Positions 1-64,000 of a DNA stretch of 64,000 nt are shown here, one piece after another. The notes beneath the pieces are model-generated. The model worked only from the letters and a program-made list of their open reading frames with translations. It made no database searches and was not told the origin of the DNA. This DNA comes from Vampirovibrionales bacterium (lineage in GTDB: Bacteria > Cyanobacteriota > Vampirovibrionia > Vampirovibrionales > Vampirovibrionaceae). The translations under genes were made by a program, and so were the position numbers. Positions within the stretch are counted from its first letter, which is position 1. Every line of letters starts with the position of its first letter. Where the stretch lies: positions 1,997,184 to 2,061,183 of the forward strand of contig JADJRF010000005.1 of the NCBI GenBank assembly GCA_016712355.1, in the 5' to 3' direction.

Positions 1-55
1 ATTGTTACATGAGGTTTGAGCGTCGTCGATGCTGGGTAGCGCGGACCCCAGCGCA

Positions 56-787
56 TCAGACGCCGATAAACGTGCCCAGCTTTTCGCCCTGCAGGATTTT
101 ACGGATGGCGTGCGGCTCGTTAAAGTCAAACACCAGCAGCGGCAGACGCGTATCCTTGCACAGCGAAACAGCCGTTGCGTCCATCACCTTCAGGCCGCGA
201 ATCAGCACTTCGTCATAGGTCAGCGTGTCGAACTTCTGCGCGTCGTCGTGCTGGCGCGGGTCTTTATCGTAGACGCCATCGACGCCGTTTTTGGCCATGA
301 GAATCGCTTCGGCGTTGATTTCCGCGGCGCGCAGGGCGGCAGTCGTATCGGTTGAGAAAAACGGATTGCCGGTGCCGCCGCCAAAAATCACCACGCGGCC
401 TTTTTCCAGATGCCGGATGGCGCGCAGTCGAATATAGGGTTCCGCCACGCGGTTAATGTCGATGGCGCTGAGCATGCGCGTGTCCACGCCGGATTTTTTG
501 AGCATCCCCTGGAGAATCAGCGCATTCATGATGGTCGCCAGCATGCCGACGTAATCGGCGGCGGCGCGATCAATGCCGATTTTGGAGCTGGCTTGCAGGC
601 CCCGAAAAATATTGCCCCCGCCCACCACAATGGCGATTTCCACGCCCATGGCCGTCAGGGAGGCGACTTCGGCGGCGACCATACTCACCACGTCGGGGTT
701 AATGCCAAAGCCCTGATCGCCCATCAAGGCCTCGCCGCTGATTTTGAGCAGGATGCGCTTGAAGCGCAGGGGCTGGGCGGTTGGCAT
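56..787 (-). CDS. pyrH: UMP kinase
   Basis: ORF 56..871(-) carries [22 protein letters not shown] and [14 protein letters not shown] motifs. The track start at 871 is a TTG. The in-frame ATG at 787 gives an E. coli-like N-terminus ([15 protein letters not shown]). Confidence 0.9.
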
Positions 788-886
788 CGTCGTAGGCGGC
801 GTCGCCTGAGCCTCCGCGCTGCGCGAAGACGGGTCAACAGGCGATGTCGTCATGTCGGGTACCAGCTCCAACGGGTTGGACGCGTT

Positions 887-1798
887 CTAGCGTAATTGGG
901 CCATTACTTCTTCAGCAAAATTGGCGGATTTCTTCTCGACGCCTTCGCCCAGCACAAAGCGGGTAAAGCGCGTAACGCTGACCAGTCCGCCCATTTTCTC
1001 GCCTTCGCGCTTCAGCAGGTCGCCGATAGTGACGCTGGGGTCCTTGACGAAAGGCTGCTCGATCAGGACGCGCTGGCTCATGAGTTTGGCGACGCGACCG
1101 GCGACAATCTTTTCGCGAATCTCCATCGGTTTGTTCTGGAGATCGTCTTTGCCCAGCTCAATGCGTTTTTCTTCTTCCACCACGTCCTGGGGAATTTCTT
1201 CAGTGGTGACGTAATCTGCGCCGGCGCTGGCGATCTGCATGCAGATATCTTTAGCGAGTTGGCGGAACTCGCCTTGCGGGGCGTTGGCGCTCTGGGTGCA
1301 AGCCAACTCGACCATAACGCCGATTTTACCGCCGGTGTGAATATAGGCATGAATCACGCCGCCGCCGGTGAGCTGGTAGCTGACCAGACGCCGCACGGTG
1401 ATGTTTTCTTTAATCTGGGCGACGCTTTGCGTCACTTGATCCTGCACGCCGGGAGCGGCCAGAAAGCTCGACGCATCGGCGGGCATTTGCTGGAGCGCTT
1501 GTTCCGACAGGCTTTTGGCAAGGGCGACAAAGGCATCGCCGCGCGCAACGAAATCGGTTTCGCAGTTGATTTCCAGCAGCGCGCCGCTGGCGCCGTCCGG
1601 GGCGATGGCGGCAATCACCTGACCTTCAGCGGTTTGGCGGCCGCCTTTTTTGCTGGCCGTCGCCAGGCCTTTTTGGCGCAGCAATTCGCTGGCTTTGTCC
1701 ATATCGCCGCCCGCTTCGACGAGGGCGTTTTTCGCGTCCATCATCCCCGCGCCGGTTTTTTCGCGCAGTTCTTTAACCTGTTCAGCCGTAATCGCCAT
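887..1798 (-). CDS. tsf: Elongation factor Ts
   Basis: Contains MAITAEQVKELREKTGAGMMDAKNALVEAGGDMDKA, the EF-Ts N-terminal UBA-like signature, then an EF-Ts core. Start taken at M5 of the track ORF. Syntenic between rpsB and pyrH. Confidence 0.9.
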   Translation of the reverse strand: MAITAEQVKELREKTGAGMMDAKNALVEAGGDMDKASELLRQKGLATASKKGGRQTAEGQVIAAIAPDGASGALLEINCETDFVARGDAFVALAKSLSEQALQQMPADASSFLAAPGVQDQVTQSVAQIKENITVRRLVSYQLTGGGVIHAYIHTGGKIGVMVELACTQSANAPQGEFRQLAKDICMQIASAGADYVTTEEIPQDVVEEEKRIELGKDDLQNKPMEIREKIVAGRVAKLMSQRVLIEQPFVKDPSVTIGDLLKREGEKMGGLVSVTRFTRFVLGEGVEKKSANFAEEVMAQLR

Positions 1799-1869
1799 GA
1801 TGAAACTCATGCTCCTTTGAGATTGTAAAATGCAGGATGAAAAGACGCGCGTCGCGCGACGGCGCGGGC

Positions 1870-2781
1870 TTAGGCCTCGTCGTCGCCGCCATAGGCGCGT
1901 TTGAGGGCCGCAGCCGCCAGCTCAGAAGCGCTAGGGCCTTCCTCTTCTTTTTCGGGTTCCTGTGCTTCGGCAGGGGCGGGCTCCGGGGAGGAGGCTTCCG
2001 CAACCGTGGCCTGCGCCTGTTGAGGCGCGTCTTCCGGCGTCGCCGCATCTTCATCGCCGGGGCGTTGTTGCTTGCCCAGCGAAGCCAGATGACGTTCGCG
2101 CTCCTGACGGCCTTCGAGAATCGCGTCGGCCAGGCGGCCCGTGATCAGGCGGATGGCGCGAATGGCGTCATCGTTGCCCGGAATCGCATAGGTCGCCGAA
2201 CTCGGATCGCAGTTGGTATCCACGATGCTGACAATCGGGATGCCGATTTTCTGGGCTTCTTCGACCGCCAGAGACTCGCGACGCTGGTCGACGATGAACA
2301 GAATATCGGGCATGCCGCGCATATCCTTGACGCCGCCCAGCGTTTTTTCCAGCTTGGCGAGCTGGCGCATCAGCATGGAGACTTCTTTTTTGGGCAGGCG
2401 CTCAAAGTGGCCGTTATCGCGCATTTCTTCCAGTTCGCGCAGCTTGTTGATACGCGTGCGAATAATCTCAAAATTGGTGAGCGTGCCGCCCAGCCAGCGG
2501 CGGTTGATGTAGAAGACGCCGGCGCGGCGGGCTTCTTCTTCCACAATGTCGGTCGCCTGTTTTTTGGTGCCGACGAAGACAATCTTTTTACCCTTGCTGG
2601 CAGCGGTTTTCAGGAACTCGTAGGCCGCATCGAGCATGTGGGTGGTTTGCGTCAGATCAATGATGTAAATGCCGTTGCGCTCGCCCCAGATATAGGGTTT
2701 CATTTTGGGATTCCAGCGGTTGGTCTGGTGGCCGAAATGAACGCCGGCTTCCATAAGTTCTTCTAACGAGGCGACAGGCAT
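1870..2781 (-). CDS. rpsB: 30S ribosomal protein S2
   Basis: [31 protein letters not shown] is a canonical S2 N-terminus, at M24 of the track ORF. Carries a C-terminal Ala/Pro/Glu-rich acidic tail. Confidence 0.9.
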
Positions 2782-3044
2782 AAACGCTCCTTCCAGATGA
2801 AACGGTTCAGGCGATGGCGTTGGGCCGACACGATGCGGGCCGACGCGCATATTGCCATCATCTTACACGCTCACCCGCCGCAGACAAGCCCCCGCCCGAA
2901 TCGCCGACAAGCGACCCGCTTGCGGGCGCCAATCAATATTCAATCGCTGACACGCCAGAGGTCAGGGCGTCATCAGCGGGTTGAGGATTGAATCCAATTG
3001 ACGCGATTAGCCGAGTGGACAATTTGGATTGAATTCGTCCTGAT

Positions 3045-3050
3045 TATAAT
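3045..3050 (+). promoter_or_regulatory. Candidate -10 box (TATAAT) upstream of the rubrerythrin gene
   Basis: Perfect TATAAT sits about 85 nt upstream of the ATG at 3135. No good -35 is seen. Confidence 0.25.
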
Positions 3051-3134
3051 GGCCGTCGTTGTCGGCCGCACGGCGGCGCTCAGGCGCAACCTGCGCGCGC
3101 GGCGGCTGATTTTTAAGGACGAAAGGATGTCTTC

Positions 3135-3713
3135 ATGCCGGAACTCAAGGGATCGCAAACCGAGAAAAACCTGCTCAAAGCCTTTGCGGGCGAATCGCAG
3201 GCGCGGAATCGCTATACATATTTTTCATCTCAGGCCAAAAAAGAAGGCCTGATCCAGATTGCCGCCGTGTTTGAAGAAACCGCCAATCATGAACGCGAAC
3301 ACGCCAAGCGGTTTTTCAAGTTTCTGCAAGGCGGCATGCTGGAAATTACGGCGACATTTCCCGCAGGCATTATCGGATCGACGGCGGATAACCTGAGGGC
3401 AGCCGCCGCAGGCGAGCATGAAGAATGGGAGATTCTGTATCCCGGTTTTGCGCAGTGCGCGCGCGATGAGGGATTCTCTGGCATCGCCACGGTGTTCGAC
3501 AGTATCTGCCGGGCGGAACAATTCCATGAGCGGCGCTATCTGGCGCTGCTGGAAAACGTCATCGAGCAAAGCGTCTTTAAAAAGGCCCAGCCCGTGCAAT
3601 GGCGCTGCCGTAACTGCGGATTAATTCACGAGGGGCCTGAAGCGCCCGGCGCCTGCCCGGCCTGCGCGCATCCGCAAGCGCACTTTGAGCTATGGGAGCA
3701 TAACTGGCTCTAG
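3135..3713 (+). CDS. Rubrerythrin (ferritin-like diiron domain + C-terminal rubredoxin-like CxxC..CxxC)
   Basis: Two E..EXXH diiron motifs (EETANHEREHAKRF, EHEEWE..RAEQFHERRY) and C-terminal CRNCG...CPACAH. RBS AAAGGA precedes the ATG. Confidence 0.85.
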   Translation: MPELKGSQTEKNLLKAFAGESQARNRYTYFSSQAKKEGLIQIAAVFEETANHEREHAKRFFKFLQGGMLEITATFPAGIIGSTADNLRAAAAGEHEEWEILYPGFAQCARDEGFSGIATVFDSICRAEQFHERRYLALLENVIEQSVFKKAQPVQWRCRNCGLIHEGPEAPGACPACAHPQAHFELWEHNWL

Positions 3714-3728
3714 GGCCAGCCCGAACAA

Positions 3729-3763
3729 GAATAACGCCCGTCGGCGCGTTTGATTTAGACGCC
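3729..3763 (+). terminator. GC-rich inverted repeat (about 11-bp stem, 15-nt loop) after rubrerythrin; possible terminator or stability hairpin
   Basis: ccgtcggcgcg ... cgcgccgacgg arms are exact reverse complements. No U-tract follows. Confidence 0.3.
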
Positions 3764-3887
3764 CGCGCCGACGGCACGGCGGAAATCCCATATTTAAGGG
3801 GCATCGCGGCGGACAAAAGCGGCTACAATGAGAGGGACGGGTTTTCACGGAGACGCTCAGTTTGAATCAGCCGGAATACGCTTGCCG

Positions 3888-5234
3888 ATGAGAGGCCTTC
3901 CCACGCGACGCCTCAACGTCTATCGCGCGCCCATTCTTCAAAGTCTGTCGCCCTCGCAGCTAGAGTTCTGGCCCGATGGCGCGCTGGCAATGGACGACAA
4001 TGGCATGATTCTGGCCTGTGGGCCGTGGCAAACGATTGTGCCGCAAGTCCAGGGCGGCGATATGAGCCTGACCGTCTTCCCCAAAGGCTCGCTGATCCTG
4101 CCGGGACTGATTGACCTGCATACGCATCTGCCGCAATTGCCGGTGGCGGGACGGCCGCGCGCCGGGCTGCTCGACTGGCTGGAGTCCGTGGTGTACCCAG
4201 CCGAAAGCCGATTTTGCGAAGAGCGTTACGCTCGGCAGACGATTCACTGGTTTTTTCGCGAACTGTTGTCGCACGGCATCACGACTGCGGGCGTCTTGCT
4301 GACGACGCATTCGCAGGCCGCTCGCGTGGCGTTTGAAACCGCCGATCAGATGGGCAATCGCGTCGTCATGGGCCTCACGCTGATGGATGGCCATGGGCCC
4401 GGCAGTCTGATCCGTCCGGCGGACGCCCTTTTACGAGACGCCGACAGCTTGTGCCGCACCTGGCACGGGCATGAGAAGAACCGTATCCGCTATGCCTTCT
4501 GTCCGCGCTATGCGCTGGCCTGCTCGCCGGATTTACTGCGCGGGACGGCGCGCTTGCTTGAACAGCATCCGGGCGCCTTCTGTCATACGCATCTGGCGGA
4601 ACAGCGTGACGAGGTGGCGGCGGTGCGCGACGCCTTCCCCGACGCGGCTTCTTATACAGACGTATACCATCAGGCCGGACTGCTGGGCGATCACACGCTG
4701 CTTGCGCATGCGATTCATTTGAACGAGGCGGAATTTGACGCGATTCAGGCGGCGCATGCGCGCGTGATCCATTGCCCGAGCGCCAATCTGTTTCTTAAAA
4801 GCGGGCGTTTCCGCTGGGGCGAGGCCCGAGGGCGCGACATCCGGGTCGGGCTGGGGTCTGACGTCGGCGCCGGGCCGTCTCTCAACATGCTGGGCGTGAT
4901 GCGCGATGCGCTGACCATCCAGAGCGATCCGCACGGCGGCGCTGCGCCGGATGCGCCCACGGTTGAAGAACTCTTTTACGCGGCCACGCTGGGCGCCGCC
5001 GACGCGCTGGGCTCTTCGGATCGGCTGGGGTCGCTCAAGCCCGGAAAAGAAGCGGACTTTATCGTGCTGAATCTCTCGGCGCGCTCGTCGCTGCCGGGCG
5101 ATTTACTGCAACAACCCGCGCACGACCTGCTGGCGTCGCTCATCTGGCTGGGAGACGAGCGCCTGGTGTCCAAAACCTTCGTCCGCGGTCAAGAAGTCTA
5201 TCCGCAAAACGAAGGCCTGATTTTCGGGATTTAG
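3888..5234 (+). CDS. Metal-dependent amidohydrolase, nucleobase (guanine/cytosine-type) deaminase family
   Basis: PGLIDLHTHLPQ metal-binding HxH motif, amidohydrolase length, later HxH/D motifs. Start chosen at MRGLPT (M21 of track ORF) to match family N-termini. Confidence 0.6.
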   Translation: MRGLPTRRLNVYRAPILQSLSPSQLEFWPDGALAMDDNGMILACGPWQTIVPQVQGGDMSLTVFPKGSLILPGLIDLHTHLPQLPVAGRPRAGLLDWLESVVYPAESRFCEERYARQTIHWFFRELLSHGITTAGVLLTTHSQAARVAFETADQMGNRVVMGLTLMDGHGPGSLIRPADALLRDADSLCRTWHGHEKNRIRYAFCPRYALACSPDLLRGTARLLEQHPGAFCHTHLAEQRDEVAAVRDAFPDAASYTDVYHQAGLLGDHTLLAHAIHLNEAEFDAIQAAHARVIHCPSANLFLKSGRFRWGEARGRDIRVGLGSDVGAGPSLNMLGVMRDALTIQSDPHGGAAPDAPTVEELFYAATLGAADALGSSDRLGSLKPGKEADFIVLNLSARSSLPGDLLQQPAHDLLASLIWLGDERLVSKTFVRGQEVYPQNEGLIFGI

Positions 5235-5273
5235 GGCGCGCAAATTCCGCCAGCATTCAGGGCGCTTGGCGCG

Positions 5274-5690
5274 TCAGGCGCGGCGGGTTTTCCTGCAAGG
5301 CGAATCAAGCTGCGACTCGCCTGCAGGTCTGGCATGCTGAGCCTTATGCTCTTCGTCCACGAGCGCGGCGCAATCGGCGCAATAGCGGCCTTTTCGCTCG
5401 CGATTATTCTGGGTTTTGCCGCAGCGCTTGCAGTAAATCAGCACATGGGCGGCGCCGGGGCCGAGCAGGCCATCAAAAAACAGGATTTCCGCATCGAGCT
5501 GCGACATCTGGCACAGGCGCGACAAGTCCTCGAGCAGCGTTTCCGGCTGGCAGACCAGCACGCGCTGGCTGCGCTGAATCAAGACTTCCAGCGTCGTCAT
5601 GCAGTCAGGACAATAGGCGCTGCGCAACAAGCGAAAAATCTTGTTACAGCGACGACAATTCGTCAGTTTGCCAACAACGGGGAGGGCCAT
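5274..5690 (-). CDS. Hypothetical protein with two CxxC..CxxC zinc-ribbon motifs
   Basis: CRRC..CPDC and CKRC..CADC. Paralogous to the N-terminal half of the adjacent upstream gene. Confidence 0.5.
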   Translation of the reverse strand: MALPVVGKLTNCRRCNKIFRLLRSAYCPDCMTTLEVLIQRSQRVLVCQPETLLEDLSRLCQMSQLDAEILFFDGLLGPGAAHVLIYCKRCGKTQNNRERKGRYCADCAALVDEEHKAQHARPAGESQLDSPCRKTRRA

Positions 5691-5702
5691 TCAAGCAGCC
5701 TT

Positions 5703-6530
5703 TCAAGAAGACGTAGAAGAGGGAGCGGGCGCATTGCGCTTGAACCCATAATGACGAATCTGCCCCTGACGGGAAAAATAGGCATGATGCGTCTGAAGCA
5801 GGCGTTGTTCCTGCGAGGTGAGGGGGCCGTCATCGTCGGCGCGATCGAGAATCAGCAGGATTTCGCGCCAGTCTTGCGCAGGCGCCGCGCTTGAGACGGT
5901 TTCGACAAGCGGCCCTTCAGCGGCGACAGGCGAAAGAGACGTAAGCCCGTCGCGCTCGCGAATCACCGCTTCGTAAAGCGCCTTGTAATGCGCCAGTTCC
6001 TGACGAAGCGCTTCTATTTCGCCGCCCTCCTCCGGCGCTTGCGGCAGCGCATCGGGTAGCGGGAGCGCCTCGGGCAAAGGGGTTTCGCTCATCGAGAGAC
6101 ACGGCGGCGGAGCGGCGCTCTCCTGCAGGGCCGTCTGGGCGCGGCGCTCGTTATCAGAGGCAAAAATCGCCTGCGGGTCGTTGTCCACCAGCGGGATAAG
6201 CTGTTCCAGACAATGCAGGCATAAAGGTTCAACGGAATCAGCATTTTTCAGGCGCTGATGGCACACGTTGCAATAGCCGCGCTTCCATAGCGGCAGGTCT
6301 TTGATGGCGCCATTGCCCAGCCGGAAATACAGCGAATTGGCGAGCCGCTGCGCCGACAGGCCCGTTTTCTGGGCCAGATGCAGCATATTGAGGTTTTCCA
6401 GATGCTTGCCCAGTTTGCGGTAATAGCGATCGTAGCGGGAATATTCGGTCTCCAGGCAGTTGCCGCACATGGTATGCGCGCCCGTTCGCTGAAACGGTCG
6501 GTTACACTGCACGCAATTGACGATAAACAT
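5703..6530 (-). CDS. Hypothetical zinc-ribbon protein (paralog of 5274..5690) with Pro/Ala/Glu-rich C-terminal half
   Basis: CVQC..CGNC and CNVC..CLHC. Start at MFIVNCVQCN (M23 of track ORF 5703..6596). Confidence 0.5.
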   Translation of the reverse strand: MFIVNCVQCNRPFQRTGAHTMCGNCLETEYSRYDRYYRKLGKHLENLNMLHLAQKTGLSAQRLANSLYFRLGNGAIKDLPLWKRGYCNVCHQRLKNADSVEPLCLHCLEQLIPLVDNDPQAIFASDNERRAQTALQESAAPPPCLSMSETPLPEALPLPDALPQAPEEGGEIEALRQELAHYKALYEAVIRERDGLTSLSPVAAEGPLVETVSSAAPAQDWREILLILDRADDDGPLTSQEQRLLQTHHAYFSRQGQIRHYGFKRNAPAPSSTSS

Positions 6531-6728
6531 CGGCTCGATCGCTCGCTCGTTCTGAAAATCGGGCGTCTGACCCGGCGGACGGGAAAAATCACGCAAACGC
6601 GCTTACTGAATCTATCGGCAAATCGCGCGCAAAGTTGAGCGCGCCTGCGCCTCCGTATCTCAGGGGAGTCAAACGCGGGCCGCGCGCGCTAGAATAAGGC
6701 CGTACCGCTCGCCATACTGGACGCCGCA

Positions 6729-7928
6729 ATGCCCCTGACGCCCATTCGACTCCTCAGCGAAATCAAGGAACAACCCGCCCTGCTGCGCGAGATTCTCGCC
6801 GCACAACCGGAGCGCCTGACGCGTCATGCGGCAATTCCGCTGGACAAAACCCGCCTGATTGGCGTCGCCGAAGGCTCCAGCCGACACGCGCTCGATATTG
6901 CCGCGCCCTTTCTGGAAACCTGCATCGGCTTGCCCTTCGTCACCCGAGGGCCGGAAGACCTGCTCGAACGCCAGACCATCGCCCAGGCCATTGCGCCGCA
7001 ACGCGAACCGCGCGATCCGGCGGCCTTTTACCTGTTTGTCTCCCAGTCGGGCGAAACAGCCAGCGTCCTGCGGGCCGCGCAATGGCTGTTTCCGCAGGCC
7101 GCGCCTGCGCCGTTGGGCGCTGCGGCTCAAGCCCTCAGCGTGACCAATCACGAGCAATCGTCGCTGGCGCGGCGCTTTGGCAATCATGTCCTCATCGGCG
7201 CAGGGGAAGAGCGCTCTATCGCCGCAACCAAGACGCTTACCGCCACGCTGATGACCCTCTTGCTCTGGGGCGCCGCCGTTGGCCGCTCGCTGCGACGCCT
7301 GACGCCGGACGCTTACGATAAAACGCTCGCGCAACTCGCCGCCGTGCCGGATCAAATTGACGCGCTTCTGAGTGAGGCGCCCATGGCGGCGCTCCAGCGA
7401 TTTACGCATAAACTGATTGAGGTTAACCACTTCGTACTCATCTCAAAAGGCCCCACCACGCTGATTTTGCCAGAAGCCGGGCTGAAACTCACTGAAACGT
7501 CTAGCAATATCGTCTATACCGATAACGCCGAAAGCTTCAAACACGGCCCCAAAGTGATTCTGTCGGGGGTGAACGGGCATCACCCCAATGCTATTTACCT
7601 GACGCCGACAGACGCGACGCTGGCTGATGAGCTGTATCGGGATGCGCGCAGCCATTTTTGGCGCGATCTGGCGGGAGAATCGCCGCAGCGAGCCTTTGAA
7701 GACGATCGCGTGTTCTTCATCCGCTTCGAGAACAGTCCCACCCTGCCGACGGAATTCGCGGCGCAGTGGCCCATTAGCGCCGATCGCCTGCTGACGCTGC
7801 CCGCCTGCGGATTAATTGACAGCTTGTTCGTGTCTCTGGTGGCGTTTCAGCTTATCAGTTATCACCTGGCCGCGCTCAAAGGCGAAAACCCGGATAACCC
7901 CACGCTACAAAAAGCCGTTACGGAGTAA
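6729..7928 (+). CDS. SIS-domain sugar-phosphate isomerase/deaminase (AgaS/GlmS-C-terminal-like)
   Basis: Two SIS-like segments (GVAEGSSRHA.., VSQSGETAS..) in a protein of about 400 aa. Confidence 0.55.
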   Translation: MPLTPIRLLSEIKEQPALLREILAAQPERLTRHAAIPLDKTRLIGVAEGSSRHALDIAAPFLETCIGLPFVTRGPEDLLERQTIAQAIAPQREPRDPAAFYLFVSQSGETASVLRAAQWLFPQAAPAPLGAAAQALSVTNHEQSSLARRFGNHVLIGAGEERSIAATKTLTATLMTLLLWGAAVGRSLRRLTPDAYDKTLAQLAAVPDQIDALLSEAPMAALQRFTHKLIEVNHFVLISKGPTTLILPEAGLKLTETSSNIVYTDNAESFKHGPKVILSGVNGHHPNAIYLTPTDATLADELYRDARSHFWRDLAGESPQRAFEDDRVFFIRFENSPTLPTEFAAQWPISADRLLTLPACGLIDSLFVSLVAFQLISYHLAALKGENPDNPTLQKAVTE

Positions 7929-8505
7929 GCGCCGCCTCAATTTGAGCGAGAATCGCCTCTCGCCCCTGATTCTTCGGCGAGGCGACCAGCGTAATCGCCT
8001 GCGGATCAAGGCCGAGTAATTCTGCCGCCGCGCGTTGATGCGTCTTCAGGTCGGCTTGTGCGGCTTTGTCCGCCTTGGTCAGCGCCACGCGCGTCGGCAA
8101 ATCGTGATAGCGCAGCCATTGCGCCATCTGGATATCGTTTGGCTGAAACCCATGACGCCCGTCGGCCAGCAGAAAAATCAGTCGCAAGCGCGGGTTTTGA
8201 CGCAGATAGGTTTCCAGCGACTTTTGCCAGCGGGCCTGTTCGGTTTTTGAAACGCGCGCATAGCCGTAGCCGGGCAGATCAACCAGAAACCATGCGTTAT
8301 CAATCCAGTAATAGTTAATCAGGCGGGTTTTGCCGGGCGTGTTGGAGGTCTTCGCCAGATTTTTACGGCCCGTGAGGCAATTAATCAGCGAGGATTTGCC
8401 GACGTTGGAGCGGCCGACAAAGGCGATTTCCGGCGCATCGCCCATCACAGGCGCATCGGCCAGAGAAGGCGCGCTTTTGATAAATTCAGCGACGTGAATT
8501 TTCAC
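7918..8505 (-). CDS. engB: Ribosome biogenesis GTP-binding protein YihA/EngB
   Basis: PEIAFVGRSNVGKSSLIN (G1), DLPGYG (G3), TKADK (G4). Typical EngB length. Confidence 0.85.
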   Translation of the reverse strand: MKIHVAEFIKSAPSLADAPVMGDAPEIAFVGRSNVGKSSLINCLTGRKNLAKTSNTPGKTRLINYYWIDNAWFLVDLPGYGYARVSKTEQARWQKSLETYLRQNPRLRLIFLLADGRHGFQPNDIQMAQWLRYHDLPTRVALTKADKAAQADLKTHQRAAAELLGLDPQAITLVASPKNQGREAILAQIEAALTP

Positions 8506-8802
8506 GGGGGGTTACTCGATCCGTCAGAATGTGTTTCTGCGTAAGGCCATTCTTCAGGGGTATTCTAGCATCCTGAAAACAGAAGCCTTTGCTGAAGGGC
8601 CTTTTAAAACCCACTTCGACGGCATGCGCCGCCATCCGTCCAATGACTCGCCCACCGGCGGCGCAATTGTGTTAAAATTTTTAACGATTTGGGAAACTGC
8701 CTCCAGGCGCGGTCATGTTTACGCATCGCGGGGCGTTAGTACCCAATACGGCGCCTCCGCCCGCCGGAACTTCGCCAACGCTTTAAGGTCTTTTAGCAAG
8801 AT

Positions 8803-9873
8803 ATGCCTCTGTTTTTGACCTCGCCCGCCCGAACCTGCTCCGCCGTCGCCCTTGCGCTGACGGTCCTTCTCGCTGGCAGCGCCGCGAGCTGGGCCAGATC
8901 CAAAGCGCCAAGCCTGCCCCAGCGGAGTTTTCTGCCGCCGGTGGCCGCCATTAACCCTATTGTTGACCCCAATGCCTCGACGAATCCTGACGCGGGCGAG
9001 TTGGGGCCGGTGACGCTCTCGGCAGTCAGCACGCCGCTGCTAAAAGTAGGCGCGCGCATCACAAAACTGGATAACGATCTGGGGATTCGCGCCTCGGACA
9101 AGGATTTCCAGACCCTGTTGACGTTGCAGCGCGCAGCCGACGACGCCGATTTAAAATCTTTATGGGACTCGACGGTCGAAAAAAACCCCGTCATCCGCTT
9201 TTCGCTGGAGAAGCTGGCTTCGCCTGACGATCTGCACGGCAAACAGTCCAGCCTGTTTATGCGCAAGACGCTCAACGTGCTGATTTCCGGCGCGACTATC
9301 GCCGCGACGATGATGCCCGGCGCGGGGACGTATCGCAATATGGGCGCAATGGCAGGCGGCGACGCGCTGCGTAACCTCTCTTCTGGAAAAGTCGTCCCGC
9401 CGGAGAATATGCTCAGCCCCACCGAGAAAATTCAGCTCGCCGGTATGGTCGATGAGCTTCAGGGCAAGGTGATCGGCTCCTATCACGACTACAAGAACAC
9501 CCTGCAATCGCTGATTCTGTCCCGTCAGACGACGGAGCGGCATCATACGGCCTATGCCAACGCGCTCAAAACCCATAGCGATATGGCGATTCTGGCCTCA
9601 GGCAGCGCCTACTATAAAGCCCTGATGGCGGAAAGCGCCCTGCGTAATCGCGCCAAGCTCTATCGTCTGGAGCTGGAGCGTCTGGCGGGGGCTGACACCG
9701 TAGACGGGCTTCAGCTTTCGGTCGCCTACACCCACGATCTGCTCGAAGAATCACGGGTAAAATCCGCCGCAAGCAAGCCTGATGCGGCGCAAACAGCCGC
9801 GCTTCCTGTCCAGACGCCTGCGCCCGCTGCGGCGGCGGCTGCCGCGCCCAAGCCCAACGCCTCGTTGCGATAG
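8803..9873 (+). CDS. Secreted hypothetical protein (signal peptide)
   Basis: N-terminal hydrophobic signal-like segment. C-terminal region is paralogous to the next gene (LWDSTVEKNPVIRFSLEKL / VDELQGKVIGSYHDYKNTLQSL). Confidence 0.5.
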   Translation: MPLFLTSPARTCSAVALALTVLLAGSAASWARSKAPSLPQRSFLPPVAAINPIVDPNASTNPDAGELGPVTLSAVSTPLLKVGARITKLDNDLGIRASDKDFQTLLTLQRAADDADLKSLWDSTVEKNPVIRFSLEKLASPDDLHGKQSSLFMRKTLNVLISGATIAATMMPGAGTYRNMGAMAGGDALRNLSSGKVVPPENMLSPTEKIQLAGMVDELQGKVIGSYHDYKNTLQSLILSRQTTERHHTAYANALKTHSDMAILASGSAYYKALMAESALRNRAKLYRLELERLAGADTVDGLQLSVAYTHDLLEESRVKSAASKPDAAQTAALPVQTPAPAAAAAAAPKPNASLR

Positions 9874-9890
9874 ATTGGCCCGACTCCCCA

Positions 9891-11432
9891 ATGCCTTTTT
9901 CATTCCTGTCTGCTTCTCTCGCCCATCCTCTTGCTTCTGGCTGCTTGCGCCTGCGCGCGGGCCGGCTCTCGGCTTTCCTGCTGGCGTGCATGGCCGTATC
10001 CTTACCGCTTTCAAACGGGATCGCCTCGCCGCTTGCCCCCACGCCGCGCGGCTTTGAAGCGCCCGTCGTTCTCAGTGCGCCGCCGTTGTCTCAGGCAGAG
10101 CGCATACGGCTGGTTGATCGCGAGATAGAGGATCTCTACAGTAAGCTTCAGGACGGCTCGCCGACTGATATCACCAAGGATTTTCCCGCTGCGACGCGCG
10201 AACCGGCCTTAGAGGCGCCGCCCGAAGAGGAATCCGCCCTCACCGGCGTGGAGGCGATTCAACAAGACGCGGCGCTTCCTGCCTCGCCTCCCTCTGAAGC
10301 CATCTCGACGCCGGCGGTGAGTGATGACAGCAACGAAAAAGCCTTGAGCCCCAAGGCCCAGCGCAAGGCCGAAAAACGTCAGGCAAAAGCGCAGGCCCAA
10401 TCCAGACAAGAGGCATCCGACCCCAGCCAGAAAGCGGCGACGCCGCCAGCCCCGCAGGCGTCTTCCCCCAAGAAGCCTTCCGTTGCTGAAAGCGCAGCGC
10501 TGGAAGCCCAAAAGCAGGCTGCCGCCGAAACGCAGGCCGCCCTTAAAACCCTTAAACCGCAGCTACAGGGGGATTTACAACAACTTTCCGAGCGCATGCA
10601 TTTTCAGCACGACGCCATTCGCAATGAGCTGCGCGACGATCAGGAATTGGCGCTGACGGACATCACCTTGCTGTGGCAATCGGCTGTTGAGCGCAGCGGC
10701 GCCATTCGCTACGCCATCGAAAAGCTCTCGCGTCGCGACGCAACCGGCAAAACAACCGGTGATTCCTTTACCAAGCGGGTTTTCCAGAATATCGTGCGTC
10801 TGGGCGGCGTGGCGGGCTCAATGTGGACCGGCACTCCGGCTGGCGTGCTGAGCGGTTCGCTGGTAGAGGATATGCTTCGCGGCGATCCGACAACATCCGC
10901 GATGGGGCGGGTCACTGACGCCGACATGTTGCTGCTCGCCAAAGAAGTGGAAGCGCTTCAAACCCAGGTGATTGAATCGTATTACGCCTACCGTCAGGCG
11001 CAAGACCAGTGGAAGCTCTCTCATGAGGCGCTGGTTAAGCTGGACGCCTACTATCAACGCATTTTAGAGGCGCCCGAAAACGCAGACGCCCTGGCGCTAA
11101 AGCCAGTGCTGGACTCCATGTTTGAAGGCCTGCAACAGGAAGAAAGCAACGCCAAACAGGGATTCGTCAGCGCCCGTAATGCGCTCGGCCTGCTGGTCGG
11201 CGGCGACGCGCTGCTCACGCTGGAGCAATCGCGGCAGACGCCTGCCGCGAAGACCTCGACGCCGACCAAAGCCACGGCGGCGCCGGCCGTTTTGAAGCCG
11301 TCTGCCTCTAAGGGGCCAGCCCCCGCCAGTACGACATCCAGTATGAAATCCAGTACGACATCTGCGGCGGCGAAAGCGCCTGCGCCTGCCAAAAAAGCCG
11401 CCGTGAATCCCAGCAACAAGCGCGCGCGCTAA
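9891..11432 (+). CDS. Secreted hypothetical protein, paralog of 8803..9873 with longer Ala/Pro/Gln-rich N- and C-terminal low-complexity segments
   Basis: LWQSAVERSGAIRYAIEKL and VEALQTQVIESYYAYRQAQDQW align to the upstream gene. Signal-like N-terminus. Confidence 0.5.
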   Translation: MPFSFLSASLAHPLASGCLRLRAGRLSAFLLACMAVSLPLSNGIASPLAPTPRGFEAPVVLSAPPLSQAERIRLVDREIEDLYSKLQDGSPTDITKDFPAATREPALEAPPEEESALTGVEAIQQDAALPASPPSEAISTPAVSDDSNEKALSPKAQRKAEKRQAKAQAQSRQEASDPSQKAATPPAPQASSPKKPSVAESAALEAQKQAAAETQAALKTLKPQLQGDLQQLSERMHFQHDAIRNELRDDQELALTDITLLWQSAVERSGAIRYAIEKLSRRDATGKTTGDSFTKRVFQNIVRLGGVAGSMWTGTPAGVLSGSLVEDMLRGDPTTSAMGRVTDADMLLLAKEVEALQTQVIESYYAYRQAQDQWKLSHEALVKLDAYYQRILEAPENADALALKPVLDSMFEGLQQEESNAKQGFVSARNALGLLVGGDALLTLEQSRQTPAAKTSTPTKATAAPAVLKPSASKGPAPASTTSSMKSSTTSAAAKAPAPAKKAAVNPSNKRAR

Positions 11433-11445
11433 ACGCGATCAGTCG

Positions 11446-12384
11446 TCAGCGCAGGGCGCCCAGGCACGGGTAAGCGCTCGTCATGCGGAAGTACGTTTTG
11501 TCGGCTTCCATAAACATCACGATGCGCTCCAGACGCGGGTCGCGCAGGTCGCCGTCCACATCGACGTAAAACAGGTATTCGCCCAGACGTCGACGAGAAG
11601 GGCGCGACTCAATACGGCTCATATTGAGATCATACGCCTTCAACCCCAGCAGGATTTCCATCAGGGCGCCGGGCCGGTCCTGAAGGCCGATGCACAGCGA
11701 CGTCTTAACCGGCAAATCCGGCCAGACGGGCAGACGAAGGGTCTGACGCGTGGAGGATGCGAGCCAGAAGCGCGTCACGTTATCCGGCGAATCGCTCACG
11801 TCCTCGCGCACGACGCGCATCGCGTGCAGGCGGGCTGCTTCGCGGCTGCCCAGCGCGGCCCAGGCGGCATCGCGCAAGGCGAGCTGACGAACGGCGTCGG
11901 CGGTGGAGGCGGTCGGCTCCAGCGTCACATCCGGCCCGAGCAGGGCGCGCAACGTCTCACGGCACTGCGCCAGCGCCTGCGGGTGCGACATCACGCCGGT
12001 CAGACCGGCCAGAGTTGTTGTATCGTTAAGAGCGTCGGCAGCAGCGGCCTGCGGTTGACGAATCAGGGCGTGCTGAATGGGCAGCAGGCATTCCAGATGC
12101 ACATTCAGCGAGAAGCGATCCAGTCCGACGGCTTCCATGCTTTCGACGACGGCGCCTTGCAGGGAGTTTTCAACCGGCAACAGCGCCACGGCGACCGCTT
12201 GCGCGTCGACGGCTTCCAGAAGCGCGTAAAGCGTGGGATACGGCTGTAGGGATGCGCCGCTGAAGACAGCGCGCGCGCGCGAATCCTGCGACAGGGCGAG
12301 AACAGCCTGATGCGAGTGGGTCCCGGCAGGGCCCAGATAGCCGATGCTTTCGATGGCAGGCGATGGCGGCATGGGGTGTGTCAT
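11446..12384 (-). CDS. pheA: Prephenate dehydratase
   Basis: IGYLGPAGTHSHQA, LPVENSLQGAV, TRFW..., ESRPSR and a C-terminal ACT-like region. Start set at the ATG MTHPM; the track ORF extends to 12630. Confidence 0.8.
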   Translation of the reverse strand: MTHPMPPSPAIESIGYLGPAGTHSHQAVLALSQDSRARAVFSGASLQPYPTLYALLEAVDAQAVAVALLPVENSLQGAVVESMEAVGLDRFSLNVHLECLLPIQHALIRQPQAAAADALNDTTTLAGLTGVMSHPQALAQCRETLRALLGPDVTLEPTASTADAVRQLALRDAAWAALGSREAARLHAMRVVREDVSDSPDNVTRFWLASSTRQTLRLPVWPDLPVKTSLCIGLQDRPGALMEILLGLKAYDLNMSRIESRPSRRRLGEYLFYVDVDGDLRDPRLERIVMFMEADKTYFRMTSAYPCLGALR

Positions 12385-12659
12385 TTCATTTATTTTAGCG
12401 TCAAATGCGGGAAAACGCCCGGCGGGCTTTGCTTTTGTGTCGTAATCACGCGCAAGCGGCAAAAAAGAGACGACAACGCCTCGTCCCTGTTGCATAATAA
12501 CGGCTTCGGTCGACGCATTTTTGACACTTTTATGGTTTGAGCGGCGTTTATGGCTGTATGCGCCTGCCCGCCCGCCTGCTTGTCCTCTCTTTCTCATGAT
12601 AGGCCTTGCATCGCTTATTTTAAGGCCCAAAGCGTCCTGACAGGGTTTTTACGACGAAG

Positions 12660-15647
12660 ATGCCTGTTTCCAACGCCCTTTCTCGCCTGTTAACCCGGAT
12701 TCCAAGCAATCCGTGGGTCGATCGGCGTATGAGCGAGCTGAGTAATCCGTCGCCGGAAAACGTCACGCCGGTGCTGGCGACCGAAATGATGAATATCCCC
12801 GGCAAATGCGCCTTTGCCGCCAAGCGCACAGGATTTCTGGAGTTTCAGGAGCGCCTCTTCGAGGAAGTCACCACCGGCGTAATGTGGCTGTTTGGCGTCA
12901 CCCAGCTTGGGAAAGCGTGGGATTGGGGCTGGAAGCGCTTTGCGCCGGAAAAACTGCGTCATATTGATTCTGAAATCGACTGGGGACACTACGACAAGCC
13001 CACGATGTCGCTACGGCCCGGTGAGCGCTATGCGTTTAACCGCAAGGAGTGGTCGCGGGTGCTGGCAGCGCGCGGCGCGCGACTGGGATTCGCCATCGCC
13101 AGCACGCTCGGCGTGATTAGCGTGCTGCTGCCATGGGTCAACATGAAGAAGACGGAATGGATTTTACGGCGCTTTTACAAGCACACGGCTCCCGGCAGCG
13201 ATAAGACGCCCGCCGCCAGCGGATCGCCGCGCCCAAGCGGGCCTGCCGCCTCGATGACTGCGCCGGGCCAGCGTGTTGAGTCAACGTTTGGCAATCCATC
13301 GTTTAAGAATGCGGGTGTTAGCGGCGCAGCGCTGCATCCGACGGCCTACGGCCTGCCCCCGAGTCAGAATCCGGCGTGGGTGTCGCCTCGGGCATTGGGC
13401 CTGAGCGCCTGGACGCCGCCGTCCTCGGGACAGAACGCCTTGCCACCCGCCCAGAATACGGCCTGGATACAGGCAACAGGCGCCGCGCCGTCTCTGGCGC
13501 TTTCGCCTCAAGGATTTCCGGCGGTTGGGTCTCCTCTTTCCACTTCAATTTCTTCTTCGGTCTCTTCTCCTGCTTATTCTTCCGCTTTTTCTCCCCTTTC
13601 TTCTTTTAACGGATTATATGGCGCGGGGGCGCCGACTTTCGCGCAGCAATCCCAGTTGATGACGCCCTTTACGCCTTCTACGCCTTCTACGCCTTCTACG
13701 CCTTCTACGCCTTCGGGTTATTCGCCTTATTCGTCCTCTCCCTCGGTCCAGTTTGGGTTTTCCGGCAGCGCTCTGCTGCGTCGCGGCGCACACGCCATCG
13801 AAAATACGGATAGCGGACATATTCTGGTCATTGATGGCGGCATCGTCACCGGTCGCGCCGATCAGGACTATCGCCGCAACCCCGTCGCGGGGCTGGAAGT
13901 CGCTTACCGCGAAGGGGCCTCGCTGTATTTCTATATTCTGGCAATGCCGCACATCTGCGCTGCGCTGAATCGCGTTATGAAACCCGCTCTGGCCACGACC
14001 ACTCTGCTCGACCCCGACGTTGCAAAGCTCATTACGGGCCGCATCCAGCAGGACGCCGCCTTGCAGCGCGAGCTGACGCAAGGACAACTGTCTCATCAGC
14101 GACTCAATCAATTGCTCGAAGGGCTCTTCGACGGCGAAACCGGCCGTCTGTCCGCCCAACTGGAGTGGGCCACGCAACAGGGCGTGAGTCGAGCGATGGG
14201 GCTTGCGCCCATGAAAGGCGATCTGGGGCTGGAACGCGCGCTGTCCCATGAACTCAACGCCCTCATGGATGCCCCGCAAGCGCAACGACTCTATGGCGCC
14301 GTGATGGCCGCTCTGCCCCCCGGCGAAACGCTCCATGTCAATGACGCTTACAGCGTCGTGGCGCGTCTGCGCGCGCGTGAAGGGGCTTTTGCCGCCCTGT
14401 CGTCGCACACGGCTCAAGACGCCTCGCTTGCCCTCAAACAGGCCTTTGCGGCCACCGCTGGCGTCCCGCAAGCCGACCTGAAGGCGGGCATTGAGCGTCT
14501 GGCCCAAGGTCTGGGCGAAGACGCAGGCCCGCTGATATCGCGTCTGGAGACCATGGCCCAACAAGACAGCCTCTCGCGCGTGACGCAGTTATTCACCCGC
14601 AGCGCGAACGTGTTTCGGGCGGCGCGCGGCCCGGAACATGCCTTGTTGCGGCAAGCGGCGCCTTTTCTGGGATTGCTGGAATCGTCCAGCCTGTTGCACG
14701 AAACGCCCGCGCAGACGTTGGCCAGTCAGGCGCAATCGGCGCTGGAGAGCGTAGAGCGCATGAAAGACCCGGGGGCGTTTTCGCCCGCCGCGCGCGAAGC
14801 CCTGCAGGCCGTCGCCGAAAGCAGCCCCGTACGCGCGCCGCTCCTGAACGCCTTGCGCGAGGAGGCCGCGCGTCTGGGCGAAGGCCGCGCGCTGAGACCT
14901 TTGGCCGACAAACTGGCCTCTATTGGCGCGGTGCTACAGGCAGGCGTCCCGATGGATGACCGGGCCCTGGCCCAAGGCGTCGATCGCGTGATGAGCGCCA
15001 TGACCGAGGCGCTTTCGCAGGAAGGCGACGCGGGCTATCGCGCACTCACTTCGCATTACCGCGAGCGTATCGGCGCGATTTTTTCTGGCGCGGACCGGCG
15101 GCTGTTCTTGCTGAATGTGGATGATCCCGCACGCGCCACACGCCCTGCCCGCAAGCTGGAAGAGCTGGCGAGTGGGGGCCTCAAGCGCGATAAGACGCTG
15201 TTGCGCGCGGGCATGCGTCAGGTCGCCTTCCTGTCACATGACGCCAACCGTCGGACGTTTCGCAATATCAAAAAAGCCGACGAAATGCGGCGCGGCATCG
15301 CGGAATATCTCGATCAGATGCGGGCGCAACTTAACACCCGCTTCAAGCCTGAGCAGACGTGGAACCGAGAATCGTTCGAGGGCTTTTTAAGCGGGTTTCA
15401 GCGACTCAGCAAAAACAGCCGCTACTTAACGCGCCTCACCAGCCTGTTGATTGCTGGCGCGGGGCTGGGCATTCTCGTGCCCAAGACGCAATACGCCCTG
15501 ACCCGGCTGATTACCGGCAAAAATGAGCATCCGGGGATTGCGAGCGTGGCGCATCAAAACGGCGTGCAAACGCTGGTGGACCCCAGCAATCGCTTTGGCG
15601 CGACGCAGCCGTTGCAGGCGCCGACAGTCTTTCAGCAATTCTCCTGA
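12660..15647 (+). CDS. Large hypothetical protein (995 aa) with a TM segment near residue 150, a Ser/Pro/Thr-rich low-complexity region and an Ala/Leu/Gln-rich helical C-terminal two-thirds ending in a TM segment
   Basis: Long uninterrupted ORF with an ATG at 12660. No recognisable catalytic motifs. Confidence 0.55.
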   Translation: MPVSNALSRLLTRIPSNPWVDRRMSELSNPSPENVTPVLATEMMNIPGKCAFAAKRTGFLEFQERLFEEVTTGVMWLFGVTQLGKAWDWGWKRFAPEKLRHIDSEIDWGHYDKPTMSLRPGERYAFNRKEWSRVLAARGARLGFAIASTLGVISVLLPWVNMKKTEWILRRFYKHTAPGSDKTPAASGSPRPSGPAASMTAPGQRVESTFGNPSFKNAGVSGAALHPTAYGLPPSQNPAWVSPRALGLSAWTPPSSGQNALPPAQNTAWIQATGAAPSLALSPQGFPAVGSPLSTSISSSVSSPAYSSAFSPLSSFNGLYGAGAPTFAQQSQLMTPFTPSTPSTPSTPSTPSGYSPYSSSPSVQFGFSGSALLRRGAHAIENTDSGHILVIDGGIVTGRADQDYRRNPVAGLEVAYREGASLYFYILAMPHICAALNRVMKPALATTTLLDPDVAKLITGRIQQDAALQRELTQGQLSHQRLNQLLEGLFDGETGRLSAQLEWATQQGVSRAMGLAPMKGDLGLERALSHELNALMDAPQAQRLYGAVMAALPPGETLHVNDAYSVVARLRAREGAFAALSSHTAQDASLALKQAFAATAGVPQADLKAGIERLAQGLGEDAGPLISRLETMAQQDSLSRVTQLFTRSANVFRAARGPEHALLRQAAPFLGLLESSSLLHETPAQTLASQAQSALESVERMKDPGAFSPAAREALQAVAESSPVRAPLLNALREEAARLGEGRALRPLADKLASIGAVLQAGVPMDDRALAQGVDRVMSAMTEALSQEGDAGYRALTSHYRERIGAIFSGADRRLFLLNVDDPARATRPARKLEELASGGLKRDKTLLRAGMRQVAFLSHDANRRTFRNIKKADEMRRGIAEYLDQMRAQLNTRFKPEQTWNRESFEGFLSGFQRLSKNSRYLTRLTSLLIAGAGLGILVPKTQYALTRLITGKNEHPGIASVAHQNGVQTLVDPSNRFGATQPLQAPTVFQQFS
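13671..13715 (+). repeat. In-frame 9-bp tandem repeat (acgccttct x about 5) encoding (PST)n inside the 995-aa ORF
   Basis: Directly visible as TPSTPSTPSTPSTPS in the translation. Confidence 0.8.
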
Positions 15648-15679
15648 GCTTTATCCGGCGTATCGGTTAAACGCCGAAA

Positions 15680-15718
15680 GGGCCGCTCTTTCTGAGAGAC
15701 GGCCCATCGGCTTTTGCC
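15680..15718 (+). terminator. Candidate rho-independent terminator (10-bp stem with one bulge, 5-nt loop, then cuuuug)
   Basis: gggccgctct-ttctg-agagacggccc followed by atcggcttttgcc. Sits between convergent genes. Confidence 0.4.
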
Positions 15719-15780
15719 TATTCCCCACCCCGCGACGCTTCTGCGCGCCGCCTGATTACCCATTTCTACCTGAGTAATGA

Positions 15781-16341
15781 CTACCAGCGGTTATAGCCAT
15801 ACCGAAACGGATTATTCCCACTGAGTGACGCGACCTCGCGACGGACGCCTTCACGTCCGTCATACGTACTGAGGCGCCAGTTCATCGCATCGCGTTCAGG
15901 GGCGCTCACGCCGCCGTTGGCGCGACAATCGTTGGAACGTTCGGTGGCAATGAGCCCCGCGCCCGCTTCACGGTAATCCACGGTCCCATCGCGGTTAACG
16001 TCTAACGCCTGCTGGTACTGATCGCCGCGTAAACGCGAGGTATTAACGCCCGATGCCTGCTGGAACTCGAAGCGGTCAACATGCCCGTCGCGATTGCGGT
16101 CGGCGTTGCGCATATAACGAGAAGCGAAGTCGAGATTGCCGCCATAATTGATGGGCGAATAACGCGCCTCACTTAAAAACGGCGAGCCCGATCCCCGGTA
16201 GTTGTTATATTGGTTGCGCGTAAAATCATTGCGCTGATAGCCCAGGTCATAGCCCCGGCCCGGATAACGCGGCCCGGCGCCGTAACTGGAATAGGGCGAA
16301 CCGTAGCCGTAGCCATAACTAAAATCACGCCAATACGTCAT
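15781..16341 (-). CDS. EF-hand calcium-binding protein with Tyr/Gly/Asn/Arg-rich low-complexity termini
   Basis: Two canonical 12-residue EF loops (DRNRDGHVDRFE, DVNRDGTVDYRE). YGYGYGSPYSSYG-type low complexity. No signal peptide. Confidence 0.65.
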   Translation of the reverse strand: MTYWRDFSYGYGYGSPYSSYGAGPRYPGRGYDLGYQRNDFTRNQYNNYRGSGSPFLSEARYSPINYGGNLDFASRYMRNADRNRDGHVDRFEFQQASGVNTSRLRGDQYQQALDVNRDGTVDYREAGAGLIATERSNDCRANGGVSAPERDAMNWRLSTYDGREGVRREVASLSGNNPFRYGYNRW

Positions 16342-16518
16342 GATGAATTCCTCCCCAAGATTCGCTGTTTCCTCTGTAACCCCGTCTCTGACTTTTTAGA
16401 AAACCCCAAGTTTATTGCGTATCTGCATAAAAACAATCAATTGGATTTTGGTGATAGTTTTTTAAGAATTTCTAAATATTTGTAAAGTCCTGCTGCGCAA
16501 AAAACGCATGCGCGCCTG

Positions 16519-17559
16519 TCAGACCCGCGCCGCTTCCAGCGATTGAGGCAGACCCGAGGCCAGCGAACGATTGGCGGCTTCCAGCATCTGGACCACGCGC
16601 AGACCCGCGCGACCGTCGGTAATGGGGGTCTGCCGATCGAGGACGCAGGCCGCAAAATGATCGATTTCGACGCGCAGGGCCTCGGTTAAATCCAGCGCGG
16701 GAGAGGTCATATCGCCCAGACGATATTTCACCAGCGTCTGGTAGCGCTCTTCGTCGCTTTGGCTGGGCGCGCGCAGATCGATGCCCTTGTCGTAGACGCG
16801 GATCTTTTCCATCGGCTGCAAATCATCGTAGGCGATCATCTTGCGGGCGCCGCCGATGAGCATCTGGCGCAGTTTGACCGGCGACAGCCAGCTCACGTGG
16901 AAATGCGCGATGAGATTGCGCTCAAAGTTGAGGGTTAAGTAGGCCACGTCTTCCAGGCCGCTTCCGGTATGACAGGCGCCCGAGGCATGCAGCGTGTGGG
17001 GCGTCTGACCCAGCAGGTAATCCATAATCGACAGATCATGCGGCGCAAGATCCCATACTACGTTGATATCGCTCTGAAACAAGCCCAGATTCACGCGCAC
17101 CGAGTCAAAATACAGGATGTCGCCCAGGTCGCCGCTCTCGATAAGCTGCTTCATCCGGCGCACGGCCCCGTGGTAGACGAAGGTATGATCGACCATCAGC
17201 GTCAGGCCTTTTTCGTCGGCCAGCGCAATCAGGGCCAGACATTCAGCCGCCGTCATACACATCGGTTTTTCAACCAGAACGTGCTTGCCCGCCTGAAGGG
17301 CCTGACTCGCCAGCGCATAGTGCGTATGAACGGGCGTCGCAATCGCGATAGCGTCAAGCGTCGGGTCGTTCAACAGCTCGGCGTAATCGGTGACGGCGCG
17401 TGCGGTCGGATAGCGTCGAGCCAGACGCGTCATCCGCTCGGGCGACTGGTCGCAAATGGCGCGCAGGTCGACGCGCGGATGCTCGGCGAAGTTTCGCACC
17501 AGATTGGGCCCCCAGTACCCGCATCCCACTACGGCCACGCTCAGCATTGCGTCACTCAT
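16519..17559 (-). CDS. Gfo/Idh/MocA-family NAD(P)-dependent oxidoreductase
   Basis: LSVAVVGCGYWGPNLVRNF Rossmann N-terminus, EKPM motif, and a C-terminal Gfo/Idh/MocA-like domain. Start at MSDAML, with cat verified at 17557-17559. Confidence 0.8.
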   Translation of the reverse strand: MSDAMLSVAVVGCGYWGPNLVRNFAEHPRVDLRAICDQSPERMTRLARRYPTARAVTDYAELLNDPTLDAIAIATPVHTHYALASQALQAGKHVLVEKPMCMTAAECLALIALADEKGLTLMVDHTFVYHGAVRRMKQLIESGDLGDILYFDSVRVNLGLFQSDINVVWDLAPHDLSIMDYLLGQTPHTLHASGACHTGSGLEDVAYLTLNFERNLIAHFHVSWLSPVKLRQMLIGGARKMIAYDDLQPMEKIRVYDKGIDLRAPSQSDEERYQTLVKYRLGDMTSPALDLTEALRVEIDHFAACVLDRQTPITDGRAGLRVVQMLEAANRSLASGLPQSLEAARV

Positions 17560-17785
17560 GGCTTGATGACTCCTTCCCTTGTCGTCCGGCGCGCTCCAGC
17601 CTAGCGTAAACGGGCGTCGCCGTAAACACGCGCCCCGCGCCCGCACGCCGAATGCCCCAACTGGGGGATGCCGCCCGAGGCGATTCACGCGATGATCGCA
17701 AAGAGTCCGCCACGCGCAACAAGCCTTTTGTGTCTATAATAAATAAGGCCATGGCCGCCGTCGCGTCAGGATTTGAGGATACACC

Positions 17786-17926
17786 GTGAGCGAATACGTC
17801 TTTAAACTCAAAAAAGGGGATCTCGAGCTGGAGCTCAAGAGCGACGATCCCAAGTTTATTGAGACCCAGATGGATAACTGGCGCAATATGCTGGTGACGC
17901 AACAGGAAGCGACGCCTCGGCAGTAA
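17786..17926 (+). CDS. Small ORF (46 aa, GTG start) sharing an N-terminal module with the next gene
   Basis: VSEYVFKLKKGDLELELKSDDPKFIETQMDNWRNML aligns to residues 6-40 of the 17960..18988 product. GAGGAT precedes the GTG. It is below the ORF-track length cutoff. Confidence 0.35.
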   Translation: MSEYVFKLKKGDLELELKSDDPKFIETQMDNWRNMLVTQQEATPRQ

Positions 17927-17959
17927 GCCTGCCCCAGCGTCAGCGAGGAGAGGGCGCGG

Positions 17960-18988
17960 ATGATAGAGACCCATCGCTACGAAATCACTTTTAAAAAAGA
18001 AGACCTCCACGTCGAGCTGTCTTCCGACGACGAGCGCTTTATCTCGCGTCAGATGAATCAGTGGTTTCGCACGATTCTCGAAGAAAATGACTTTCCGCCG
18101 CTGCCCCCGGCGCACGCCCCGGAATTAACGCCGCCTCCGGCGCTGGAACCTGTCGCCGCCGCGCCATTGCCTGCGCCCGAGACAGTGACCCCAGTCCCCG
18201 CCCCCGTTGCGGAACCCGTGGCTTTGCAATCGCCTCTGCCGATTGCCTCTGTCGATACGCTCCCGCCAGTGACGGCCGCGCCGCCGCCCGTGGTAAGCCC
18301 GCCCCCAGCGCCTGCGGCGCCGGTTGTGCCCGTGGCGCCGCCGGAAGCTGTCGCGCCCGCGCCTGTTGAAGTGAGTCCCGCTCCTGTTGTCGAAACGCCT
18401 GCGCCTGCTGCAGCAGCCGTAGATACGGCCGAATTGCCGGATGCGTTCGATGACCCGGCCCCGTCAGAATCAGAGTATGTTCCCTTGCCGCAAGCGCCTG
18501 TTGTTGCAGGATCCGGCAACGAAGCGGATTTCGAGCGCGTGCTGGACACGCTGATGGAAGATCTCGACCCCGAGGCCTCGCGCTTGCGCAAGCCCAAGCC
18601 CGCCTTGACGCTGCCTTCGTTTCGCCCCGCGTCCAAGGCGTCTGCGTCTGGCGACGACGCCGCTGCGCCCGCGCCTGTTGACCCCTCGCCGGTAATTGCG
18701 TCGCTTCAGGATCTTTGCGAACGCGCCCAGCCCGCCTCTTCAGAAGATTGGCTGATGATGGCCGCTTATTATCTGGTCTTTTTCGAGGGCGAAGAGCGCT
18801 TTTCGCTCAAGCGCCTGAATTCCCTGCTGGTAAAATCCGGGCAATCGCCGCTGAATCACAGCGTACTGGAAACGGCGGTTTCCAAGGGGCTGCTCTCACT
18901 GGCCCCGGATATCACGGGACTGGCCGAATCCATTGAATATGCGCTGGCCCCCAGCGGACGAGAAGCCGCCGAAAGTCTGATGCGCTAA
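17960..18988 (+). CDS. Hypothetical protein: conserved N-terminal module, a long Pro/Ala/Val linker and a C-terminal globular domain
   Basis: YEITFKKEDLHVELSSDDERFISRQMNQWF N-terminus. RBS GAGGAG precedes the ATG. Confidence 0.55.
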   Translation: MIETHRYEITFKKEDLHVELSSDDERFISRQMNQWFRTILEENDFPPLPPAHAPELTPPPALEPVAAAPLPAPETVTPVPAPVAEPVALQSPLPIASVDTLPPVTAAPPPVVSPPPAPAAPVVPVAPPEAVAPAPVEVSPAPVVETPAPAAAAVDTAELPDAFDDPAPSESEYVPLPQAPVVAGSGNEADFERVLDTLMEDLDPEASRLRKPKPALTLPSFRPASKASASGDDAAAPAPVDPSPVIASLQDLCERAQPASSEDWLMMAAYYLVFFEGEERFSLKRLNSLLVKSGQSPLNHSVLETAVSKGLLSLAPDITGLAESIEYALAPSGREAAESLMR

Positions 18989-19063
18989 GGCTGCGCCTCC
19001 AATTCGTTCGCCCGGCAAGAACGCTGGCAAGCGTTTAAGCGGATTCTAACGGGGATTCGCGCG

Positions 19064-20113
19064 TTATTCTTCCTCTGCGCCGTCGTCCGGAGCGGGAGGG
19101 ATGGCTTGCGGCGTGGGCGGCAGTTCGCGGACGAGCCAATCAGCGATCGGCTTCATCAGTTGCGGATAGAAGCGCAGCATATCCGTGCCGTGGCCAATAT
19201 TGCGGAATAACAACAGTTCTTTATGGCCAGAAGCCAGGCGATACAGCATATTCGTATCGTCAAAGGCCTGAGGATCATCCTGGCTGGCTATCATCAGGAT
19301 GGCATTCTTGAAGGCGTACATCGCCTGCGTGGTTTTTAGGCCCTTGTAATCGAGTCCGGCGGATAGCGTCACGACAGCGCGCACGCGGGCATTGTCGCCA
19401 GATGCGCCCAACACAGCAGCATTTGCGCCGATGCTCGCGCCAATAATCGCCACCCTGCGAGAGTCTACCTGCGGGTAATCTTCTGAGGCATCGAAATAAC
19501 GCGCCGCGCGCAGGGCGTCTTGCGGATATTTGGCCCAATCGGAGGCGGCGAACTGGCGCCAACTGACGTTGCGCCAGACGCTCTTGCCATGACCGCGCAA
19601 ATCGAGCGTAAGGGCGGCATAGCCCCTGGAAACCAGCAGCGCGGGCAGCTCACCCCAATCTTTATAGCCGCCGTTAAGCGGATGCAGCAGAATCACCAGC
19701 GGATAGCGGACCTTGGGCCCCGCGTCTTCTTCGCCGTCTCCCGAAGCGGCGGCGTCGGACGCGTCCGCATCGCTTTCAGGCTTCTGGAAGGGGTCGTAGA
19801 GTCGGCCGTAAAGCGTCCCGCCGGGCTGATCCGTGGGAATGGCGACTTCTTCGTAAGGCAGGCGCGCGATTGACGTGAACCCCAGCTTCTTGTCCGCTTC
19901 AGCCCCGGCAGCGCTGGCGTCGCTCTCGTCATCTTCATCGCCGCCGGCGTCTGTTTCTGCGCTGGGCTCAGTGGTTTGGGCGGCTTTCGGGTCTTTGGCG
20001 CCGTGTTTAGAGGCATCCTTGGCGGGAGGCGCGCCGCATCCGACGAGTAATCCTGCGATGCAGACAAGCGACACCAGAGCGGCGCCGGAGCGAAGGGCGA
20101 GAGCGTGCGTCAT
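19064..20113 (-). CDS. Alpha/beta hydrolase lipoprotein
   Basis: Signal peptide with lipobox (LLVGC). HGGG-like oxyanion region, a nucleophile-elbow-like GASIG and a C-terminal His. Its start overlaps the upstream kinase stop as ATGA. Confidence 0.65.
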   Translation of the reverse strand: MTHALALRSGAALVSLVCIAGLLVGCGAPPAKDASKHGAKDPKAAQTTEPSAETDAGGDEDDESDASAAGAEADKKLGFTSIARLPYEEVAIPTDQPGGTLYGRLYDPFQKPESDADASDAAASGDGEEDAGPKVRYPLVILLHPLNGGYKDWGELPALLVSRGYAALTLDLRGHGKSVWRNVSWRQFAASDWAKYPQDALRAARYFDASEDYPQVDSRRVAIIGASIGANAAVLGASGDNARVRAVVTLSAGLDYKGLKTTQAMYAFKNAILMIASQDDPQAFDDTNMLYRLASGHKELLLFRNIGHGTDMLRFYPQLMKPIADWLVRELPPTPQAIPPAPDDGAEEE

Positions 20114-21468
20114 GAAGGCGGATTCCCGTGGGCATGATTCAACAAAGGGGTTTCCAGCGGCAGAACCAGCGCAAACACGCTGCCCTCGCCCGGACGCGAA
20201 GACAACAGCTCAACGCTGCCGCCGTGCGATTGCAGAATTTTACGGCTATGCGCCAGGCCCAGCCCTGTCCCGTTTTTCTTGGTGGAGAAATACGGGGTAA
20301 ACAGCTTTTGTCGCACCAGTTCTTCTACGCCTGCGCCCTGATCCCGGACTTTGACATAAACATTGGAATCGCCCTTGCGGCGCGCGACGTTCACGGTCAC
20401 CTCGTCGCCTGCGCGTGAGACTTCCAGCGCGTTTTTCAGCAGATTGACCAGCGCCTGACGGATGCGCCCGGCGTCGAGGCGCAGGTTCAGGCCTTCCAGC
20501 GCCGATTCCTGAATGCGCAAGGTCACGCCGCGCTCGTCGTAGGACGGGCGGAAGAACTCGCACACCTCGCGCGTGATCGCCACCAGCGGCACATCCTGCA
20601 GGTCCAGCGTGAGGGGGCGCGCATACTGGCTGAGTTCCGAGAGAATCATTTCCAGACTCTCAATCGACTGGCGAATGAGCGCCACATTTTTATTGAGGGG
20701 CTCGCGCAGGGCCTCGGCCTCTTCCGGGGTCCCGGACAAGGGCGCCTGAGCGACCTGGGCTTCAATCAGCTTGGCGTACAAGTCGATCAGCCCCAGCGGA
20801 TTCCGGATTTCGTGCGCAATGACCGAACACAGCTTACCGACCGCCGCCAGGCACTCCTGATCGACCATCCGCCGGTTGAGTTCGCTGACTTGGGCCAACG
20901 CCGCCCCCAACGCCTGATTACGATTCTCCAGGCCATTGACCAGCGAAGAAATGACCAGCGTCCATTTTTCATCGAAGCGTCGATCCAGCGGCGTCGCCTG
21001 AATCAGCGTGGCGAGGGATTCGGCGTCGGGCAGGCGGCCGGCGGCCATTTCGGCAACGCGCAGGGCCAGCGAGCGACAGTCCTGCGGATGAAACGTCCAG
21101 CCGCCGTTGGCCATCGCCAGCGATTGACGCGCATCCGGCCGCCAGTGAATCGCCGCGCAATGGCGATCGGTCAGAATAATGACAAAGCCCAGTTTCAGGG
21201 CGTCCGCCTCCTGAAAAGCGTCATCCAGCCGGTAAATCGTCATTTCGGGACGACCGGCGAGCGAGTCGATAATGGGTTCGAGCCGCTCATCGCCCAGCGT
21301 GCGGCAAATAGCCAGCCCTTGCAGGCGATGCTCGCGAATCATGCGAATCATGCACGACAGCAGATTTTCAAATGTATCCTTGGCGTAAAGTCCCGTGCAG
21401 GCGCTCAGGTGAGCGAATATCCCCTCCAGCCGGGTTTTTTCGTCAATCATGCCGTGAGCCTCATCCAA
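20110..21468 (-). CDS. Sensor histidine kinase (cytoplasmic, N-terminal sensor domain)
   Basis: H-box IAHEIRNPLG, then N, G1 (VRDQGAGV) and G2 (GTGLGL) boxes. No TM segments and no adjacent response regulator. Confidence 0.8.
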   Translation of the reverse strand: MDEAHGMIDEKTRLEGIFAHLSACTGLYAKDTFENLLSCMIRMIREHRLQGLAICRTLGDERLEPIIDSLAGRPEMTIYRLDDAFQEADALKLGFVIILTDRHCAAIHWRPDARQSLAMANGGWTFHPQDCRSLALRVAEMAAGRLPDAESLATLIQATPLDRRFDEKWTLVISSLVNGLENRNQALGAALAQVSELNRRMVDQECLAAVGKLCSVIAHEIRNPLGLIDLYAKLIEAQVAQAPLSGTPEEAEALREPLNKNVALIRQSIESLEMILSELSQYARPLTLDLQDVPLVAITREVCEFFRPSYDERGVTLRIQESALEGLNLRLDAGRIRQALVNLLKNALEVSRAGDEVTVNVARRKGDSNVYVKVRDQGAGVEELVRQKLFTPYFSTKKNGTGLGLAHSRKILQSHGGSVELLSSRPGEGSVFALVLPLETPLLNHAHGNPPS

Positions 21469-21647
21469 AAAATACCGCCCCCCCGGCCCTCAAACGCGCA
21501 AGCGGCGCGCCTGACGCCGGACTGGTAAAACGGGAAGCCGCCAACCGCATACCAATGAGAGCCATGCAGCGAAAAAGCCCCACGCGCCACCAGCGCTATC
21601 AAACCATATCCAGTATACCGCAGGCTGACGATTTGGGCGATGGGACG

Positions 21648-23390
21648 TTATTTCTCCGGCGGCGACAACGGGGCAAGCTTCCACAGACGCGCCGAACCCG
21701 ATGCATCCGAAAAAACCGGCGTCAGCTGATCGCGATGCGCCGCAAGCGCCGGGGCCAGCAATCGACGGCTTTCTTTAAACACGCCATCGTCTAAAATATA
21801 CAACGCCTGGCCGGGAGTGGCGCTTAAGGCGTCGCGCTCGGCCTGTAGCCAGGCGAACAGTTTGTTCGGGTCGCTGTAAAACGGATACCGCTTGGCATGG
21901 ACGCCCGTATAGAAAAACGCGAGTTCCGGCTTGCGGGCGATCAGCGTTGCGCGGCCCAGACGCCCGCTCTCCTGTGCGGCCTTGATCTGCGCCAGCGTTG
22001 CGAATAACGCCCCGTATCGCGGCGAAACCCCCGGCACGCCCGCAGCGCGGATCACGGCGGATTCGCTCCAAAAGGGCAGGGCGCGAGCCAGTTGCGTCGT
22101 GATGGCCAGCGTCGCCGCAATCATCAACGCGGCGGCGGCCAGCAGCGCGGCCCGCTCGCGCCGTTCAGGAGGAAAGCAGCGTTGCAGCGCTCCCAGAGCA
22201 AGCGTCAGACCCGTTAAATACGCCGCCGTCACCCACGGCAAAACCGGCAGCAGATACCGCGGGCTGACGTAAGGATACGTGAGCAGCAGCAGGAGATAAA
22301 AGCCGGTATACAGCCCCAGAATCCGCAGGGCGCGGGGTTGACGCCAGAAGCCAAAGGCAATCAGCGCCAGGGAAAAGATCATCAGCAGCCCGCGGGTCAG
22401 GCCGGGAAGGCGAAACCCGTCCAGGCAGATGGGCCAGAACGTCTCAGTCGCCATGCGGCCGTATTGTTCCAGACGCCGCAGGCTGTCCTTGAGCAGCAGA
22501 GCGGGCGCCGCGGCGTTTACGGAGGCGTCTTCGTCGCCGGGATCGCGGGCGACAAAGTATTTGAGAAACGAGATTTTAACGGGAGAAGCGTCGACAAAGC
22601 GTTGCAGCGCAGGATCGCCTGCCGTTTGGACGCTTCGGTACTGATGCTCGGACAAAAGCCAGCCGCCATAAAGCGAAACCGTCGCGAGCAAGGCCAGCGC
22701 GGCGCTTTTCCAGCGTCGATCCAGACTCTCATGCGCCGAAGCCGCAACGCCCAGCATCAGGCCAACAGGACGCATCATCGGCATGAGCGCGAGCAAGGCC
22801 AGCAAGCGGATGGCGCGACTTCGCGAGGCGAACGGCCCGCCCGGCTGCCCGGCGCCCTTGATGAAATCCCACAGAAACACAGCCGACAGAAACAAATAGG
22901 GGATATCCGCCAGCAAATCGCCCCAATAGCGATGGGCCACGCCGCTAACGACCAGCAGCAATGCGGTCAGCAAGGCGATTTTCGCAGGGGCGCGGCGGCG
23001 ATAGAGGCTGTAAATGAGCGCGATGGCGCCGGCGTACAGGGCCAGCGTCAGGCCCTTCAGCGCGGGAACGACCACGGCGGGCTGATAGGAGCCCAACAGC
23101 TTCATCACGGCGGCAATCATGGCAGGCCAGAGGGGTGGATAGTTGAACACCGGCTGCGGCGTCGGAAGTGACGGCAGCACGTAAGCGCCCGCCTTGGCCA
23201 GACTGAATCCGAGCAGGTAGTAGCTCGCGCCGTCCGTATTTTGCGCCGACAGCCACGGGTGAATCGTCCACCCGCCAATGATCGCCAGCGACAGGAGCGC
23301 GATAGCCAGCGAAGCCAGCTCCAGTTTGTCGGCCCTGTCGGAGGCAAGCGAGCGCCACCAAGGCAAAACGGGCGGGGATGATGGGGTCAT
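21648..23390 (-). CDS. Polytopic membrane protein, ArnT/PMT-like (GT39/GT83-type) glycosyltransferase family (tentative)
   Basis: More than 10 predicted TM helices in 580 aa with a PMT_2-like architecture. Confidence 0.45.
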   Translation of the reverse strand: MTPSSPPVLPWWRSLASDRADKLELASLAIALLSLAIIGGWTIHPWLSAQNTDGASYYLLGFSLAKAGAYVLPSLPTPQPVFNYPPLWPAMIAAVMKLLGSYQPAVVVPALKGLTLALYAGAIALIYSLYRRRAPAKIALLTALLLVVSGVAHRYWGDLLADIPYLFLSAVFLWDFIKGAGQPGGPFASRSRAIRLLALLALMPMMRPVGLMLGVAASAHESLDRRWKSAALALLATVSLYGGWLLSEHQYRSVQTAGDPALQRFVDASPVKISFLKYFVARDPGDEDASVNAAAPALLLKDSLRRLEQYGRMATETFWPICLDGFRLPGLTRGLLMIFSLALIAFGFWRQPRALRILGLYTGFYLLLLLTYPYVSPRYLLPVLPWVTAAYLTGLTLALGALQRCFPPERRERAALLAAAALMIAATLAITTQLARALPFWSESAVIRAAGVPGVSPRYGALFATLAQIKAAQESGRLGRATLIARKPELAFFYTGVHAKRYPFYSDPNKLFAWLQAERDALSATPGQALYILDDGVFKESRRLLAPALAAHRDQLTPVFSDASGSARLWKLAPLSPPEK

Positions 23391-23445
23391 AGCCGCGGGG
23401 GGCTCCTATCCTGTGGATATTCTGTAGTATGGAGAAAATCGCGCT

Positions 23446-23575
23446 CGGGCTCAAGCGTCGGCTTGCCGACGCGCCGTATCTTAAGAATCCGGCTTGCCGA
23501 CGCGCCTTATCTCAAGAATCCGGCTTGCCGATGCGTCTTATTCTTAAAAATCCGGCAAGCTGACGCGTTTTCGCC
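23446..23575. repeat. Intergenic tandem direct repeat: 3 x about 31 bp (ggcttgccgacgcgccNtatcttaagaatcc) plus a partial inverted copy
   Basis: Units at about 23461, 23492 and 23523 differ at 2-4 positions. A fourth unit contains ccggcaagc in inverted orientation. Confidence 0.75.
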
Positions 23576-25080
23576 TAAACGCCTGCCTGCAAGCGCGCCG
23601 TGACCTCAGCATCCGCCTGAAGCAGCGCGCTTTGAGCGATGACCTCCGCGTCTTCCACTGCGCGACCTTTGGCCGGGGGCATGCCTCGCGCAGTCATCAC
23701 GGCGCGAATTTCGCCCGGAATGGCCTCGCTGAGGCGCGCGCGCGTGCGGGCCATCATCCCGGCGGCGATGCCAACGGCTTCTCCCAGCAAGGCATTATGC
23801 TGAATAATCCGCCCCGCGCCTTGGCCCAAAGGCGAATACCCCGCGGAGCGCCCGACCACGGCGAAGCGCCCATCACCCGCCATTGGCCCGCCAGGCAGCA
23901 AGGCCAGCGCAGGCCCCAAGCCCACGTTAAACAGCGGTTTTGCGAGCGATTCGCCGGGATAATGCGCCGCCAGCGTAATGCCGCGTAAGTCCAGCCAGTA
24001 GCTATACGCGCCGATAGCGTCCTCTGCTTCGACGCCGCCGCCCAGCGCCTGCCCAGCCGTCATCATCCGGCGCGACTGGATATTGAGGGTCTGACGCACG
24101 TAGAGGGCTTGCGGCGCCAGGACGCGCGCGCGTCGAAACCCGCCCGCATCTTGCAGAAAACGCTCGAAATCCTGAAGCGCCTCTTGAAGTCCTTGCGGCC
24201 AGCGCCCCTCGCCGCGCGAATAACGCAGCAAGCTGTCAAGATCGCGCCCGCGCATCACCAGACCATTGAATCCCAATGTTTCATTGGGCAGACGGGCGAT
24301 ATTAAAACCATCGACGGCGATTTCCGCCTGAGGATAGTCGCTCGCCGCCGCGCCGCGCCATACGTGAAACGCCACGCCAATAAGCGGGTTCAGGATATCG
24401 ATATAGTCGTCGTCGGGCGGCGAAACCACCGGACGCACAAGCAGTTCTTCGCGCTGTATCGGCGTCAGATGCGGCAATCCTGCGGCCAGATAATCGGCGG
24501 CGCGCGGCGACTGGCGCAGAGAGGCTTCAAAGGCGATCAGTCCTTCACGATCCACGCCTTGCGTCTGAAACACAGGCGTTACGCCCAGAAAATTACATTC
24601 AGGACCGAAAAGCCCCCCGAGCCCTTCGGTATAGCGGACTTTTAACGCGCGGGCGATATCGGCGTCGGGCGTCGCATCAATCAGGATGCGCGCAAACAGG
24701 GGCCGCCCCTTGCCGGAGGGATCATCAAGGCGCCAGCGGCGATCGTCGGCTTCCCAGCGCGGCGTAACAGCCTGACGCGCGTACACAGACGCCCCGGATT
24801 CGTGCAGCATGGTCACCAACGCTTCATTGGCGGCGGGCGCATACAGCGCGACGCGGCGAACGCCCGCCCTCGTAAGAAACTCCGCAAACAGCGCGCCCCA
24901 CAGTCCCGGCGTGATATCCATATAGCAGAGCCCGCCGCGCGTGGACAGCCCGCCCAGCCCATTCCCGGCGCCGCGCGGGTGAATCAGGGCCGTTCGCGCG
25001 CCAAATCGCGCCGCCGAGACGGCGGTCAGGACGCTTTCTACCTCGTCGCCTACGACGGCGACGTCATAAACTCCGCTCAC
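23575..25080 (-). CDS. FAD-dependent oxidoreductase family protein
   Basis: N-terminal YDVAVVGDEVESVLTAVSAARFGARTAL dinucleotide-binding beta-alpha-beta. About 500 aa. Confidence 0.5.
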   Translation of the reverse strand: MSGVYDVAVVGDEVESVLTAVSAARFGARTALIHPRGAGNGLGGLSTRGGLCYMDITPGLWGALFAEFLTRAGVRRVALYAPAANEALVTMLHESGASVYARQAVTPRWEADDRRWRLDDPSGKGRPLFARILIDATPDADIARALKVRYTEGLGGLFGPECNFLGVTPVFQTQGVDREGLIAFEASLRQSPRAADYLAAGLPHLTPIQREELLVRPVVSPPDDDYIDILNPLIGVAFHVWRGAAASDYPQAEIAVDGFNIARLPNETLGFNGLVMRGRDLDSLLRYSRGEGRWPQGLQEALQDFERFLQDAGGFRRARVLAPQALYVRQTLNIQSRRMMTAGQALGGGVEAEDAIGAYSYWLDLRGITLAAHYPGESLAKPLFNVGLGPALALLPGGPMAGDGRFAVVGRSAGYSPLGQGAGRIIQHNALLGEAVGIAAGMMARTRARLSEAIPGEIRAVMTARGMPPAKGRAVEDAEVIAQSALLQADAEVTARLQAGV

Positions 25081-25101
25081 TCGCTTAGCGCTCCCTGCGC
25101 G

Positions 25102-25308
25102 CTAAAGTCGGACGCTGGCGCCGCAGGCCTGACAGGCATAATTGGGCTCGCCCAGTTGATTCAAACCCTGGTATTGCATCGGTTCGCCGCAGCGGCAGAC
25201 GACTTTCTCGCCCTGGGCGTCGCGACTGCTGGAGGCGCAGGCGGCATTCATGCACTTCTCTCCGCTTTCGCTTTTAATGACGCGACCGCCGCATACGCTA
25301 CAGGGCAT
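25102..25308 (-). CDS. Small Cys-rich zinc-ribbon protein (68 aa)
   Basis: CSVCGG..C..C ... CRCG ... CQAC. Four Cys pairs in 68 residues. Confidence 0.4.
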   Translation of the reverse strand: MPCSVCGGRVIKSESGEKCMNAACASSSRDAQGEKVVCRCGEPMQYQGLNQLGEPNYACQACGASVRL

Positions 25309-25586
25309 GAAGAGCCTCCTTTATGATGGAACTATGGATGCGCGCGCCGGACGCTCTCTGTTGAAAATCAGCCCCGCGGCTCCGAAGAGTCATCATACTC
25401 GATAAATCCTGGGCCTGATAAATCCCGGACAGATTAAAGTCCCCGTGAACGCAGCGCGCGCGAGGCGGCGGCGCGTGTTCTGACGCCGGGTTTTTGGTAG
25501 TCTTGTGGTGAGACGCTTGCATCATACGCTTGCGTTGCTTCCGTTCAAGACGCGCTGACGCCCCCTGAAACCGGAGTTCGCCCTCT

Positions 25587-28520
25587 ATGACGCCTTCTTC
25601 GACGCCCGCTTCGCCCTCCGGCGTGGAATACAAGGACACCCTGAATCTGCCCCAAACCACCTTCAAGATGAAGGCCGGGGCCGCCGCGCGCGAGCCGGAA
25701 ATCGAGGCGCTGTGGGAAGAACTCGACGTCTATAATCGCGCGCAAGCCAGTCGCGATAAATCCCGCAAGTTTATTCTGCATGACGGGCCGCCGTATTTGA
25801 GTTCCGACAAGATTCACATCGGGACCGCGCTCAATAAGGTCCTAAAGGACATCATCACCCGGTATAAGTTTCAGCGCGGGTATTACGCGCCCTACGTGCC
25901 GGGCTACGACGGGCACGGGCTGCCAATCGAGAACGCCGTGGTCAAGTCCGTCAAAGGCGGTCGCAGCGCCATCACCCCGCTGGAGTTGCGCAAGCGTTGC
26001 CGGGAATTCGCCGCCAAAAACCTTCAGGGACAAGAAGCCAACTTCAAACGTCTGGGCGTCTGGGGAGACTGGGCTCATCCGTATCTCAGCATCGACGCGG
26101 CCTTTGAAGCCACACAGGTCAAGCTTTTTGCCCAGATGTACGAAAAAGGCTTCGCCTACAAGGGCCTGAAGCCGGTCTATTGGTGTTCGGACTGCGAAAC
26201 CGCTCTCGCCGACGCCGAAGTCGATTACGCTGATCACACCAGCGACAGCATCTACGTGCGTTTCGCCTTCGACGACGACTCGCTGACGCCGCAACAGGCC
26301 TTACTGAGCGGCGCAAAAGCCGTTATCTGGACGACCACTCCATGGACGCTGCCCGCCAATCTGGCGCTGGCGGTGAATGCGAGTTTTCTGTATGTGGTCA
26401 TTGAAACCGAGGACGGCGAACGGCTGCTGCTGGCCAAAGACCGTCTGGACGCCTTTGCGCAGGACGTCGGGCTGGAATCGTGGAAAATCTGCGGCGAAAT
26501 GGATGGTCAGGGGCTGGAATTCGCCCGGGCCCGGCATCCGTTTATGGATCGCCTCGCGCCGGTGCTGTGCGGCTCGCACGTCACCCTGGACGCAGGCACC
26601 GGCGTCGTCCATACCGCGCCCGGCCACGGGATGGAAGACTACGCCCTGTGTCACGACTATAACCGCAAGGCGTTTCGCGACAATCCCCTGCCGATTCTGT
26701 CGCCGCTCAATAATCGGGGCGTGTTTACGGAAGAAGGCGGAGAGCGCCTCGCTGGAATGCGTTACGACAAGGCAAACGCCAAAGTGCTGGAGCTGCTCAG
26801 GGAAACCGGCGCGCTGCTGGGGCATACGCCTTACCTGCACAGTTACCCGCATTGCTGGCGCTGCCACGAGCCGGTGATTTACCGCGCGACCGAACAATGG
26901 TTTATCGCCGTGGACAAATTCCGCGAGGATGCCTTGCAGGCCATTCGCGGGGTGACGTGGATTCCCGCGCGCGGCGAGGCCCGCATCGCCAGCATGGTCG
27001 AAAGCCGCTCTGACTGGTGTATTAGCCGCCAGCGCGTGTGGGGCGTGCCGATTCCGGTATTTTACGACGACGCGACCGGCGAGATTCTCATTAATCAGGC
27101 GATTATCGCGCAGTTATACACTCTGTTTTCGCAGCACACCACGGATATCTGGTGGGAATGGACGCCCGAGCAATTGCTGGAAGGCTTATCGGACAACGAT
27201 AAGGCCGCCATCGGACTAGGCAAGCGCACGCTGCGCAAAGAGATGGACATTATGGACGTCTGGTTTGACAGCGGCGTCACCCACACGGCCGTCGTCGAAG
27301 CCCGCCACGAACAACTGGGCCATCTGCCGGTTGAACTCTATCTGGAAGGCTCGGATCAGCATCGCGGCTGGTTTCAGTCGTCGCTGCTCACCTCGGTGAT
27401 GCTGCACGGCATGGCGCCGTATCAGCGCGTGCTGACCCACGGCTTTGTGCTGGACGGACAAGGCCGCAAGATGAGCAAGAGTCTGGGCAATGTCATCGAC
27501 CCCAATGCGCTGATCGCCCAGCACGGGGCCGACGTACTGCGTCTGTGGGTCGCCAGCGTCGATTACTCGGTCGACGTCCGGCTCGGACAGGAGACGGTCC
27601 AGCAACTCGTCGAGGTCTACAAGAAAATCCGCAATACTGTTCGCTATATGATCAGTAATCTATATGATTTCGACCCGGCGCAGCACACGGTCGCCCCTGA
27701 AGCGCTGGCACCGCTGGATCGCTATATCCTGCATCGCTTACAGGAAGTGGTCTCAGCCGTCGGCGAATCGTTCGATCAGTATGAATTCCACCGGTATTAT
27801 CAGGCCTTGCAGAATTTCTGCGTGGTGGAGCTGTCGGCGCTGTATTTTGACGTCTGCAAGGACGTCCTGTACTGCGATCCGGCCAACAGTCCGCAGCGGC
27901 GCGCGATTCAGACGACGCTGATGACGCTGATGAAAACCCTTATCCCGATGCTGGCGCCGGTGACGCCGCATCTGGCGGATGACATCTGGCTGAACCTGCC
28001 CCCAGCGCAGCAAGCGGCCTTTACTCCCGGCGAGACGCCGCCGCCCAGCGTCACGATGCTGCCGTGGCCCGAAGTGCGCATGGACGCGATGGATTACGGC
28101 GTGAAAGACGCCTTCAACGCCTTTTTCAGCGTAAAAGATGTCGTGAATCTCGCGCTGGATGCGGCGCGCGCGCGCGGCGATATCAAGAGTTCGCTGGAAG
28201 CGCGGGTGGAAATCTGCGTCAGCGAAGGCGCGGATCTCATCCTCAAGCCGTTGGGCGAACTGGCTCTTCCCCCGCTGCTGCTGGTCTCGGACGCCCGCAT
28301 TGTTGAGACGCCGTCTGACGAGGCCGATCTGCTGGAACGTCAGGAACGCTCAGAAATCCGTCTCTTCGGCGAAGAATCGCGCCGGATCGTGATTCAGGCG
28401 AGCGTCTATCGCGCAGTGGGCTCAAAATGCGCGCGTTGCTGGCACTTCTGCCCCTCTGTAGGCGAGATCGAAGGCCATGCCACGATTTGCCAGCGCTGTC
28501 ACGAAGCCGTCAACGCCTAA
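25587..28520 (+). CDS. ileS: Isoleucine--tRNA ligase
   Basis: HIGH-type motif (PPYLSSDKIHIGTALNK), KMSKS (GRKMSKSLGN), C-terminal CxxC..CxxC zinc finger. 977 aa. Confidence 0.95.
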   Translation: MTPSSTPASPSGVEYKDTLNLPQTTFKMKAGAAAREPEIEALWEELDVYNRAQASRDKSRKFILHDGPPYLSSDKIHIGTALNKVLKDIITRYKFQRGYYAPYVPGYDGHGLPIENAVVKSVKGGRSAITPLELRKRCREFAAKNLQGQEANFKRLGVWGDWAHPYLSIDAAFEATQVKLFAQMYEKGFAYKGLKPVYWCSDCETALADAEVDYADHTSDSIYVRFAFDDDSLTPQQALLSGAKAVIWTTTPWTLPANLALAVNASFLYVVIETEDGERLLLAKDRLDAFAQDVGLESWKICGEMDGQGLEFARARHPFMDRLAPVLCGSHVTLDAGTGVVHTAPGHGMEDYALCHDYNRKAFRDNPLPILSPLNNRGVFTEEGGERLAGMRYDKANAKVLELLRETGALLGHTPYLHSYPHCWRCHEPVIYRATEQWFIAVDKFREDALQAIRGVTWIPARGEARIASMVESRSDWCISRQRVWGVPIPVFYDDATGEILINQAIIAQLYTLFSQHTTDIWWEWTPEQLLEGLSDNDKAAIGLGKRTLRKEMDIMDVWFDSGVTHTAVVEARHEQLGHLPVELYLEGSDQHRGWFQSSLLTSVMLHGMAPYQRVLTHGFVLDGQGRKMSKSLGNVIDPNALIAQHGADVLRLWVASVDYSVDVRLGQETVQQLVEVYKKIRNTVRYMISNLYDFDPAQHTVAPEALAPLDRYILHRLQEVVSAVGESFDQYEFHRYYQALQNFCVVELSALYFDVCKDVLYCDPANSPQRRAIQTTLMTLMKTLIPMLAPVTPHLADDIWLNLPPAQQAAFTPGETPPPSVTMLPWPEVRMDAMDYGVKDAFNAFFSVKDVVNLALDAARARGDIKSSLEARVEICVSEGADLILKPLGELALPPLLLVSDARIVETPSDEADLLERQERSEIRLFGEESRRIVIQASVYRAVGSKCARCWHFCPSVGEIEGHATICQRCHEAVNA

Positions 28521-28584
28521 GCCAGCCCAGCGGTCAAAACAGGGCCCGCGTACGGCCTTCTATGAACGCCTTCTGAAGGCGTGA

Positions 28585-29622
28585 TTACTCGTTAGGGGCG
28601 ATGGCGATTTTAATCGCGCGCCCGGCCTCGACGGCTTCCAGCGCGTGGGTCACCTCGCGCAGGGGCGCGCGATCCGTAATGAGCGGCGTGGGATCAATAG
28701 TCCCGTCAGCAATCCAGCTCAGGGCCTTCTCAAAAAAGGCGGGCGTGTGGTGAAACGGACTAATCACCGTGATTTCATCGTAATGCAGCCGTCTGGCGTC
28801 CACCGGCAGAATCGTTCCCGCCGGACAACCCGCGAAGAGATTCACCAGACCGCCCCGGCGAACGAGCGTGAATGCCTTTTCCCACGTCTGCGGGAGCCCG
28901 ACGGCTTCAATGACGATATCGAATCCACGCCCGTGCGGGGTATAGCGTCGGACGATTTCTTCGGCGTCGCTGCTCTGGGCAATATCCACCACAGCGTCGG
29001 CCTGAGCGAAGCTCTCGGCGAGGCTTCGTTTCAGGGCATTGCGCCCCAGCGCCGTCACGTGCGCCCCGCTGATTTTGGCCGCGCGCGCCAGCAATTGCCC
29101 GATGGGCCCCAAGCCAATCACGGCCACGCGATCGCCGGGCGCGACATTGGAGAGGGCCACTCCGCGAAGCGAAACCGCCAGCGGTTCTGCGAAAGCGGCC
29201 GCCTCAAACGAGGCCTCAGCCGGAATTTTCAGCGTGTTGCGCGCGACAATCCGCGCGGGAATCACCAGATACTGGGCGTAAGCGCCATTGAGCAGATCGA
29301 GATCCACGCACAGATTAGGCTTGCCTTTGCGGCAATAGAAACACGATTCGCAGGGGGCCGAATTGGCCGCAACCACGCGATCGCCCAGCGCAAATTGCTG
29401 CACGCCCTCTCCCAGCGCCGCCACAGTACCGGCAAACTCATGGCCAAAAGGAGAGGGAAAAGACTTCAGCAACACCGGATGACCCCGGCGATAGCACTTC
29501 ACGTCGGTTCCACAGGTGAGCGCGCGCGCGATCTTCACCAACAACTCGCCAGGGCCGGGAGTGGGCAAGGGGACGCGCTCATAGCGAACATCGCCAGGCT
29601 GATAAAAGCGCATGGCCATCAT
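28585..29622 (-). CDS. Zinc-dependent alcohol dehydrogenase family (MDR) oxidoreductase
   Basis: CGTDVKCYRRGHP, GHEFAGTV and a structural-zinc Cys cluster. Start chosen at MMAMRFYQ. An alternative TGATG-coupled start exists at 29697. Confidence 0.75.
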   Translation of the reverse strand: MMAMRFYQPGDVRYERVPLPTPGPGELLVKIARALTCGTDVKCYRRGHPVLLKSFPSPFGHEFAGTVAALGEGVQQFALGDRVVAANSAPCESCFYCRKGKPNLCVDLDLLNGAYAQYLVIPARIVARNTLKIPAEASFEAAAFAEPLAVSLRGVALSNVAPGDRVAVIGLGPIGQLLARAAKISGAHVTALGRNALKRSLAESFAQADAVVDIAQSSDAEEIVRRYTPHGRGFDIVIEAVGLPQTWEKAFTLVRRGGLVNLFAGCPAGTILPVDARRLHYDEITVISPFHHTPAFFEKALSWIADGTIDPTPLITDRAPLREVTHALEAVEAGRAIKIAIAPNE

Positions 29623-29696
29623 CTCGGCGGGCAGGTCAGGCGGGCGAGAACCCGGCCGGTCCGGCCCAGGGCGATGCAGCGGGGCTTCCAGCGCCA

Positions 29697-30749
29697 TCAG
29701 ATACGCGCCTCCGCAGGGGGTTCGGGCGTTTCAGGCGGCGGCGGGGTCAAGAAAATCTTGATCGCCTCGCCGCGCTGGTAGCGCGCCAGCGCCTCATCGA
29801 TCGCCGACATCGGAAAAGAGTGAGTACAGAGGGGCGACACGTCAATCTGACCGTTAAAAATCAGCGCCGCAGCTTCCCGCAGGTCTTCCACCGCTGGCGA
29901 GTAGCTGGGAATCACCGACAATTCGCGAAAATACAGCAAGCCCGGATCCAGCGTCGGTCCCGCATGGTGCGGACTGGCAAAGAGAATCAGGGCGCCGCCA
30001 TCGCGCGCGCGCTGCAACGAGAGCGACAGCGTTTGCGGCGTCACGACGCTCAGAAAAACCCGATCCACAGGCGCTTCAGCGGGCGGAATCAGGGGCGCGT
30101 CCGCATCCACCGTGACGCCGGCGTCGAGCCATCCGCGCGAAAGCCCTAGAGCGACGCGATCTGCTTGACGATCATAGCCTTCTACCCAGTAGCCGCGCAT
30201 TTTATAGACTTGCGCTGCCATTAAACCGATGAATCCCAGACCGATAATAGCGACCCGCCCCTGATAGGCCTCACCGCCACGGCGAACGGCGCGCAGCACG
30301 CAGGCCATGGGTTCTACGCAACTGGCTTCGGCATCGCCAATCGCATCGGGGACGGCAAAGGTCGTCAACCGCAAATGATCAGCGCTCAGCGCCAGACGCT
30401 GGGAGAATCCGCCGGGAATGAGATTACTGCGCTTGAATTGCGCGCACATGGATTCCGCGCCATTGCGGCAATCGTGACAGGCCCCGCACGGCGTATGATG
30501 GGCGCAGGCCACGCGATCGCCCACCCGAAAATCGCTTGTCGCCTCTGGGCAGAGGGCTTCAATGCGACCGACGACTTCATGGCCCAGCACCGCGCCGGGA
30601 GGAGCCTTGCGGTGACGCCATTTATCCAGATCAGATCCGCACAGGCCGCAGCCGATGACGCGTAATAACGCGCCTCCTCGCGGCAAGACCGGATTCTGAA
30701 CCTGACTGAGAGCTAAAGAGCCGTTATTCTGAACCGTTGCGGCCAACAT
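29697..30749 (-). CDS. Zinc-dependent alcohol dehydrogenase family (threonine/sorbitol DH-like)
   Basis: GCGLCGSDLDKW, GHEVVGRIE, a C..C..C..C structural zinc site, GLGFIGL Rossmann motif. Start at MLAATVQ, cat verified at 30747-30749. Confidence 0.8.
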   Translation of the reverse strand: MLAATVQNNGSLALSQVQNPVLPRGGALLRVIGCGLCGSDLDKWRHRKAPPGAVLGHEVVGRIEALCPEATSDFRVGDRVACAHHTPCGACHDCRNGAESMCAQFKRSNLIPGGFSQRLALSADHLRLTTFAVPDAIGDAEASCVEPMACVLRAVRRGGEAYQGRVAIIGLGFIGLMAAQVYKMRGYWVEGYDRQADRVALGLSRGWLDAGVTVDADAPLIPPAEAPVDRVFLSVVTPQTLSLSLQRARDGGALILFASPHHAGPTLDPGLLYFRELSVIPSYSPAVEDLREAAALIFNGQIDVSPLCTHSFPMSAIDEALARYQRGEAIKIFLTPPPPETPEPPAEARI

Positions 30750-30831
30750 TCCATCGTCTCGATTGGGTGCGCGTCTGTCTGACGGCTGCGCGCGCGCGCG
30801 CTTTATGGTAAGCATTAAAAATACCCTAAAA

Positions 30832-31281
30832 ATGAGAACGTGTCTGATGCTCCTGCTTCCCGTCAGCGACCTGCTGAACCGGCGCGATCCCATTGCGCTG
30901 GATTGCGATTTTCCTGAGATTGGCGAGGGGTGTCATCTGGCCGGCGCCATCACCGTGTGGCCTAACGGGAGCGGGTTTCGGCTGCGCGGGGCGCTTCAGG
31001 GCGAGGCGCAATTGATTTGCGATCGCTGTCTGCGCGCGTTTTCGCGACCGCTGGCGATTCAACTGGATGAAACCTTTCTGGTGCGCGCCGCCCGTCGCCC
31101 TCATGCAGAGAAGCATGGCGAGAAACACGGCGATCGGCATAGCGACCCTATCGAAGAAATGAACCCGGAAGAAACCCTCGACGAGCGCGATTCGCTGGAC
31201 ATCGCCGATCTCGCCCGCCAGTGGGCGGTGATGGAAACCGCCGGACAACGGGTCTGCGGCGATCCGACGTGCGCGTATTAA
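30832..31281 (+). CDS. YceD/DUF177 family protein (large-subunit rRNA accumulation/23S maturation)
   Basis: Conserved ICDRCL ... CGDPTC Cys motifs and an acidic segment. Start is uncertain; the track ORF starts at 30763. Confidence 0.6.
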   Translation: MRTCLMLLLPVSDLLNRRDPIALDCDFPEIGEGCHLAGAITVWPNGSGFRLRGALQGEAQLICDRCLRAFSRPLAIQLDETFLVRAARRPHAEKHGEKHGDRHSDPIEEMNPEETLDERDSLDIADLARQWAVMETAGQRVCGDPTCAY

Positions 31282-31332
31282 CAGCGCCAGGCGCGCGCGC
31301 CACTCTAGCGCTTTGCCGCTTACAATAACCCT

Positions 31333-32157
31333 ATGACCGCCGTGATTATCACTGAGGCCATCTGCCTGCGCGGCTACGATTTTAGCGAATCGAGCCGGGC
31401 GCTTCATTTTTATTCGCCCCAGCGCGGGCTTATTCGCGCGGCGGCCAAAGGCATGCGCGGGGCCAAAAGCGCCTTGTCGGGCGTGGGCGAGAAGCTGGCC
31501 ATCAGCCACTTGCAATTGCGAACCGGGGCCTCGCTGCATACGATTCTGCAGTATCAGAGCGTTGAGGCCTTTCCGTTTCTGCGCAGCGACTTGATGGCGC
31601 TGGCCTGCGCCAGCCTGTTGGCCGAAACCACGCACCGCCTCGGCGGAGAAGACGATGTGGATGCAGAGCCCACGTATATGGCGCTGCGCGGGGCCTTGTA
31701 CCGCTTGCAGGCCGTTGCCGTCGGCGCGCCGCAAACGCGCGAAGGCGAGGCCATTGGCGTCCTGGCGCAATCGCTGCTGCACTTGCTGTCGCTGAGCGGC
31801 TACGCCCCCGCGCTGGATTATTGCGTCGTCAGCGGCGAGCCGCTGGACTGGCAGGCGTCGTTCTATGCGTTTTCGCCCGAACTGGGCGGCGTTCTGAGCC
31901 CGGATGCGGCCCGGCGCGAAACGGGCGGCAGTCGCGTCAATGTCTCGACCGCCACGCTGCGCGCGCTGAGCGCCCCGGAGCGCGCGGACTGGCAGCGCGT
32001 GGACGCAACCCGCGCGCTGGGCTTTCTGCGGTATTACCTGACGTATCGATTGGAGCGCCCATTGCGGGCCTTCACGTTTTTATTGTCGCTGACATCCGCC
32101 CCCACGCCAGCATCGACCGGCGCCTCTTTAACGCGACCCTCGCCTGCGTTAGAATAG
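31333..32157 (+). CDS. recO: DNA repair protein RecO
   Basis: RecO-like N-terminal OB region (VIITEAICLRGYDFSESSRALHFYS...GLIRAAAKG) and typical length. yceD-recO neighbourhood. Confidence 0.7.
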   Translation: MTAVIITEAICLRGYDFSESSRALHFYSPQRGLIRAAAKGMRGAKSALSGVGEKLAISHLQLRTGASLHTILQYQSVEAFPFLRSDLMALACASLLAETTHRLGGEDDVDAEPTYMALRGALYRLQAVAVGAPQTREGEAIGVLAQSLLHLLSLSGYAPALDYCVVSGEPLDWQASFYAFSPELGGVLSPDAARRETGGSRVNVSTATLRALSAPERADWQRVDATRALGFLRYYLTYRLERPLRAFTFLLSLTSAPTPASTGASLTRPSPALE

Positions 32158-32232
32158 ACAGGCTGCTCTTGCGTTGTCAGCCCGGTTTCCCGTCTGAAAC
32201 GTCTTTCGCTTTGCCTAAAGGATGTTGCCGCG

Positions 32233-33663
32233 ATGACCCCTCCCTCTGCGCCGGCGCTTGAAACGCCACCGTCGCGCGCCGTGAATGAAGGCTACCGCTC
32301 GGTTCTCAAAAACCGGACGTTTGTCTTGCTCTGGCTGGGGCAGGTGTTCTCGCAACTGGGCGATCGCGTCGTCTTTGTCATCTTCATTGCCGCAATCACG
32401 GCCTATTATGGGGCCAATGATCGGTATAACAGCTACTTATATATTGCGTTTACAATTCCGGCGATTCTGCTGACGGCGATTGCCGGGGTTTTTGTCGATC
32501 GCTGGCCCCGGCGCCTCACGCTGGTCACCACGAATCTGTGCCGCGCGGCACTGCTGGCGTTTCTGCCAATGGCGGCGCATCAGGGGCTGATGGGCATTTA
32601 CGCCCTGGCGTTTCTGGTTTCGTCCGCGACGCAATTCTTCGTGCCCGCAGAGTCCGCGACGATTCCGCTGGTGGTGCGAAAAACCCAGCTCATGACGGCG
32701 AATTCCCTGTTTACGACCACGATGATGGGCTCTGTCATCTTTGGTTTTGCCCTCGGCGACCCGCTGATTAATATCTTCTCGCTGGAACAGGTTCATTGGG
32801 CCGTGGTCGGCCTGTTTTTACTGGCAGGCGGCGTGCTGTGCTTTGTCAAACCGCCGGGCGATCCGTCTGCCGCCCGACTGCGCCCTACGCAGCGAGACGT
32901 GCTGAATTCGTTACGTCGCTTCGGCGCGGAGATGCACGAGGGCGTGGCGTATATTTTAGAGCGCCGCGTCATTCTCAAGACCATCCTCAAGCTGGCGCTG
33001 CTGTTTTCGGTTGTCGTGGCGATGTGCATCCTGTTTATCAGCTTTGCGCGCGATTTTCTGTATGACAACCCGGCGGTGGCCTCGCGAAAATTCGCCTATA
33101 TCGTGACCTTCAGCGGCATCGGGATGTCGGCGGGCGCGCTGGTCGTCGGGCGATTCTTTCGCGATGCGGGACGCCAGCGCATGGCCTATGGCGGATTTCT
33201 GGCGATCGGAACGTTCCTGCTGGCGATGGCGCAAATGGACTGGATTCCCAAACACGCCATGTTGTTCGGCGTCCCGGCGCAATCGGTCTCGCTGGGCGGT
33301 GGATTGCAGTTATTTCTGGAGCGCTTCCCGCTGACGCTGCGCATGGCGCTCACGTATGGCCTTTCCACGTTGATGGGCGTCGCTGCGGCCTTTGTGGCCA
33401 TCCCCCTGCAATCGCTGTTGCACGAGGTGATTCCCGATGACAAGCGTGGTAAGATTATGGGCGTCCAGTTCACGCTGCTCAGTACGGCCTCGACGCTGCC
33501 GGTACTGGCCGCCGGCCTGGGCGTAGAATATTTCGGGACAGCGGCGATGCTGAATTTGATGGGCGCGCCGGTGTTCGCAGTCGGCCTGTTCGGCCTGATG
33601 CGCCTGATTGCAAGGGCCAGAGAGAGACGACATCATGCCCATTCCGCTGCTGAAGACTGGTAA
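32233..33663 (+). CDS. MFS transporter
   Basis: Twelve hydrophobic helices. DRWPRR/GRFFRD-type loop motifs. Confidence 0.7.
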   Translation: MTPPSAPALETPPSRAVNEGYRSVLKNRTFVLLWLGQVFSQLGDRVVFVIFIAAITAYYGANDRYNSYLYIAFTIPAILLTAIAGVFVDRWPRRLTLVTTNLCRAALLAFLPMAAHQGLMGIYALAFLVSSATQFFVPAESATIPLVVRKTQLMTANSLFTTTMMGSVIFGFALGDPLINIFSLEQVHWAVVGLFLLAGGVLCFVKPPGDPSAARLRPTQRDVLNSLRRFGAEMHEGVAYILERRVILKTILKLALLFSVVVAMCILFISFARDFLYDNPAVASRKFAYIVTFSGIGMSAGALVVGRFFRDAGRQRMAYGGFLAIGTFLLAMAQMDWIPKHAMLFGVPAQSVSLGGGLQLFLERFPLTLRMALTYGLSTLMGVAAAFVAIPLQSLLHEVIPDDKRGKIMGVQFTLLSTASTLPVLAAGLGVEYFGTAAMLNLMGAPVFAVGLFGLMRLIARARERRHHAHSAAEDW

Positions 33664-34831
33664 ACGCGGGCGCGCCTTTCCTGAAATTCGGCGTCGGTTG
33701 TACTTCTCGGTCAGTAGCGAGGGATTCGGGCATTCCAGCCGGGCGATCGCTTTGGCGCAACAGTTTGAAGACGACGAAATTCTCATCGGCGCTTACAGCT
33801 ATGCGCTGGAGCGCGTGGAGTCGTTTGGCCTGCCGTGCGTAGAGATTCCGCAGGAAGTCGAGTTCGTGGGCGATGCAGGCAGTTTCAGCATCGGGCGCAC
33901 CTTGCTGCATAACCAGTCGCGCGCCCTGAGCTTCAATCAGATTGTGCAGGACGAGATGGAAGTCATGCGCAATTACGGCATCTCGCTGGTGATCGCCGAT
34001 GGGCGGATGGCCCCGGTACTGGCCGCCTCGCAACTGGATATTCCGTGCGTGGTGGTGACCAATCAGAGCGCCTTTTACCCGTTTTTCGCGCGGGATTCGG
34101 CGCTGGTCAAGCTGTTCGGGCGCTCGTTCGAGTGGGTCATGCGCTTCTGGCTGTCCAGCGCCGAAGAGATTTTTATCCCCGATTTTCCGCCGCCGCATAC
34201 GGTCTGCCTGCCAAATCTGGCGCGGGATTTTCAAGTCATGAAGCGCACGCGCTTTGTCGGGCCGCTGGTTGCCTGGAAGGCCGAGGATGTCGAGCCGCTG
34301 GCGCGTCCCCATGGCTCCGGTCCGCTGGTGGTCGTGGGCCTGGGCGGTCATAGTTATCGCAAGCCCTTGTTTGAAGCCGTTCTGCAAATGGCCGCGCAAT
34401 CGCCCCACATCCAGTTTGAATTGCTGACGACCTTTACGGAGTCGCAGCTTCCGCCGAACGTTCGACTGAACGCCACGCCCAAGATGGCGGTTTCGTACTT
34501 CAAGGCCGCCGATCTGGTGATTACCCAGGGCGGCCATAGCACGGCCATGGAACTGCTCACGCTGGGGCGCCCCTCGCTGGTGATTCCTGATACGAATCAG
34601 ATTGAGCAGGAGAACAACGCCCGGCGTCTGGCGGAACTGGGCGCGTCGCGCGCATTATCGTATGAGCAGGTCAGCGCGGGCTTGCTCAAACCGGCGATGG
34701 ATGCGATGCTGGAGTCGACTTCGTACCGTCAGGCCGCTGAATGTCTGGCCGCCGAAGCCGCCCAGATTGACGGCGCGCGTCGCGCAGCGGATGTTCTCCG
34801 CGAATACGCAGGACGCCTGTTGGCCTATTAG
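33635..34831 (+). CDS. GT1/GT28 (MGT/MurG-like) UDP-glycosyltransferase
   Basis: FSVSSEGFGHSSRAIALA N-terminus and a C-terminal donor-binding motif (ITQGGHSTAMELLTLGRPSLVIP). The track start at 33608 is a TTG; the in-frame ATG is at 33635. Confidence 0.7.
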   Translation: MPIPLLKTGKRGRAFPEIRRRLYFSVSSEGFGHSSRAIALAQQFEDDEILIGAYSYALERVESFGLPCVEIPQEVEFVGDAGSFSIGRTLLHNQSRALSFNQIVQDEMEVMRNYGISLVIADGRMAPVLAASQLDIPCVVVTNQSAFYPFFARDSALVKLFGRSFEWVMRFWLSSAEEIFIPDFPPPHTVCLPNLARDFQVMKRTRFVGPLVAWKAEDVEPLARPHGSGPLVVVGLGGHSYRKPLFEAVLQMAAQSPHIQFELLTTFTESQLPPNVRLNATPKMAVSYFKAADLVITQGGHSTAMELLTLGRPSLVIPDTNQIEQENNARRLAELGASRALSYEQVSAGLLKPAMDAMLESTSYRQAAECLAAEAAQIDGARRAADVLREYAGRLLAY

Positions 34832-34921
34832 CGCATCAGACGCGCCGCCGCCCGACGCCCCGCCTCTGGTAAGATGCTGGTGAGCTATTTGTATTGTTAA
34901 GCCCATGACGCCAACCTTCTC

Positions 34922-36247
34922 TTGGTAAAACGATCGTTATTTGCGCTGCTGCTGATTAACTGGGCGTTTGTCGCGCTGCTGGGTCGCTGGTTGCCGTGGG
35001 CTTCCGGCCTGACGCTGCTGTTTGTCGTGATGATCGGCTACGCCCTGCTGGTTACCGTTGCGATGGTGCACCGCAAGCGCCGCGAGCGGAAATACCCGCC
35101 GCCGCCCACCCCGCCGTGGACCCCGCGCGTGTCGCTGGTGGTGCCCGCCCATAACGAAGAGCAGGTCATTGAAGAGACGGTTGCGGCGCTGATGGCGCTG
35201 GATTATCCCGATTTCCACGTGCTGGTGATGGACGATCGCAGCGCCGACGGCACCGCCGCGCGTCTGGCCGCGCTGGCCCAGCGTTACGACCCCGCGCGCT
35301 TTGCTTATCATGTACGCGCCGCCGATGGGCGCCCCGGCAAATCCGCCGTCCTGAATGACGCGCTGGCCATGACCGATGGCGAAATCATCGCTGTCTTTGA
35401 CGCTGACGCCTTCGTCGCGCCGGATTTCATCTCGCGGATGTTGCCCTTTCTGGCTGAAGAAGGCGTGGGCGGCGCACAGGCGCGCAAGGTAATCGCCAAT
35501 GCCGACTATAACTGGCTCACGCGCTGTCAGAATTACGAATACTCGCTCGATAGCCATTTCCAGTACGGCCGCGACGCCATTCGCTGCTCGGTGGAGTTTC
35601 GCGGGAACGGGCAACTCGTCAAACGCTCGGCCATCGAAAGCGTCGGCGGCTGGAATGAGGCCAGCCTTACGGACGATCTCGACCTGTCCACGCGCTTTCA
35701 ACTGGCGGGCTGGGACGTGCGCTTTGCGCATAAGACGCTCGTCTACGAAGAAGGCATCACCCGACTGAGCGCGCTGATTCGTCAACGTCGCCGCTGGGCG
35801 CAGGGCTCGCTGACGCGCTATCTGCAATTCGGCATGCGCCTGCTGGCCAGCGATCAGGCCTCTTTACGCGCCAAAGGCGACCTGCTGGCCTATGTGGTTC
35901 AGTTTATCTTCCCGCTGTGGCTCGTGTTCGATTACTGCTATCTGGGCTATCACTACGTCACGGGGCAGGTTCACCAGATTCATATGCTGTCTTCGCTGAT
36001 GGCGTTGCCGGTGCTGTGCGGGTTCTTCTATACGGCGCTGGTCGTGGCGATTTATCGCTTTAATCGCCCCGGCGTCTGGCGCACGCTGAGCGACGCGGTG
36101 ATGACGGCCATTTACTTCATTCTGGTCTGGATTCCGGTCGTGTGCTGGGTCACGGTCAATCTCATCCGCGAGCCGCAAGGCGCATTCGACTGGGGAAAAA
36201 CTGAACACGGCGGCGCGGGTCGCCGCAATCCCGCGCTCAGCGCCTGA
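34922..36247 (+). CDS. Family 2 glycosyltransferase, membrane-integrated processive type (QxxRW)
   Basis: VSLVVPAHNEE..D..MDDRSADGT (DXD region), QRRRWAQG, multiple C-terminal TM helices. Start is uncertain: TTG at 34922, next ATG at 35030. Confidence 0.7.
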   Translation: MVKRSLFALLLINWAFVALLGRWLPWASGLTLLFVVMIGYALLVTVAMVHRKRRERKYPPPPTPPWTPRVSLVVPAHNEEQVIEETVAALMALDYPDFHVLVMDDRSADGTAARLAALAQRYDPARFAYHVRAADGRPGKSAVLNDALAMTDGEIIAVFDADAFVAPDFISRMLPFLAEEGVGGAQARKVIANADYNWLTRCQNYEYSLDSHFQYGRDAIRCSVEFRGNGQLVKRSAIESVGGWNEASLTDDLDLSTRFQLAGWDVRFAHKTLVYEEGITRLSALIRQRRRWAQGSLTRYLQFGMRLLASDQASLRAKGDLLAYVVQFIFPLWLVFDYCYLGYHYVTGQVHQIHMLSSLMALPVLCGFFYTALVVAIYRFNRPGVWRTLSDAVMTAIYFILVWIPVVCWVTVNLIREPQGAFDWGKTEHGGAGRRNPALSA

Positions 36248-36256
36248 GTACGCTCG

Positions 36257-37381
36257 CTAGACAGCCGCTGCCGTGGCTGATTCCAGGATTTCACCAGGCT
36301 CTGGCGCCGCCTTCTCACTGAGCGCGCGCCGCTGAGGGTTAAAAGGCCGGAGATTGCCGACAAACTGATCGGCGCTCTCTGCCCATGAGAACGTACGCGC
36401 ATAGGCCACGCACGCCTCGCGCGAGACGCGCAGCGCCTTGGCGACGGCTATCTGTAGATCCGGGTGGAGCGCGCCGACCGGACGCGGGGCCTCCAGCGTC
36501 GGACCAATCACGTCCAGCGGCCCCGGCGCGGGGAAAGCCGCCACCGGCGTGCCACAGGCCAGCGCCTCGAGCATGACCAGCCCAAAGGTATCCGTTTTGC
36601 TGGGAAACACCAGCGCATCGCTGGCGCAATACGCCTGCGCAAGGGCTTCTCCCTGCAAGACGCCCAGAAAATGCGCCTCAGGATAGGTCTGCTCCAGCGC
36701 GCGCCGACTCGGTCCTTCGCCCACAACGACTTTGGAGCCATGGCAGGGCAGCGACAAAAACGCTTCCAGATTCTTTTCCGGCGCGACGCGTCCAACATAG
36801 AGCAGAGCCGGACGCGGCAACGAGCGCCAGAACGCCGACGCGCCCGTGTGCGGGCGCGGGAAGAACAACGTCTGATCCACGCCGCGAGTCCAGGCGCGCA
36901 GACGCTGGAAGCCGCGATCCTGTAACTCTCGCCGCTGGGTGGGCGTTGAGACCATCACCCCGGCGGAAGCGCCATGAAACCAGCGAAGCCACGCAAAGGA
37001 AAACCACAACGGCAGTCCCACGTGAGACGCCAGATACTCCGGCAAGCGAGAATGAAACGCCGTGGTAAACGGCAGGCGGCGCTTGCGGCAATACCGGCGC
37101 GCCGCCATCCCCAAAAAACCTTCGGTCGCAATATGGATCGCGTCCGGCGCAAACGCCTCAATCTGGCGCGCGAGCGCGGGGCCCGGCCACAGGGCCAGCC
37201 GGATTTCCGGGTAGGTCGGCCATCCGAGGGCCGCGAACCCTTCCATATCAATCCAGCCCACAACATGGCCGCGCCGTTGCAGAATATCGCGCAGGGTTGA
37301 CAGCGTGCGAACGACGCCATTGGTCTGCGTTCGGTGCGTATCCGTCACAATCAGTATGCGCACAGCGGCCCTTACAGGCAT
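36257..37381 (-). CDS. GT4 family glycosyltransferase
   Basis: MPVRAAVRILIVTDTH..NGV N-terminus. EAFGLVMLEALACGTPVAAF (E-x7-E region). Start cat verified at 37379-37381. Confidence 0.75.
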   Translation of the reverse strand: MPVRAAVRILIVTDTHRTQTNGVVRTLSTLRDILQRRGHVVGWIDMEGFAALGWPTYPEIRLALWPGPALARQIEAFAPDAIHIATEGFLGMAARRYCRKRRLPFTTAFHSRLPEYLASHVGLPLWFSFAWLRWFHGASAGVMVSTPTQRRELQDRGFQRLRAWTRGVDQTLFFPRPHTGASAFWRSLPRPALLYVGRVAPEKNLEAFLSLPCHGSKVVVGEGPSRRALEQTYPEAHFLGVLQGEALAQAYCASDALVFPSKTDTFGLVMLEALACGTPVAAFPAPGPLDVIGPTLEAPRPVGALHPDLQIAVAKALRVSREACVAYARTFSWAESADQFVGNLRPFNPQRRALSEKAAPEPGEILESATAAAV

Positions 37382-37621
37382 TCCCCCTATCCCGACAAGC
37401 GAACGGGCAAGCCCTGTTTTTATTATACGCCCAACTATAAGTCCCAATCGTGACGGGTCAATGACGTACCGTCGCCGCCGCGCTCGCGAAGGGGGGGAAT
37501 CTGCTCTAGGGGCTGCGATAGCCCATAGACGGGCGCTTTTTATCAGCGCGCACGGGGCATTGAAAAACCGCCCGACTGTAACAAGACAGCCGGGCGGCAA
37601 ACGGGTTAAGAAATCAGGGCC

Positions 37622-39412
37622 TCAGCAGCAAACGGGCGTTTGCAGGCGCTGACGCACGCGCGCTACTTGCGCAGCCATCCGCTCGGGGAGGCGCGCGCCG
37701 AATTTGGCCATGAATGCCTCCACCTGCGGAAGTTCCGCGTTCCAGGCGTCGGCGTCAACGCGCAGCAGCTCGGCAAGCGCTTCCGGGGTCATATTCAACC
37801 CCGATGCGTCCAGACCGTCCGGCAGCGGCGTGCGGCCAATGGGGGTTTCTCTGGCGTCGACAGCGCCGTCAACGCGCTCGCACATCCACTTTAAAACGCG
37901 GCTGTTATCGCGGAAGCCCGGCCAGAGGAATTTACCGTCGGCGCCTTTGCGGAACCAGTTGACGTAGAAGATCTTCGGCGCGTTGGCCCCGAGGCGATCG
38001 CCCATCGCGAACCAATGCGCGAAGTAATCGGCCATGTTATAGCCACAGAACGGCAACATGGCGAACGGGTCAAAACGCAGGCCTTTGACATCAAGCGCAG
38101 CAGCAGTCGCTTCAGAAGCGCAGGTAGCGCCCATGTACACGCCATGATCCCAGTCCAGCGCCTCGGTCACCAGCGGTACGACGCTGCCGCGACGGCCACC
38201 GAAAATAAAGATATCAATCGGCACGCCGTTGGGATTTTCCCAGTCATCGCAAATCACGGGGCATTGGCTCGCAGGAGCGGTAAAGCGCGCGTTGGGATGC
38301 GCCGCCTTTTCGCCGCTTTGAGGCGTCCACGGCCGACCTTTCCAGTCGATGGCGCTCTCAATGTTTACGCCCATATCTTCCCACCAGATATCGCCCTGAG
38401 GGGTCAGGGCGCAGTTGGTGAAAATCGTATTGCGGCTGATGGTGTCCATCGCCATCGGGTTCGACGCGCGATTGGTGCCGGGCGCGACGCCGAAGAAGCC
38501 CGCTTCGGGGTTAATGGCGTACAGGCGGCCGTCCTGACCGATTTTCATCCAGGCGATATCGTCGCCGACGGTTTCACACTTCCAGCCGGGAATTGAGGGC
38601 TGCATCATCGCCAGATTGGTTTTGCCGCAGGCGCTGGGGAAGGCGGCGGCGATGTGGTAACGGCGTCCTTGCGGATTGGTCAGGCGCAGAATCAGCATGT
38701 GCTCAGCCATCCAGCCCTCGTTTCGGGCCAGATTAGAGGCGATGCGCAGGGCCAGACATTTTTTGCCGAGCAACGCGTTACCGCCGTAGCCCGAACCATA
38801 CGACCAGATGGTCTTGTCTTCAGGGAAGTGGGCGATATATTTCTGCTCGATGGGCGCGCACGGCCAGCGGCCTTCATCGGTTTCGCCCTCGGCCAGGGGC
38901 TTGCCCACCGAATGCAGACACGGAATGAATTCGCCGTCAGCGCCCAGCGCATCGAGGACGGCTTTGCCGACGCGCGTCATAATATGCATATTGGCGACGA
39001 CATACGGGCTATCGGTAATTTCCACGCCGATTTTAGCAATCGGCGAGCCCACCGGCCCCATGCTAAACGGGATCACATACAGCGTGCGTCCACGCATACA
39101 GCCATCGTAGAGGCCGCGCATGGTGGTTTTGAGGGTTTCCGGGTCAATCCAGTTGTTGGTCGGACCGGCAGCGTCCTGCGATTGCGCGGCAATATAGGTC
39201 CGGTCTTCGACCCGCGCGACATCAGACGGGTCCGAGCGGAAGAGATAGCTGTTCTCGCGCTGTTTTAGCGGGGTGGCAAGACCTTGCTCGACGAGAAGAT
39301 CCAGCATCGATTGGTATTCCTGCGGCGAGCCGTCGCACCAGTAAACGGCGCTGGGTTTGCACATGGCGCGGATTTCTTCCACCCATGCCGATAATTTACG
39401 GTTCTCCGTCAT
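37622..39412 (-). CDS. pckG: Phosphoenolpyruvate carboxykinase (GTP)
   Basis: About 600 aa with full-length similarity to GTP-PEPCK (kinase-1a [13 protein letters not shown], PEPCK-specific domains). Start at [10 protein letters not shown]. Confidence 0.9.
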
Positions 39413-39643
39413 CGCATAAGTCTCCCGTGAATTAACTGAATCGAAACTCTTGGATAAAAGCGTTGGCCAAGCGGTTTGCAGCGGCAAACACGCCGGACTC
39501 GCAAAGAGAGCGAGACGATTCTACTGTGAGCGCAACCCCAGCGCAAGCCGCCGCCCTAACGCCGGACTGTTTCCAGGCAAAAGAAAAGCCCCAGCGGATT
39601 GAATCGCGCCGGAGCCTGAAAAATTACAAACGCGTAAAACGCG

Positions 39644-40207
39644 CTAGGCGTAAATCGGCGTCTGCGACGGTACAGGCGGAGGAAGTTCGGGAAACGCGGA
39701 TGCCGGACCCGCGCTTCCCGACTGTGTGAATCCCCCCATCGCAATCTGCATGAAGGCTGCCATCAGGGCCATCCAGTCGATAGTCGGCTGTTGGCTGGCG
39801 CTGGTAGATGTCTGCGGCTGCTTTTCGGCAGCTGCGCCAGACGTGGAAGTCGACGCAGAGGTCGCGCTAGCCGGAGCGGCGGCAGTCGCTTTCTGGGTTT
39901 GCGCCGTGGTCTCGCCTCGTCGCGCCTTAGCGGCCTGGCGGCCTTCAATGGTATTGTCGTAAAACTTTTTGAGTTCGGACACGGTCACCCGACCATCGCG
40001 ATTACTGTCGTAGATGTTATAGCCAAACGAATATTTTTTGGCGCTTTCCTGGCCTAAGAGGGATGCGCTCAGATCCTTGTCTGTATAGACGGACGCATCT
40101 CTACTAGCGGCCCTGAGTTCGTTTTCATCCAGGCCATTGCGGTCTCTATCAAAGCGATCGAAAATACCATTGGGACCGGTAAATTTTGCATACGTGACGG
40201 TATTCAC
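39644..40207 (-). CDS. EF-hand calcium-binding protein with Ala/Ser/Thr-rich low-complexity C-terminal half
   Basis: EF loops DRDRNGLDENE and DSNRDGRVTVSE. Confidence 0.6.
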   Translation of the reverse strand: MNTVTYAKFTGPNGIFDRFDRDRNGLDENELRAASRDASVYTDKDLSASLLGQESAKKYSFGYNIYDSNRDGRVTVSELKKFYDNTIEGRQAAKARRGETTAQTQKATAAAPASATSASTSTSGAAAEKQPQTSTSASQQPTIDWMALMAAFMQIAMGGFTQSGSAGPASAFPELPPPVPSQTPIYA

Positions 40208-40502
40208 GGCCTGAGCTCCTATCTCTCTCTCTCTAATGCTTATTTTCCTGAATGATGAATCGCAAACGGCCCGGACACAGGCGTTTCAGACTTCTCTACA
40301 TTTGTTTTTCCGTGTATTTTATCGAGCTACTTCTCTCTGCTAATCTTCTCTTCTCTGCTAATCTCTTTTCTGCTGATCTCTTCTCTTCTGTATCGCTATA
40401 ATCTCTTGAACGGGGATGCGGGAATTGAACGCTCTTCAAATATAAAAACATTTATATAGCCTGAAATGCTAGCCTTAAGAAAGACATTAGATTTCATGGG
40501 AA

Positions 40503-42713
40503 TTACGGCCGGGATGCGCCCGCGTAAGGGTTTCGCGAAGGCGAGGTAGGCGGGAGCTGGAGCACCTGATGCGTATCGCCGGGCGGAATCGGGTAAGAGC
40601 TGCGATGATACGGATCCGCGCTTCTCGGCGGCGGGCCGTAGGCCTGCGGCGCGACGGGACCCATCGGGACCGGCGGAACCGGAGGGCCCGCCCCATGGCC
40701 TCCTTCCAACGCGGGGGCGGGATGCTCGCCCTCGAAAGGCTCTTCAGGACTTGTCAGCGGGGGGCCTTCCACTGCGGGGTCAAGATCCAGTTGCGGCGAG
40801 ACGGGCGTGGGAGCCGGCAAACTGCGCGCGCCAATGGCGAGCGGATTATTCGCCTCGTATTCGCTGAGATTATCGAGGTTGTACGAGATGAAATCCTGTG
40901 GGCTAAAGTGCCGCGCAAACTGCGTATCGAAGTTCTGCGGAGCGCGATTGGCCATATACGGGCGCATATACGCCGCCCAAATCGCGGCAGGCAGGCTGCC
41001 GCCAGTCATGCCGGGCATCGAGGTGTTATCGTCGTTGCCCACCCACACCCCGGTGATGATTTCCGGCGTAAAGCCGACAAACCAGCTATCGCGGTGATCG
41101 TCGCTGGTGCCTGTTTTTCCGGCCACCGGACGGCCAATGGCGGCGGCGCGCGCCGTGCCGTTCTGGACGACGCCCTGCATCATGGCGAGCATCGTATCGA
41201 CGGTTTCGCGGTCCAGCACCTGGGTGGTCATCGGGTAGTGTTCGTAGGCGAGCGTGCCGTCACTGGTGACGATTTTCTCGATGGCGTAGGGTTCCAGCAG
41301 AATCCCGCGATTATCCAGTACGCCGATAGCCGAGGCGATATCCATGAGCGTGACGCCCGAGCTGCCCAGCGTCAAGGTTAAATCGTCGTCGAGCTGGGCG
41401 TTCAGGCCCATGCGATGCGCCGTCTCAATGACCGAGCGGGGCGTTAATTCCCGCATGACTTTAATGGCGACGATATTATTGGAGTGAATCAGCGCCTGGG
41501 CGATGGTCATATAGCCGTGGTAGCGCCCGTCAAAGTTACGCGGGCGCCAATCGCCCGCCTGAATCGGTTCGTCGAGATAGACGCGGTTGGGCAAATACCC
41601 TTTTTCAATGGCCGTGGTATACGTGAAGATCTTAAACAGCGAACCGGGCGAGCGGACAGCGGAATTAACGCGATCAAACTGGCTCACGCCAAAGTCTTTG
41701 CCGCCGACGTAGGCCAGAATCGCGCCTGTAGAAGCTTCTATCGACACCAGCGCCGCCTGCTGGCCGCGACCCGCGCGGCCATAAATCAGCGATTGCGACT
41801 TAACGGCCTTGGAGGCCAGGGCCTGGGCCTGAACGTCCAGCGTCGTATAGACCTTCATGCCGCTTTGCCAGAAGGCCTGCTCGTCCTGATTAAACAACTG
41901 TCGCACCTGCGTCATGACAAACTGATTAAAGAAAGGCGCGCGGTTAGCGGTAGAAATCTGTTGCCCCAGCGGATTCAGCGTGAGCGCAGACTTTTGCAGG
42001 CGGACAAGTTCTTCGCGGTTGATTTTGCCGATTTCCAGCAGATTGGCGAGCACCTCGTTGCGGCGTTTGACAGCCGCCGTAGGATTCAGAAAGGGATCGT
42101 AACGCGAGGGAGCCTGCGGCAAACCCGCCAGCAGGGCGGCTTCGGGAATTGTCAGGTTAGCAGGCGGTTTATTGAAATAAATTTCGCTGGCCGCGTGAAT
42201 CCCGTACGCGCCTTCGCCAAAATAGATATTATTTAAATAGAGTTCCAGAATTTTCTTTTTAGAGAGCGTTTGTTCCAGTTTGACGGCCAGAAAGGCTTCC
42301 TGAACTTTGCGCTTGATGGATTTTTCGTTGGAGAGAAAGACATTGCGGGCCAATTGCTGCGTCAGCGTACTGCCGCCCTCGACAAATTTACGCTGGGCTA
42401 AATCCATAAAAATCGCCCGGCCAATCGAGATGACGTCCACCCCGAAGTGACTGTAAAACCGGCGATCTTCAGTCGCCAGCAACGCATCGGTCAGGTGAGG
42501 GGAAATCTGCGTCAGAGAAACTTCTTTATGGAAATACTTTCCGTAGGACAGAATCGGGACGTTACCGCGCCCGAAGACCTGGGTCCACTTGGACGGGTTG
42601 ACGCCTTCGCGAATAATCGCCGACACGGAGGGCAACCCGCGCACAGCCCAATAGAAATAGCCGCCAATACACAGCGCCGCCAGGATCAACACCGTCCAGA
42701 AAAAACGCGCCAT
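40503..42713 (-). CDS. Class A penicillin-binding protein (PBP1A-type transglycosylase/transpeptidase) with Pro-rich C-terminal tail
   Basis: GT51 motifs (ATEDRRFYSHFG, GGSTLTQQ, RKVQE). Transpeptidase SLFK (SxxK), SNN and KTGT. Confidence 0.85.
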   Translation of the reverse strand: MARFFWTVLILAALCIGGYFYWAVRGLPSVSAIIREGVNPSKWTQVFGRGNVPILSYGKYFHKEVSLTQISPHLTDALLATEDRRFYSHFGVDVISIGRAIFMDLAQRKFVEGGSTLTQQLARNVFLSNEKSIKRKVQEAFLAVKLEQTLSKKKILELYLNNIYFGEGAYGIHAASEIYFNKPPANLTIPEAALLAGLPQAPSRYDPFLNPTAAVKRRNEVLANLLEIGKINREELVRLQKSALTLNPLGQQISTANRAPFFNQFVMTQVRQLFNQDEQAFWQSGMKVYTTLDVQAQALASKAVKSQSLIYGRAGRGQQAALVSIEASTGAILAYVGGKDFGVSQFDRVNSAVRSPGSLFKIFTYTTAIEKGYLPNRVYLDEPIQAGDWRPRNFDGRYHGYMTIAQALIHSNNIVAIKVMRELTPRSVIETAHRMGLNAQLDDDLTLTLGSSGVTLMDIASAIGVLDNRGILLEPYAIEKIVTSDGTLAYEHYPMTTQVLDRETVDTMLAMMQGVVQNGTARAAAIGRPVAGKTGTSDDHRDSWFVGFTPEIITGVWVGNDDNTSMPGMTGGSLPAAIWAAYMRPYMANRAPQNFDTQFARHFSPQDFISYNLDNLSEYEANNPLAIGARSLPAPTPVSPQLDLDPAVEGPPLTSPEEPFEGEHPAPALEGGHGAGPPVPPVPMGPVAPQAYGPPPRSADPYHRSSYPIPPGDTHQVLQLPPTSPSRNPYAGASRP

Positions 42714-42843
42714 GGGTCGCAGAATCCTTCTCCTGATGAGATGAGGCGCATTCTACGCCAAAAATCGCATGGGACAAAAAGCCAGCGATTATTGAACGCA
42801 AGGTGACGCGCAAGGAGAGCCCAACGCGGGGTTTTGCGCCTCT

Positions 42844-43548
42844 TTACAGGCCTTTGGCCGGGCTCAAGCGCTTCTGACGATCAGCCCACCAGGCCAGCGC
42901 ATAGGCAAGATCGCCGCGCGTCATGGGGGCTTGGGCGCGCAAACTGTCCGCATCGGCGTTAATGAAGCCTTCGGCGACAGCCGTCGCCAGCGCCTTGCGA
43001 GACCAGAGCGGCAGCGAGTCGCGGTCGGCGTACGGGGCGAGCGTCTCATCTATTTCGGCATCGGTAAAGGGATAAACGCCGTACGCCTGCGCCAGAATCG
43101 CAAAGCCCTGGGCGCGGGTCGCCGGCAGGTCGGGCAGAAAACGCCCGGCAGCGTCAACAGCCATAATATCGCGGCTTACGACGGTATCAATGGCATTTCT
43201 CGCCCAATACCCCGACGGGACGTCGCGCAGCAAGCGCGGAGCGGCAATTTTGGGGTCGCGACGCGTCAAGTCAAAGGCCTTGACAGCAACCGTGGCGAGC
43301 GCCGCGCGCGTGACCGGCTGCTCTTCGTGAAACCTGCCATCCGGGAAGAGCGTGAGATAGCCGCTATCGAGGGTTTTCTGAATGCTGGCGGCGAGCGCAG
43401 GCTCCTGCTGTCCCCAAGCGGCCCCCGTCAGGCTCACGGCGGCAGGCTCAAGCGCGCAGGCCATCAACGCCAGACCCATGAGGCTGGCCGCCGTCCAGCG
43501 AGCCGACGACGTGAAGCGGGGCAAAGCGACTTTGCGGATGGGGTCCAT
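42844..43548 (-). CDS. Secreted protein with three S-layer homology (SLH) domains
   Basis: Signal peptide. Three repeats of the F.D.....VTRA..A / TRG-type SLH consensus. Confidence 0.65.
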   Translation of the reverse strand: MDPIRKVALPRFTSSARWTAASLMGLALMACALEPAAVSLTGAAWGQQEPALAASIQKTLDSGYLTLFPDGRFHEEQPVTRAALATVAVKAFDLTRRDPKIAAPRLLRDVPSGYWARNAIDTVVSRDIMAVDAAGRFLPDLPATRAQGFAILAQAYGVYPFTDAEIDETLAPYADRDSLPLWSRKALATAVAEGFINADADSLRAQAPMTRGDLAYALAWWADRQKRLSPAKGL

Positions 43549-43616
43549 GAAGGCGTCTCCTTACTGAGGGCTGAAGACGCCTTATTGTAACGCAAGTCGC
43601 CGCAATGGGCGCGCAA

Positions 43617-44237
43617 TCAGCCCGACGTGAGCGCTACCGGCCCCGGGCGCAGGATTTCAATTGCGCCGTCGGCGTACACGCGCGCCACGGTCGAAGGCTG
43701 TGCGGTCGCAATCTCCGCATCGTCGCCCCAGACAGGCAATGCGTCGCCAAAGGCGTCTCGAACCGACTTCGCCGTCAGACACGGCGGCTTGCCGGACACA
43801 TTGGCGCTGGTCGTCGCCAGAACGCCGCCGGGCAGTCGGCGTAGTAAGGCCCTTAAGGACTCGCAATCTGCGACGCGACACGACACGGTTGGCTCGCCGC
43901 GCGTGACGGCGTCCGGCGTGAGGTCGGTCTTGTCGAAGACCAGTGAGAGGGCGCCCGGCCAGTGGTCGGCCATCAAGCGCCTGGCTTGGGCCGGGGGCGG
44001 CTGGATATAGGGCTCGAATGACTCGGCGGATGCGCCCAACAGGGTCAAGGGCTTGCGTTCATCACGCCCCTTCAGCGCGAAAATGCGGGCAAGCGCGGCG
44101 GGACGGTCCAGGCGCGCGCCCAAACCGTACACAGTGTCGGTCGAAAAGGCAATCACCCCATCTGAAGCGGCCAGCGCGTCGACGGGATCCGGGGCGAGAG
44201 CGGGCGTCGAGGATTTTTTCGCGACGATTTCCTTCAT
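43617..44237 (-). CDS. tsaC: L-threonylcarbamoyladenylate synthase (YrdC/Sua5 family)
   Basis: VIAFSTDTVYGLGA, GRDERKPLTLL, TSANVSGKPP motifs. Confidence 0.75.
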   Translation of the reverse strand: MKEIVAKKSSTPALAPDPVDALAASDGVIAFSTDTVYGLGARLDRPAALARIFALKGRDERKPLTLLGASAESFEPYIQPPPAQARRLMADHWPGALSLVFDKTDLTPDAVTRGEPTVSCRVADCESLRALLRRLPGGVLATTSANVSGKPPCLTAKSVRDAFGDALPVWGDDAEIATAQPSTVARVYADGAIEILRPGPVALTSG

Positions 44238-44320
44238 GAGAGAGCCTCCTGCGTCGTTATGATAAAGTATACCCGGCGCGCGCGCGCAACCGCTTCATTT
44301 TGCTCAAAAGGCCCATTCTC

Positions 44321-44812
44321 ATGCAGAAAACCGCTTTCAAGCCGCCGGTCAAACAGCTCATCGACGGCGTTGTCGTCACCCCGCTCAAGCCGATTGTCGA
44401 CGAGCGCGGCTATTTGATGGAAATGCTGCGCAGTGACGCGCCGGATTTCAAAGGCTTTGGCCAGACCTATCTCACGGCCGTCAACGAGGGCGTGGTCAAA
44501 GGCTGGCACTATCACGAGCGCCAGACGGATAATTTCATCTGCGTCCATGGGCTGATCAAGCTGGCGCTTTACGATTGCCGCGAAGGGTCGCCGACGCAAG
44601 GCGCGGTGAACGAGTTTTTCCTCGGACCGATTCATCCCGTGCGGGTGCAGATTCCCTGCGGCGTGCTGCACGGGTTTAAGGGCCTCGGGTCGCCGATTTC
44701 GCTCGTGGTGAACGTCCCGGATCAGCTCTATCATTACGCCCAGCCAGACGAATTCCGCGTGGCGCCGCATGACAATGAGGTTCCGTACGACTGGGCGCGC
44801 CATGACGGCTGA
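44321..44812 (+). CDS. rfbC: dTDP-4-dehydrorhamnose 3,5-epimerase-like cupin
   Basis: RGWHYHERQTDNFICVHG cupin core. The track start at 44300 is a TTG; ATG at 44321. Confidence 0.6.
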   Translation: MQKTAFKPPVKQLIDGVVVTPLKPIVDERGYLMEMLRSDAPDFKGFGQTYLTAVNEGVVKGWHYHERQTDNFICVHGLIKLALYDCREGSPTQGAVNEFFLGPIHPVRVQIPCGVLHGFKGLGSPISLVVNVPDQLYHYAQPDEFRVAPHDNEVPYDWARHDG

Positions 44813-45809
44813 CCGTCCGCCGGAATCCATTCTAATCACGGGCGCGGCGGGCTTCATCGGCAGCGCCCTCACCCGCCGCATTGCCGACGCATGGCCCCAG
44901 ACGCGGCTGCTCCTGCTCGACAATCTCAGTTATGCCGGGCATCTGGCTAATCTGGGGGATCTCACCCAACGCCCGACCGTTCGTTTTGTCGAAGGCGACA
45001 TCGTTGACGAGGCATGCGTCACCGGCCTGATGCGCGACGTCGCCGTCTGCGTGAACGTCGCGGCGCAAACCCATGTGGATCGCAGCATCAGCGGACCGCA
45101 GGCCTTCACGCGCACCAATGTTCTGGGAACCCAGACGCTTCTCGAAGCCGCGCGCCAGGCGAAAATCGACAAGTTTATTCAAATTTCCACTGACGAAGTC
45201 TACGGCAGCCTGCCTCTGGAAGCCGAAGGCGTCCGTTTTGACGAGGCCAGCCCCATCGACCCCAGCAGCCCCTACGCCGCCAGTAAGGCCGCCGCTGACC
45301 TTCTCGCCCTGAGTTACTGGAAGACATGGGGATTCCCGGTCTGCATCACGCGCTGTTCCAATAACTACGGGCCGCGACAGTTTCCCGAAAAGCTGATTCC
45401 CCTGTTTATCCTCAATGCGATGGCCGGGCGCCCGGTTCCGGTCTATGGCGACGGTCTGAACGTCCGCGACTGGATTCACGTCGAGGATCACGCCAGCGCC
45501 GTTATGCGCGTGATTCTCGCTGGGCAGTCCGGGCGGGTCTATAACGTGGGCGCGGATAACGAACAACCCAATCTGGCCATCACGCGCCGGATTCTCGCTT
45601 TGCTGAATCAGCCCGAGTCGCTCATGATGTTTGTGGCCGATCGCCCCGGCCATGATCGTCGCTACGCCATTGAGAGCGGCCGCATTCGCGAAGAACTCGG
45701 CTGGCGGCCGCGCGTGTCGTTTGAAGAAGGCTTGCGCCAGACCGTGGACTGGTATCGCGAGAATTCCGCATGGCTGCAAGCGGTCACCGCCGACGCGGCG
45801 GCGCGCTAG
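44802..45809 (+). CDS. rfbB: dTDP-glucose 4,6-dehydratase
   Basis: ILITGAAGFIGS, YSASKAAAD (YxxxK), DGLNVRDWIHVEDH. Its start overlaps the rfbC stop. Confidence 0.85.
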   Translation: MTADRPPESILITGAAGFIGSALTRRIADAWPQTRLLLLDNLSYAGHLANLGDLTQRPTVRFVEGDIVDEACVTGLMRDVAVCVNVAAQTHVDRSISGPQAFTRTNVLGTQTLLEAARQAKIDKFIQISTDEVYGSLPLEAEGVRFDEASPIDPSSPYAASKAAADLLALSYWKTWGFPVCITRCSNNYGPRQFPEKLIPLFILNAMAGRPVPVYGDGLNVRDWIHVEDHASAVMRVILAGQSGRVYNVGADNEQPNLAITRRILALLNQPESLMMFVADRPGHDRRYAIESGRIREELGWRPRVSFEEGLRQTVDWYRENSAWLQAVTADAAAR

Positions 45810-45821
45810 AGAGCGGACGCG

Positions 45822-46679
45822 ATGGCCATCAAGCGGATTGTCGTTACAGGCGCCGGCGGCATGCTGGGACGCGACCTGACGGCGCACCTGAGCGCCAAGG
45901 GCTACGACGTCACCGGGCTCGATTCACGGACATTTAATCTGCTCAGCCCGTTTGACGCGCTGCAAGCCGTCATCGCGCGTCTGGAGCCGGAACTCATCGT
46001 TCACGCCGCCGCTTTTACCGACGTTGACCGCGCTGAACGCGAGCCCGAACTGGCGATGGCGGTCAATCGTGACGGGGCGCGCACCGTTGCCGAAATCGCC
46101 CGGGAAACTGGTTGTTTGATGGCCTATGTCAGCACAGACTTTGTGTTTGACGGCCAGAGCGATCGCCCCTATACGCCGCAAGACAAGCCCCGCCCGATTA
46201 ACGCCTATGGCCTGTCCAAATATTACGGCGAGCTGGCGGTTCAGGAATTGATTGATACGAGTTATATCATCCGCACCAGTTGGTTATACGGCCTTCATGG
46301 CCGGAATTTCTCCCAATTCGTGCTTGAAAGCGTTCGCCAGGGCCGCGAATTGTCTCTGGTCAACGATTGGACGGGTTCCCCTACGTGGACCGGCAGCCTG
46401 TCGCACATGATTGAGCAAATCGCCACCTCAGGCGCTTACGGCGTCTATCATGCCGCTGACGCCGGGGCGGTCAGCAAGTACGCGCAAGCCCTCGGCATCT
46501 GTCGCGCCGCGGGCCTGTCCACCCACCGACTGAAACCCGTCGAAGCCCGCACGCTCTCATTTGCCGCCCAGCGCCCGGCTTATTCGGTTCTGGATTGCGC
46601 GCCCTTGCCGGTCCCCTCATGGGAAACCTCACTGGCAGCCTATCTCACGCAATACTGGCAAGCGCAAGACGCCGATTAA
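45822..46679 (+). CDS. rfbD: dTDP-4-dehydrorhamnose reductase
   Basis: MAIKRIVVTGAGGMLGRDL, YGLSKYYGE (YxxxK), RmlD length. Confidence 0.8.
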   Translation: MAIKRIVVTGAGGMLGRDLTAHLSAKGYDVTGLDSRTFNLLSPFDALQAVIARLEPELIVHAAAFTDVDRAEREPELAMAVNRDGARTVAEIARETGCLMAYVSTDFVFDGQSDRPYTPQDKPRPINAYGLSKYYGELAVQELIDTSYIIRTSWLYGLHGRNFSQFVLESVRQGRELSLVNDWTGSPTWTGSLSHMIEQIATSGAYGVYHAADAGAVSKYAQALGICRAAGLSTHRLKPVEARTLSFAAQRPAYSVLDCAPLPVPSWETSLAAYLTQYWQAQDAD

Positions 46680-47059
46680 GCGACGATGTCCAGTGAGGAG
46701 AGCCCCAGACGCTGACGCACTGTCTTGACAGGCGCTTGCATATAAAATCGCAAGTGAGGCGCGATCGGCTCAAACCCAAGTCGGGGCCAGAAAGAATCGT
46801 GACGACCGCCGCTGAAAGGCGTCGCAATCAGCGTCACAAGGGCGTCTGGATCGGCGATGTCATCGAGAAAGCGCGCCAACAGCGCCTTGGCGACGCCCTG
46901 ATACAGGGGCTCGCCCGGCAGGGGCGCGCCGGTTTGAGTATCTCTCGCCGTATTGGCCAGCCTCCGGATGAAATAAGATCCGTCCGACTCTCGATTCGCC
47001 TCCAGATAGCCGGCGATATGCCCGCCTACCGTCAGCTCATACCGGATACCACGACGCAT
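46676..47059 (-). CDS. GNAT-family acetyltransferase (tentative)
   Basis: Small protein of about 126 aa with Q/R-x-x-G-x-A-type motif region (YQGVAKALLARF). The track ORF extends to 47233. Confidence 0.4.
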   Translation of the reverse strand: MRRGIRYELTVGGHIAGYLEANRESDGSYFIRRLANTARDTQTGAPLPGEPLYQGVAKALLARFLDDIADPDALVTLIATPFSGGRHDSFWPRLGFEPIAPHLRFYMQAPVKTVRQRLGLSSLDIVA

Positions 47060-47592
47060 AATCGTTGCAGAAAGCGGCTCTGCGCTGTTTCCATCGCAAA
47101 CAAAAGCTTTGGAGCGAATCGCCGTCGCAGGCGATCGCGAAACGAGCGAATGACAAGGGATTTTGACGTTCTGGAATCGCGATCGCCTTGTAATAGAATG
47201 CGAAAGGATAGATTCTGGCATCGTCATCGTCATGGTCGCAAAAAAGCATGCGGATTATAGCGCAAAGACGCGCGGGCTGTGTCCTGTGGACGGCAAGGCG
47301 GTTTTATACCGGCGGGTTTGCGCAGGGGAGCCGGGGTGATATATCGTTATTACCGCCATTTCATCGCCTTCCTGTCGGTTTTATATTGAAAGAAGGCCTA
47401 TATCATCATGCTAATTGGCGCAAAAAGAATGTAACGTTCCCGTGGATCGCGCGCAATTTCCATTTTAAGAATGTTTTTATTTTTTTATAAGACAGTCACG
47501 CCCCCATGCTGTCTCAGGCTCATATCGCAATGACACAGGTCTCTCGGTTCGTCGCGACCGCCGATCGCCTCGAATCCAAAGGAGGAGCATTC

Positions 47593-47790
47593 ATGGCCAA
47601 GGTTTTAATCTCAATGCGCGAGGATTTCCTGACCCGGATTGATGAAATCGCTTCAACCGAGCAACGGACGCGGAGCGAGCTGATTCGGCAGGCCTTGCGC
47701 GAGTATATTCGCCGTAAACGCAAGCTTTCCAACGCCAAATACGCCCAGAACGCCGAACTGATTGAATCCCTACTGCTGGAACTTGAATAA
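47593..47790 (+). CDS. Ribbon-helix-helix (CopG/MetJ-type) DNA-binding protein
   Basis: KVLISMREDFLTRIDEIASTEQRTRSELIRQALREYI is a beta-alpha-alpha RHH signature. GGAGGA RBS precedes the ATG. Confidence 0.55.
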   Translation: MAKVLISMREDFLTRIDEIASTEQRTRSELIRQALREYIRRKRKLSNAKYAQNAELIESLLLELE

Positions 47791-47823
47791 TCCCACTCAC
47801 GCCCTTCCCAAGGAGATCCGGTC

Positions 47824-47991
47824 ATGTCCAAAAGTTCTCGAGTGCTGATTTCGTTGCCAGACAAGTTTTTAGAGGAAGTCGACCTGCTGGCCGAAGAAGA
47901 GCAGCGCTCTCGCAGCGAACTGATTCGGGAAGCCCTGCGGCTGTATATTCGCAGCAGCGACCCCGGTCGCGAGTCGCCGTCGGTCAACTAA
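47824..47991 (+). CDS. Second RHH (CopG-type) protein, paralog of the upstream gene (55 aa)
   Basis: RVLISLPDKFLEEVDLLAEEEQRSRSELIREALRLYI. AAGGAG RBS. Below the track length cutoff. Confidence 0.5.
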   Translation: MSKSSRVLISLPDKFLEEVDLLAEEEQRSRSELIREALRLYIRSSDPGRESPSVN

Positions 47992-48016
47992 TTCCCCCAG
48001 CATGGAAATGTTTCCG

Positions 48017-48044
48017 GCAAGGGCGTGAGCGATCACACCCTTGC
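48017..48044. terminator. Hairpin (10/11-bp stem, 6-nt loop) between convergent genes; candidate bidirectional terminator
   Basis: gcaagggcgtg-agcgat-cacacccttgc. Confidence 0.35.
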
Positions 48045-48075
48045 CTCGGCGTTTGAGAAGGCTTAAGAAGAAGAC

Positions 48076-49326
48076 TTAAGAAGAAGGATCCCGGAACAAG
48101 CGCTCCAGCCGGCGACGCACGCTGTCTGTCATAGAACCGCCGCCGTCAGCGTCTGCGTTTTCGCCGGGTTTTTGAAGCGAACCGCTGACCACCGTCACCG
48201 TTTGACGCTCGCCCTTCATATACGCGATCTTGGGCGATACCGTCGTCAGAATCTTGCTCAGGGTGCGAGAGGCCATCGAAAACATACTCAGGCTGTCGCT
48301 ATCCTGAAACACCGAGGCCGTCACGTTATACAGGCCTGTGGTCTTGACCGGCATCTTCCAGGAGAACGACCAGAGCTTGGGCGTTTGCGGCTGGGTCGGA
48401 TCGTAGACTTCAACGCGACTATTGACGTAATACCGCTGCTCGTTGGGCAAAGCGCCGCTGTGCAGGCTGCGAACCATATCCATGGGCCGGTACGACGTCG
48501 TCTGATGATGCAGATCGACATTGGCCTCCACAAACACCACCCGGCTGATGGGCGGGCCGTCTCCGGCCAGTTTGTCCAGCAGGTAGGCCAGCGTGCGCGG
48601 ATCAGGGCGTCCCGCCCGGGCATAATAGCTAAGAAGCTGATTATAGACGCTTTGCAGGCCCTGTAACTTCAACTGTTCGACGGTGTACGCCGGATTGTGA
48701 ATCCGCGTTTTGGGGAAGCGGGTTTCCAGTTGCGAGGCGTATTCGTTGGCCAGCAGCAGCGCCACATCGCCAAAGGCTTTCTCGCTGCCGTTTGTGACAA
48801 TGGGGAAAACCGCAATCGCAGGCAGCTCGCTGTAAACCATGATTTCTTTCATTTTGAACGGCTGTTGCGAGCCGCTTTGAGAGGTTTTCGACGCGTCGAC
48901 AGCCGGAGATCCGGCGCGGGGCTCCGCCTGAAGCTCGCGCAGGGGCGTCAGCAGAGTGTCGGCGACGGGCGCGGCTTGAGACGGCTCCAGCGAGGGTTCT
49001 GTCGGAGAGGTTCTCAAGGGCGGCAAGTCGGCAGCCGACGGCGCGGGCGGCTGAAGCTCGGCCGGAGGCCTGGTTTCAAGCGCTTCGACGCCAGTCACCG
49101 GGGTTTCGGTCGAGCTGGCGACCGCCATATAGGCGTACGAGACGCTCCCGCTCTGGCTCACGCCGATAGACGCTGACGGAGCAGGCGCAGAAGAAACTGT
49201 CGGAGATGTAACAGGCTCGCCATGAGCCTGGGCCCAACACGCCAGCAGGCAAAGCGCGCACGAAAGTCCCATCGCGCTGTGTCGGATTGATCGTTTCTTC
49301 ACCGCCTCACCCTCCTGACGCGTCAC
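48076..49326 (-). CDS. Secreted hypothetical protein
   Basis: Signal peptide (LSCALCLLACWAQAHG). Pro/Ser/Ala-rich linker followed by a globular domain. Confidence 0.5.
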   Translation of the reverse strand: MTRQEGEAVKKRSIRHSAMGLSCALCLLACWAQAHGEPVTSPTVSSAPAPSASIGVSQSGSVSYAYMAVASSTETPVTGVEALETRPPAELQPPAPSAADLPPLRTSPTEPSLEPSQAAPVADTLLTPLRELQAEPRAGSPAVDASKTSQSGSQQPFKMKEIMVYSELPAIAVFPIVTNGSEKAFGDVALLLANEYASQLETRFPKTRIHNPAYTVEQLKLQGLQSVYNQLLSYYARAGRPDPRTLAYLLDKLAGDGPPISRVVFVEANVDLHHQTTSYRPMDMVRSLHSGALPNEQRYYVNSRVEVYDPTQPQTPKLWSFSWKMPVKTTGLYNVTASVFQDSDSLSMFSMASRTLSKILTTVSPKIAYMKGERQTVTVVSGSLQKPGENADADGGGSMTDSVRRRLERLFRDPSS

Positions 49327-49628
49327 CCACCGGAATCTGCCATAGGCCGCAGACTCCCATGGTGATTATGACCGAGCCCGCGTCGCGACGACTCCTCAAT
49401 TTGAAGGATTCCCCCTGCGCGGGAACACTTACGCATGGCGGGCGTCGTTTGTGACGAACGGCGGTTTTTGTCGTAAGATATCCATCACGAAAGACGCGCC
49501 GCGCTTACCGGCTTTCGACGTCGCCTCCGCTTCTTATCTTGCCCGGACCTTTGTGTGTGAACGCGCCACGCCCGACACCCCCCTTATCTGAACCGCCGAC
49601 GGCGTTTTCTACGCCGGTGGCATTGCCG

Positions 49629-50714
49629 ATGGGCGGCTCTTATAGTCGTTCGCCCAACTTTATCCCCATGGTGGGGCTCTCTATCCTGATTCACGCGCTG
49701 GTGGTGAGCTTCTTACTGGCGGCCTTCTTTCTGCTGAAGTTTCTGGGGTTTGATCTCAAGATGCTGGACCCGCTGGCCCTGCGCGATCGCGAGATTGAAT
49801 TCGTCCTGGTGAATAATCCCGCGCAAAAGCCGCGCGACCCGAACACGCGCAATCGCTCGGACCGCATGACCCGCTCCGGCGGCAAGAAAATCCCCAACCG
49901 GGTCCAAGCCGAACCCCAGCAGAAGGCCGGGCCGCAACATCGCGCGATTAGACCCACCCCGCCGCGCCCTGCCGCCAAGCCCACGCCGACCCCGCGCGCG
50001 CGCGTGACGCCCCAACCGCCGACGCCGCCAACGCCTCAGCGCGCACAGGCGCGCCCGACCCCGCCGCAGCCCAAGATGCCGCCCGCGCCGCGCGTCACCG
50101 CCAAAGCGCCTGTTTTACCGCCCAATCCGCTGGCCTCGGCCATCCGTACGCCTGCGCCGCCGACGCCCAAAATGGCCAGCGCCGGCCCGGTGCTGACCTC
50201 GCCGTTGTCCGGTTCTCCCAGCGGACGTTCCGGCCCGCCGCGCCCCACCCAGATTCCAGGCGGGACAACAGGCTTTTCCTCTCCCCGTTCGGGCAGTCCC
50301 GGCTCTCAGGCCGGGGGCGCGGGCGGTCGTAGCTCGTATAACGCCTCCGGTTCGCCCGGCGGCGGCGGCGGACGCGCCGGGATTGATTCGATGCCCGAGG
50401 CCGACTTCGGCCCGTATATGGCGGAACTTCAGCGGCGGATTCGTCGTAATTGGCGGCCCCCGCAGGCGCAGGAAGACAAGCGGGTCGTCGTATTCTTCAA
50501 GATTGCCCGCGATGGTCGCCTGCTGTCGGTCTCCACGCAGAAATCATCGGGGTTTGAGGAAGCGGATCAGGCTGCGTTGGCCGCCGTTCGGCTGGCTGCG
50601 CCCTTTCGCCCACTGCCGGCGGCCCACCCGGATAACGACGTCACCGTGCAATTCACCTTCGATTACAACGTCTACCGCAGTTCCGGCGGCGGGGGCGGCG
50701 CCCGGATTCGTTAG
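49629..50714 (+). CDS. TonB-family protein (N-terminal TM anchor, Pro-rich spacer, C-terminal TonB domain)
   Basis: LSILIHALVVSFLLAAFFLL anchor, a (P-x)n region, C-terminal YMAELQRRIRRNW...VVVFFKIARDGRL..V. Start is uncertain (track 49539). Confidence 0.55.
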   Translation: MGGSYSRSPNFIPMVGLSILIHALVVSFLLAAFFLLKFLGFDLKMLDPLALRDREIEFVLVNNPAQKPRDPNTRNRSDRMTRSGGKKIPNRVQAEPQQKAGPQHRAIRPTPPRPAAKPTPTPRARVTPQPPTPPTPQRAQARPTPPQPKMPPAPRVTAKAPVLPPNPLASAIRTPAPPTPKMASAGPVLTSPLSGSPSGRSGPPRPTQIPGGTTGFSSPRSGSPGSQAGGAGGRSSYNASGSPGGGGGRAGIDSMPEADFGPYMAELQRRIRRNWRPPQAQEDKRVVVFFKIARDGRLLSVSTQKSSGFEEADQAALAAVRLAAPFRPLPAAHPDNDVTVQFTFDYNVYRSSGGGGGARIR

Positions 50715-50849
50715 GGCGGCGGCGGCTTGCGCGCGGCATGTCTTTAAGGGACGATGTGAGGGGCCTTTCCCTTCCCCTCGCCATTACCATTGCGCGGGCG
50801 CGGGCGCGAGCGCGGGCCGGATTTTCAGCCAACCGCCGGGATTATTGCC

Positions 50850-52232
50850 ATGACGGCCAATCAGTCGATCACTCCCCTGACCTACGCCATTAACGACCAG
50901 GGCCACAGCTGCGTGGGCGGCGTGGATCTCACGGAACTGGCCGCCGCTTACGGCACGCCCCTCTATGCGCTGGACGCCGCCACGTTTCGCGCCATGGCCG
51001 CCGCCTATCACGACGCGCTGGAGAACCATTACCCCAAGGACGCGCTGGCGCTCTACGCCGCCAAGGCGAATCTGAGCATGGGGCTGTGCAAGCTGGCGGA
51101 TAATCTGGGTCTGGGGCTGGACGTGGTATCGGGCGGCGAGCTGTACACAGCGGTTCAGGCAGGATTTCCGGTTGAAAAGGTCTTCTTTAACGGCAATAAC
51201 AAGAGCGCCGATGAAATTGAACTGGCCCTTCAATACAAAGTTGGCCGTATTACCGTCGACAACCCGGACGAGCTGGCGCTGATCCACGAGGTCGCCTCGC
51301 GAAAAGGCGTCCGCGCCGAGATTCTGCTTCGCATCAGCCCAGGAATCGAGTGCCACACGCACGATTACATCAAAACCGGCCAACTGGACAGCAAATTTGG
51401 CTTTCATCTGGGCGAATTGTCGGCGGCGCTGGACGCCATTACGACCCAGTATCGCGACACCATGGCCCTCAAAGGGCTGCACGCGCATATCGGCTCCCAG
51501 ATTTTTGAGACGCGCCCCTACGAAGATCTCGTGGAGACGATGTTCAACATCTATTACAACATCCGCGCGTCGTACGGCGGACTGATTCTGCCGGATTTAA
51601 ACCTGGGCGGCGGCCTGGGCGTGGCGTATCAGAGCAAGGACGATCCGCTGAACATTGAGGACGCCGTGGCGACCATCTGCCAGAAAGCCGCGCGCTACGC
51701 CGAAAAGCTCGACTATCCCCTGCCGCGTTTGCTGCTGGAGCCGGGGCGCAGTATGGTCGCAACCGCAGGCATCACGCTCTACACCGTTGGCACGCGCAAA
51801 ACCGTGCCCGGCGTTCGCAAATACGTCTCGGTGGACGGCGGCATGGGCGATAACATCCGCCCGGCGCTGTATCAGGCGGAGTATTCGGCCACGCTGGCCA
51901 ACAAGGCTGCGCTGCCGGTAGACGAGACCGTCACCATCGCCGGAAAATACTGCGAATCCGGCGACGTGCTGATTCGCAAGCTGGAAATCCCGACGGCGGA
52001 GCCCGGCGACGTGCTGGCGGTTTTCGGCACCGGGGCCTATAACTACTCCATGGCCTCAACGTATAACCGCGTGCCGCGTCCGGCAATGGTTTTGCTGGAA
52101 AACGGAGCTGTTCACCTGCTGGTGCGCCGCGAAACCTACGACCACCTTAGCGCGCTGGACGTGATCCCCTCCTATCTGATGAACCCGGACCCCAAACCCA
52201 TTCCGCTCGCGGCCCAGAATCGGTTAGAATAA
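50850..52232 (+). CDS. lysA: Diaminopimelate decarboxylase
   Basis: Fold-III PLP decarboxylase motifs (ALYAAKAN Lys region, GGGLGV, EPGRSMV, CESGD). Start atg at 50850. Confidence 0.9.
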   Translation: MTANQSITPLTYAINDQGHSCVGGVDLTELAAAYGTPLYALDAATFRAMAAAYHDALENHYPKDALALYAAKANLSMGLCKLADNLGLGLDVVSGGELYTAVQAGFPVEKVFFNGNNKSADEIELALQYKVGRITVDNPDELALIHEVASRKGVRAEILLRISPGIECHTHDYIKTGQLDSKFGFHLGELSAALDAITTQYRDTMALKGLHAHIGSQIFETRPYEDLVETMFNIYYNIRASYGGLILPDLNLGGGLGVAYQSKDDPLNIEDAVATICQKAARYAEKLDYPLPRLLLEPGRSMVATAGITLYTVGTRKTVPGVRKYVSVDGGMGDNIRPALYQAEYSATLANKAALPVDETVTIAGKYCESGDVLIRKLEIPTAEPGDVLAVFGTGAYNYSMASTYNRVPRPAMVLLENGAVHLLVRRETYDHLSALDVIPSYLMNPDPKPIPLAAQNRLE

Positions 52233-52377
52233 CAGAGAGAGGCGAGCGCCGCTACAGGCGTATGGGTGCGTCGGCGCTCTTTTTCGCAGACGTGACGCAC
52301 GTGACGAGTCGGGAGGACGCCCTTCGTTGGACTGGGGTCATGACACAATCCAGTGGCTCAGCGCCCAGCGCTGGTTC

Positions 52378-53331
52378 ATGCGGGTGAATTGGCGTCAACT
52401 GGGGCAGTTGGCCTTTCTGGCGCTCGGCGTTCTCTACCTTTATATGCGCTTTATCCGCGGCAGCCAGGCGGAGCAGTTATTCAAGGGGCTGTTTGTCATT
52501 CTCATTGGCTTTCTGGGCCTGTATATTCTGGCGGATTATTTTAATCTGGCGCTGATTGGCGCGGCGCTTGGCTTTGGGATTCAGATTCTGAGCGTGGCCC
52601 TGATTGTGATTTTTCAGCCGGAATTGCGGCGGATGCTGTTGTTTCTGGGGCAACCCGACCTGTTTGGCGAGCGCAGCCTGACGGCGCCCGCCCAGGAGCG
52701 GCTGGAGCGCAAGTCGGAGTACCTGATCGACACGCTGACCGAGGCCGTGCGCTTCCTGAGCAAGTCGCGCACCGGCGCCCTGATTGTGCTGGAGTCTGAG
52801 AACGATGCGGGAAGCCACTATCTGGAGGCGGGCGCCCGGCTCGACGCGCGCCTGAGCGCCGAAGCGCTGCTGACGATTTTTCATCCCAAGACGCCGCTGC
52901 ACGACGGCGCGGTGATTATTACGCCCGGCAACCGGATTGCCGCCGCCGGCGTTCTACTGCCCCTGACCGAGGATCCCAAGCTAAGCTGGCAGTTTGGCAC
53001 CCGTCACCGCGCCGCCATCGGCCTGACGGAAGTCTGCGACAGCTATTGCGTCGTGGTTTCCGAGGAAAGCGGGACGATTTCCATCGCCCACAAAGGCAAG
53101 CTCGAGAAAATGACAGGCGCTGACGAGCTTAAAAAGCGTCTGGAGAAGATTTACCACGTCCATGCCGACCGAAAGCGCGACGCCAAAGAGGGGACGCGCT
53201 CCTCGCTGGCCGCCGGACGCGACGACGAGGCGGCTTCAGACCGATTTTCGGATCAACTCCGCCATCTTTTCGCCCACCGCGCGCCGCGCCGCCTGCGCCG
53301 CCTGATCGTCCGCAACCCCGACCGCCGCTAG
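52378..53331 (+). CDS. cdaA: Diadenylate cyclase (c-di-AMP synthase) CdaA
   Basis: Three N-terminal TM helices, then a DisA_N domain with DGA(VII) and GTRHRAA motifs. Confidence 0.85.
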   Translation: MRVNWRQLGQLAFLALGVLYLYMRFIRGSQAEQLFKGLFVILIGFLGLYILADYFNLALIGAALGFGIQILSVALIVIFQPELRRMLLFLGQPDLFGERSLTAPAQERLERKSEYLIDTLTEAVRFLSKSRTGALIVLESENDAGSHYLEAGARLDARLSAEALLTIFHPKTPLHDGAVIITPGNRIAAAGVLLPLTEDPKLSWQFGTRHRAAIGLTEVCDSYCVVVSEESGTISIAHKGKLEKMTGADELKKRLEKIYHVHADRKRDAKEGTRSSLAAGRDDEAASDRFSDQLRHLFAHRAPRRLRRLIVRNPDRR

Positions 53332-53347
53332 ACCCCGGAGCCAGAAC

Positions 53348-53386
53348 CCCAGCGCCCGTTTCGCCCCGCGACGACGGGCGTTGGCG
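53348..53386. repeat. GC-rich hairpin repeat, copy 1 (cgcccgt-14 nt-acgggcg)
   Basis: 39/41 nt identical to copy 2 at 53838..53876. Confidence 0.8.
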
Positions 53387-53487
53387 TAAGCGCGAACGGC
53401 TTCAGAAACCCAAGGTTGTCATATTGTTATTGTCGTAGTATATTCAACGCGTCTGACAGTCCTACGCCCCCCCAAGGAGATTCCCCC

Positions 53488-53814
53488 ATGCAAGTCCGCT
53501 TTGGCAAAATTTCTTATGAGCCGCCAAAAAAGAGTAAGGAAATAGAACACCAAGTCACACTTCCGGTGAGCTTATTTCTGAACCCGCAACAAGCCCAAAA
53601 ACTTGGTGGGGAGGAAAAGTACCTCTATATAACCGGAAAAGACGCTAAAGGGCTTATCAAAACCGTTAAAGAGCTTGAAAGTGAGTTTCAAAGTTCGAAA
53701 AACAATCCAAATCCTAAAAAGATAAAGAAGGCTATTGTTTGTGGTCTAGGACCCACATTTAATAAGATTGAAAAATTTATCCGCAAAAACCCGCCTCACA
53801 AAGCAGGCAAGTAA
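53488..53814 (+). CDS. Small low-GC hypothetical protein (108 aa), VRFGKI-family cassette gene 1
   Basis: AAGGAG RBS. N-terminus MQVRFGKISY. Lys-rich. Strongly AT-rich coding sequence relative to the flanks. Confidence 0.55.
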   Translation: MQVRFGKISYEPPKKSKEIEHQVTLPVSLFLNPQQAQKLGGEEKYLYITGKDAKGLIKTVKELESEFQSSKNNPNPKKIKKAIVCGLGPTFNKIEKFIRKNPPHKAGK

Positions 53815-53837
53815 CGCACACCCCCGGATTTCCACAA

Positions 53838-53876
53838 CCCCCACGCCCGTTTCGCCCCGCGATGACGGGCGTTGGC
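53838..53876. repeat. GC-rich hairpin repeat, copy 2
   Basis: cccccacgcccgtttcgccccgcgatgacgggcgttggc. Confidence 0.8.
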
Positions 53877-53975
53877 TTTAATGCAGCACACTCAAATAGG
53901 CTGAATATTGCGCTTGCAGGGAAGTTATAGTCGTAGTAGATTTAAATCCGGTTCGCGACAGAAGGATTTCACCCC

Positions 53976-54377
53976 ATGGACTCGATGAACGTTCGCTTTG
54001 GTAAGATTGGGTATACATACCGCAAAGGCACTCGCAATGTAGACAGAGTAGACGCTGGGCTTATTTTACCGGCAGACATGCTGAGAGCGCTTGGTTGCGA
54101 GCGCAAACGTGAACTCTACCTGACGGGTGACGACCGAAAAGCCTGGCGGGCCACTGAAAGCGTCGCTGTTCTTAAAGCGCACGCCAACCACCATCTTACC
54201 GATCCGAGGCAGGCCCAGCATATTCTGACGAACGTACTGCCGCAAATTGGCGAACGCTTTAAACAACTGCAAGCAGACGTCGCAAACTTTATCGAGACAG
54301 CCCCCTATAACCCTGAGCGTCTCGAAAAAACGATTGACGGACGTAAAACTTACTGGTCGTGGGAGGCTAACGCTTAA
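53976..54377 (+). CDS. Small hypothetical protein (133 aa), VRFGKI-family cassette gene 2
   Basis: AAGGAT RBS. N-terminus MDSMNVRFGKIGY. The stop overlaps the truB stop convergently. Confidence 0.55.
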   Translation: MDSMNVRFGKIGYTYRKGTRNVDRVDAGLILPADMLRALGCERKRELYLTGDDRKAWRATESVAVLKAHANHHLTDPRQAQHILTNVLPQIGERFKQLQADVANFIETAPYNPERLEKTIDGRKTYWSWEANA

Positions 54378-55309
54378 GGGCTCCCGGCGAAGGCTTTTTC
54401 GGGGCGGAGCTTGCGGTCGCGCCAACGGGCGACGGCGATCAGGCGATGCTCGAAGGTAAGCGCGCACAGGTCTTTGTCCTTGAGCGCGCGTAATGGCGCG
54501 GGCAACGCGTCGGCGTCCAGCGGCATCCCCTGAAGCAGGCGCGTTGCGGCGAGGGCGTCGGGTAACTCCCACTGAGGCAAGGCCAGATAAGGCAAAGGAT
54601 CGCGCAGAAAGTCACAAGGGCTGGCGGACTCGCGAAGCGCGGCCAGCGTGACGGAATCGGGCAAGAGGAAACGGCCGTGACGGGTTCGGGTCAGAGCGGC
54701 CAGCACAGCCCCGCAACCCAACGACTCGCCCAGATCGCGGGCGATGGCGCGCATAAAGGCCCCCGACCCGCAGGTAACGTCAATGACGGCTTGCGGACGG
54801 CCATCGTCGCCCAGCGTCAGGGCGTGAAGCGACAAGGACTTTAAATCGACCGTCTTGACGCGATCATCAATCGGGCGACCTTCGCGCGCCCACTGGTAGA
54901 GCTTCTTCCCGTCGACCCGCTTGGCGGAATAGGCTGGAATCCGCTGCTCGATCACGCCCGTCATGGCGAGTAAGGCCGCCTGAAGCGGGGCTTCGCTCAC
55001 GGCGGCCTGCGCCTGCTGGGCAGAAGCGCTGGCGTGGACTTCGCCCTCGCAATCGAGCGTGTCGCTCTCCAGACCGAAGACGACGCGCAGGCGGTAGGCC
55101 TTGTCGCTGTCCACATACTCGATAAGCCGCGCGGCAGGGCCGAGAAAGACCGGCAGGACGCCATCCGCCATCGGGTCGAGGGTGCCCGCATGGCCCACGC
55201 GCTTGAGACCAAAGACGCGGCGCACGGCGCTTACGACGTCGTGGCTGGTGATGCCGACAGGTTTATGGACGTTCAGGACAGCGAACACGCGCAACAGGCG
55301 CCTCATCAA
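54374..55309 (-). CDS. truB: tRNA pseudouridine(55) synthase
   Basis: VLNVHKPVGITSHDVV, HAGTLDPMADGVLPV (catalytic Asp), and a PUA-like C-terminus. Confidence 0.85.
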   Translation of the reverse strand: MMRRLLRVFAVLNVHKPVGITSHDVVSAVRRVFGLKRVGHAGTLDPMADGVLPVFLGPAARLIEYVDSDKAYRLRVVFGLESDTLDCEGEVHASASAQQAQAAVSEAPLQAALLAMTGVIEQRIPAYSAKRVDGKKLYQWAREGRPIDDRVKTVDLKSLSLHALTLGDDGRPQAVIDVTCGSGAFMRAIARDLGESLGCGAVLAALTRTRHGRFLLPDSVTLAALRESASPCDFLRDPLPYLALPQWELPDALAATRLLQGMPLDADALPAPLRALKDKDLCALTFEHRLIAVARWRDRKLRPEKAFAGSP

Positions 55310-55389
55310 AAACTCCGCCTTGACGGCCTGGGGCCGAGGGCGGAATAATCATCTTACCGCCAACCCTGGCGGAAACCAACGCGTGGTAT

Positions 55390-55465
55390 GCGGGCGTAGC
55401 TCAGCTGGCAGAGCGAAAGCTTCCCAAGCTTTAGGTCGCGAGTTCGATCCTCGTCGCCCGCTCCA
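55390..55465 (+). tRNA. tRNA-Gly (anticodon CCC)
   Basis: Manual cloverleaf fold: acceptor gcgggcg/cgcccgc, D-arm gctc..gagc, anticodon arm aaagc-ttCCCaa-gcttt, T-arm gcgag-ttcgatc-ctcgt, discriminator U plus CCA. Confidence 0.8.
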
Positions 55466-55560
55466 ACGCCTGAAGACGCAAGAGGCTTTCAGAGAGGGGA
55501 GTCCGCTTTGCTGCCGCGTGGGGGGCATGGTTGATTTTTGTTTCAATTTTCAAAAAACGA

Positions 55561-55589
55561 TTGATTTTTGTCACGAAATTCAATAGAAT
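55561..55589 (+). promoter_or_regulatory. Candidate sigma70-like promoter (TTGATT-17 nt-TAGAAT) upstream of hicA, with an 11-bp direct repeat (ttgatttttgt at 55531 and 55561)
   Basis: Spacing is exactly 17 nt. The repeat overlaps the -35 box. Confidence 0.4.
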
Positions 55590-55628
55590 GAAAATAAGGG
55601 CCTTTAAAACCCGATGCCATTTAAGCCC

Positions 55629-55832
55629 ATGAAATTGCGAGATTACTTGCGCTGGATCGGCCAATATGGCTGGTCGCTTAAAAAATCGGGTGTGGATTGG
55701 TCGCTGATAAACGCTGAAGGCCGTCGCGTGATTCTCAATATCATTGTGACCCATCCTGGCCGCGAAGTGATTCCGGCCAGCGTGAAGAGAACGTCTCAGG
55801 CCCTTGAGGCAGAAGGGTTCTCGCAGGACTAG
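55629..55832 (+). CDS. hicA: HicA-like (YcfA/HicA family) mRNA interferase toxin
   Basis: MKLRDYLRWIGQYGW...HPGREVIPASVKRTSQALEAEG matches the HicA profile (KxxExxxxLxxxGW ... H ... I ... kqaG). About 68 aa. Confidence 0.5.
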   Translation: MKLRDYLRWIGQYGWSLKKSGVDWSLINAEGRRVILNIIVTHPGREVIPASVKRTSQALEAEGFSQD

Positions 55833-55860
55833 CCCCTCTCGTCAAGGAGGAATCGCCGGT

Positions 55861-56232
55861 ATGGTTGAGTTGGATCGCCATTTTGACATGGCCCGCGCGG
55901 AAGTCGACGGCGTACAACCGCAGTGGTCGCCGGAGGATCAGATGTATCTGGTCGAGCATCCCGCCTATCCAATGGTGATGCACGCCGACCCGGACCCGGA
56001 GAAGGCCCTGACCGGATATTTCCGGGCCCTGCGGCAATTTGTGAAATACCGACTGGCGGGCGAAATCGCCGATACGACCGAACAGGCGACCTCGGGTCGC
56101 GGCGGCGCGCGAGAAGGGGCCGGACGCCCCCGCAAAAATGAGACCAAAACCGTTCGCCTGCCCGTGGATATGGCCGACTGGCTGCGGGATCAGAAGCATC
56201 AGGACCAGGTGCGGCGCTTGATGCAGGGCTGA
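55861..56232 (+). CDS. hicB: HicB-like antitoxin (N-terminal HicB fold + C-terminal RHH-like DNA-binding tail)
   Basis: AAGGAGG RBS. YLVEHPAYPMVMHADPDPEKALTGYFRALRQFV matches the HicB N-domain pattern. C-terminal GRPRKNETKTVRLPVDMADWL. Confidence 0.5.
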   Translation: MVELDRHFDMARAEVDGVQPQWSPEDQMYLVEHPAYPMVMHADPDPEKALTGYFRALRQFVKYRLAGEIADTTEQATSGRGGAREGAGRPRKNETKTVRLPVDMADWLRDQKHQDQVRRLMQG

Positions 56233-56625
56233 ACCCCAGCGGTTTGGGCTTGCCTTTGGGGGGCGGGCGTGTCATGGTGGAGGGGACTGATTTTATCAGT
56301 TCGGGTTTATGTTGCGTTGTCTGCGGCTCGCCCTCCTGCGCCATTACGGCGCGTTGTCTCGCTGAGGGCCTCCCGGTTTTCGATCCAATTTGAATCCATG
56401 ATTTGAATCTCCCCCGATTTAAATCGCGTGATTGCGAGTTTAGAGGGTTTTTGACACGCCGCCGCTGATACCGGCCATCGCCGCCGAATCCTCTGAGTCT
56501 GACTCTGATTCCACCGCAGAACCTTCGGCAGGTCGGCGCGCCCCATGCGCGATTCCCAGCCTGAAGACCAGCGGAGCGGCTCGCCAATCGCATTATGCCC
56601 CTCCCCACAAAAGGATGCTTATTTG

Positions 56626-57753
56626 ATGACCTCCCTCCATTTTGACGCCCTGTCGCTGACCCCCGAAACGCGAAAGGCCATCGACGAGATGGGCTACCGC
56701 CAAGCGTCTGCGATTCAGGCGCAAACGATTCCCCTGATGCGCCAAGGGCTGGACCTCATCGGCCAGGCGCAGACAGGAGGCGGCAAAACCGCCGCTTTTG
56801 CGATTCCGCTGATCGAGCGCACGGACCCGCAGGATATGTATGTTCAGGCGCTGACACTGTGCCCGACCCGCGAACTCGCGCTGCAGGTGTGCGGCGAGTT
56901 TCAGAAGCTGGGTAAATACCGCCGCTACTTCTTTACGGCGGCACTCTACGGCGGACAGCCCATTGAGCGCCAGTTGCGCCAACTTCGCCAGCGGCCGCCC
57001 ATCGTGATCGGGACGCCGGGGCGCGTGCTGGACTTGATTCGGCGCGGGGCGCTGGATTTGTCCCGCGTCAAAACCGTGGTGCTGGATGAAGCCGATGAAA
57101 TGCTGAACATGGGATTTCGTCCCGACATTGAGCGGATTCTGGCCTATACGCCCGAGACGCGGCAAACCGTGTTTTTCTCGGCCACGATGCCGCGCCCGAT
57201 TCTGGAGATGAGCGCGCGGTATTTGAAGAATCCGCAGCATATCCAGGCGCAGCGGCACGATGAGCCGGTGGCGGAAATCGAGCAGTCGTATTTTGAAGTG
57301 CCGCGCGCGGGTAAAATGGCGGTGCTGACCCATTTGATCGCCGAGCGACCGAGCGCGCGCGCGCTGATTTTCTGCAATACCAAGTGGGGCGTGGATTCGC
57401 TGGTCAAACGGCTGAAGAATCTGGGGATTGAGGCCGAAGGGCTCCATGGCGGCAAAACCCAACCGCAGCGCGACCGCATTATGAACAGCTTCCGTCAGGG
57501 GGCGACCCATTTGCTGGTGGCAACGGACGTGGCGGCGCGCGGCCTCCATGTGGATAACATCGAAGCCGTGATTAATTACGACCTGCCTAAAAATACCGAA
57601 TTTTACGTCCACCGGATCGGTCGCACCGGCCGGGCTGGGAAATCTGGGCGGGCGTTTACCTTTGTGGAGGCCAGCGAGTTTCAGCAATTGCGCCAGATTC
57701 GCCGCTACGCCAATGCGCGTCTGGTTCGTCAGGAGCTTCCGGCGCGGGCCTGA
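56626..57753 (+). CDS. DEAD-box ATP-dependent RNA helicase
   Basis: Q-motif, AQTGGGKT (motif I), PTRELA, DEAD (VLDEADEM), SAT, HRIGRTGRAG. Confidence 0.85.
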   Translation: MTSLHFDALSLTPETRKAIDEMGYRQASAIQAQTIPLMRQGLDLIGQAQTGGGKTAAFAIPLIERTDPQDMYVQALTLCPTRELALQVCGEFQKLGKYRRYFFTAALYGGQPIERQLRQLRQRPPIVIGTPGRVLDLIRRGALDLSRVKTVVLDEADEMLNMGFRPDIERILAYTPETRQTVFFSATMPRPILEMSARYLKNPQHIQAQRHDEPVAEIEQSYFEVPRAGKMAVLTHLIAERPSARALIFCNTKWGVDSLVKRLKNLGIEAEGLHGGKTQPQRDRIMNSFRQGATHLLVATDVAARGLHVDNIEAVINYDLPKNTEFYVHRIGRTGRAGKSGRAFTFVEASEFQQLRQIRRYANARLVRQELPARA

Positions 57754-57901
57754 CGCCGCACGGCTTTCCATGTGATGTTGTAAAAGCGAACGCCCCCTTG
57801 CGCTGACAAGCGGGGCGTTTGCGGTAGTTTTCTGTTTTTTGCGCGCGGCAATAGGGACGCCCGGCGTCCCTTGCGCTTGCGATACTGCGATCGCAGGCGC
57901 G

Positions 57902-58708
57902 CTAAGGCGGATGACGGCTGTCATCGGCGTAGCGCTTGGGTTCTGGCTGTTCTTGCGCCAGTCGAAACGTCTCTATCACGCGGCGATCGCGCGCGCTGGG
58001 TCCCGTAACCGGCTGAATAGGCGCGCGTTCTGGCCGTGGCAAGTCGCCTTCGCTTTGTGGCGGGACGATTCGCCAGCCCGGCGGCGGCTGTAAGGCGCGT
58101 GCCACATCGTCGAGGCGCTCGGGACTGATATCGGGATCGCGCCACCAGCCCTCATAGTTGACGCCGCCCCATTCCGGGTTGCTCAGCAGAATGCGCTGAC
58201 GCCGAAGCAGGTCAATCCAGCGCAGGCGCGGAAAATTCGGCGTTCGCTCCCGCACCGCGCGCGGATTGGGCGCAGGCTCGCCCCATTGCGCGCACAGCAG
58301 CTCGCCATCGTCTTGCGCCGCGCGTGGGCGCGTGGGGCGGGCGGGGTCGTCGCTCTCCGTCATCGGCGCGTCCAGACTGCGCAGCGCCCAGTCGGAGGGC
58401 TTGGGCTGCGGTGGATGCTTTGGCTGGAGCATCGTCAGCAGGCGATCGATGAGATTAATGGCGCTTTCGGTCGGGGTTTGCGGCTCGACGCCCGAAAGGG
58501 TCCGGTTAACGTCGCGGCGCATGCGGCGCGCCATCAGCGCCGGAAACCAGTATTTATGAAAATAACTCGCCCACGCGCGGACCTTCTCCTGAGAATCTGC
58601 GTACAGGGCGTCCATCAGGGTGCTGAACAACCCGACATTGGTTAGCAGCGCCATAAAAAACGGCGCATACCGATAGGAGGACCTTCGCGCCCACATGGTC
58701 GTCGTCAA
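57902..58708 (-). CDS. Hypothetical protein
   Basis: Long ORF with native GC composition. No recognisable motifs. Confidence 0.4.
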   Translation of the reverse strand: MTTTMWARRSSYRYAPFFMALLTNVGLFSTLMDALYADSQEKVRAWASYFHKYWFPALMARRMRRDVNRTLSGVEPQTPTESAINLIDRLLTMLQPKHPPQPKPSDWALRSLDAPMTESDDPARPTRPRAAQDDGELLCAQWGEPAPNPRAVRERTPNFPRLRWIDLLRRQRILLSNPEWGGVNYEGWWRDPDISPERLDDVARALQPPPGWRIVPPQSEGDLPRPERAPIQPVTGPSARDRRVIETFRLAQEQPEPKRYADDSRHPP

Positions 58709-58978
58709 GACCCCTCAGAAAACGTGTAACACCTTGGAAAGCCGTATTCAGATATACGAAGTATAGCATTTTTGATTAGCGCTGTCTAGTGTTTTTTTAA
58801 AATTTCGTGTGAATTTCAGGAGGGGGCATTCGTTTGTTCTGGAGGGCGGCGGGGTGAGGCGCGTTCGTCTTGCGACGAGTGGCTTTGAAACGGACAGGCA
58901 ATTTCGCCCGCGTCCTGGTTTAATTTACAGGAGCCCCCATTGTTTACTTTTATCAACAAGCCTTCGGAGTCTTCCCCC

Positions 58979-59356
58979 ATGGTTTCCATCAACCGATTCT
59001 CACCGCCGCCGGCTGCCAGCCCCCGTTTTGGCATGGCCTTCACGCCGGAAGCACAGGTACACCACGAGGCTAATAAGAAAATAGGAAAGGTTGTAATCGC
59101 GCTTGACGCTTTAAAAGACCCTAATTCCGAAATTTCTAATGCATTATTAGGACCCTTTAATGGCTGGAATGAAAGGGATCGCTCAACGCTTGATAAAGCT
59201 ATTAACACTTGGGCAAAAAGTAAGGATATTGTGAGTTTAATAGGGGTAATCCAGAAATTGAATTCAGCAGAGGCTATCATCCCTGATGAAATCATCATGC
59301 CCTTAAATAAGATTCATGCCAAAAAGCTCAAATCCAAAGAGCTTTATCAAATATAA
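58979..59356 (+). CDS. Small low-GC hypothetical protein (125 aa), MVSI..FSP..PRFGM-family gene 1
   Basis: N-terminal 20 codons nearly identical at DNA level to the 60380 gene. Alternative TTG start at 58940 is preceded by AGGAG. Confidence 0.5.
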   Translation: MVSINRFSPPPAASPRFGMAFTPEAQVHHEANKKIGKVVIALDALKDPNSEISNALLGPFNGWNERDRSTLDKAINTWAKSKDIVSLIGVIQKLNSAEAIIPDEIIMPLNKIHAKKLKSKELYQI

Positions 59357-59756
59357 TATTTATATAAAAATCTCTTGGCTTTTCACAAAATCCTTCCCTC
59401 TGAGTCTCATCAGCGCGCGGGTTTCCCTTTTGGAGGGACACCCGCGCCGCCGGAGGGGGCGGATTTGCCATTCGGATTATATTATAGTGCTTAAATGAAA
59501 GAAGCGTTCGTACCAGCAAGAGATACGGCTCTAGCATCAAAAGCGCCATTTGGATAAGCGCGAATTTTTGACTCGCGCCGCGTGACTTCCAGGCGAAAAG
59601 CACACTGATAACCGGCGCAAGCAGAATACTGAAGCCGAATACCGCCAGATAAATTCCGTGCCATGGCGGATCCAAGGCGGACGAATCAAAATGAAACGGA
59701 ATCAACACGAGCCGGATCGCGATACAGATGGCGTTGAAAATCAGAAGTTTATGCAT
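59328..59756 (-). CDS. Small 3-TM membrane protein (paralog of 59800..60078)
   Basis: MHKLLIFNAICIAIRLVL..PPWH..YLAVFGFSIL. AT-rich. Confidence 0.5.
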   Translation of the reverse strand: MHKLLIFNAICIAIRLVLIPFHFDSSALDPPWHGIYLAVFGFSILLAPVISVLFAWKSRGASQKFALIQMALLMLEPYLLLVRTLLSFKHYNIIRMANPPPPAARVSLQKGNPRADETQREGFCEKPRDFYINIIFDKALWI

Positions 59757-59799
59757 CGGACGCTTACCGGGGCTTTGAGCGATTCATCGGTTACGCGAA

Positions 59800-60078
59800 T
59801 TAGTCGTAGAGCCTGAATGAAAGAAAGGCGCGAAAAAACCAGAAATAAGGCTCGGCAATCAAGAACGCCATTTGGAGAATGGCTAATTTTTGATTCCTGC
59901 CGTCTGACTTCCAGGCAACAATCAAACTGACCGCCGCGCTAAACAGAATACTGAAGCCGACTGCCAGCAGATAAAGCTGATGCCACGGCGGAGCAAAATC
60001 CGAACCATCGAATAAAAACGCCCCCAACACAAGCCGGATCGCGATACAGATGGCGCTAGAAATCAGAAGTTTCTGCAT
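59800..60078 (-). CDS. Small 3-TM membrane protein (paralog of 59328..59756)
   Basis: MQKLLISSAICIAIRLVL..PPWHQLYLLAVGFSIL. The track ORF extends upstream into the repeat but without conservation. Confidence 0.5.
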   Translation of the reverse strand: MQKLLISSAICIAIRLVLGAFLFDGSDFAPPWHQLYLLAVGFSILFSAAVSLIVAWKSDGRNQKLAILQMAFLIAEPYFWFFRAFLSFRLYD

Positions 60079-60171
60079 GAGACTCTCACAGAGGGTCAAA
60101 CAGGCATTATACAACGCCTGTCTTCGACAATCCGTGCCGGATTGAGCCGCCTGCCTCACGCCCCACGGGGA

Positions 60172-60308
60172 GCCGCGCGCGCCGGAATGCGCCTTTACGG
60201 CGCGTGGGTCTCGGCGGTTTTTTGCAGGGCCGCCCACGCCAGAGGCGGCGGGCAGGTCGCGCCGGGCGCGGGTTTCAGGCGCAGCCAGAGGACGCGCGGC
60301 TTTACAAG
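60172..60308 (-). pseudogene. Start-less fragment homologous to the 3' end (last ~45 codons) of the pseudopilin gene 62416..63363, copy A
   Basis: The minus strand translates to ...LWLRLKPAPGATCPPPLAWAALQKTAETHAP*, matching ...IWLRLKPAPGATYPPRLAWAALQKTAEAPPLE*. Confidence 0.7.
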
Positions 60309-60379
60309 GGGACGTATTTTGATTACGATTGTCGTTTTCCTACACGTGTAACCGTTCTACTGTTCAGGAGGAATCTCTC

Positions 60380-60760
60380 ATGGTCTCCATCCGCCCATTC
60401 TCACCAGCCACGCCTCGTTTTGGGATGACCATGCCCGCCAAAGACGACAGAGAACGCTATGAGTTGGAAACAGTCCATGATCTCTTAGACGAGCTCAGAA
60501 ATATCCAACAGGATTTACCTCCGCAACCTGAGCACGAATCACCGTTAATAGATGCGGCTCAAATATTGCAGAAGTCTAAAAATAAGGGTTTTAAAAGAAC
60601 CCTTAAGACTGCCCTAACTGGATTTGCCCAGCCTTATCTACCCAATGAATTATTAAAATTATTATATAATTTGAAACAACTAGATTATTCAGTCCCCCAT
60701 TCTATCCTCAAGCCGATACTTAAGGTGTATAGAAAGAAGCTTGAATCGGGGGAACATTAA
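60380..60760 (+). CDS. Small low-GC hypothetical protein (126 aa), MVSI..FSP..PRFGM-family gene 2
   Basis: AGGAGG RBS 8 nt upstream of the ATG. N-terminus MVSIRPFSPATPRFGM. Confidence 0.55.
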   Translation: MVSIRPFSPATPRFGMTMPAKDDRERYELETVHDLLDELRNIQQDLPPQPEHESPLIDAAQILQKSKNKGFKRTLKTALTGFAQPYLPNELLKLLYNLKQLDYSVPHSILKPILKVYRKKLESGEH

Positions 60761-60773
60761 TAAAAGGAGTGTC

Positions 60774-60910
60774 GCCGCGCGCGCCGGAATACGATTCTAC
60801 GGCGCGTGGGACTCGGCGGTTTTTTGCAGGGCCGCCCACGCCAGAGGCGGCGGGCAGGTCGAGCCGGGCGCGGGTTTCAGGCGCAGCCAGAGGACGCGCG
60901 GCTTTACAAG
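60774..60910 (-). pseudogene. Pseudopilin 3'-end fragment, copy B (about 95% identical to copy A over about 135 bp)
   Basis: Same orientation as copy A and as the intact gene 3' end. Confidence 0.7.
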
Positions 60911-61012
60911 CGGGTGGGTTAAACGGCACTTGCATTTTGACTATAAGCGTAACAAACATCCCTGAAAACATACGATTGGGCGCCGGCGTCACACGAGTCG
61001 TATAATGGGAAG

Positions 61013-61363
61013 ATGCTGTATTACATTGCAAAATTAGGCCTCTCGGCCGCTCTGATTCTGGCCGTCAGTGAAATTGCCAAACGGTCGCCATTGCTTGGCG
61101 CCATAGTCGCCTCTCTCCCCCTGCTCTCTGTGCTGGCCATGATTTGGCTTTATCAGGAAACAAAAAATCCACAGGCGATTGCGACGCTTTCTTATTCAAT
61201 TTTCTGGATGGTTATTCCTTCTCTGGTTCTCTTTATTTCACTTCCCGAATTCCTCAAGAAGGATGTTCCGTTTTATCCGGCCTTATTATTTTCCAGTATA
61301 TTAACTGTTCTGGCTTATTTCCTGATGATATTTCTTCTTTCCAAAATAGGGACGAGAATATAA
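61013..61363 (+). CDS. Small 4-TM membrane protein (hypothetical)
   Basis: 116 aa, hydrophobic, AT-rich. Confidence 0.45.
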   Translation: MLYYIAKLGLSAALILAVSEIAKRSPLLGAIVASLPLLSVLAMIWLYQETKNPQAIATLSYSIFWMVIPSLVLFISLPEFLKKDVPFYPALLFSSILTVLAYFLMIFLLSKIGTRI

Positions 61364-61530
61364 AAGCGAATTTCTGATCCGGACAGACCGGGCAAAGCCG
61401 TGCCGGATTGATCCGCCTGCCTCCATGCGTCACGCCGCACAGGCAGTCATGCGGCGGCGGACGATCGCCTGTAGGGGGCGGGACTGGATTTGCGCCTCTC
61501 CAGAGGCGATTTCAGGGGCGGGGTCAGGCG

Positions 61531-62316
61531 TCAGCGTAAGGGGAGCATGATGTTTCCGCCTCCCTTGCCGACCACCACGGTCGTGGGCGAGACCCCGTTC
61601 CACTTTTTAACGATGTCTAACTCGATCACCTGCGGCGATGACTTCAGGGCCTGCCCCTTGATTTGGACGGCCTTGGCTTCCGCCTCGGCGTTGACCAACG
61701 TGATTTCCGCGTCTTTTTTGGCCTTATCCAATTCGTAGCGTTTGGCTAAAGCTTCTTGCTCCTTGATCTGCTTTTGTTCGATGGCATGCTCGAGATCATC
61801 GCTGAGATCGATATTGGCAATGGGAATATCCTGCACCACCAGCAGGCCATCTACTTTATGGCTGACCTTTTCCATGACGTTTCTTTTGACGGCCTCGCGA
61901 TTCTTGACCAGATCTTCAGCGCGGTAATTAGCGCTTTCTTCTTTGAGGCTTTCCTGAATCCGGGGCTCTAATAAAGATTGGTAGGGATCGCCCTGATATT
62001 TCTGAAACAGTTCGACGACTTTATTTTCCGGGATGCGGTAAAGCGCCTGGAAATCGACCTGCACGGTCTGCAAGTCGCTACTAAAGCAAGCTGCCTTTCC
62101 GCTAACCGTAATTTGCTTAATCGGGACCCGGACAATCTCTTCGATAAAGGGCATTTTAAGACTGAAGCCTTCGCGCCGAAAATGCCGGTCCACCGATCCC
62201 AGCGTCACGCTAATCCCGCGATATCCCGGCGGAATAATCGTAAAACACTGCTGAAACAGGAAAATCCCAACAAGGCTGAGCCCCAGAAGCGTCCAAACCT
62301 TGGCGGCAACCGGCAT
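61531..62316 (-). CDS. SPFH/band-7 (prohibitin/HflC-like) membrane protein
   Basis: N-terminal TM, SPFH core, and a C-terminal coiled-coil EQKQIKEQEALAKRYELDKAKKDAEI. Confidence 0.65.
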   Translation of the reverse strand: MPVAAKVWTLLGLSLVGIFLFQQCFTIIPPGYRGISVTLGSVDRHFRREGFSLKMPFIEEIVRVPIKQITVSGKAACFSSDLQTVQVDFQALYRIPENKVVELFQKYQGDPYQSLLEPRIQESLKEESANYRAEDLVKNREAVKRNVMEKVSHKVDGLLVVQDIPIANIDLSDDLEHAIEQKQIKEQEALAKRYELDKAKKDAEITLVNAEAEAKAVQIKGQALKSSPQVIELDIVKKWNGVSPTTVVVGKGGGNIMLPLR

Positions 62317-62415
62317 TTTTGACGAGAAAACGGGGAGGCGGGAGAACGTCATCTGGCGGGTTCCTTTCAGTGGGGGCGTCTGTCTTTATTTAGGCGTAAC
62401 GCCCCGCCCACGGCA

Positions 62416-63363
62416 TCATTCAAGTGGTGGGGCCTCGGCGGTTTTTTGCAGGGCCGCCCACGCCAGACGCGGCGGATAGGTCGCGCCGGGCGCGGGTTTC
62501 AGGCGCAGCCAGATGACAGCGCCTGACGGGCTCGCCAGCGGCTGAACCTCGTAGGTCTGCGCCCAGGCGGCGTAAGGCTGCGCGCCCGGCGCGGCCATCG
62601 CGTCCAGAGCCCCGCGATCGACGCCGTTGATGATCACCCGCATCGCGCGCATGCCGCGCCGGGCCAAGGGGTCGCCCTCGGCAACGCCCAGCGTTAAACG
62701 ATAACGGGCCTGCGCCGAGGCGGGGAATCCGTAGGCCAGCTCCGGCGCTTCCTCGCCGTCTGCAAACAGAATGGGGTCGGGCGTCTGCGCGATGTCGCGG
62801 CGCAGGACGTAGCGCGCGGGCGTCAAGCCGGACAGCCATCCGCCGCGACGATCGCCGGGCTTCCACGTAAAAGGCTGGCGCGACGGGGACCACGTACGAC
62901 CGGCCGCGTCGCGGTAATAAGCGGCGGGCGCGCCGAGATTCCAGCCGCGAAAGTCGGGAGCGATGTCGCGGCTCATCTGCATCAGGGGGGCGCGGCCCTT
63001 GATGTCGCGATACAGCGTCAGACGCGCCACCCAGCGATCGGCGCGACGCGGATCGCTCCAGATCTCGCGGCGATAGAACAGAGGCGAACGGTCCGGCAAA
63101 AAGACGGCCTTGATCTGCGGCGAGCCGTAAGCGGCCTGCATCGCGGGATGGGCGGCGTTGGGCTCGTGAATCAGCGCGCTGGCGGCGGCGGCCTGGAACT
63201 GCTGGCGCGCGCTCTCGCGCAGACGGGCCTCTGAACGCTCCAGCATCAGAAACAGAATGGCCGTCGCGATGGCGAAAAACGTCAGCGCGGCCATCGTTTC
63301 AACCAGCGACCAGCCCCGCGACGCGGCGGATGTCGAGAAGAAAGGCGGACGCTTAGCGTTCAT
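62416..63363 (-). CDS. Pseudopilin/minor pilin-like protein with prepilin-type N-terminal cleavage/methylation motif
   Basis: ...SRG|WSLVETMAALTFFAIATAILFLML matches the G-[FW]-[TS]-L-[IV]-E prepilin signature. Start at MNAKRPPFF (63363). Confidence 0.6.
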   Translation of the reverse strand: MNAKRPPFFSTSAASRGWSLVETMAALTFFAIATAILFLMLERSEARLRESARQQFQAAAASALIHEPNAAHPAMQAAYGSPQIKAVFLPDRSPLFYRREIWSDPRRADRWVARLTLYRDIKGRAPLMQMSRDIAPDFRGWNLGAPAAYYRDAAGRTWSPSRQPFTWKPGDRRGGWLSGLTPARYVLRRDIAQTPDPILFADGEEAPELAYGFPASAQARYRLTLGVAEGDPLARRGMRAMRVIINGVDRGALDAMAAPGAQPYAAWAQTYEVQPLASPSGAVIWLRLKPAPGATYPPRLAWAALQKTAEAPPLE

Positions 63364-64000
63364 CGCCTGCTTCAACGTCGTAGAAAGAGCGCAGCGCCGG
63401 GCGCGAGCAGGCGTCGGAGAGGGTGCGGCAGGTCTGATAGGCGGTTTCAACCCGGCCGGTTTGATTATCGACGCGCAGCAGCACGCGATCGCCTTCTTCG
63501 CCCAAGCCGTTAGGGGCTTCGGCGCCGTTGACGTCGAGGAGAATCCATTCGCGGTCGTGAGTCTGGGGCATCACGTTGCCGTCGGGCTGCGTCGCCTGGG
63601 GCAACTGGCGCTGCGGATCCGGGATATCGCCGCGCTCGGGAAAAAGATAGGCCGTCATGCCGGACGGGTATTGTAATAAGGCAGGCGGACCTGGAATATA
63701 ACGCGCGCGGGTTTCGTACCGGGCCAAAACATCGGCCATGCCGTTTGGATACAGCAGTCGATCGCCGCAGGCGAGGCGGCCACAGGTTTCGACGGCATCC
63801 AGCGGGCCGCGCCCGTAAGCGTAATAGACAGATTCGTAAGCCGCGCTTAATTCCTGACGAAAATCGCGGACCAGGGCCGCCCAGGTCTGATGCGGCCGCC
63901 TGCCCAGCAACGCCAGCGAGAGGGCCGCCAATGCGACGCCAATGAGAAGGGCCACGCCGACTTCCACCCAGCCAACGCCGCGACGCGACGGGCGAACGAC
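63353..64000 (-). CDS. Second pilin-like protein (5' end outside the window)
   Basis: The reading frame continues past 63967: RRGVGWVEVGVALLIGVALAALSLALL is a degenerate prepilin-like hydrophobic N-terminus. Confidence 0.4.
   Translation of the reverse strand, partial: VVRPSRRGVGWVEVGVALLIGVALAALSLALLGRRPHQTWAALVRDFRQELSAAYESVYYAYGRGPLDAVETCGRLACGDRLLYPNGMADVLARYETRARYIPGPPALLQYPSGMTAYLFPERGDIPDPQRQLPQATQPDGNVMPQTHDREWILLDVNGAEAPNGLGEEGDRVLLRVDNQTGRVETAYQTCRTLSDACSRPALRSFYDVEAGDER

Follow-up and report, generated by a model that had tools for sequence, protein, structure and literature searches.

A small orphan gene, probably duplicated in tandem, with a terminator-like hairpin ahead of each copy in the cdaA-truB interval of a Vampirovibrionales bacterium

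The genes and sequence elements considered in this study lie in a 64-kb stretch of the genome of a Vampirovibrionales bacterium (hereafter the window, 64,000 nucleotides in all). They are listed below in the order of their positions.

52327..53331, plus strand: cdaA, diadenylate cyclase (PF02457 DAC, E 9.2e-40), the upstream neighbour, of native GC content
53341..53385, plus strand: hairpin repeat, copy 1; stem-loop at 53349-53384 with 16 pairs, one bulge, and a CCC loop
53416..53444, plus strand: sigma-70-like promoter of ORF1, TTGTCA-17-TATATT, 10/12 matches to consensus
53474..53479, plus strand: Shine-Dalgarno site of ORF1, AAGGAG, 8 nt ahead of the ATG
53488..53814, plus strand: ORF1, 108 aa, Lys-rich, pI 9.9, GC 0.40 (NCBI MBK8190929.1, hypothetical protein IPK79_10820)
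53832..53876, plus strand: hairpin repeat, copy 2; stem-loop at 53840-53875 with 15 pairs
53914..53942, plus strand: promoter position of ORF2, TTGCAG-17-TAGATT, 7/12 matches to consensus, in register with the ORF1 promoter
53962..53966, plus strand: Shine-Dalgarno site of ORF2, AAGGA, 9 nt ahead of the ATG
53976..54377, plus strand: ORF2, 133 aa, Arg-rich, pI 9.3, GC 0.52 (NCBI MBK8190930.1, hypothetical protein IPK79_10825)
54374..55309, minus strand: truB (PF01509, E 1.2e-37), convergent with ORF2
55390..55465, plus strand: tRNA-Gly(CCC), beyond truB and not adjacent to the low-GC stretch

The product of cdaA is 100% identical to a protein of a Vampirovibrionales metagenome-assembled genome at NCBI, where it is named TIGR00159 family protein and where both ORF1 and ORF2 are annotated as hypothetical proteins. 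Immediately after cdaA the sequence becomes AT-rich, as a preliminary description of this DNA had noted, with a GC content of 0.37-0.54 across 53400-54300 versus 0.60-0.72 in the flanks. The same is seen at third codon positions, where the GC content is 0.40 in ORF1 and 0.54 in ORF2 versus 0.73-0.78 in lysA, cdaA, truB, and a DEAD-box gene. At its far end ORF2 runs into truB, the two stop codons overlapping in the tetranucleotide TTAA (54374-54377). A tRNA gene, pointed out earlier as lying close by, is indeed present, but truB, which has native composition, lies between, and thus the tRNA gene does not border the low-GC stretch. This tRNA was the only Rfam match at the gathering score, and a permissive Rfam scan of the region returned just two matches, both sub-threshold.

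The low-GC stretch contains two units of common architecture, that is, a hairpin, a sigma-70-like promoter, a Shine-Dalgarno site, and a small ORF. The hairpin forms part of a GC-rich direct repeat (sequence pattern GCCCGTTTCGCCCCGCGAYGACGGGC), whose two copies are identical at 41 of 45 positions; two copies occur in the window, versus none expected by chance. The repeat and its hairpin had been reported before as 39 bp with a stem of 7-8 bp; both are real, but the repeat extends over 45 nt and the stem over 15-16 bp. The folding energies of copies 1 and 2 are -34.3 and -23.8 kcal/mol, respectively, in 66-nt folds (z about -3.1). Downstream of the hairpins, the units share conserved promoter blocks at 53426-53447, with the GTCGTAGTA motif, and at 53924-53945. 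This motif, initially taken for a leader element, is found in both units, but it is not free-standing: it falls within the spacer and the -10 hexamer of the sigma-70-like promoter. Within the window, the form GTTATWGTCGTAGTAKATT is confined to two sites, 53426-53444 and 53924-53942. The ORF1 promoter has the top score among the sites in 44-64 kb, tied with three others, and the ORF2 promoter, weak by consensus and under the threshold of the promoter scan, was read from the sequence and from the in-register alignment of the units. The ribosome-binding sites lie within conserved blocks at 53474-53490 and 53962-53978.

The shared N-terminus of the two proteins was also correctly observed at the outset: ORF1 starts with MQVRFGKISY, and ORF2 starts with MDSMNVRFGKIGY, its paralogous segment MNVRFGKIGY beginning at 53985. 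Beyond this segment the proteins were thought to diverge completely, but BLASTP aligns them at 37% identity over 60 residues (E 1e-8), a score reached by none of 2000 shuffles; the similarity of the C-terminal halves alone is not significant (97 of 2000 shuffles). ORF1 is Lys-rich, as described (20 Lys and two Arg residues, pI 9.89), but ORF2 is not acidic or neutral, having 13 Arg, eight Lys, and 17 Asp and Glu residues and a pI of 9.33. The low-confidence AlphaFold models of both proteins show one order of elements: three N-terminal strands, the third of them preceded by a short helix, and then a pair of long helices.

The two units lie next to each other on the same strand and are homologous in register, coding sequence included. 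The distance between corresponding elements is 491 nt for the hairpin, 498 nt for the promoter block, 488 nt for the ribosome-binding site, 497 nt for the N-terminal codons, and 489 nt for an internal coding block. Both copies bear the mark of coding constraint: the identity between ORF1 and ORF2 is 0.45, 0.61, and 0.29 at the first, second, and third codon positions, respectively, ten of 22 conserved residues are encoded by different codons, and pS is 0.79 (saturated) versus pN of 0.49. Since the third codon positions are saturated, the duplication should be old. Along the unit, identity forms a mosaic, with 91% in the hairpin, 30% in the spacer between hairpin and promoter, 73% in the promoter block (19 of 22 positions in its core), 46% in the 5' untranslated region, 76% in the VRFGKI codons, and 33-46% in the rest of the coding sequence.

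We consider it likely that a small lineage-specific ("orphan") gene, probably acquired from outside, was long ago duplicated in tandem to give this locus. The duplicated unit of about 490 bp would comprise the GC-rich hairpin, a sigma-70-type promoter, a Shine-Dalgarno site, and the ORF, and both copies are predicted from sequence to be real, separately transcribed protein-coding genes. Their products would be small basic proteins that share an N-terminal strand-strand-helix-strand domain of some 60 residues and continue with a pair of long helices. The hairpin may end or insulate the upstream transcript, leaving each copy to be driven by its own promoter. The proteins could bind nucleic acid, possibly via an AbrB/MazE-like domain, and might regulate their own promoters through the conserved block of spacer and -10 hexamer; the clues to both are faint. 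Thus the most likely description is that of a duplicated orphan gene, a possible DNA-binding regulator, accompanied by a terminator-like hairpin. The function of the proteins is without support from any family or fold match.

No homologs of ORF1 or ORF2 were found among about 15 billion proteins, nor in collections of genomes, metagenomes, viruses, phages, or plasmids. For instance, a word-indexed search with each ORF against 5.8 billion proteins returned nothing beyond the locus itself, and when 1.84 billion representatives were searched in full with an HMMER profile, the sole extra match was a spurious fibronectin-type repeat protein. Pattern and tblastn scans of genome, metagenome, and viral contig collections likewise recovered only the locus itself, and tblastn against phages and plasmids yielded no homolog; a lone plasmid match (E 0.01) lay under a cytochrome b6 gene and was taken as chance. 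Neither ORF matched a family in Pfam, PHROGs, PADLOC, or NCBIfam, and no relevant PDB sequence emerged from a profile search. In the relatives L083 and L003, whose CdaA proteins are 78% and 58% identical, respectively, the lysA-cdaA pair is kept, other genes follow downstream, and ORF1 and ORF2 are absent. The locus is carried by two assemblies, each with the same two copies. Among the source samples, it is present in the sequencing runs SRR11674035 and SRR11673978.

Lineage-specific AT-rich ORFans of bacteria, the subject of work by Daubin and Ochman in 2004, have reportedly been ascribed in many cases to phages or to foreign DNA of another kind. ORF1 and ORF2 resemble them in being short, AT-rich relative to the host (GC3 of 0.40 and 0.54 versus about 0.75), homolog-less, missing from the nearest relatives, and located at a break of synteny. 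What sets them apart is that they have been kept long enough to be duplicated and to diverge to 37% identity under purifying selection, with their cis elements conserved. Such long retention, together with the duplication, the purifying selection, and the conserved cis elements, argues for a retained function and not for transient junk DNA. The atypical composition named in the initial proposal of a horizontally acquired module is confirmed, the stretch is confined to this lineage, and the gene order breaks here relative to the relatives, but the notion of a mobile cassette family is not supported.

The role of the hairpin is suggested by its position. Hairpin-only ("I-shaped") terminators, hairpins stabilizing 3' ends, and REP elements are located downstream of stop codons. 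Similarly, the GC-rich stems of 15-16 bp start 18 nt past the cdaA stop codon (copy 1) and 26 nt past that of ORF1 (copy 2). The locus differs from these hairpin classes in having two known copies, no U-tract, and a sequence conserved beyond pairing. As in a canonical intrinsic terminator, a GC-rich stem-loop stands just after a stop codon, but the stem is not followed by a U-tract, the tails reading TTGGCGTAAG and TTGGCTTTAA. A terminator scan of 53200-54500 called no terminator-like site; canonical terminators in this genome barely exceed chance (34 versus 24.5 +/- 5.4 in shuffles). Each hairpin comes straight after a stop codon, that of cdaA in the one case and that of ORF1 in the other, and its most likely role is that of a factor-independent terminator, a transcript 3' end, or an insulator. 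A terminator requires structure and not sequence, hence this function alone fails to explain the 91% identity of the copies. With the background at 0.46, the chance of 41 identities in 45 positions is 2e-10, and the 30% identity of the adjoining spacers implies that the hairpin is either constrained or homogenized by gene conversion, that is, either recognized by sequence or kept uniform via short-tract conversion.

Several other readings of the locus have to be weighed against a duplication. The conservation of the hairpin beside 30% identical spacers could be accounted for if the 45-nt palindrome were a small REP- or MITE-like mobile element that reached the two intergenic regions by separate, later insertions. 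The genome does carry dispersed GC-rich repeats, as evidenced by another intergenic family in the window, of about 140 nt and in three copies, inside a low-GC island. However, both hairpins have the same orientation and the same position in the unit, 31 and 38 nt ahead of the -35 hexamer, which is expected under co-duplication and unlikely for two independent insertions. Moreover, the window contains just the two copies and the public collections that were searched contain none, and we regard such insertions as rather improbable. A cassette array, as put forward in the preliminary description, might be integron-like or of a new kind, with the hairpin as a single-strand recombination site separating independently captured ORFs. 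A hairpin repeat at each ORF boundary, AT-rich cargo, and strain-restricted genes agree with this, and, as in integron cassettes with attC sites, an imperfect palindrome bounds small tandem ORFs. Yet both supposed cargoes, including their promoters and ribosome-binding sites, are paralogs that align in register, a sign of duplication and not of capture: the units represent one gene in duplicate, each under a promoter of its own, and not varied cargo. Known attC sites are 57-141 nt long, have RYYYAAC and GTTRRRY cores, and accompany unrelated promoterless cargo. In contrast, the hairpin measures 37 nt and its 3' arm, GTTGGCG or GTTGGCT, does not fit GTTRRRY, intI and attI/Pc are absent from the locus, and no hairpin is present 3' of ORF2. 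Neither the genes called at 45.5-57.1 kb nor the ORFs from a scan of 48-63.5 kb contained an integrase or transposase domain, so that the flanks contain no recognizable recombinase for about 8 kb upstream and 9 kb downstream. The hairpin has no further copy in the window (of a 2.55-Mb genome), in 82 loci of relatives, or in metagenome and viral collections, and both locus-bearing assemblies have two copies. With no recombinase recognized in these flanks, a hairpin found nowhere else in these searches, and units copied from one gene, a cassette array is unsupported; this reading is largely refuted and very improbable. An IS200/IS605-like element with a similar hairpin at either end was rejected because the units remain homologous through promoter, ribosome-binding site, and 60 codons and because a transposase is missing. 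With just two repeat copies, 491 nt apart, type III toxin-antitoxin repeats and CRISPR were rejected as well. Finally, the ORFs might be chance openings in non-coding AT-rich DNA, as the absence of homologs and domain matches, the low AlphaFold confidence, and the ORF lengths would allow; length is not decisive alone, since 14% and 3.4% of shuffles of the stretch reach 108 and 133 aa, respectively. This is scarcely credible given the gradient of conservation over codon positions, the synonymous changes at conserved residues, the correctly spaced promoter and Shine-Dalgarno site in both units, and the significant similarity of the proteins.

An alternative that concerns function rather than origin is that ORF1 and ORF2 are swapped-hairpin DNA-binding dimers of the AbrB/MazE type, lacking a toxin and repressing their own promoters. 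The hairpin would then be a double-stranded operator and not an RNA element, self-repression acting via the conserved palindrome, the conserved block of the promoter spacer, or both. Like members of the SpoVT/AbrB/MazE family (PF04014; AbrB, MazE, VapB2), both proteins are basic and have a predicted small N-terminal strand-strand-helix-strand domain with a "hhhP...hR.LG" helix motif, then a hydrophobic strand and "DD.K", and they give a weak but non-random profile match. In this match, obtained with hhalign for the ORF pair against nine verified PF04014 members and carried mostly by ORF2, residues 27-59 of ORF2 (AGLILPADMLRALGCERKRELYLTGDDRKAWRA) align to residues 14-46 of AbrB; the alignment is weak (score 17, P 0.004, probability 8%), though none of 300 column shuffles was as good. 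In that register, a strand predicted at residues 22-30, a helix at 33-39, and a strand at 46-52 coincide with beta2, alpha, and beta3 of AbrB. The first two strands of the proteins are joined by a Lys/Arg-rich loop, and the conserved DNA block spans the promoter spacer plus the -10 hexamer, as expected of an operator. In this family, four strands form two hairpins that interleave as a homodimeric barrel, and accepted members share just 15-22% identity (PMC3326315). Nevertheless, ORF1 and ORF2 differ from the family in that 9-12 extra residues separate strands 1 and 2, in the fourth strand, which is not predicted, and in an unrelated C-terminal part of two helices. The PF04014 model matched neither protein even at E<=1 (the gathering score not being reached), an in-house HMM of the nine members gave about 0 bits, and structure searches with the low-confidence models returned no AbrB-like fold. 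Type II antitoxins of the MazE/VapB type are co-transcribed with a toxin gene right beside them, whereas the two genes have no adjacent partner toxin gene: the neighbours are cdaA and truB, and each ORF has a promoter to itself. We consider this assignment possible, if doubtful. It is a much bolder conjecture, to which we give a low probability, that ORF1 and ORF2 found an as yet unseen family of swapped-hairpin-like nucleic-acid-binding proteins, with the 45-nt hairpin as their DNA or RNA target, and that such an autoregulated unit multiplies by duplication in Vampirovibrionales.

The duplicated orphan gene provides a clean example of a foreign-looking gene that a member of the Vampirovibrionia, a non-photosynthetic group that is sister to the cyanobacteria, has retained and duplicated and that has stayed under purifying selection. 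The remaining puzzle is the 45-nt hairpin at 91% identity, whose neutral surroundings have been randomized. Should the proteins bind the hairpin, the locus would represent both a new family of small regulators and the site that they target; otherwise the proteins are two more hypothetical ones, and the importance of the locus beyond this genome is small.

Among the other genes of the window, the ORFs past tRNA-Gly appeared HicA/HicB-like by eye, which was unsupported by searches of Pfam, NCBIfam, PADLOC, and PDB sequences. A second duplicated low-GC island with GC-rich repeats of its own lies at 58.7-62.5 kb and hints at a recurrence of such hairpin-promoter-gene units.

The gap between cdaA and truB is occupied by two small genes on the same strand, ORF1 and ORF2, each forming a unit with the hairpin repeat, predicted promoter and Shine-Dalgarno site that precede it (units 1 and 2, respectively). 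The locus is an orphan gene that has been duplicated and retained, and both copies are already annotated, each as a hypothetical protein.

52327-53331, forward strand: cdaA (PF02457, E 9e-40)
53341-53385: 45-nt hairpin repeat, copy 1; stem-loop 53349-53384 (16 pairs, one bulged base, CCC loop)
53416-53444, forward strand: predicted ORF1 promoter, TTGTCA-17-TATATT, near-consensus (10/12 positions)
53488-53814, forward strand: ORF1, 108 aa, N-terminus MQVRFGKISY; MBK8190929.1 (IPK79_10820), "hypothetical protein" in NCBI
53832-53876: 45-nt hairpin repeat, copy 2; stem-loop 53840-53875 (15 pairs)
53914-53942, forward strand: putative ORF2 promoter, TTGCAG-17-TAGATT, at the equivalent position and weaker than that of unit 1
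53976-54377, forward strand: ORF2, 133 aa, N-terminus MDSMNVRFGKIGY; MBK8190930.1 (IPK79_10825), "hypothetical protein" in NCBI
54374-55309, reverse strand: truB (PF01509, E 1e-37)
55390-55465: tRNA-Gly(CCC)

The GC content falls from 0.60-0.72 to 0.37-0.54 at ~53400-54300, which confirms the drop after cdaA noticed in the preliminary description, and the pair is foreign-looking in composition, with GC3 of 0.40 (ORF1) and 0.54 (ORF2) versus 0.73-0.78 in the comparison genes. ORF2 and truB are convergent, and their stop codons overlap in the palindrome TTAA (54374-54377), leaving no intergenic space or terminator between them; at this point GC steps sharply from ~0.52 to 0.66.

Sequence comparison shows that units 1 and 2 arose from a single gene by tandem duplication. 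The unit-to-unit spacing is 491 nt for the hairpin, 498 for the promoter, 488 for the ribosome-binding site, 497 for the N-terminal codons, and 489 for an internal coding block, and thus the blocks are in register. The proteins had been said to diverge completely after the common N-terminal stretch VRFGKI, but they are 37% identical over 60 residues (BLASTP, E 1e-8), with a score reached by none of 2000 shuffles; the C-terminal halves, compared alone, show no significant similarity. Nor is one of them acidic or neutral, as both are basic (pI 9.9 for ORF1 and 9.3 for ORF2). Apart from these two errors of description, the original observation is real.

In 56 aligned codons, the first, second, and third positions have identities of 0.45, 0.61, and 0.29, 10 of the 22 conserved residues are encoded by differing codons, and synonymous differences reach a proportion of 0.79 (saturated) versus 0.49 for non-synonymous ones. 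This codon-position pattern, together with the saturated synonymous sites, argues for an old duplication and purifying selection on the coding sequence, that is, for two real protein-coding genes separated long ago. Basic residues are mainly lysine in ORF1 (20 Lys, 2 Arg) and arginine in ORF2 (8 Lys, 13 Arg), which tracks the GC content of the genes (0.40 versus 0.52); ORF2, the truB-side copy, appears further adjusted toward the host GC content. AlphaFold models of both proteins are of low confidence (pLDDT 59 for ORF1 and 50 for ORF2) and have a common order of elements, namely strand, strand, short helix, strand, and two long helices. The proposed relation to AbrB/MazE is weakly supported and unproven.

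Identity between the units is a mosaic: 91% in the hairpin, 30% in the hairpin-to-promoter spacer, 73% in the promoter block, 46% in the 5'UTR, 76% in the VRFGKI codons, and 33-46% in the other coding sequence. The GTCGTAGTA motif is indeed conserved, as part of a 19-22 nt block present in both units (53426-53447 and 53924-53945); in unit 1 this block covers the spacer and -10 hexamer of the predicted sigma-70-type promoter, whose score is joint top within 44-64 kb. The start codons are preceded by AAGGAG at 8 nt (ORF1) and AAGGA at 9 nt (ORF2).

The GC-rich direct repeat before each ORF was likewise borne out (41/45 identical). It folds with energies of -34.3 (copy 1) and -23.8 kcal/mol (copy 2), z ~ -3.1 relative to shuffles, and occurs exactly twice in the 64-kb window, against a chance expectation of none. 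Against the saturated background (P of the 41/45 identities in the hairpin is 2e-10, given background identity of 0.46), neither the hairpin nor the promoter block is a neutral leftover; both reflect either sequence-level constraint or short-tract gene conversion. The hairpin starts 18 nt past the cdaA stop codon in copy 1 and 26 nt past the ORF1 stop codon in copy 2, and lies 31 and 38 nt, respectively, before the next -35 hexamer. The 7-bp difference favors a structure whose position is not critical, such as a terminator or 3'-end hairpin, over an upstream operator that depends on phase. No U-tract follows the hairpin, but canonical terminators show little enrichment in this genome (34, versus 24.5 +/- 5.4 in shuffles). 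The one curious feature of the locus is that the hairpin sequence, and not just its pairing, is kept; either a protein, possibly ORF1 or ORF2, recognizes it or gene conversion maintains it, and two copies cannot separate these candidates.

The locus had been interpreted as a cassette array or mobile module, with a nearby tRNA as part of the signature. The features defining an integron-type array were looked for and not found: no integrase or transposase domain occurs among the genes called or scanned at 45.5-63.5 kb, and the hairpin, 37 nt long, lacks the core motifs by which attC sites are defined. Moreover, each unit has its own predicted promoter, the "cargo" ORFs are paralogs of one another, and truB, of native composition, separates the tRNA from the low-GC stretch, which is therefore not bordered by it. 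A cassette or mobile-module interpretation is thus not supported. If a REP-like palindrome had inserted independently into the two spacers, the high hairpin identity would be accounted for; this is unlikely, since both hairpins have the same orientation and the same position within the unit. We propose instead that a small gene of foreign origin, carrying its own promoter, settled beside cdaA and that a tandem duplication of ~490 bp followed; the duplicated unit would have taken in the hairpin located after the preceding stop codon.

A Logan contig of run SRR11674035 has the same sequence as the window, and its CdaA, ORF1, and ORF2 are listed in NCBI under a Vampirovibrionales MAG (2.55-Mb contig). 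A second assembly (SRR11673978, a Logan contig of 1403 nt) has the same two units, with eight single indels and no substitutions; the indels, which truncate the ORFs to 82 and 119 aa, are most likely assembly or sequencing errors rather than a strain difference. Variation in copy number, envisaged in the preliminary description, is not visible in these two assemblies. No relatives of either protein were found in any collection searched, tblastn of both gave no match in the 82 fetched loci of relatives, and the hairpin is absent from these loci and from metagenome and viral collections. The nearest available relatives, with CdaA identity of 78% (Logan DRR438490) and 58% (MAG OFTM381), keep the lysA-cdaA pair and have other genes downstream, yajQ with the ATP synthase operon and unrelated ORFs, respectively. 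Hence the pair is confined to this lineage and sits at a synteny break. In DRR438490, cdaA and the convergent yajQ are just 22 nt apart (9027-9052 of the fetched locus), and the spacer starts with GCTCGCCCGTTGGGGC, recalling the 5' arm of the window hairpin, GCGCCCGTTTCGCCCC; this likeness could be a remnant or chance.

Other low-GC spots also carry small genes. An islet at 55470-56232, immediately 3' of tRNA-Gly(CCC), contains two overlapping ORFs, and a larger island with its own tandem duplication (58700-62535, minimum GC 0.35) includes the four listed below.

55614-55832: first islet ORF, 72 aa, MBK8190932.1, hypothetical
55804-56232: second islet ORF
58940-59356 and 60329-60760, forward strand: small ORFs with common MVSI..FSP..PRFGM N-termini
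59328-59756 and 59800-60237, reverse strand: paralogous membrane-protein ORFs (288-nt repeat, 73% identical)
60129-60157 and 61395-61423: 29-nt repeat
60172-60311, 60774-60913 (95%), and 62396-62535 (70%): ~140-nt GC-rich repeat

By eye, the islet ORFs look like a toxin of HicA type and an antitoxin whose C-terminus recalls a ribbon-helix-helix, a likeness for which searches of Pfam, NCBIfam, PADLOC, and PDB sequences gave no support. None of the four island ORFs has a Pfam match. The island thus shows that this genome has more than one case of AT-rich orphan genes that are duplicated and interspersed with GC-rich repeats. Finally, two adjacent small genes at ~47593-47991 (2106-2504 of the fetched locus L002), adjoining a short low-GC patch (47201-47600) and encoding proteins of 65 and 55 aa, both have the ribbon-helix-helix domain PF01402 in precomputed annotation, and could be a further duplicated pair of small regulators.

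Follow-up and report, generated by a model that had tools for sequence, protein, structure and literature searches.

The element e14 of E. coli integrates in icd, replaces the 3' end of the gene with one of its own, and the original end stays behind as a start-less direct repeat, the 163-bp pseudo-icd' (PMC6379469). The locus described here, at the 3' end of a pilin-like gene (hereafter pilC) of an uncultured Vampirovibrionales bacterium, would resemble that of e14 (and phage 21) in that recombination falls inside the terminal coding region, while a substitute 3' end keeps the gene intact; the two also agree in how long the repeats are (~90-160 nt) and in the small amino-acid changes at the C-terminus. 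However, e14 is a single 15-kb element with its own integrase, whereas the pilC locus has at least three intervals of 0.6-1.6 kb, no recombinase in the window (the whole 64-kb stretch of DNA that was analysed) and internal copies with arms of their own.

Successive events at one gene end are known from tandem genomic islands at the 3' ends of tRNA and tmRNA genes, in which partial gene-end copies mark each integration, the older ones being more distal and more decayed. Compared with these islands, the pilC locus has a protein-coding target and units that are an order of magnitude smaller and without integrase. SCC elements, in turn, sit at the 3' end of rlmH (orfX), with modules bounded by short direct repeats of the gene end, and pseudo-SCC modules lack ccr and depend on ccr in trans. 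What pilC would have in common with rlmH is the serial accretion of elements in tandem at the 3' end of a single gene; the SCC repeats, however, measure ~15-20 nt, the modules span kb to tens of kb, and ccr serine recombinases are found somewhere in the island. One SCC report describes a 40-kb composite island with three SCC elements, including a pseudo-SCC (10.1101/336396).

Integron cassettes and CALINs share with the pilC locus very small, mostly single-gene units with similar GC-rich sites of ~60-140 nt between them, the lack of an integrase inside the units and many orphan genes. Unlike integrons, the pilC locus lacks an R''/R' (RYYYAAC/GTTRRRY) pair, a conserved imperfect hairpin and, in the window, intI, and its genes are in mixed orientations. 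Its docking site is homologous to the putative cassette site over 93 nt, unlike attI in relation to attC. To our knowledge, the mobile genetic elements of Vampirovibrionales and Melainabacteria have been little studied.

The pilin-like gene and the adjoining islet

A low-GC islet of 3.7 kb adjoins the 3' end of pilC, and its intervals are compositionally foreign, with genes of 42-52% GC as opposed to 60% for the window. From the gene outwards, the features are:

62416..63363 (-): pilin-like gene pilC (NCBI IPK79_10890), an ORF of 315 aa counted from ATG
62430..62522 (-): copy C, a ~93-nt core within the pilC 3' end, ending 11 nt before the stop codon (62416-62418)
61531..62352 (-): SPFH/prohibitin-family gene, 273 aa, GC 52%, Band_7 E 8e-33
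61395..61447 (+): motif E' (CCGTGCCGGATTGATCCGCCTGCCTC...), the second occurrence of a short repeat
61013..61363 (+): 4-TM membrane protein gene, 116 aa, GC 43%, family PRK09272 / PF28289
60774..60913 (-): copy B, a 140-nt unit formed by a 37-nt arm with the inverted repeat CGCGCCG...CGGCGCG, the core and a ~20-nt arm; no start codon
60380..60760 (+): MVSI-2, orphan gene, 126 aa, GC 42%
60172..60311 (-): copy A, a 140-nt unit as in B, 95% identical to B overall and 80/82 in the core
60129..60171 (+): motif E, directly next to the outer arm of A
59800..60078 (-): memb-2, small membrane protein, 92 aa, GC 48%
59328..59756 (-): memb-1, tandem paralog of memb-2, 55% aa identity over 92 aa
59406..59464, approximately (-): copy Z, fourth of the copies, truncated and decayed, oriented like A-C
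58979..59356 (+): MVSI-1, paralog of MVSI-2 (27% aa identity), 125 aa, GC 42%
58709..58978 (no strand): left boundary of the low-GC island, directly beside the start of a 65%-GC gene (57902-58708, -)

pilC is the last in a run of at least two pilin-like genes. The N-terminus of its product is of the prepilin type (ASRG↓WSLVE) and leads into a hydrophobic helix; it carries a class III signal of the form G↓(F/W/V)xxxE, namely ASRG↓WSLVETMAALTFFAIATAILF, and the gene lies in an operon of like genes. The start of the gene upstream encodes a class III signal as well (RRG↓VGWVEVGVALLIG). An AF2 model of the pilC product predicts a helix over residues 20-65 (pLDDT 80-84 there) and then beta strands, at a mean pLDDT of 52. 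No family was matched in Pfam and none above threshold in NCBIfam, where XpsI came out best (E 0.064; 13 bits, cutoff 150).

The homolog search returned, besides a protein 100% identical to the pilC product (P0001), a sole other homolog at 50% identity (P0002), whose best NCBIfam hit, ComGE (E 0.18), was below threshold. No relative closer than the source of P0002 was found in any searched collection. The gene for P0002 stands in a two-gene pilin-like arrangement (contig L002), the same as at pilC. The pilC product ends in ...YPPRLAWAALQKTAEAPPLE before its stop, and P0002 in ...ILWLRLVPAPGATHAPRLACVSLEKLD; since a homolog of 50% identity has it, this C-terminus is native to the family. As judged from this comparison, copying is shown to have gone from the gene end to the copies, not the reverse. 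Downstream of the P0002 gene no copies of the gene end were detected within 4.5 kb, and the genes there are wholly different from those downstream of pilC.

Concerning the islet, a preliminary description of this DNA had placed the SPFH and 4-TM genes between C and B and one MVSI gene between B and A, and had called this cargo low in GC, all of which agrees with the features above. The SPFH gene is on the strand of pilC, with its start 63 nt past the pilC stop; its homologs in other Vampirovibrionales/Melainabacteria (60-71% identity) adjoin a TPMT methyltransferase and not pilins, and the neighbourhood in two relatives is conserved and unlike that at pilC. For MVSI-2, the sole match in a database search was MVSI-2 itself. 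The 26-nt core of motif E has two matches in the window, with 0 expected. Following motif E', the spacer up to 61530 is GC-rich (68%), and its similarity to A or C is not significant (p 0.07).

Repeat copies of the gene end

About 90 nt near the end of pilC recur downstream in two intact copies and a decayed one, none of them with a start codon. In the window, the repeat search returned 60172-60311, 60774-60913 (95%) and 62396-62535 (70% ungapped). With blastn, the alignment of A and B covers 140 nt at 95% identity and ends sharply, and A or B matches C at 93.5/92.5% over 93 nt (60206-60297 corresponding to 62430-62522). A, B and C all contain the 31-mer GGCGGTTTTTTGCAGGGCCGCCCACGCCAGA without mismatch, and the rest of the window does not have it (0 expected, from 100 shuffles). 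The frame of copy A ends in ...LRLKPAPGATCPPPLAWAALQKTAETHAP and a stop, and that of copy B differs from it at two residues (...GSTCPPP...AESHAP and a stop); neither has an ATG upstream. The preliminary description proves right about the three direct copies and their positions, the near-identity of A and B, and the start-less peptide end of A as compared with that of the intact gene. Its statement that the last 100-140 nt of the gene recur holds for the gene end and not for the length: the alignment it had called for defines a core of ~93 nt at about 94% identity, which stops short of the stop codon.

Two Logan contigs from SRR11674035 provided an independent check of the assembly, both at 100% identity to the window (57087-60239, contig L005; 60881-62463, contig L001). 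An assembly graph with k=31 breaks 30 nt past a distinguishing base at true repeats, and the ends of these contigs each lie exactly 30 nt past a base that tells the copies apart (60209, 60911, 62433), confirming three junctions. Because the contigs break at copy-specific bases, the repeats are not an assembly artefact.

In each 140-nt unit, ~45 nt belong to arms that are private to A and B. These arms are identical at 33/37 and 20/21 positions between A and B, as against 16-18/32 and 12-13/21 (about 55%, not significant) in the comparison with C; in the core, the corresponding values are 80/82 between A and B and 76-77/82 with C. The profile of identity is stepwise, not gradual, being high in the core, low in the arms with respect to C and random past the arms, and A and B match in both arms and then part abruptly on both sides. 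These alignments show A and B to be discrete units of a core with two private arms and not paralog remnants, and the stepwise identity is the pattern expected of recombination sites, not of decaying paralogs.

The decay in place of two full-length pilin paralogs, of which A and B would be the last remains, had been named beforehand as the reading that could overturn an insertion. The copies do have the orientation and reading frame of pilC, and the protein-level similarity reaches 41 residues. Even so, this reading is hardly credible and can be set aside, since A and B are cut off at the same points on either side, unrelated non-pilin DNA directly abuts them (the MVSI-2 and 4-TM upstream regions), tblastn found no other pilin-derived sequence in the islet, and the divergence is stepwise instead of uniform.

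The discrete, sharp-ended unit is also what a non-autonomous MITE- or REP-like repeat would look like, one that once captured ~93 nt of the gene end and whose copies landed in an already variable islet without bringing the cargo. An 8-9-nt GC-only inverted repeat, (A)GCCGCGCG...CGCGCGGC(T), lies near the unit ends, both A and B are intergenic, and the tandem duplication and decay in the islet are independent of the units. We nevertheless consider such an origin distinctly unlikely: the 64-kb window holds just two full units and no further ones, both at most 2.3 kb from the parent gene and oriented like it; B lacks a flanking target-site duplication, and there is no transposase in the window; and the inverted repeat consists only of G and C in DNA of 75% GC, with the similarity of A and B running 7 nt past it on one side.

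Proposed insertion at the gene end and competing routes

Our favoured reading, held tentatively at a probability of about 0.45, is that the islet was built at the pilC 3' end by repeated insertion of small circularisable units. Each insertion would recombine within the ~93-nt core, a mimic of the terminal coding sequence of pilC. Copy C would be the hybrid site that keeps pilC intact, while A and B would be junctions between neighbouring inserts, like the attP regenerated between tandem integrated elements, and Z an older junction, now decayed and truncated. As junctions of this kind, A and B would have element-type arms on both sides of the core, which would explain why they are discrete, near-identical 140-nt units that have only the core in common with C. 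From A to B the unit spans 602 nt, and from B to C 1622 nt. Since the units have no recombinase, the enzyme would act in trans or would be host homologous recombination. The locus shows two features of site-specific integrative elements with att duplication at a gene 3' end (e14/icd, SCC/rlmH type): direct repeats of the gene end on either side of the intervals, with a proximal copy that keeps the gene intact, and a foreign composition of the intervals. We infer insertion as the process, along with its order and the enzyme; the accretion pattern is a plausible variant of the known gene-end insertion footprint.

Repeated integration had already been put forward in the preliminary description, and it is supported in part. 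The gene-end origin of the copies, the foreign intervals, the extra copy Z and the position of SPFH genes elsewhere in relatives speak for it; the lack of recombinase hits in the window, the core of C and the extent of the island beyond A speak against it. None of the A/B-type variants is present in the core of C, and the outer arm of C is marginally A/B-like at best (p 0.02 against B, 0.16 against A), so that a simple series of crossovers within the core needs extra assumptions, and the last insert must have had a different or since-diverged arm. As A and B are near-identical and equidistant from C, they may reflect a single event or gene conversion instead of two insertions.

Among the ~52 ORFs screened in the 64-kb window, which extends only 0.6 kb on the far side of the pilin genes, there were no Pfam matches to tyrosine or serine recombinases, transposases or IntI. 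This agrees with a route by homologous recombination alone, in which the same architecture would arise with no dedicated recombinase or att site: circles from crossing-over of direct copies, or transformed DNA of relatives, would re-integrate Campbell-fashion at the end of the pilin gene, and gene conversion would keep the cores alike. Perfect blocks of at least 31 nt in the core, and of ~29 nt between A/B and C, are judged long enough for RecA-dependent exchange; the A/B cores (80/82) are more alike than the arms, as conversion would give; and the pilin-like genes of the host could serve DNA uptake. We regard this route as rather unlikely, because the private arms of A and B do not come from the flanks of pilC, and therefore the first unit cannot be a simple local duplication. 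Moreover, C has no conversion tracts from A/B, and 93 nt of homology is little for Campbell integration to be efficient.

The proposed likeness to integron cassettes failed both the search for attC core sites and the hairpin tests. Between 58600 and 62600, neither strand has an RYYYAAC...GTTRRRY pair 35-135 nt apart, a single GTTRRRY at 60918 being without partner. Folded as DNA, neither strand of A, B or C gave an attC-type hairpin (z -0.5 to -1.8), and a long-range pairing in the fold of A is not kept in B. The ORFs of the islet lie on both strands, unlike co-oriented integron cassettes. An integron-like cassette system of Vampirovibrionales, with a recombinase in trans and cassettes of 0.6-1.6 kb docking at the 3' end of a minor-pilin gene, is a long shot. 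Each cassette would carry a ~140-nt site made of a 93-nt gene-end mimic and two private arms, and with a site sequence and predicted structure unrelated to attC, such a system would be an independent invention of cassette capture.

Two further candidates were rejected. For a diversity-generating retroelement, no RT domain was found in the window, and the core differences (ATC/CTC, TAT/TGC, CGT/CCT) are not adenine-specific either way. Silent pilin cassettes of the Neisseria type (pilS) do not fit copies of ~31 conserved C-terminal codons without the variable region; the coding content of A and B amounts to these ~31 codons, four private codons and a stop, and their cores are ~99% identical.

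The units may also have been retained for a function, either to link the islet genes in their expression to the pilin gene or as terminator/insulator modules duplicated with their neighbours. Read on the + strand, the units are antisense to the final ~93 nt of the pilin mRNA, and copy B begins 13 nt past the MVSI-2 stop, in a likely 3' UTR. A and B differ less in the core (2/92) than in the arms (5/48; p 0.047). The outer-arm hairpin has a conserved stem and a loop that differs at four clustered positions. A separate islet in the window has a conserved terminator-like hairpin and a promoter box duplicated with fast-diverging orphans. Retention of this kind is still very unlikely: the A and B folds do not exceed shuffles in stability (z -0.5 to -1.8 for DNA, about -1 for RNA), the stem ends 12 nt before the T-run, unlike in a canonical terminator, a weak promoter match occurs in A only, and a function would account for the retention of the units, not for their origin.

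If the favoured accretion is true, a protein-coding gene can have very small gene units without an integrase piled up at its end, the terminus of a pilin-like operon is a hotspot for orphan genes, and the ~140-nt site is a defined handle for seeking the responsible recombinase and more cassettes. Should the islet be no more than a fossil scar, it would be a clean case, but an ordinary one, of a footprint that is well known.

Copy Z and the distal part of the island

Copy Z consists of part of an A/B-type outer arm and the first half of the core, at ~76% identity, and the memb-1 ORF runs through it. Its local alignment to A scores 19 against 10.9 +/- 2.0, with 0/500 dinucleotide shuffles as good; nhmmer gave E 0.026 within the island and 0.44 over the whole window. 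Farther from the gene and more decayed than A and B, copy Z is consistent with older events being more distal.

The low-GC island goes on for 1.4 kb past copy A, so that two insertions do not explain all of it, and the tandem paralogs and gene remnants in this part indicate local duplication and decay too. A candidate A-like unit ('Y') at the left island edge is not supported (p 0.26-0.35). The same edge, at ~58700-58790, holds a possible remnant of a third memb gene.

The pilin-like gene end and its copies

Sequence reading of positions 59500–64000, together with a repeat finder, identified three direct copies of the 3' end of pilC, a pilin-like gene bordering a low-GC islet; a fourth, decayed copy lies farther away. 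The main features are:

58709–62415, the islet
59406–59464 (approximate), copy Z, decayed, in the same orientation as A, B and C
60129–60171, repeat E, first copy
60172–60311, copy A
60774–60913, copy B
61395–61447, repeat E, second copy
62396–62535, copy C, within the 3' end of pilC
62416–63363, minus strand, pilC, an ORF of 315 amino acids

Copies A and B are 95% identical across 140 nt, while either of them matches C at 92.5–93.5% identity over 93 nt (in blastn, 60206–60297 corresponds to 62430–62522). One 31-mer is exactly conserved in all three and absent from the rest of the window, with none expected in shuffled sequence. The frame of A encodes a peptide ending ...VLWLRLKPAPGATCPPPLAWAALQKTAETHAP at a stop codon and that of B one ending ...GSTCPPPLAWAALQKTAESHAP, also at a stop; both frames lack an ATG and are closed by stops upstream. 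In run SRR11674035, two Logan contigs reproduce window positions 57087–60239 and 60881–62463 at 100% identity, and their ends fall exactly 30 nt past bases 60209, 60911 and 62433, the bases that distinguish the copies. A k=31 graph breaks in just this way at true repeats, so the repeats are real; the break at 60881 could arise only if A-type and B-type right flanks were both present in the sample. The three copies proposed in the preliminary description are confirmed, and its account of the intervals also holds: an SPFH gene and a four-transmembrane (4-TM) gene lie between B and C, a single MVSI-family gene lies between A and B, and interval GC is 42–52% compared with 60% for the window.

Flanked by MVSI-1 and memb-1, copy Z is truncated towards the gene; what is left aligns with some of the outer arm of the A/B type and with half of the core (its first half), the core being the stretch common to A, B and C. 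Its local alignment score of 19 exceeds that of shuffles (10.9 ± 2.0; 0 of 500 as good), and nhmmer gives an E-value of 0.026 within the islet. At 59328–59480 the memb-1 ORF, lacking the stop of memb-2, continues for 50 codons across Z, in frame with the pilin sequence (...PPPPAARVSLQKGNP...; cf. CPPPLAWAALQKTAE), so that part of the annotated protein is a fossil pilin C-terminus. Two other candidate copies were not supported, one in the GC-rich spacer at 61424–61535 (p 0.07) and an A-like unit upstream of MVSI-1 (p 0.26–0.35).

Within the islet there are two copies of another short repeat, E (CCGTGCCGGATTGAkCCGCCTGCCTC), which has no other occurrence in the window (0 expected) and extends to about 43–53 nt at 72% identity. 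Its first copy adjoins the outer arm of A; its second lies 31 nt past the stop of the 4-TM gene and precedes a spacer of 68% GC. The islet also holds a tandem memb pair (55% amino acid identity) and an MVSI pair (27%). A probable third memb-type remnant (...DSANQK...) at 58700–58790 overlaps the start region of a 65%-GC gene (57902–58708), an overlap that points to past duplication and decay at the islet's left end.

Anatomy of the repeated unit and direction of copying

Along the A/B unit, identity changes in steps. In the 82-nt centre A and B agree at 80 of 82 positions, and each agrees with C at 76–77. The similarity of A and B continues through the arms on either side, of 37 nt and 21 nt (33/37 and 20/21), while these arms align with the gene's own flanks in C at about 55% with gaps, a homology that is not significant (p 0.16, 0.02 and 0.54). 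Outside the arms, on either side, the two copies have nothing in common. The pair therefore represents two occurrences, in differing surroundings, of a single discrete 140-nt module: a core with two private arms. Such a stepwise module excludes two independently decayed pilin paralogs, the case that the preliminary description named as its refutation, and tblastn likewise found no other pilin-derived sequence in the islet. A distant allele diverging uniformly cannot yield a core of 94% nucleotide identity beside unrelated arms; the core has therefore been retained, or else homogenised, as DNA sequence. When the 43-aa peptide of A was used as a donor-allele query against 1.84 billion representative proteins, only a spurious low-complexity match was returned.

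An identical pilC is listed as IPK79_10890 in a Vampirovibrionales MAG (2.55-Mb contig); exact-protein look-ups for the pilC product and for MVSI-2 gave no record. A search of 5.8 billion proteins returned one other homolog, at 50% identity, from two Logan contigs (L002 and L003), with a C-terminus reading ...ILWLRLVPAPGATHAPRLACVSLEKLD. Because this relative shares the ending, the repeated stretch is native to the protein family as its conserved C-terminus, and a gene end is the source of A and B rather than the reverse. In the relative, the gene end does not recur within 4.5 kb downstream, where the genes also differ. A prepilin-type G|xxxxE motif and, after it, a hydrophobic helix are encoded by both pilC and its upstream neighbour; the label "pilin-like" is reasonable and rests on this motif. 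No curated pilin model matched the protein at threshold, and a low-confidence AF2 model (pLDDT 52) has a long N-terminal helix and then beta strands.

Proposed recombination at the gene terminus and its alternatives

Taken together, a recombination scar at the gene terminus is the most likely reading, with a probability of roughly 0.45. The best-fitting mechanism would be tandem accretion, in which related elements inserted one after another at the pilin gene end. The junction of two neighbouring elements would then be a regenerated attP, with element arms flanking the core on both sides, while the junction of element and gene would be a hybrid site. Tandem accretion would account for A and B as complete, near-identical units, for C sharing the core alone with them, and for the more distal Z being more decayed. 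Precedents are e14, whose insertion in icd leaves a pseudo-icd' of 163 bp (PMC6379469), and the composite SCC islands, with a pseudo-SCC module among their parts (10.1101/336396). The implied units, of 602 and 1622 nt, contain no recombinase, and no recombinase, transposase or RT domain was found in about 52 screened ORFs of the window. Against accretion, the outer arm of C resembles A/B only marginally at best, and the similarity of A and B is such that one event plus conversion could also fit. A purely homologous version, Campbell-type insertion with gene conversion, is a serious alternative for the enzymology, of lower probability. The serial site-specific integration proposed in the preliminary description is partly supported, in that a scar is favoured, and is weakened by the absence of a recombinase domain from the window and the marginal outer arm of C. 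Its suggested likeness to integron cassettes does not hold, as the attC model failed on core sites and hairpin; an integron-like system with the recombinase in trans is speculative and decidedly improbable.

The A/B unit has an 8–9-nt, GC-only terminal inverted repeat, and might possibly be a MITE-like repeat, an idea opposed by the missing target-site duplication, the number of copies (just two) and their position adjoining the parent gene. A regulatory role, as antisense to pilin mRNA or as an insulator, could account for the retention of the units while leaving their origin unaccounted for, and their folds are unremarkable; the case for an intrinsic terminator or promoter is weak. We also rejected a DGR (no RT in the screened ORFs, and substitutions that are not adenine-specific), pilS-type antigenic variation (the copied part is the conserved end only), shufflon-type inversion (the repeats are direct) and tRNA-linked integration (downstream of the tRNA-Gly at 55390, its 3' end does not recur).

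Searches for further copies gave no matches for an exact core 25-mer in a genome contig collection, in which a protein-profile scan produced 151 pattern matches, none confirmed. Two codon-degenerate core patterns gave zero matches and one chance match in a metagenome contig collection, the core and E motif gave none in a viral contig collection, and blastn of the whole islet against plasmids and phages gave none. The searched collections contained no close strain in which an empty site could appear, a further weakness of the accretion reading.

Cargo genes and other small islets

MVSI-2 matched only itself in a database search, and the 4-TM protein is a member of PRK09272, a conserved hypothetical family. 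The SPFH protein has homologs of 60–71% identity in other Vampirovibrionales and Melainabacteria. In two relatives (L006, 5591–7463; L007, 4932–7107) a TPMT-family methyltransferase gene and a small ORF of 61–84 aa precede the SPFH/prohibitin gene, a neighbourhood that is absent from the window, and no pilin genes lie beside SPFH there. The SPFH gene of the islet therefore stands outside its conserved context.

Other features of the window are:

47506–47790, small ribbon-helix-helix (CopG/VapB-like) gene
52327–53331, cdaA
53333–54377, second small low-GC islet, directly 3' of cdaA
53333–53385, 55-nt GC-rich hairpin unit, 2 nt past the cdaA stop
53488–53814, low-GC orphan gene
53822–53876, second hairpin copy, 87% identical to the first
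53976–54377, low-GC orphan gene
55390–55465, tRNA-Gly(CCC)

Both hairpins of the cdaA islet are significantly stable (z about -3), and behind each come a conserved GTTATwGTCGTAGTAkATT box and then an orphan gene; the two genes are paralogs with 37% amino acid identity over 60 residues. The arrangement resembles a block of terminator, promoter and orphan duplicated in tandem, in which the genes are less conserved than the non-coding parts. From the tRNA gene to 56545 the DNA (about 1.1 kb) is poorly coding and includes an ORF (55804–56232) with no Pfam match. The ribbon-helix-helix gene lies within another low-GC stretch (47–48 kb, GC 52%) and may represent either what is left of a toxin-antitoxin system or one more small insert.
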